Source: a virus (Duplodnaviria > Heunggongvirae > Uroviricota > Caudoviricetes). From it: a stretch of 11,336 bases of DNA. The stretch is taken from IMG/VR virus record IMGVR_UViG_2681813135_000008; one strand, given 5' to 3'. The notes under the pieces were generated by a model. The model saw nothing but the letters and a program-made list of their open reading frames with translations. It was not told the origin of the DNA and made no database searches. The number at the start of each line of letters is the position of its first letter. Positions within the stretch are counted from its first letter, which is position 1. This document shows, piece by piece, positions 1 through 11,336 of this stretch. Position numbers and translations under genes: made by a program.

Positions 1-360
1 ATGGATAAGAAGCAAGTAACGGATTTAAGGTCGGAACTACTCGATTCACGTTTTGGTGCGAAGTCTATTTCCACTATCGCAGAATCAAAACGTTTTCCGC
101 TGCACGAAATGCGCGACGATGTCGCATTCCAGATTATCAATGACGAATTATATCTTGATGGCAACGCTCGTCAGAACCTGGCCACTTTCTGCCAGACTTG
201 GGACGACGAAAATGTCCACAAATTGATGGATTTATCCATTAACAAAAACTGGATCGACAAAGAAGAATATCCGCAATCCGCAGCCATCGACCTACGTTGC
301 GTAAATATGGTTGCCGATCTGTGGCATGCGCCTGCGCCGAAAAATGGTCAGGCCGTTGGC
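1..360 (+). CDS. gadB: Glutamate decarboxylase (PLP-dependent), N-terminal 120 codons only; 3' end lost at the N-run
   Basis: ATG at 1; translation [73 protein letters not shown]... matches the E. coli GadB N-terminus as I recall it (GadA differs in the first ~10 residues). The reading frame runs directly into the N-run at 361. Confidence 0.8.
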
Positions 361-370
361 NNNNNNNNNN
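361..370. other. Run of 10 N: assembly gap / contig join
   Basis: Ten consecutive n; the gadB frame on the left and the portal frame on the right are both interrupted mid-gene and are unrelated. Confidence 0.9.
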
Positions 371-371
371 T

Positions 372-1883
372 CTGATGGCAATTCTTGATGATGTGATTGG
401 CGTTTTTTCACCAGGATGGAAAGCGGCAAGGCTGCGTTCCCGTGCGGTGATCCAGGCTTATGAGGCCGTAAAAACGACGCGGACACACAAAGCCCGACGG
501 GAGAACCGAACTGCCGACCAGTTAAGCCAGTACGGGGCCGTGTCGTTACGTGAGCAGGCCCGTTACCTTGATAACAACCACGATCTGGTTATTGGTGTAT
601 TTGACAAGCTGGAAGAACGGGTGGTGGGGAAAAACGGGATTATTGTCGAGCCACATCCGGTATTACGCAATGGGGCCATTGCCCGTGACCTGGCTGCGGA
701 GATTCGCACCCGATGGAGTGAATGGTCTGTCAGCCCGGAAGTCACCGGGCAGTTTACCCGTCCGATGCTGGAACGTCTGATGCTTCGTACCTGGCTGCGC
801 GATGGTGAGGTGTTTGCCCAGATGGTTTCCGGGCGCATAAACAGCCTGACGCCTTCTGCCGGTGTTCATTTCTGGCTGGAGGCGCTCGAGCCGGACTTTA
901 TTCCCATGACCAGTGATGAGAGCAACAGGCTGAATCAGGGCGTGTTTGTTGATGACTGGGGGCGTCCCGAAAAATATCTGGTGTATAAAAGCCGTCCCGT
1001 ATCCGGACGGCAGATGGAAACCAAAGAAGTGGATGCAGAGCGAATGCTGCATCTTAAATTTGTTCGCCGTCTGCACCAGATGCGCGGGACGTCTTTATTG
1101 TCCGGTGTGCTGATCCGCCTCAGTGCTCTGAAAGAGTATGAAGATTCTGAGCTGACTGCAGCAAGGATCGCCGCTGCTCTGGGGATGTACATCCGGAAAG
1201 GCGACGGGCAGAGCTATGAAGCGGATGGTAATGGCAGCAAGGATAAGGAACGCGAGCTTACCATTCAGCCAGGCATTATTTACGATGATCTGAAACCCGG
1301 CGAAGAAATCGGAATGGTGAAGTCGGATCGCCCCAATCCTAACCTTGAAACTTTTCGTAATGGTCAGTTGCGTGCCGTGGCGGCGGGCAGTCGTCTGAGT
1401 TTTTCCAGTACAGCGCGCAACTATAACGGCACTTACAGCGCCCAGCGTCAGGAGCTGGTTGAATCCACTGATGGCTACCTGATCCTGCAGGACTGGTTTA
1501 TTGGTGCCGTCACCCGTCCGATGTATCGTGCCTGGCTGAAACAGGCTGTGGCATCCGGTGTTATCAGGCTACCCCGCGATCTTGACCGTTCTTCACTGTA
1601 TACCGCGGTGTATTCCGGACCGGTGATGCCGTGGATTGACCCTGTTAAGGAGGCTGAGGCCTGGAAAATCCAGATTCGTGGTGGAGCGGCGACAGAATCA
1701 GACTGGGTACGTGCTGGTGGTCGTAATCCGGATGATGTCAAACGTCGGCGCAAGGCCGAAATTGATGAAAACCGCAAGCTGGATCTGGTATTTGATACCG
1801 ATCCGGCCAGTGATAAAGGAGGCAGCAGTGCCGCAACGAAACGACATGAGCCGCAGCACACCGACGACCAGTCCGAAGAATAA
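372..1883 (+). CDS. Phage portal protein, 5'-truncated (about 503 codons present, N-terminus missing at the gap)
   Basis: Long ORF in frame 3 starting at the gap edge with no start codon, stop TAA at 1881-1883. It lies immediately upstream of, and overlaps, the prohead protease gene, which is the canonical portal position. Size fits a ~500-530 aa portal. Family assignment is by position and size, not a recognised motif. Confidence 0.7.
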   Translation: MMAILDDVIGVFSPGWKAARLRSRAVIQAYEAVKTTRTHKARRENRTADQLSQYGAVSLREQARYLDNNHDLVIGVFDKLEERVVGKNGIIVEPHPVLRNGAIARDLAAEIRTRWSEWSVSPEVTGQFTRPMLERLMLRTWLRDGEVFAQMVSGRINSLTPSAGVHFWLEALEPDFIPMTSDESNRLNQGVFVDDWGRPEKYLVYKSRPVSGRQMETKEVDAERMLHLKFVRRLHQMRGTSLLSGVLIRLSALKEYEDSELTAARIAAALGMYIRKGDGQSYEADGNGSKDKERELTIQPGIIYDDLKPGEEIGMVKSDRPNPNLETFRNGQLRAVAAGSRLSFSSTARNYNGTYSAQRQELVESTDGYLILQDWFIGAVTRPMYRAWLKQAVASGVIRLPRDLDRSSLYTAVYSGPVMPWIDPVKEAEAWKIQIRGGAATESDWVRAGGRNPDDVKRRRKAEIDENRKLDLVFDTDPASDKGGSSAATKRHEPQHTDDQSEE

Positions 1884-3855
1884 TTCCTGGTTCAGGATGC
1901 AGGCTGGTCACCAGAGTGACGCGGATATTTATATTTATGACGAGATTGGTTTCTGGGGTGTTACAGCGAAGCAGTTTATCAGTGATCTGAATGCACTGGG
2001 CGATATCACCCACATTAATCTCCATATTAATTCACCGGGTGGCGATGTCTTTGAAGGCATCGCCATTTTTAATGCGCTGAAAACACATGGTGCGTCCATT
2101 ACCGTTTATGTCGACGGTGTGGCGGCGTCAATGGCGTCGGTCATTGCGATGGTGGGAAACCCGGTCATTATGCCGGAAAACACCTTCATGATGATTCATA
2201 AACCATTTGGCTTTACGGGCGGTGATGCGGAGGACATGCGCACCTATGCCGACCTGCTCGATAAAGTTGAGGCGGTTCTGTTACCCGCTTATGCACAGAA
2301 AACCGGGAAAACCACCGATGAAATTGCTGCCATGCTGGCGGATGAGACCTGGATGTCCGGTGCCGAATGTCTGGCACATGGATTTGCTGATCAGGTAACG
2401 CCAGCCGTTAAGGCAATGGCATGTATTCAGTCAAAACGTACAGAGGAATTTAAAAAGATGCCGGAATCCATTCGAAACATGATTACTCCGCCACGCAACA
2501 GTGCTCCACGCGTACAGGATAATGAACCTGAAGCCTCCCGGACGCCAGTGCAGGCAGCAGCACCCGTGGTGGATGAAAACAGCATCCGTGCGCAGGTACT
2601 GGCAGAGCAAAAAGCGCGTGTAAACGGTATTAATGATCTGTTTGCCATGTTTGGCGGGCGTTATCAGACGCTGCAGGCTCAGTGTCTTGCCGATCCTGAA
2701 TGTTCGCTGGAGCAGGCCCGCGAAAAGCTGTTGAACGAGATGGGGCGCGAGTCCACGCCATCCAATAAAAATACCCCGGCTCATATTTATGCCGGTAACG
2801 GTAATTTTGTGGGGGACGGGATCCGCCAGGCGCTGATGGCGCGTGCCGGATTTGAAAAAACCGAACGTGATAATGTCTACAACGGGATGACCCTGCGTGA
2901 ATATGCCCGTATGTCACTGACTGAACGGGGTATTGGGGTTTCCAGTTATAACCCGATGCAGATGGTCGGTGCGGCGTTCACACACAGTACGTCTGACTTC
3001 GGTAATATTCTGCTGGATGTTGCGAACAAAGCCATTCTGCAGGGCTGGGAAGATGCCCCTGAAACCTATGAACAGTGGACGCGGAAAGGTCAGTTGTCTG
3101 ATTTTAAAATTGCCCATCGTGTGGGTATGGGTGGCTTCAGTGCTCTGCGTCAGGTGCGTGAAGGGGCGGAATATAAATACGTCACCACCGGAGATAAACA
3201 GGCCACTATTGCACTGGCGACCTATGGCGAGCTGTTCAGTATCACCCGTCAGGCCATTATCAATGATGATCTGAATATGCTGACCGATGTCCCGATGAAA
3301 CTGGGCCGTGCGGCGAAATCCACTATTGCCGATCTGGTTTATGCCATTCTGACGTCTAACCCGAAAATCTCCACAGATAATGTAAGTCTGTTCGATAAAG
3401 CGAAACATGCAAACGTACTGGAGAGCGCTGCAATGGACGTGGCATCGCTGGATAAAGCCCGCCAGTTGATGCGCGTTCAGAAAGAGGGGGAGCGTCATCT
3501 GAATATTCGTCCTGCGTTCGTACTGGTACCGACGGCGATGGAGTCTGTTGCTAACCAGGTCATTCGCTCCTCAAGTGTCAAGGGGGCTGACATTAACGCC
3601 GGTATTATTAACCCGGTGAAAGATTTTGCGACCGTTATTGCAGAGCCTCGTCTTGATGATAACAGCCAGACCACCTTCTACCTGGCTGCGTCAAAAGGCT
3701 CCGATACGATTGAAGTGGCTTATCTCAACGGTGTGGATACGCCATATATTGATCAGATGGAGGGCTTCAGTGTGGATGGCGTGACAACGAAAGTGCGTAT
3801 TGACGCCGGTGTCGCGCCAGTTGATCACCGCGGTCTGGTGAAATGTACGGCGTAA
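1846..3855 (+). CDS. Prohead protease (ClpP-like serine peptidase) - scaffold-like linker - major capsid protein, fused in one ORF (669 codons from ATG 1846)
   Basis: N-terminal region has ClpP-type motifs: GVAASMASV with Ser codon at 2128-2130, and MMIHKPFG with His codon at 2197-2199 (compare E. coli ClpP ...AASMG... and ...IHQP...). A low-complexity P/A/Q/E-rich linker follows (about 2400-2900), then a ~300-aa C-terminal domain ending at TAA 3853-3855, called capsid by position and size. Start is uncertain: ATG 1846, GTG 1828 (preceded by AAGGAGG at 1816-1822, spacing 5) or ATG 1897. Confidence 0.8.
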   Translation: MSRSTPTTSPKNNSWFRMQAGHQSDADIYIYDEIGFWGVTAKQFISDLNALGDITHINLHINSPGGDVFEGIAIFNALKTHGASITVYVDGVAASMASVIAMVGNPVIMPENTFMMIHKPFGFTGGDAEDMRTYADLLDKVEAVLLPAYAQKTGKTTDEIAAMLADETWMSGAECLAHGFADQVTPAVKAMACIQSKRTEEFKKMPESIRNMITPPRNSAPRVQDNEPEASRTPVQAAAPVVDENSIRAQVLAEQKARVNGINDLFAMFGGRYQTLQAQCLADPECSLEQAREKLLNEMGRESTPSNKNTPAHIYAGNGNFVGDGIRQALMARAGFEKTERDNVYNGMTLREYARMSLTERGIGVSSYNPMQMVGAAFTHSTSDFGNILLDVANKAILQGWEDAPETYEQWTRKGQLSDFKIAHRVGMGGFSALRQVREGAEYKYVTTGDKQATIALATYGELFSITRQAIINDDLNMLTDVPMKLGRAAKSTIADLVYAILTSNPKISTDNVSLFDKAKHANVLESAAMDVASLDKARQLMRVQKEGERHLNIRPAFVLVPTAMESVANQVIRSSSVKGADINAGIINPVKDFATVIAEPRLDDNSQTTFYLAASKGSDTIEVAYLNGVDTPYIDQMEGFSVDGVTTKVRIDAGVAPVDHRGLVKCTA

Positions 3856-3879
3856 ACGTCGCAGACAACAACTCTGATG

Positions 3880-3898
3880 GCCCGTAAGGGCTTTTTTT
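3880..3898 (+). terminator. Putative weak intrinsic terminator/attenuator downstream of the capsid gene
   Basis: GCCC(3880-3883)-GTAA-GGGC(3888-3891): 4-bp GC stem with a GNRA-type loop, followed immediately by seven T (3892-3898). The stem is short, so this is likely partial at best. Confidence 0.4.
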
Positions 3899-3909
3899 GT
3901 ACCTGAAAT

Positions 3910-3928
3910 CAGCCCCTGAACGGGGCTG
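3910..3928 (+). other. Stable RNA stem-loop immediately upstream of the ribosome-binding site of the next gene
   Basis: CAGCCCC(3910-3916)-TGAAC-GGGGCTG(3922-3928): perfect 7-bp GC-rich stem, no U-tract after it; GGAG at 3932-3935 and ATG at 3942 follow. Confidence 0.35.
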
Positions 3929-3941
3929 TGCGGAGACAGTT

Positions 3942-4265
3942 ATGGCAAAGAATTTTGTAGAAGAAGGAAAAACGGTGGCGATTGTTGCCAGTGCAGCCAT
4001 CAGCAGCGGAGATCTGGTGCAGGTGGGTGATGTTTTTGCGGTGGCGCTGACCGATATTCCACAGGGTGAAACAGGCGACGGCATGACCGAAGGTGTGTTT
4101 ATCCTGCCTAAACTGAAAACGGATGACATGAAAACGGGTAAGAAGGTTTATCTGAAGTCCGGAAAAGTTCAGCTGACTAACAGCGGCTCTGATCCGCTGG
4201 TCGGGGTTGTCTGGGCAGATGCCGGAACCAGTGCAGAAGAAGTGCCGGTAAAACTCAATGTCTGA
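3942..4265 (+). CDS. Small head-associated protein (107 aa), FI-position; resembles DUF2190-type small capsid-associated proteins from memory
   Basis: ATG 3942 preceded by GGAG (3932-3935, spacing 6); stop TGA 4263-4265 overlaps the next start (ATGTCTGA). Sits between the capsid and the FII-like gene. Functional call is by position and weak recollection only. Confidence 0.6.
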   Translation: MAKNFVEEGKTVAIVASAAISSGDLVQVGDVFAVALTDIPQGETGDGMTEGVFILPKLKTDDMKTGKKVYLKSGKVQLTNSGSDPLVGVVWADAGTSAEEVPVKLNV

Positions 4266-4533
4266 TCCCTTTTCCCGGCTGGCAGCGCGTATGGATGCGA
4301 TCACGGTCAGAAAGATGGGAAAGACAGCCTCGATTAATGATGTCGATATGGCTGTGATCCCGGGCGAAACACTGGCAGAGCTGAATGCTCTGTCCGGACC
4401 TGCGGTCTCTCTGGTGGTGTTTTCTTCGGGATACCGCCCACGGCGCGGGGATCGCGTTGTTTATGACGGACAACAATGGACGGTCACACGGCATGAACGT
4501 TTTAACGGTAAGCCAATGATCTTTATTGAGTAA
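4258..4533 (+). CDS. Head-tail joining / head completion protein, lambda FII-like (91 aa)
   Basis: Translation MSDPFSRLAARMDAITVRKMGKTASI...PRRGDRVVYDGQQWTVTR... follows the pattern of lambda FII as I recall it (M-DF--LF-A-----T-RGYMGTSA-I ... LRRGDTLTIGEENFWVDRV). Position is immediately before Z-U-V. Confidence 0.65.
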   Translation: MSDPFSRLAARMDAITVRKMGKTASINDVDMAVIPGETLAELNALSGPAVSLVVFSSGYRPRRGDRVVYDGQQWTVTRHERFNGKPMIFIE

Positions 4534-4544
4534 AGAGGTGTGGG

Positions 4545-5123
4545 ATGAAGGGGCTTGAGAATGCCATCCGCAATCTGAACAGCCTTGATACCCGTATGGT
4601 GCCACAGGCCAGCGCATGGGCGATAAACCGTGTGGCACAGAAAGCGGTCTCGGTTGCCACCCGGCAGGTTGCCGGGAATACCGTTGCGGGAGATAACCAG
4701 GTGAAAGGGATCCCCCTGAAACTGGTACGTCAGCGTGTCCGGGTGTTTAAAGCCAGTCCGTCAGGAAAAATGACGGCCAGGATCCGCGTTAACCGGGGCA
4801 ATCTGCCCGCCATTAAGCTGGGGACAGCCCGGGTCAGACTGGCCCGGCGTGGTGGAAAACTGCAGTACCGTGGCAGTGTGCTGAAGGTGGGTAAATATCT
4901 TTTCCGGGATGCGTTTATTCAGCAACTGGCGAATGGTCGCTGGCATGTGATGCGGCGTATTGATGGCAAAAATCGTTACCCCATTGATGTGGTGAAAATC
5001 CCGCTTTCCGGACCGCTGACACAGGCATTTGAAGATGCCCGCGACCGCATCATTGCTGCGGAAATGCCGAAACAGCTGGGGTATGCACTGAAACAACAAC
5101 TGAGGTTATGGCTGACCCGATGA
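4545..5123 (+). CDS. Z: Minor tail protein, lambda Z-like (192 aa)
   Basis: ATG 4545 with AGAGG at 4534-4538 (spacing 6). 192 codons, the same length as lambda Z, and directly upstream of and overlapping the U homolog (ATGA at 5120-5123). Confidence 0.65.
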   Translation: MKGLENAIRNLNSLDTRMVPQASAWAINRVAQKAVSVATRQVAGNTVAGDNQVKGIPLKLVRQRVRVFKASPSGKMTARIRVNRGNLPAIKLGTARVRLARRGGKLQYRGSVLKVGKYLFRDAFIQQLANGRWHVMRRIDGKNRYPIDVVKIPLSGPLTQAFEDARDRIIAAEMPKQLGYALKQQLRLWLTR

Positions 5124-5521
5124 ACCGACATACACAAATCCGCCAGGCCGTACTGGCACGCCTTCGGGAACAGTGTGGAGACAGCGCCACGTTTTTTGAC
5201 GGGCTTCCGGCATTTATTGATGCGCAGGAACTGCCTGCCGTGGCGGTGTGGCTGAGTGATGCTCAGTACACCGGAAAAATGACGGATGAAGATGACTGGC
5301 AGGCTGTTCTGCATATTGCTGTCTTCATCCGGGCACAGGCACCGGATTCAGAGCTGGATATGTGGATGGAGAGCACCATTTTCCCGGCTCTGAATGATAT
5401 ACCGGCACTTTCCGGACTCATCGACACCCTGATCCCTCTCGGTTTTAACTATCAACGTGATAATGAGATGGCCACCTGGGCGATGGCGGAAATCACGTAC
5501 CAGATCACGTACACGAATTAA
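5120..5521 (+). CDS. U: Tail terminator protein, lambda U homolog
   Basis: Translation MNRHTQIRQAVLARLREQCGDSATFFDGLPAFIDAQELPAVAVWLSDAQYTGK...AVLHIAVFIRAQAPDSELDMWMESTIFPALNDIPALSGLIDT... aligns along its length with lambda gpU (MKHTELRAAVLDALEKHDTGATFFDGRPAVFDEADFPAVAVYLTGAEYTGE...). Start 5120 is chosen by alignment and the ATGA overlap; ATG 5108 is the alternative. Confidence 0.85.
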   Translation: MNRHTQIRQAVLARLREQCGDSATFFDGLPAFIDAQELPAVAVWLSDAQYTGKMTDEDDWQAVLHIAVFIRAQAPDSELDMWMESTIFPALNDIPALSGLIDTLIPLGFNYQRDNEMATWAMAEITYQITYTN

Positions 5522-5532
5522 AGGAGGTGGCA

Positions 5533-6276
5533 ATGACCACACCAAATCCACTGGCAAAAACGAAAGGTGCGGGAACGACGTTCTGGATGTACACCGGCAA
5601 GGGCGATGCGTTTGCGAACCCTTTATCGGACACTGACTGGCTGCGTCTTGCGATGGTGAAGGATCTGCAACCTGGCGAAATGACCGCTGATGCAGAAGAT
5701 GACACTTATCTCGATGATGAAGATGCAGACTGGAAAACGACAACCCAGGGGCAGAAATCCGTCGGTGATACTTCGGCGACGCTGGCCTGGCGTCCGGGTG
5801 ACAGCGGACAGAAAAAACTGGTTCAGTTGTTCGACTCCGGTGAAGTCTGCGCGTTTCGTATCAAATATCCCAACGGCACTGTTGATGTTTTCCGTGGCTG
5901 GCTGAGCTCACTGGGTAAAACCATTGCCTCAAAAGACGTGATGACCCACACAGTGAAAATCAGCGGTGTGGGGCGTCCGTATCTGGCAGAGGAAGGCACT
6001 GAAACAGTGAGCGTTACCGGGCTGACGGTGGCACCGGCATCTGCCAGTGTAAAAGTGGGAGCAACCACCACGCTGACCTTTACAGTAAAACCTGACGGAG
6101 CCAGTGACAAAGCGATCAGTGTGCATTCGACAGATCCACAGACTGCCACGGTGACCCTGAACGGGCTTGTGGCCACGGTGAAAGGCGTGAAGCAGGGCAG
6201 TGTCAGCATTGTGGGCATGACTTCTGACGGCGATTTTGTGGCAGTGGCTGCGGTGGCTGTCAGCGCCGCAGGTTAA
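5533..6276 (+). CDS. V: Major tail tube protein, lambda V homolog, with C-terminal Ig-like domain
   Basis: AAGGAGG at 5521-5527, ATG 5533. Translation MTTPNPLAKTKGAGTTFWMYTGKGDAFANPLSDTDWLRLAMVKDLQPGEMTA...YLDDEDADW...FRIKYPNGTVDVFRGW... closely matches lambda gpV ([52 protein letters not shown]...). The C-terminal ~90 residues have the T/V/S-rich Ig-like pattern. Stop TAA 6274-6276. Confidence 0.9.
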   Translation: MTTPNPLAKTKGAGTTFWMYTGKGDAFANPLSDTDWLRLAMVKDLQPGEMTADAEDDTYLDDEDADWKTTTQGQKSVGDTSATLAWRPGDSGQKKLVQLFDSGEVCAFRIKYPNGTVDVFRGWLSSLGKTIASKDVMTHTVKISGVGRPYLAEEGTETVSVTGLTVAPASASVKVGATTTLTFTVKPDGASDKAISVHSTDPQTATVTLNGLVATVKGVKQGSVSIVGMTSDGDFVAVAAVAVSAAG

Positions 6277-6296
6277 CAGGACGATACTCATCATTT

Positions 6297-6320
6297 GCCC
6301 CGGTTATCCGGGGCTTTTTT
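6297..6320 (+). terminator. Rho-independent terminator/attenuator between V and G
   Basis: GCCCCGG(6297-6303)-TTAT-CCGGGGC(6308-6314): perfect 7-bp GC stem, followed by TTTTTT (6315-6320). It lies in the 60-bp V-G spacer. Confidence 0.6.
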
Positions 6321-6336
6321 GCAGGTGGAGAACATG

Positions 6337-6723
6337 ATGTTTCTGAAACAGGGCACGTTTAATTATGAAAAGCAGTCCGTGGTGCTCAGTGAGCTGTCCG
6401 GGCTGCAGAGAATTGAATATCTGGCGTTTGTTCAGCAGCGAACGGCAAAGTTTGATGCCGAAGAGGGAGAACTGCCGGAGGCTGAACGACAGATTGCTTT
6501 TCTGCGGATGGGGATGGATATCAATGCCTGGCTGGTTTCCCGCTCACTGTGGAATGCGGAACAGTCTCAGGATGTTGAGACGCTTTGCGCATCCGTTATT
6601 ACAACATGGTCGTATGATGCCCTGGGAGCGGGGGCGGAGATGGTTCTGTCGCTGAGCGGTATGGGAGCCATTGAGAATGCCGGGGATTTGGAGCATGAGG
6701 TGCTGACGCCGGAAAAGTCCTGA
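6337..6723 (+). CDS. G: Tail assembly chaperone, lambda G homolog (zero-frame product)
   Basis: GGAG at 6327-6330, ATG 6337 (second ATG of ATGATG). Translation MFLKQGTFNYEKQSVVLSELSGLQRIEYLAF... matches lambda gpG (MFLKTESFEHNGVTVTLSELSALQRIEHLAL...). Stop TGA 6721-6723. Confidence 0.8.
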   Translation: MFLKQGTFNYEKQSVVLSELSGLQRIEYLAFVQQRTAKFDAEEGELPEAERQIAFLRMGMDINAWLVSRSLWNAEQSQDVETLCASVITTWSYDALGAGAEMVLSLSGMGAIENAGDLEHEVLTPEKS

Positions 6724-7061
6724 CGCGGGAAATGCAGTTTGTCATGCGGCTTGCCCGGGAGTTCAGGCGGGCAGACTGGCGGCGGATGCTGTCGGAAATG
6801 TCGGCCACTGAGCTTGGTGAGTGGGGCGATTATTTCCGGATGCAGAGCTTCAGTGATGTGTGGATGGATGCGCAGTTTGCCTCGCTGAAGGCATTGATCG
6901 TGAGAATGGTGTCCGGCAGCAGTGATGCTGCGGTGGCTGATTTCAGCCTTTTACCGGAAGAGAACGGGATACCGGAGCGAACGGACGAAGAACTGATGCA
7001 TCTTGGGGAAGGTATTTCCGGAGGTGTGCGTTATGGACCAGATAGCCAACCTGGTCATTGA
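6337..7061 (+). CDS. T: Tail assembly chaperone GT fusion, made by programmed -1 ribosomal frameshift near 6711-6717
   Basis: The -1 frame opens at 6699 (stop TGA at 6696-6698 upstream) and stays open to TGA 7059-7061, overlapping the last 8 codons of G. It has no plausible own start with an RBS. The arrangement is the conserved G/GT recoding of lambda-like tail modules. Confidence 0.65.
6711..6717 (+). other. Candidate slippery heptamer for the G/GT -1 frameshift
   Basis: GGAAAAG, read G-GAA-AAG in the zero frame, is the only A-AAG-type site inside the 25-nt window where both frames are open (6699-6723). Lambda uses GGGAAAG at the equivalent position. Confidence 0.5.

Positions 7062-11336: not shown

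Follow-up and report, generated by a model that had tools for sequence, protein, structure and literature searches.

The window, that is, the whole stretch of 11,336 nucleotides of phage DNA analyzed here, contains a portal gene, a single long reading frame, a gene for a head decoration (cement) protein, and a series of connector and tail genes (Table 1). The initial annotation had placed the long frame at 1846-3855, and this region indeed translates without a stop, into 669 amino acids. Its start, proposed at ATG 1846, has to be moved: the likely start is GTG 1828, 18 nt or 6 codons upstream in the identical frame, which is open from position 1636. The anti-Shine-Dalgarno duplex at GTG 1828 amounts to -11.6 kcal/mol, the strongest among all in-frame starts, while no Shine-Dalgarno sequence precedes ATG 1846, and the database relatives examined have an Arg codon at the equivalent site. 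The record of phage mEp460 begins the gene at ATG 1897, a candidate that was dropped on the same grounds. Because of Shine-Dalgarno strength and conservation, we prefer GTG 1828 to both ATG codons, and conclude that it is probably the start codon of the gene. The resulting 675-residue form is the common one in the database, and a RefSeq CDS on 100% identical DNA (WP_023281930.1, 675 aa) has exactly the ends 1828-3855 and is named as a fusion.

The portal gene and the start of the fusion gene overlap by 56 nt. At the place equivalent to the hairpin downstream of the fusion gene, the mEp460 record has an annotated rho-independent terminator. As had been noted at the outset, no separate scaffold or capsid gene exists between the portal and tail genes; besides the fusion, this interval holds only the cement gene and a 91-aa Gifsy-2-family gene. 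The order of portal, fusion, cement, and then connector and tail genes is shared by mEp460, Gifsy-2, MD8 and LLS. The tail genes are homologues of those of lambda (Z, U, V, G, T, H, M and L, with 25-92% identity), whereas the head module has no detectable similarity to lambda C, Nu3, D and E; BLASTP (E 1e-3) with the fusion and decoration proteins gave no hit to any of these four. Because lambda-homologous tail genes, from Z to L, are joined to a head module without such similarity, the proposal that this region is mosaic holds.

Table 1. Features of the head module in the window
Feature	Position	Strand	Evidence and remarks
Portal gene (lambda-family portal)	375..1883	+	Pfam Phage_portal_2 E 5e-82; phrog_21; RefSeq annotation
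Shine-Dalgarno AAGGAGG (1816-1822) and GTG start codon (1828-1830)	1816..1830	+	5 nt apart
ClpP-like prohead protease / scaffold / major capsid protein fusion CDS	1828..3855	+	ORF, 675 aa; NCBIfam and RefSeq support
ClpP-like (peptidase S14-type) protease domain	1918..2400	+	Pfam PF00574, residues 25-185, E 2.7e-36
Catalytic Ser codon, Ser95 (669-aa form) / Ser101 (675-aa form)	2128..2130	+	TCA, aligned to solved ClpP active-site Ser
Catalytic His codon, His118 (669-aa form) / His124 (675-aa form)	2197..2199	+	CAT, aligned to solved ClpP active-site His
Asp-Glu pair at ClpP catalytic Asp position	2341..2346	+	Alignment to 1y7o ClpP; ClpP Asp pairs with Glu
Speculative nested start: GAGGAA (2443-2448), then in-frame ATG (2458-2460, Met211)	2443..2460	+	Conserved Shine-Dalgarno-like motif and ATG
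Hypervariable, indel-rich P/A/T/Q-rich spacer, predicted disordered	2494..2562	+	Residues 223-245 of 675-aa form, pLDDT <50
Conserved three-helix domain, presumed internal scaffold	2575..2748	+	Residues 250-307; both NCBIfam 'scaf_prot_MCP' models span domain
Second flexible segment, candidate maturation-cleavage region	2767..2799	+	Residues 314-324, pLDDT <50, between helical domain and capsid fold
HK97-fold major capsid protein domain	2806..3852	+	Pfam PF25209 match, solved-structure profile match
Terminator-like hairpin and T-run, just 3' of fusion gene	3879..3902	+	Scan match
Head decoration (cement) protein gene	3942..4265	+	Pfam Phage_cement_2 E 1.3e-20; phrog_122 head decoration

Capsid domain, middle region and a candidate nested start

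The fusion protein is tripartite: a serine protease of the ClpP-like type comes first, then a disordered spacer with a small helical domain as the presumed scaffold, and last the major capsid protein with its HK97 fold. The C-terminal part, which had been called a capsid domain from its position, matches Pfam PF25209 (Phage_capsid_4) over residues 371-666 with an E value of 2.3e-54, far beyond chance. Compared with solved capsid proteins, its family profile gave an E value of 4e-12, and a search with the single sequence against solved structures was marginal (E 2.7e-4). The domain is a member of the HK97 fold. Its family comprises 10,631 clusters at 50% identity; of the 148 best representatives, about 110 have a length of 600-800 aa and the capsid domain at the C-terminus.

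The structure of the protein was modeled with AlphaFold from a 115-sequence alignment, with a mean pLDDT of 87; an earlier run on 27 close relatives (at least 76% identity) yielded a pLDDT of 35 and was discarded. The middle region had been described as a P/A/Q/E-rich, scaffold-like linker. Its scaffold-like character is upheld by NCBIfam and by the AlphaFold model, but it is really two parts, a disordered spacer and a conserved three-helix domain. Relatives that share 76-99% identity elsewhere have as little as 33% in the spacer, and one insertion spans 15 columns. The helices are predicted at residues 250-273, 280-288 and 294-307, with blockwise pLDDT values of about 85-97. By analogy with the delta domain of HK97, this domain is presumed to act as an internal scaffold. 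Beyond it, residues 314-324 are a candidate region for the cleavage that would free the capsid protein.

Met211 lies directly past the end of the protease domain and ahead of the disordered spacer, where a nested start would give two products from one frame in the Gifsy-2/mEp460 clade, i.e., the full-length protein and a protease-less scaffold-capsid protein of 465 aa. There are parallels for a nested scaffold-capsid product: in lambda, Nu3 lies within C, and in HK97 the delta domain is part of gp5. All nine lineages examined, which are 48-77% identical to the window protein, have an in-frame ATG preceded at 9-12 nt by an [A/G]GGA core, although the codon pair that contains the core encodes differing residues (EE, QE, KE, KD or GD, and RE in a tenth, incomplete contig). 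Synonymous-site conservation at residues 199-206 ranks second among 605 analysis windows, and gene callers choose the equivalent of ATG 2458 where the upstream part is frameshifted or missing. Against this, equal synonymous conservation is seen in other analysis windows that have no start codon, probably as a result of mosaic recombination. Shine-Dalgarno-like strings arise by chance from acidic stretches, and Met137, within the protease domain, scores about equally. The duplex energy is modest, at -5.5 to -8.8 kcal/mol compared with the value at the main start, and Met is found at this position in only 16 of the 115 homologues, most of the distant ClpP-type fused ones having Ala, Val or Ile. 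We therefore regard internal initiation at ATG 2458 as a rather improbable addition to the full-length product. Homologues of 443-470 aa that begin at the equivalent of Met211 were also considered as natural split genes; the two that were checked are a frameshifted copy and an incomplete contig.

The ClpP-like domain and the family of fused genes

The proposal of a ClpP-type protease at the N-terminus is borne out by the match to PF00574 (CLP_protease), whose E value is far beyond chance in the Pfam profile search. Both catalytic codons originally named, TCA for Ser in GVAASMASV and CAT for His in MMIHKPFG, agree with the ClpP alignment. Against the ClpP equivalog model TIGR00493 (cutoff 308.6 bits), however, it scores only 59.7 bits, and its scores with the PRK models are likewise far below their cutoffs. 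By these scores, the N-terminal domain is ClpP-like and not a ClpP. Since it is tethered to a capsid protein, a free tetradecamer with a Clp ATPase is not expected. In bacterial ClpP (peptidase S14) the third catalytic residue is Asp, while the aligned residue here is Glu, directly preceded by an Asp.

The Glu at the position of the catalytic Asp could also mean that the domain has no catalytic activity and is merely additional scaffold, in which case heads would be matured by a host protease or would not mature; moreover, a domain joined to hexamers and pentamers would be unable to form the 7-fold ring that is usual for ClpP. We consider this very unlikely. Ser101 is invariant among close relatives, and is Ser in 87 of 115 diverse homologues; His124 is His in 115 of 115. 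The third position is kept acidic: close relatives show no variation in either residue of the Asp-Glu pair, and among the 115 homologues 68 have Glu and 10 have Asp at the site that pairs with the ClpP Asp. The GxAASM and MIHxP motifs are as in active ClpP, and the head module contains no other protease gene. In related phages, a protease of another type (S78) is found at the equivalent position, which argues that the protease function itself is under selection. In a fast alignment, three phages without a Pfam ClpP match, two of them with an S78 match, differ in sequence where the protease region ends.

The complete protein scores 986 bits against NCBIfam NF045540 (scaf_prot_MCP1; cutoff 475), with residues 26-668 covering positions 2-651 of the 652 in the model, and PHROG 133 is matched over the full length. 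The sequence and gene-order features of NF045540 are found here: a ClpP-related N-terminal domain with Ser and His and a C-terminal HK97-fold capsid domain in one polypeptide, encoded straight after the portal, and no separate capsid gene. It is a plain member of this family, without any difference; the family is named 'ClpP-like prohead protease/major capsid protein fusion protein', and RefSeq gives the identical protein this name. Against NF045541 (scaf_prot_MCP2) it scores 400.6 bits over residues 217-666 only, and no Peptidase_S78 match was obtained in the Pfam scan. Because this score is below the cutoff of 525, the window protein is not a member. The NF045541 proteins, e.g., gp8 of Rhodobacter phage RcOceanus and the protein from Bordetella phage PBb002, have homologous scaffold and capsid parts and the same post-portal position, but their N-terminal protease is an HK97-type Peptidase_S78 instead of a ClpP-like one.

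At the DNA level the region is more than 99% identical to phages mEp460, cdtI, Ayreon and Tritos, and the fusion gene is present in 2,125 of 5,426 complete E. coli genomes (~40%). Frameshift errors around the gene are known in databases, including 1,159-aa portal-plus-fusion proteins, and one copy is split (L013), so that one might take the long ORF for separate protease and capsid genes merged by a sequencing or assembly frameshift; there is practically no chance of this, because the fused frame is conserved, with an unbroken copy in 2,017 complete E. coli genomes as well as in isolated phages of E. coli, Salmonella, Pseudomonas and Hafnia, and recurring with the S78 protease in the Rhodobacter and Bordetella phages. 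The curated NCBIfam model, in addition, spans the whole length, and L013, the split copy, is itself a fused gene with a frameshift. Thus, the single fused gene described in the initial annotation is genuine. A programmed frameshift was considered for the 1,159-aa portal-protease-capsid proteins and rejected; their junctions are at differing places, and therefore reflect indel errors.

Proposed head assembly and comparison with known heads

We conclude, with a probability of about 93%, that the fusion gene is the head-shell gene of a Gifsy-2/mEp460-type lambdoid E. coli prophage, encoding one three-part polypeptide of 675 aa that would be processed as its Gifsy-2 homologue. The domain identities, the two folds, the conserved catalytic residues, the gene order, the Gifsy-2 orthology and the broad distribution stand as results of this analysis, and no observation speaks against this reading. 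A search of the accessible literature returned no experimental, structural or biochemical work on exactly this phage variant, and the scheme that follows extrapolates from Gifsy-2 as a homologue and from HK97 and lambda maturation in general. The C-terminal domains would build a T=7 procapsid on the portal, with the protease and scaffold parts pointing inward. Crowding within the shell would then switch on the protease, through Ser101 and His124, probably with Glu173. The polyprotein would be cut in its flexible segments, and the protease would digest itself and the scaffold, leaving a capsid domain of ~35-40 kDa; that is, by homology to Gifsy-2, we infer that the fusion polyprotein processes itself. 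The cleavage sites are guesses from low-confidence segments of the model. Finally, the shell would expand upon DNA packaging and be stabilized by trimers of the cement protein encoded downstream (3942-4265). The adjoining cement gene suggests that this stabilization is non-covalent, and not by cross-links of the HK97 type.

If the full-length product were the only one, each of the ~415 shell subunits would come with one protease domain. Such a 1:1 ratio of protease to shell is unusual, and would be compatible with a second product that is initiated internally. Were ATG 2458 used as a start, protease copies would be a minority in the procapsid, and translation would set the protease-to-shell ratio, a trick like that of lambda C/Nu3 within a capsid gene.

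The fusion architecture itself was correctly recognized in the initial annotation, and yet it is not new, having been published, curated and named in RefSeq. It matters little in its own right, given the description of Gifsy-2 in 2010, the curated NCBIfam and PHROG families, and the right name in thousands of genomes. The practical value of identifying the gene is in annotation. Many phage records label it merely 'protease', 'scaffold', 'Nu3' or even 'terminase', and as a consequence automatic capsid-finding tools miss it (PMC8814770).

The closest known system is Gifsy-2. Its gene STM1034.3n has the same three parts, and the protein is 70% identical over the full length (669 aligned residues), with 86% for the capsid domain. 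Both also share the gene order portal, fusion, decoration, Gifsy-2-family protein, followed by the lambda-like genes Z, U, V, G, T and H. Gifsy-2 differs in its host, which is Salmonella and not E. coli, in having its own hypervariable spacer sequence, and in an annotated start further upstream (696 aa). Judged by protein identity and gene order, the fusion gene is an orthologue of the tripartite capsid gene of this Salmonella phage, which was reportedly described by Effantin et al. in 2010 (Virology 402:355). In the HK97 system, gp4 and gp5 likewise provide an HK97-fold shell protein, in a T=7 shell, whose N-terminal extension, the delta domain of gp5, is removed by the co-assembled serine protease gp4. 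That protease, however, is encoded separately and belongs to the S78 family, in contrast to the fused ClpP-like domain found here, and the HK97 shell is held by covalent cross-links, whereas here a cement protein gene is next after the fusion. The Gifsy-2 capsid is described as T=7 (PMC8814770), with trimers at the 3-fold axes (PMC8538268).

The lambda head module serves the same purpose, likewise in a lambdoid phage whose tail is lambda-type. There, protease and scaffold are likewise joined (C/Nu3), with C annotated as an S49-family peptidase, but the capsid protein is a separate gene, while here it is fused. The decoration protein of lambda is trimeric (PMC8538268). Covalent gpC-gpE products of lambda, pX1/pX2, had been mentioned in the initial annotation; this refers to an old result that is now doubted, the products being considered possibly artefactual (PMC3224144).

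Family identity and start of the fusion gene

The initial annotation proposed that a ClpP-like prohead protease, a scaffold-like middle region and the major capsid protein are encoded in a single frame, a reading that is supported by Pfam, PHROG and NCBIfam matches and by identity to the Gifsy-2 gene product. The N-terminus matches Pfam CLP_protease (E 2.7e-36), the C-terminus matches Phage_capsid_4 (E 2.3e-54) as well as Mu-like_gpT, and PHROG 133 matches the protein end to end. The NCBIfam model NF045540, named 'ClpP-like prohead protease/major capsid protein fusion protein', is matched over its full length with 986 bits (cutoff, 475 bits). At the DNA level, identity exceeds 99% with phages including mEp460, cdtI, Ayreon and Tritos. 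The fusion gene is a feature already known, the Gifsy-2 architecture having been described in 2010 (Effantin et al., cited in PMC12315714), and very common; a set of 5,426 complete E. coli genomes contains it in 2,125 cases, and RefSeq uses the fusion name for it there.

Translation bears out the uninterrupted frame of 669 codons at 1846-3855, and the enclosing ORF is open from 1636. The proposed start, ATG 1846, is not retained. Anti-Shine-Dalgarno pairing at GTG 1828 is -11.6 kcal/mol, the strongest among all in-frame starts, and ATG 1846 lacks a ribosome-binding site. In the relatives examined from the database, Arg takes the place of the Met that this ATG encodes in the window (NDRSRS versus NDMSRS), and the RefSeq CDS, annotated on DNA that matches the window at 100%, spans exactly 1828-3855 (WP_023281930.1, 675 aa). 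GTG 1828 is therefore favored, and residues are numbered according to the 675-aa form. The Met variant at 1846-1848 is also found in several complete E. coli genomes matching at 100%.

Among the entries of public databases are 'portal + protease + capsid' proteins 1,080-1,159 aa long (P0005, P0006, P0009, P0011, P0043, P0072). A programmed frameshift at the portal/fusion overlap, 1636-1883, was rejected as their origin; because the frame switch differs in position each time, these proteins are ascribed to assembly indel errors.

Features of the head region and of two fusions with another protease type
Feature	Position	Strand	Detail
Portal gene, lambda-family	375-1883		upstream of fusion gene
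GTG start	1828	+	Shine-Dalgarno AAGGAGG, 5 nt spacing
Ser codon TCA	2128-2130	+	in GVAASMASV
His codon CAT	2197-2199	+	in MMIHKPFG
In-frame ATG (Met211)	2458	+	just past protease domain; GAGGAA 2443-2448 ahead
GC hairpin + T-run, terminator-like	3879-3902		between capsid fusion and decoration genes
Cement/decoration gene	3942-4265		Pfam Phage_cement_2, E 1.3e-20
91-aa protein gene	4258-4533		Pfam family 'Gifsy-2' (PF13856); next after decoration gene
S78-type fusion	1454-3496 (locus L005)		Rhodobacter phage RcOceanus
S78-type fusion	1421-3511 (locus L006)		Bordetella phage PBb002

Domain organization of the fusion protein

The two catalytic codons picked out initially are correct in sequence, and in the alignment both coincide with the active-site Ser and His of solved ClpP structures; the Glu codon at 2344-2346, directly preceded by Asp, aligns to the catalytic Asp. 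An AlphaFold model made from a shallow alignment was unusable, and one from a 115-sequence alignment, obtained by searching 1.84 billion cluster representatives, has a mean pLDDT of 87. In this model the protease domain ends at about residue 200 and is followed by two short helices. Just past the domain, a hydrophobic residue followed by Pro (Pro212, 2461-2463) recurs in 103 members of a diverse set of 115 fused homologues, a conservation far above that of the surroundings; the pair might serve in processing or docking.

What had been described as a linker splits, according to model and alignments, into four parts. Besides the end of the protease domain with its two short helices, these are a spacer (residues 223-245) that is disordered in the model and hypervariable and indel-rich among relatives otherwise 76-99% identical, a well-predicted three-helix domain (residues 250-307), and a second flexible stretch ahead of the capsid fold (residues 314-324). 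By analogy with the HK97 delta domain, the three-helix domain is the obvious candidate for an internal scaffold, and cleavage may take place in the flexible stretches.

The fusion reading had been made to depend on a capsid fold at the C-terminus. In addition to the model, the C-terminal family profile matches solved capsid proteins by sequence (8rkc/8rkx, E 4e-12; 9jod, E 1e-10), and we therefore conclude that this domain is an HK97-fold capsid protein.

Possible initiation within the fusion gene

Translation from Met211 would yield a second, protease-less scaffold-capsid product, and we consider a real start at this codon improbable. Nine lineages with 48-77% identity to the window protein retain both this ATG and, 9-12 nt ahead of it, an [A/G]GGA core, even though the codon pair that carries the motif encodes EE, QE, KE, KD or GD (RE in a tenth, truncated contig, L014). 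However, most of the distant fused homologues carry Ala, Val or Ile in place of Met, and a second conserved Met, within the protease domain, scores about equally. Likewise, synonymous-site conservation just upstream of ATG 2458 ranks second among 605 windows, but other windows are equally conserved. Naturally split genes starting at the Met211 equivalent are not supported, the two short 'split' homologues checked that begin there being one frameshifted copy and one truncated contig.

The gene's strongest synonymous-site conservation among six divergent homologues lies elsewhere, at ~3025-3084 (residues 400-419); recent recombination, and not an RNA element, may be the cause.

Distribution, gene neighborhood and known systems

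The capsid domain family comprises 10,631 clusters at 50% identity (E 1e-3 or better). Among the best 148 representatives, ~110 are fusions, as judged by a length of 600-800 aa with the capsid domain C-terminal. Fused genes also occur in Pseudomonas, Hafnia, Stenotrophomonas, Bordetella and Rhodobacter phages and in one archaeal virus; in a Bordetella phage a tail-sheath gene is close by. In RcOceanus and PBb002 the homologous scaffold-capsid part is joined to an HK97-type Peptidase_S78 instead of the ClpP-like domain; that is, the protease type is swapped at the same fused position. These fusions agree with a second NCBIfam model, NF045541, and are already curated knowledge. Several deposited phage genomes (H7, H8, H12, H73, H74) name the fusion gene 'head-tail preconnector protein Nu3', 'protease C', 'terminase protein' or 'head maturation protease' alone, and such labels hide its capsid role.

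A rho-independent terminator is annotated in phage mEp460 at the position of the hairpin, which could leave the genes after it less strongly expressed than the capsid gene. The 91-aa protein carries conflicting database names ('ATP-binding sugar transporter', 'minor tail protein', 'DNA breaking-rejoining protein'); the location of its gene is suggestive of a head-tail connector.

Homologues of lambda Z, U, V, G, T, H, M and L follow downstream with 25-92% identity. By BLASTP, neither the fusion protein nor the decoration protein has similarity to C, Nu3, D or E of lambda, and identity between the portal and its lambda counterpart is just 22%. The proposed mosaic of non-lambda head and lambda tail is therefore correct, and is the usual make-up in this phage group. 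Within the tail module, the L homologue (10437-11336) is 92% identical, compared with 50-56% for Z, U, V and M and 25% for H (4545-10427 region), a jump suggestive of a recombination junction at about 10,430. Two 10-N runs, at 361-370 (the junction of a gpW-like gene and the portal start) and 11133-11142 (inside the L homologue), look like masking, not biology. The analogy initially drawn with the covalent gpC-gpE products X1/X2 of lambda is a poor guide, since these come from an old report and are now considered possible artefacts (PMC3224144).

Identity between the fusion protein and the Gifsy-2 gene product is 70% along the entire protein and reaches 86% within the capsid part, and the fusion gene has the same neighbors in both. 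In Gifsy-2, the ClpP-like protease, a central domain and the capsid protein reportedly all derive from one gene, the central domain being said to comprise ~200 residues and to have a possible scaffolding role.

What the first reader, a model, noticed from the sequence alone, without database searches (positions are those of the whole stretch)
6699..6723. G/GT programmed -1 frameshift with a variant slippery site GGAAAAG
The T frame has no start codon of its own but is open from 6699, overlapping the last 8 codons of G. The only candidate shift site in that 25-nt overlap is G-GAA-AAG (6711-6717), one base different from lambda's G-GGA-AAG. The P-site re-pairing (GAA to GGA) would be imperfect, so efficiency may differ from lambda. 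The G:GT ratio matters for tail assembly.
Basis: partly seen in the sequence, partly recalled or inferred. Interest (0 to 1): 0.4.

Follow-up and report, generated by a model that had tools for sequence, protein, structure and literature searches.

The report
Phage tail chaperone G/GT frameshift site
This is the ordinary, well-known ribosomal -1 frameshift that lambda-like phages use to make a little of a fused tail-assembly chaperone (GT), and its slippery sequence GGAAAAG is the commonest form in this gene family rather than an odd variant of lambda's.

Summary
The sequence features are real. G (6334-6723) is a lambda gpG homologue. The -1 frame is open from 6699 to 7061 and encodes a lambda gpT homologue. 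The only in-register slippery motif in the 25-nt overlap is G_GAA_AAG (6711-6717). One detail is wrong: the T frame does have an ATG (6732), and every public record uses it as the start of T. That ATG has the weakest Shine-Dalgarno of the neighbouring genes and is not conserved outside this clade.

In 161 related loci T is always in the -1 frame. Among 74 distinct junctions, 59 carry GGAAAAG at the homologous position, 10 carry lambda's GGGAAAG and 5 carry other A-rich heptamers. The first G sits at a synonymous third-codon position and is kept across seven different codons, which argues for selection on the heptamer itself. Phage N15's GenBank record already annotates this same GGAAAAG as the slippery sequence.

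A programmed -1 shift giving a 242-aa GT fusion (...LTPEK|VLTREMQF...) is therefore strongly supported by comparison, but untested here. I found no conserved downstream structure. An upstream SD-like GAGGTG is a possible but unproven stimulator. The feature is ordinary. What may be useful is that the fusion is unannotated in the RefSeq and GenBank records I read for this prophage, which about a third of complete E. coli genomes carry.

The parts
5533..6276 (+). Major tail (tube) protein gene, a lambda gpV homologue. It forms the upstream boundary of the V-G-T-H cassette.
   Evidence: Pfam Phage_TTP_12 2.7e-66 plus Big_2. RefSeq CDS 'phage tail protein'.
6297..6320 (+). Intrinsic terminator-like hairpin GCCCCGGTTATCCGGGGC followed by TTTTTT, between V and G. 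It probably attenuates read-through into G/T/H.
   Evidence: Terminator scan. Annotated as a terminator at the same place in mEp460, Ayreon and N15.
6334..6723 (+). Gene G, tail assembly chaperone. It is 129 aa from ATG 6334; RefSeq starts at ATG 6337. This is the zero-frame product, ending ...LTPEKS*.
   Evidence: TIGR01674 phage_lambda_G 190.7 bits against a cutoff of 74.45. PF06894 1.8e-39. Translation.
6697..6702 (+). SD-like GAGGTG, 8 nt 5' of the heptamer. It is a possible (unproven) anti-SD pairing stimulator of the shift.
   Evidence: Duplex with the 16S 3' end -6.9 kcal/mol; only 9% of equivalent windows in the same gene are as good. GAGG at 8-12 nt is seen in Gifsy-2, L027, L029, L043, L052 and L077, but is absent in N15, HK225 and mEp213.
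6711..6717 (+). Slippery heptamer G_GAA_AAG. tRNA-Glu sits on GAA (P site) and tRNA-Lys on AAG (A site); after a -1 slip they sit on GGA and AAA.
   Evidence: In register and unique in the overlap. The identical heptamer is at the aligned position in 59 of 74 distinct junctions. Annotated as the slippery sequence in N15.
6717..7061 (+). T segment read in the -1 frame after the shift. The first -1 codon is GTC at 6717-6719 and the stop is at 7059-7061. It adds 114 aa, giving a GT fusion of 242 aa.
   Evidence: TIGR01715 phage_lam_T 136.5 bits against a cutoff of 77.35. PF06223 5.1e-15. The fusion aligns without a break to lambda gpGT, with K128, E133 and F136 invariant.
6732..6734 (+). In-frame ATG in the T frame, used by public annotation as the T start. 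It is probably not the main route to T.
   Evidence: Best SD pairing -3.5 kcal/mol, against -5.6 to -12.6 for neighbouring genes. The aligned codon is Leu or Arg in nearly all relatives, and the first T-frame ATG elsewhere falls at codon 10, 16, 24 or 52.
7033..10098 (+). Tape measure protein gene (lambda gpH homologue), the downstream boundary of the cassette. Its SD (GGAGGTG, 7020-7026) and its start lie inside the conserved GGVRYG end of T.
   Evidence: TIGR01541 286 bits. RefSeq CDS. SD energy -10.8.

Best explanation
Most ribosomes translating G terminate at TGA 6721-6723 and make the 129-aa chaperone G. A small fraction slip back one base when tRNA-Glu and tRNA-Lys occupy GAA and AAG of G_GAA_AAG (6711-6717). 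tRNA-Lys re-pairs perfectly with AAA. tRNA-Glu (anticodon 3'-CUU*-5') re-pairs with GGA through two Watson-Crick pairs and a G.U at the middle position. Translation then continues in the -1 frame from GTC 6717 to the stop at 7061. The product is a 242-aa GT fusion (...LTPEK|VLTREMQF...).

By homology with lambda, G and the G part of GT coat the tape measure protein, and the T part recruits the major tail protein. The frameshift frequency therefore fixes the G:GT ratio.

Shown here: the gene identities, the frame relationship, the unique in-register site, and its conservation across relatives. Inferred: that the shift happens, its frequency, the two-tRNA mechanism, and any role of the upstream GAGGTG.
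For: 1. Cassette. The order is V-G-T-H, with equivalog-level matches to lambda G, T and the tape measure.
2. Frame. T is in the -1 frame relative to G in all 161 related loci examined.
3. Heptamer. Among 74 distinct junction sequences the aligned heptamer is GGAAAAG in 59, GGGAAAG in 10, AAAAAAG in 2, GGCAAAA in 2 and GGGAAAA in 1, while the flanks vary freely.
4. First base. Base 1 of the heptamer is a synonymous third-codon position in G and is untranslated in the T frame. It is G in 38 of 39 representatives across GCG, CCG, CTG, TTG, GTG, ACG and ATG. Background NNG use for P/A/L/V/T codons is 0.41, so P is about 5e-3 even if only six events are counted as independent.
5. Codon choice. Lys is AAG in 36 of 39 representatives, although AAA is the commoner Lys codon in these genes (194 vs 104).
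6. Protein alignment. The fused protein aligns colinearly with lambda gpGT. The slip-site Lys and residues E133 and F136 are invariant; E133 is encoded upstream of ATG 6732.
7. Interchange. The heptamers swapped several times on the tree, with GGGAAAG in at least 3 separate clades. This suggests they are functionally equivalent.
8. Precedent. N15's record annotates the same GGAAAAG as 'slippery sequence for -1 translational frameshift', and Gifsy-2's record (54% identical) calls its T 'part of G+G' frameshift hybrid protein'.
9. Literature. A_AAG is the most shift-prone tetramer in E. coli, where one tRNA-Lys reads both AAA and AAG. [quoted passage not shown]
Against: There is no experimental datum for this locus or, in the papers I could read, for any G_GAA_AAG G/T site. 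In a reconstituted system AUG_GAA_AAG was chosen as the sequence 'unfavorable for slippage' and gave mainly zero-frame product. The A_AAG tetramer alone is barely above background (about 0.15%) without a stimulator. No stable or conserved downstream structure was found. An in-frame ATG 8 nt after G's stop could give free T by re-initiation. The conservation statistics are not phylogenetically corrected.
Confidence: 0.88

Rival explanations
1. T is made mainly as a free 109-aa protein from ATG 6732, either by ordinary initiation or by termination-reinitiation after G's TGA. This is how the public records I read annotate it. On this view the heptamer is incidental.
For: ATG 6732 is in frame, 8 nt after the G stop, and present in every member of the 92-100% clade. 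GenBank and RefSeq call it the T start, and the 109-aa protein is on at least 1000 contigs.
Against: It has the weakest SD of the neighbourhood (-3.5 kcal/mol). The aligned codon is Leu or Arg in nearly all relatives, including the nearest outgroup, Citrobacter L023. In many relatives the first T-frame ATG is at codon 24, inside the conserved LAREFxRPDWRAML core. T-frame residues upstream of the ATG are conserved (E133 invariant). This view does not explain the invariant heptamer or its synonymous first G. A minor free-T by-product in this clade is not excluded.
Confidence: 0.06
2. The shift is real but involves only tRNA-Lys slipping on A_AAG. This could occur in the A site, or in the P site after translocation with the next codon unread. 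The preceding G_GA would then contribute nothing.
For: A_AAG is the best tetramer in E. coli. tRNA-Glu on GGA is a second-position mismatch and was classed as non-slippery in vitro. Efficient -1 sites in a cell-free screen had AAG, AAA or GGG as the P-site codon with purine-rich 5' context. Some relatives place a stop directly after the heptamer (L038, L074, L024, L026, L057), which would favour P-site slippage during a termination pause.
Against: Heptamer positions 1-3 are restricted to GGA, GGG, AAA and GGC, and position 1 is G at a synonymous site in 38 of 39 lineages. A tetramer-only mechanism does not predict this. The tetramer alone gives about 0.15% without a strong stimulator, well below the lambda-like need of about 3%, and no strong stimulator is present.
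Confidence: 0.12
3. The frames are joined by RNA polymerase slippage on the A run, or the arrangement is a decayed pseudogene with no functional GT.
For: None specific. The site contains an A4 run.
Against: Transcriptional realignment needs runs of more than 7 A or more than 8 T, and here there are only 4 A. The same arrangement is kept in 161 loci across many Enterobacterales genera, with both domains under protein-level conservation. It also occurs in plaque-forming phages such as mEp460, Ayreon and phi458.
Confidence: 0.01

Closest known systems
Bacteriophage lambda G / G-T programmed -1 frameshift (Levin, Hendrix & Casjens 1993; Xu, Hendrix & Duda 2004, 2013, 2014, as cited in PMC5009743)
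   Same: Same gene families (TIGR01674 and TIGR01715), same V-G-T-H order and same -1 frame. The slip site is at the same aligned Lys codon, the A-site A_AAG is the same, and there is no required downstream structure.
   Different: The P-site codon is GAA (Glu) rather than GGA (Gly), so re-pairing in the -1 frame needs a middle-position G.U. The G tail after the site is 1 codon rather than 5. The fusion protein is about 36% identical. This clade also has an ATG 5 codons into the T segment.
Phage N15 genes 14/15 (GenBank AF064539) and its relatives HK225, mEp213 (phi80-like) and Gifsy-2
   Same: Identical heptamer GGAAAAG at the homologous position. In N15 it is explicitly annotated as 'slippery sequence for -1 translational frameshift'. 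Gifsy-2's T is annotated as part of a G+G' frameshift hybrid, and its junction ...ACG CCG GAA AAG TCC TGA is identical to the window's.
   Different: Only sequence divergence: 36% identity to N15 and 54% to Gifsy-2. I found no experimental measurement for these sites either.
E. coli dnaX A_AAA_AAG frameshift signal
   Same: The same shift-prone tRNA-Lys on A_AAG in the A site. The window also has an SD-like GAGGTG 8 nt upstream, within the 6-17 nt range used to search for SD stimulators.
   Different: dnaX has a fully cognate heptamer, a proven SD stimulator and an essential downstream stem-loop, and it shifts very efficiently: about 80% in the reconstituted system with its stem-loop. Here the P-site re-pairing is near-cognate, there is no significant downstream structure (z -0.26), and the SD-like element is not conserved family-wide.
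'twofour' class of non-canonical slippery motifs in PRFect (PMC10274946)
   Same: GGAAAA fits the two-plus-four pattern. That paper also notes that tRNA-Glu re-binding to GGA becomes fully complementary if G:U pairs are allowed.
   Different: The PRFect classes are descriptive patterns drawn from annotated, mostly actinophage frameshifts. They are not experimentally tested.

Membership tests
Lambda-type tail assembly chaperone G/GT programmed -1 frameshift | Two ORFs located between the major tail protein gene and the tape measure gene | tested here: met
   V 5533-6276, G 6334-6723, T frame 6699-7061, H 7033-10098.
Lambda-type tail assembly chaperone G/GT programmed -1 frameshift | The upstream ORF is a gpG homologue and the downstream ORF a gpT homologue | tested here: met
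   TIGR01674 190.7 bits (cutoff 74.45) and TIGR01715 136.5 bits (cutoff 77.35). PF06894 and PF06223.
Lambda-type tail assembly chaperone G/GT programmed -1 frameshift | The downstream ORF is in the -1 frame and overlaps the 3' end of G | tested here: met
   25-nt overlap in the -1 frame. The same frame relationship holds in all 161 relatives.
Lambda-type tail assembly chaperone G/GT programmed -1 frameshift | An in-register slippery sequence in the overlap, conserved among relatives at the homologous position | tested here: met
   G_GAA_AAG at 6711-6717. The aligned Lys is invariant. 59 of 74 distinct junctions have the same heptamer and the rest have G_GGA_AAG, A_AAA_AAG, G_GCA_AAA or G_GGA_AAA.
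Lambda-type tail assembly chaperone G/GT programmed -1 frameshift | T is not made on its own (no independent initiation) | tested here: inconclusive
   An in-frame ATG exists at 6732, but it has the weakest SD (-3.5 kcal/mol) and is not conserved. Free T cannot be excluded without an experiment.
Lambda-type tail assembly chaperone G/GT programmed -1 frameshift | A GT fusion protein is produced at a few per cent of G and is required for tail assembly | not testable with these tools
   Needs a reporter assay, mass spectrometry or genetics. The exact fusion sequence is absent from the protein collection.
Canonical X_XXY_YYZ simultaneous-slippage heptamer | XXX identical, so that the P-site tRNA keeps two Watson-Crick pairs plus wobble after the shift | tested here: not met
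   Positions 1-3 are G-G-A, not G-G-G. tRNA-Glu on GGA has a second-position G.U (sequence; stated as a mismatch).
Canonical X_XXY_YYZ simultaneous-slippage heptamer | YYY identical, with Z allowing cognate A-site re-pairing (A_AAG in E. coli) | tested here: met
   A_AAG at 6714-6717. It is the best tetramer in E. coli.
dnaX/IS-type stimulated -1 frameshift signal | A downstream hairpin or pseudoknot 5-8 nt after the heptamer | tested here: not met
   MFE z-score -0.26 (6718-6800) and 0.72 (6680-6780). Mean z is 0.02 over 39 relatives.
dnaX/IS-type stimulated -1 frameshift signal | An upstream SD-like element 6-17 nt before the heptamer | tested here: inconclusive
   GAGGTG lies 8 nt upstream (-6.9 kcal/mol; 9% of background windows are as good). 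It is present in some relatives and absent in others; the median background fraction is 0.47.

The most novel reading that the evidence does not exclude
G_GAA_AAG was used in vitro as the 'unfavourable for slippage' control. Here it turns out to be the majority, strongly conserved natural slip site of enterobacterial G/T genes, with even its synonymous first G conserved. If so, P-site tRNA-Glu re-pairing through a middle-position G.U is a genuine, selected contributor to -1 frameshifting in vivo. Alternatively, these phages deliberately run a lower GT:G ratio than lambda, or they compensate with context elements such as the upstream GAGG. Repeated GAA<->GGA switches would then be a natural one-nucleotide dial for the GT dose.
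Probability: 0.3. Interest if true: 0.35.

Novelty: already known. Interest (0 to 1): 0.18.

Why it matters
Biologically this is a textbook recoding event. The G:GT ratio set by the shift controls tail assembly in lambda-like phages.

The practical point concerns annotation. This prophage type is in 1846 of 5426 complete E. coli genomes. In the records I read, T is annotated as a stand-alone 109-aa protein starting at a non-conserved ATG. The likely real product, the 242-aa GT fusion, is absent from a 15-billion-protein collection. Proteomic searches, structure predictions and phage-protein catalogues built on such annotation would therefore miss the true protein.

For frameshifting specialists there is a modest point. 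The survey shows that a near-cognate heptamer, not lambda's canonical one, is the usual solution in this family.

Tried and rejected
- **Literature, string searches.** Searches for 'GGAAAAG' or 'GAA AAG' with 'frameshift' returned mostly primer and mutation noise. The one useful hit was Peng et al. 2019.
- **Literature, key paper.** Xu, Hendrix & Duda 2004 (Mol Cell), which probably tabulates these heptamers, is not held. I could not check whether G_GAA_AAG was measured there.
- **Other papers.** The 2019 dnaX thermodynamic paper contains no GAA P-site variant. The GeneTack paper reports 6-7% shifting for an HK97-like chaperone cluster only.
- **Downstream stimulator.** There is no significant structure in the window or across 39 relatives. 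A 5-bp hairpin at 6718-6730 starts directly after the heptamer and is not conserved, so I rejected it.
- **Upstream SD-like stimulator as a family feature.** Rejected (median background fraction 0.47). It is kept only as a local possibility.
- **Other shift sites.** There are no other candidates in the 25-nt overlap.
- **Transcriptional slippage.** Rejected, since the A run is only 4 long.
- **Viral-contig scan.** It returned only relatives 92-100% identical to the window. These are useful for haplotypes but add no depth.
- **Exact look-up of the fusion protein.** Not found.

Full report
**Observation.** The window carries a lambda-like tail gene cassette. G starts at ATG 6334 (RefSeq uses ATG 6337) and ends ...ACG CCG GAA AAG TCC TGA at 6723. 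In the -1 frame a TGA sits at 6696-6698. The heptamer G_GAA_AAG occupies 6711-6717 in the X_XXY_YYZ register and is the only in-register slippery candidate in the overlap. The predicted junction ...LTPEK|VLTREMQF... is correct.

One statement is wrong. The T frame does contain a start codon, ATG 6732-6734, 8 nt after G's stop. GenBank and RefSeq records annotate T from this ATG or a later one, and none of the records I read annotates a slippage.

The bare string GGAAAAG is not rare: 5 copies against 1.83 expected. By frame arithmetic, only the 6711 copy is in register with its ORF.

**What the genes are.**
- G matches TIGR01674 phage_lambda_G (190.7 bits, cutoff 74.45) and PF06894.
- The -1 frame matches TIGR01715 phage_lam_T (136.5 bits, cutoff 77.35) and PF06223.
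- The gene before G is a lambda-type tube protein, and the gene after T is a tape measure protein.
- The DNA is 98-100% identical to phages phi458, Ayreon, mEp460 and cdtI. It is present in 1846 of 5426 complete E. coli genomes.

**Comparative evidence for the shift site.** I joined G and T at the heptamer for the window and 11 annotated relatives and aligned seven of the fusions, including the window, lambda, N15, Gifsy-2 and mEp213. They are colinear across the junction, and the slip-site Lys (K128) is invariant. E133 and F136 are also invariant; E133 is encoded between the heptamer and ATG 6732.

A scan of one genome per species and of viral contigs raised the set to 161 loci carrying both G and T. 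T is in the -1 frame in every one. Among 74 distinct junction sequences, the aligned heptamers are:

| Heptamer | Distinct junctions |
|---|---|
| GGAAAAG | 59 |
| GGGAAAG | 10 |
| AAAAAAG | 2 |
| GGCAAAA | 2 |
| GGGAAAA | 1 |

The neighbouring codons differ freely. The first base of the heptamer is a third-codon position in G and is not translated in the T frame. It is G in 38 of 39 representative lineages although the codon is GCG, CCG, CTG, TTG, GTG, ACG or ATG. The background frequency of G at such positions in these genes is 0.41. That gives P of about 5e-3 if only six events are counted as independent, and far less if all are counted. Lys is AAG in 36 of the 39 representatives, although AAA is the commoner Lys codon in these genes.

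On a neighbour-joining tree of the fusions, GGAAAAG is spread throughout. GGGAAAG appears in at least three separate clades, with the lambda clade nested among GGAAAAG lineages, and at least six state changes are needed. So this heptamer is the family's usual form, and lambda's is the minority.

**Is T made on its own?**
- ATG 6732 has the poorest SD pairing of the neighbourhood: -3.5 kcal/mol, against -5.6 to -12.6 for V, G, H, M and L.
- The aligned codon is Leu or Arg in nearly all relatives, including the closest outgroup (Citrobacter L023, CTG).
- Elsewhere the first T-frame ATG falls at codon 10, 16, 24 or 52 after the slip site. Codon 24 lies inside the most conserved LAREFxRPDWRAML block.

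Independent initiation therefore cannot be the conserved way of making T. A minor free-T product by re-initiation in this clade remains possible.

**Stimulators.** The RNA after the heptamer folds no better than shuffled sequence: z is -0.26 for 6718-6800 and 0.72 for 6680-6780. Across 39 relatives the mean z is 0.02. An SD-like GAGGTG lies at 6697-6702, 8 nt before the heptamer. Its pairing energy is -6.9 kcal/mol, and only 9% of equivalent windows in the gene are as good. GAGG at 8-12 nt recurs in Gifsy-2 and several other relatives. It is missing in N15, HK225 and mEp213, and it is not enriched family-wide. I treat it as a possible local enhancer only.

**Mechanism.** E. coli has a single tRNA-Lys for AAA and AAG, and A_AAG is its most shift-prone tetramer. 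The tetramer alone gives only about 0.15% without a strong stimulator. Lambda needs about 1 GT per 30 G. The conserved G_GA in front therefore probably matters.

After a -1 slip, tRNA-Glu faces GGA, with Watson-Crick pairs at positions 1 and 3 and a G.U in the middle. PRFect's authors make the same point for GGGGGAA motifs, and they list a 'twofour' motif class that GGAAAA fits. Against this, Peng et al. 2019 chose AUG_GAA_AAG as the sequence unfavourable for slippage and saw mainly zero-frame product in a reconstituted system. Efficiency here is therefore likely lower than lambda's unless context helps. This step is inference, because nothing was measured.

**Comparison with what is known.** The G/GT frameshift is a classic. 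The N15 GenBank record marks exactly GGAAAAG as the 'slippery sequence for -1 translational frameshift'. Gifsy-2, whose junction ACG CCG GAA AAG TCC TGA is identical to the window's, is annotated as a G+G' frameshift hybrid. The feature meets every testable membership criterion of the lambda-type G/GT system except strict absence of a T start codon. It fails the strict X_XXY_YYZ definition at position 3.

**Verdict.** The feature is real, conserved and almost certainly functional, but ordinary and already known in kind and in sequence. What is worth keeping:
- The annotation gap. The 109-aa 'T' is on at least 1000 contigs, while the 242-aa fusion is absent from the protein collection.
- The observation that a near-cognate heptamer, used as a negative control in vitro, is the natural majority form.

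Noticed in passing
L059-L071, L080-L083 (genome-contig hits); L016: G/T loci with lambda's exact junction sequence turn up on short contigs, many at about 1x coverage, in assemblies of unrelated organisms. These include Kitasatospora, Oceanobacillus, Neobacillus, Shewanella, Pseudomonas, Leeuwenhoekiella, Paenibacillus and Enterococcus. This is almost certainly lambda control-DNA contamination. A 'Bacillota' MAG contig (L016) is 99% identical to this E. coli prophage and is probably mis-binned.
   Followed up: no
L024 (Kluyvera), L026 (Ewingella), L057 (Providencia), L038/L074 (Providencia): Some relatives have G_GCA_AAA or G_GGA_AAA or G_GAA_AAG followed immediately by a TAG stop. Here the shift may occur with tRNA-Lys in the P site while the ribosome pauses on the stop codon, which would be a different flavour of the same recoding event.
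   Followed up: partly
window 6297-6320: There is a strong intrinsic-terminator-like hairpin (7 G-C pairs plus a T6 run) between the major tail gene V and G. It is also annotated in the mEp460, Ayreon and N15 records, and would lower G/T/H transcription relative to V.
   Followed up: partly
window 7020-7061: The tape measure gene's Shine-Dalgarno (GGAGGTG, 7020-7026) and ATG (7033) are embedded in the codons of T's conserved C-terminal GGVRYG motif. T and H overlap by 29 nt, so that motif is under dual constraint.
   Followed up: no
window 6697-6702: An SD-like GAGGTG lies 8 nt upstream of the heptamer. The GAGG core is kept in all haplotypes of the clade (the GAGGCG variant is common) and recurs at 8-12 nt in several distant relatives, but not in all.
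   Followed up: partly
window about 1830-3855 (within ORF 1636-3855): The head gene here is a ClpP-like prohead protease / major capsid protein fusion (RefSeq annotation of the identical prophage). It overlaps the end of the portal gene.
   Followed up: no
window 6732-7061; RefSeq WP_001161009.1 and cluster: The records I read name a 109-aa 'phage tail assembly protein T' starting at a non-conserved ATG. The 242-aa GT fusion of this widespread prophage is not present as a protein record in the 15-billion-sequence collection.
   Followed up: yes
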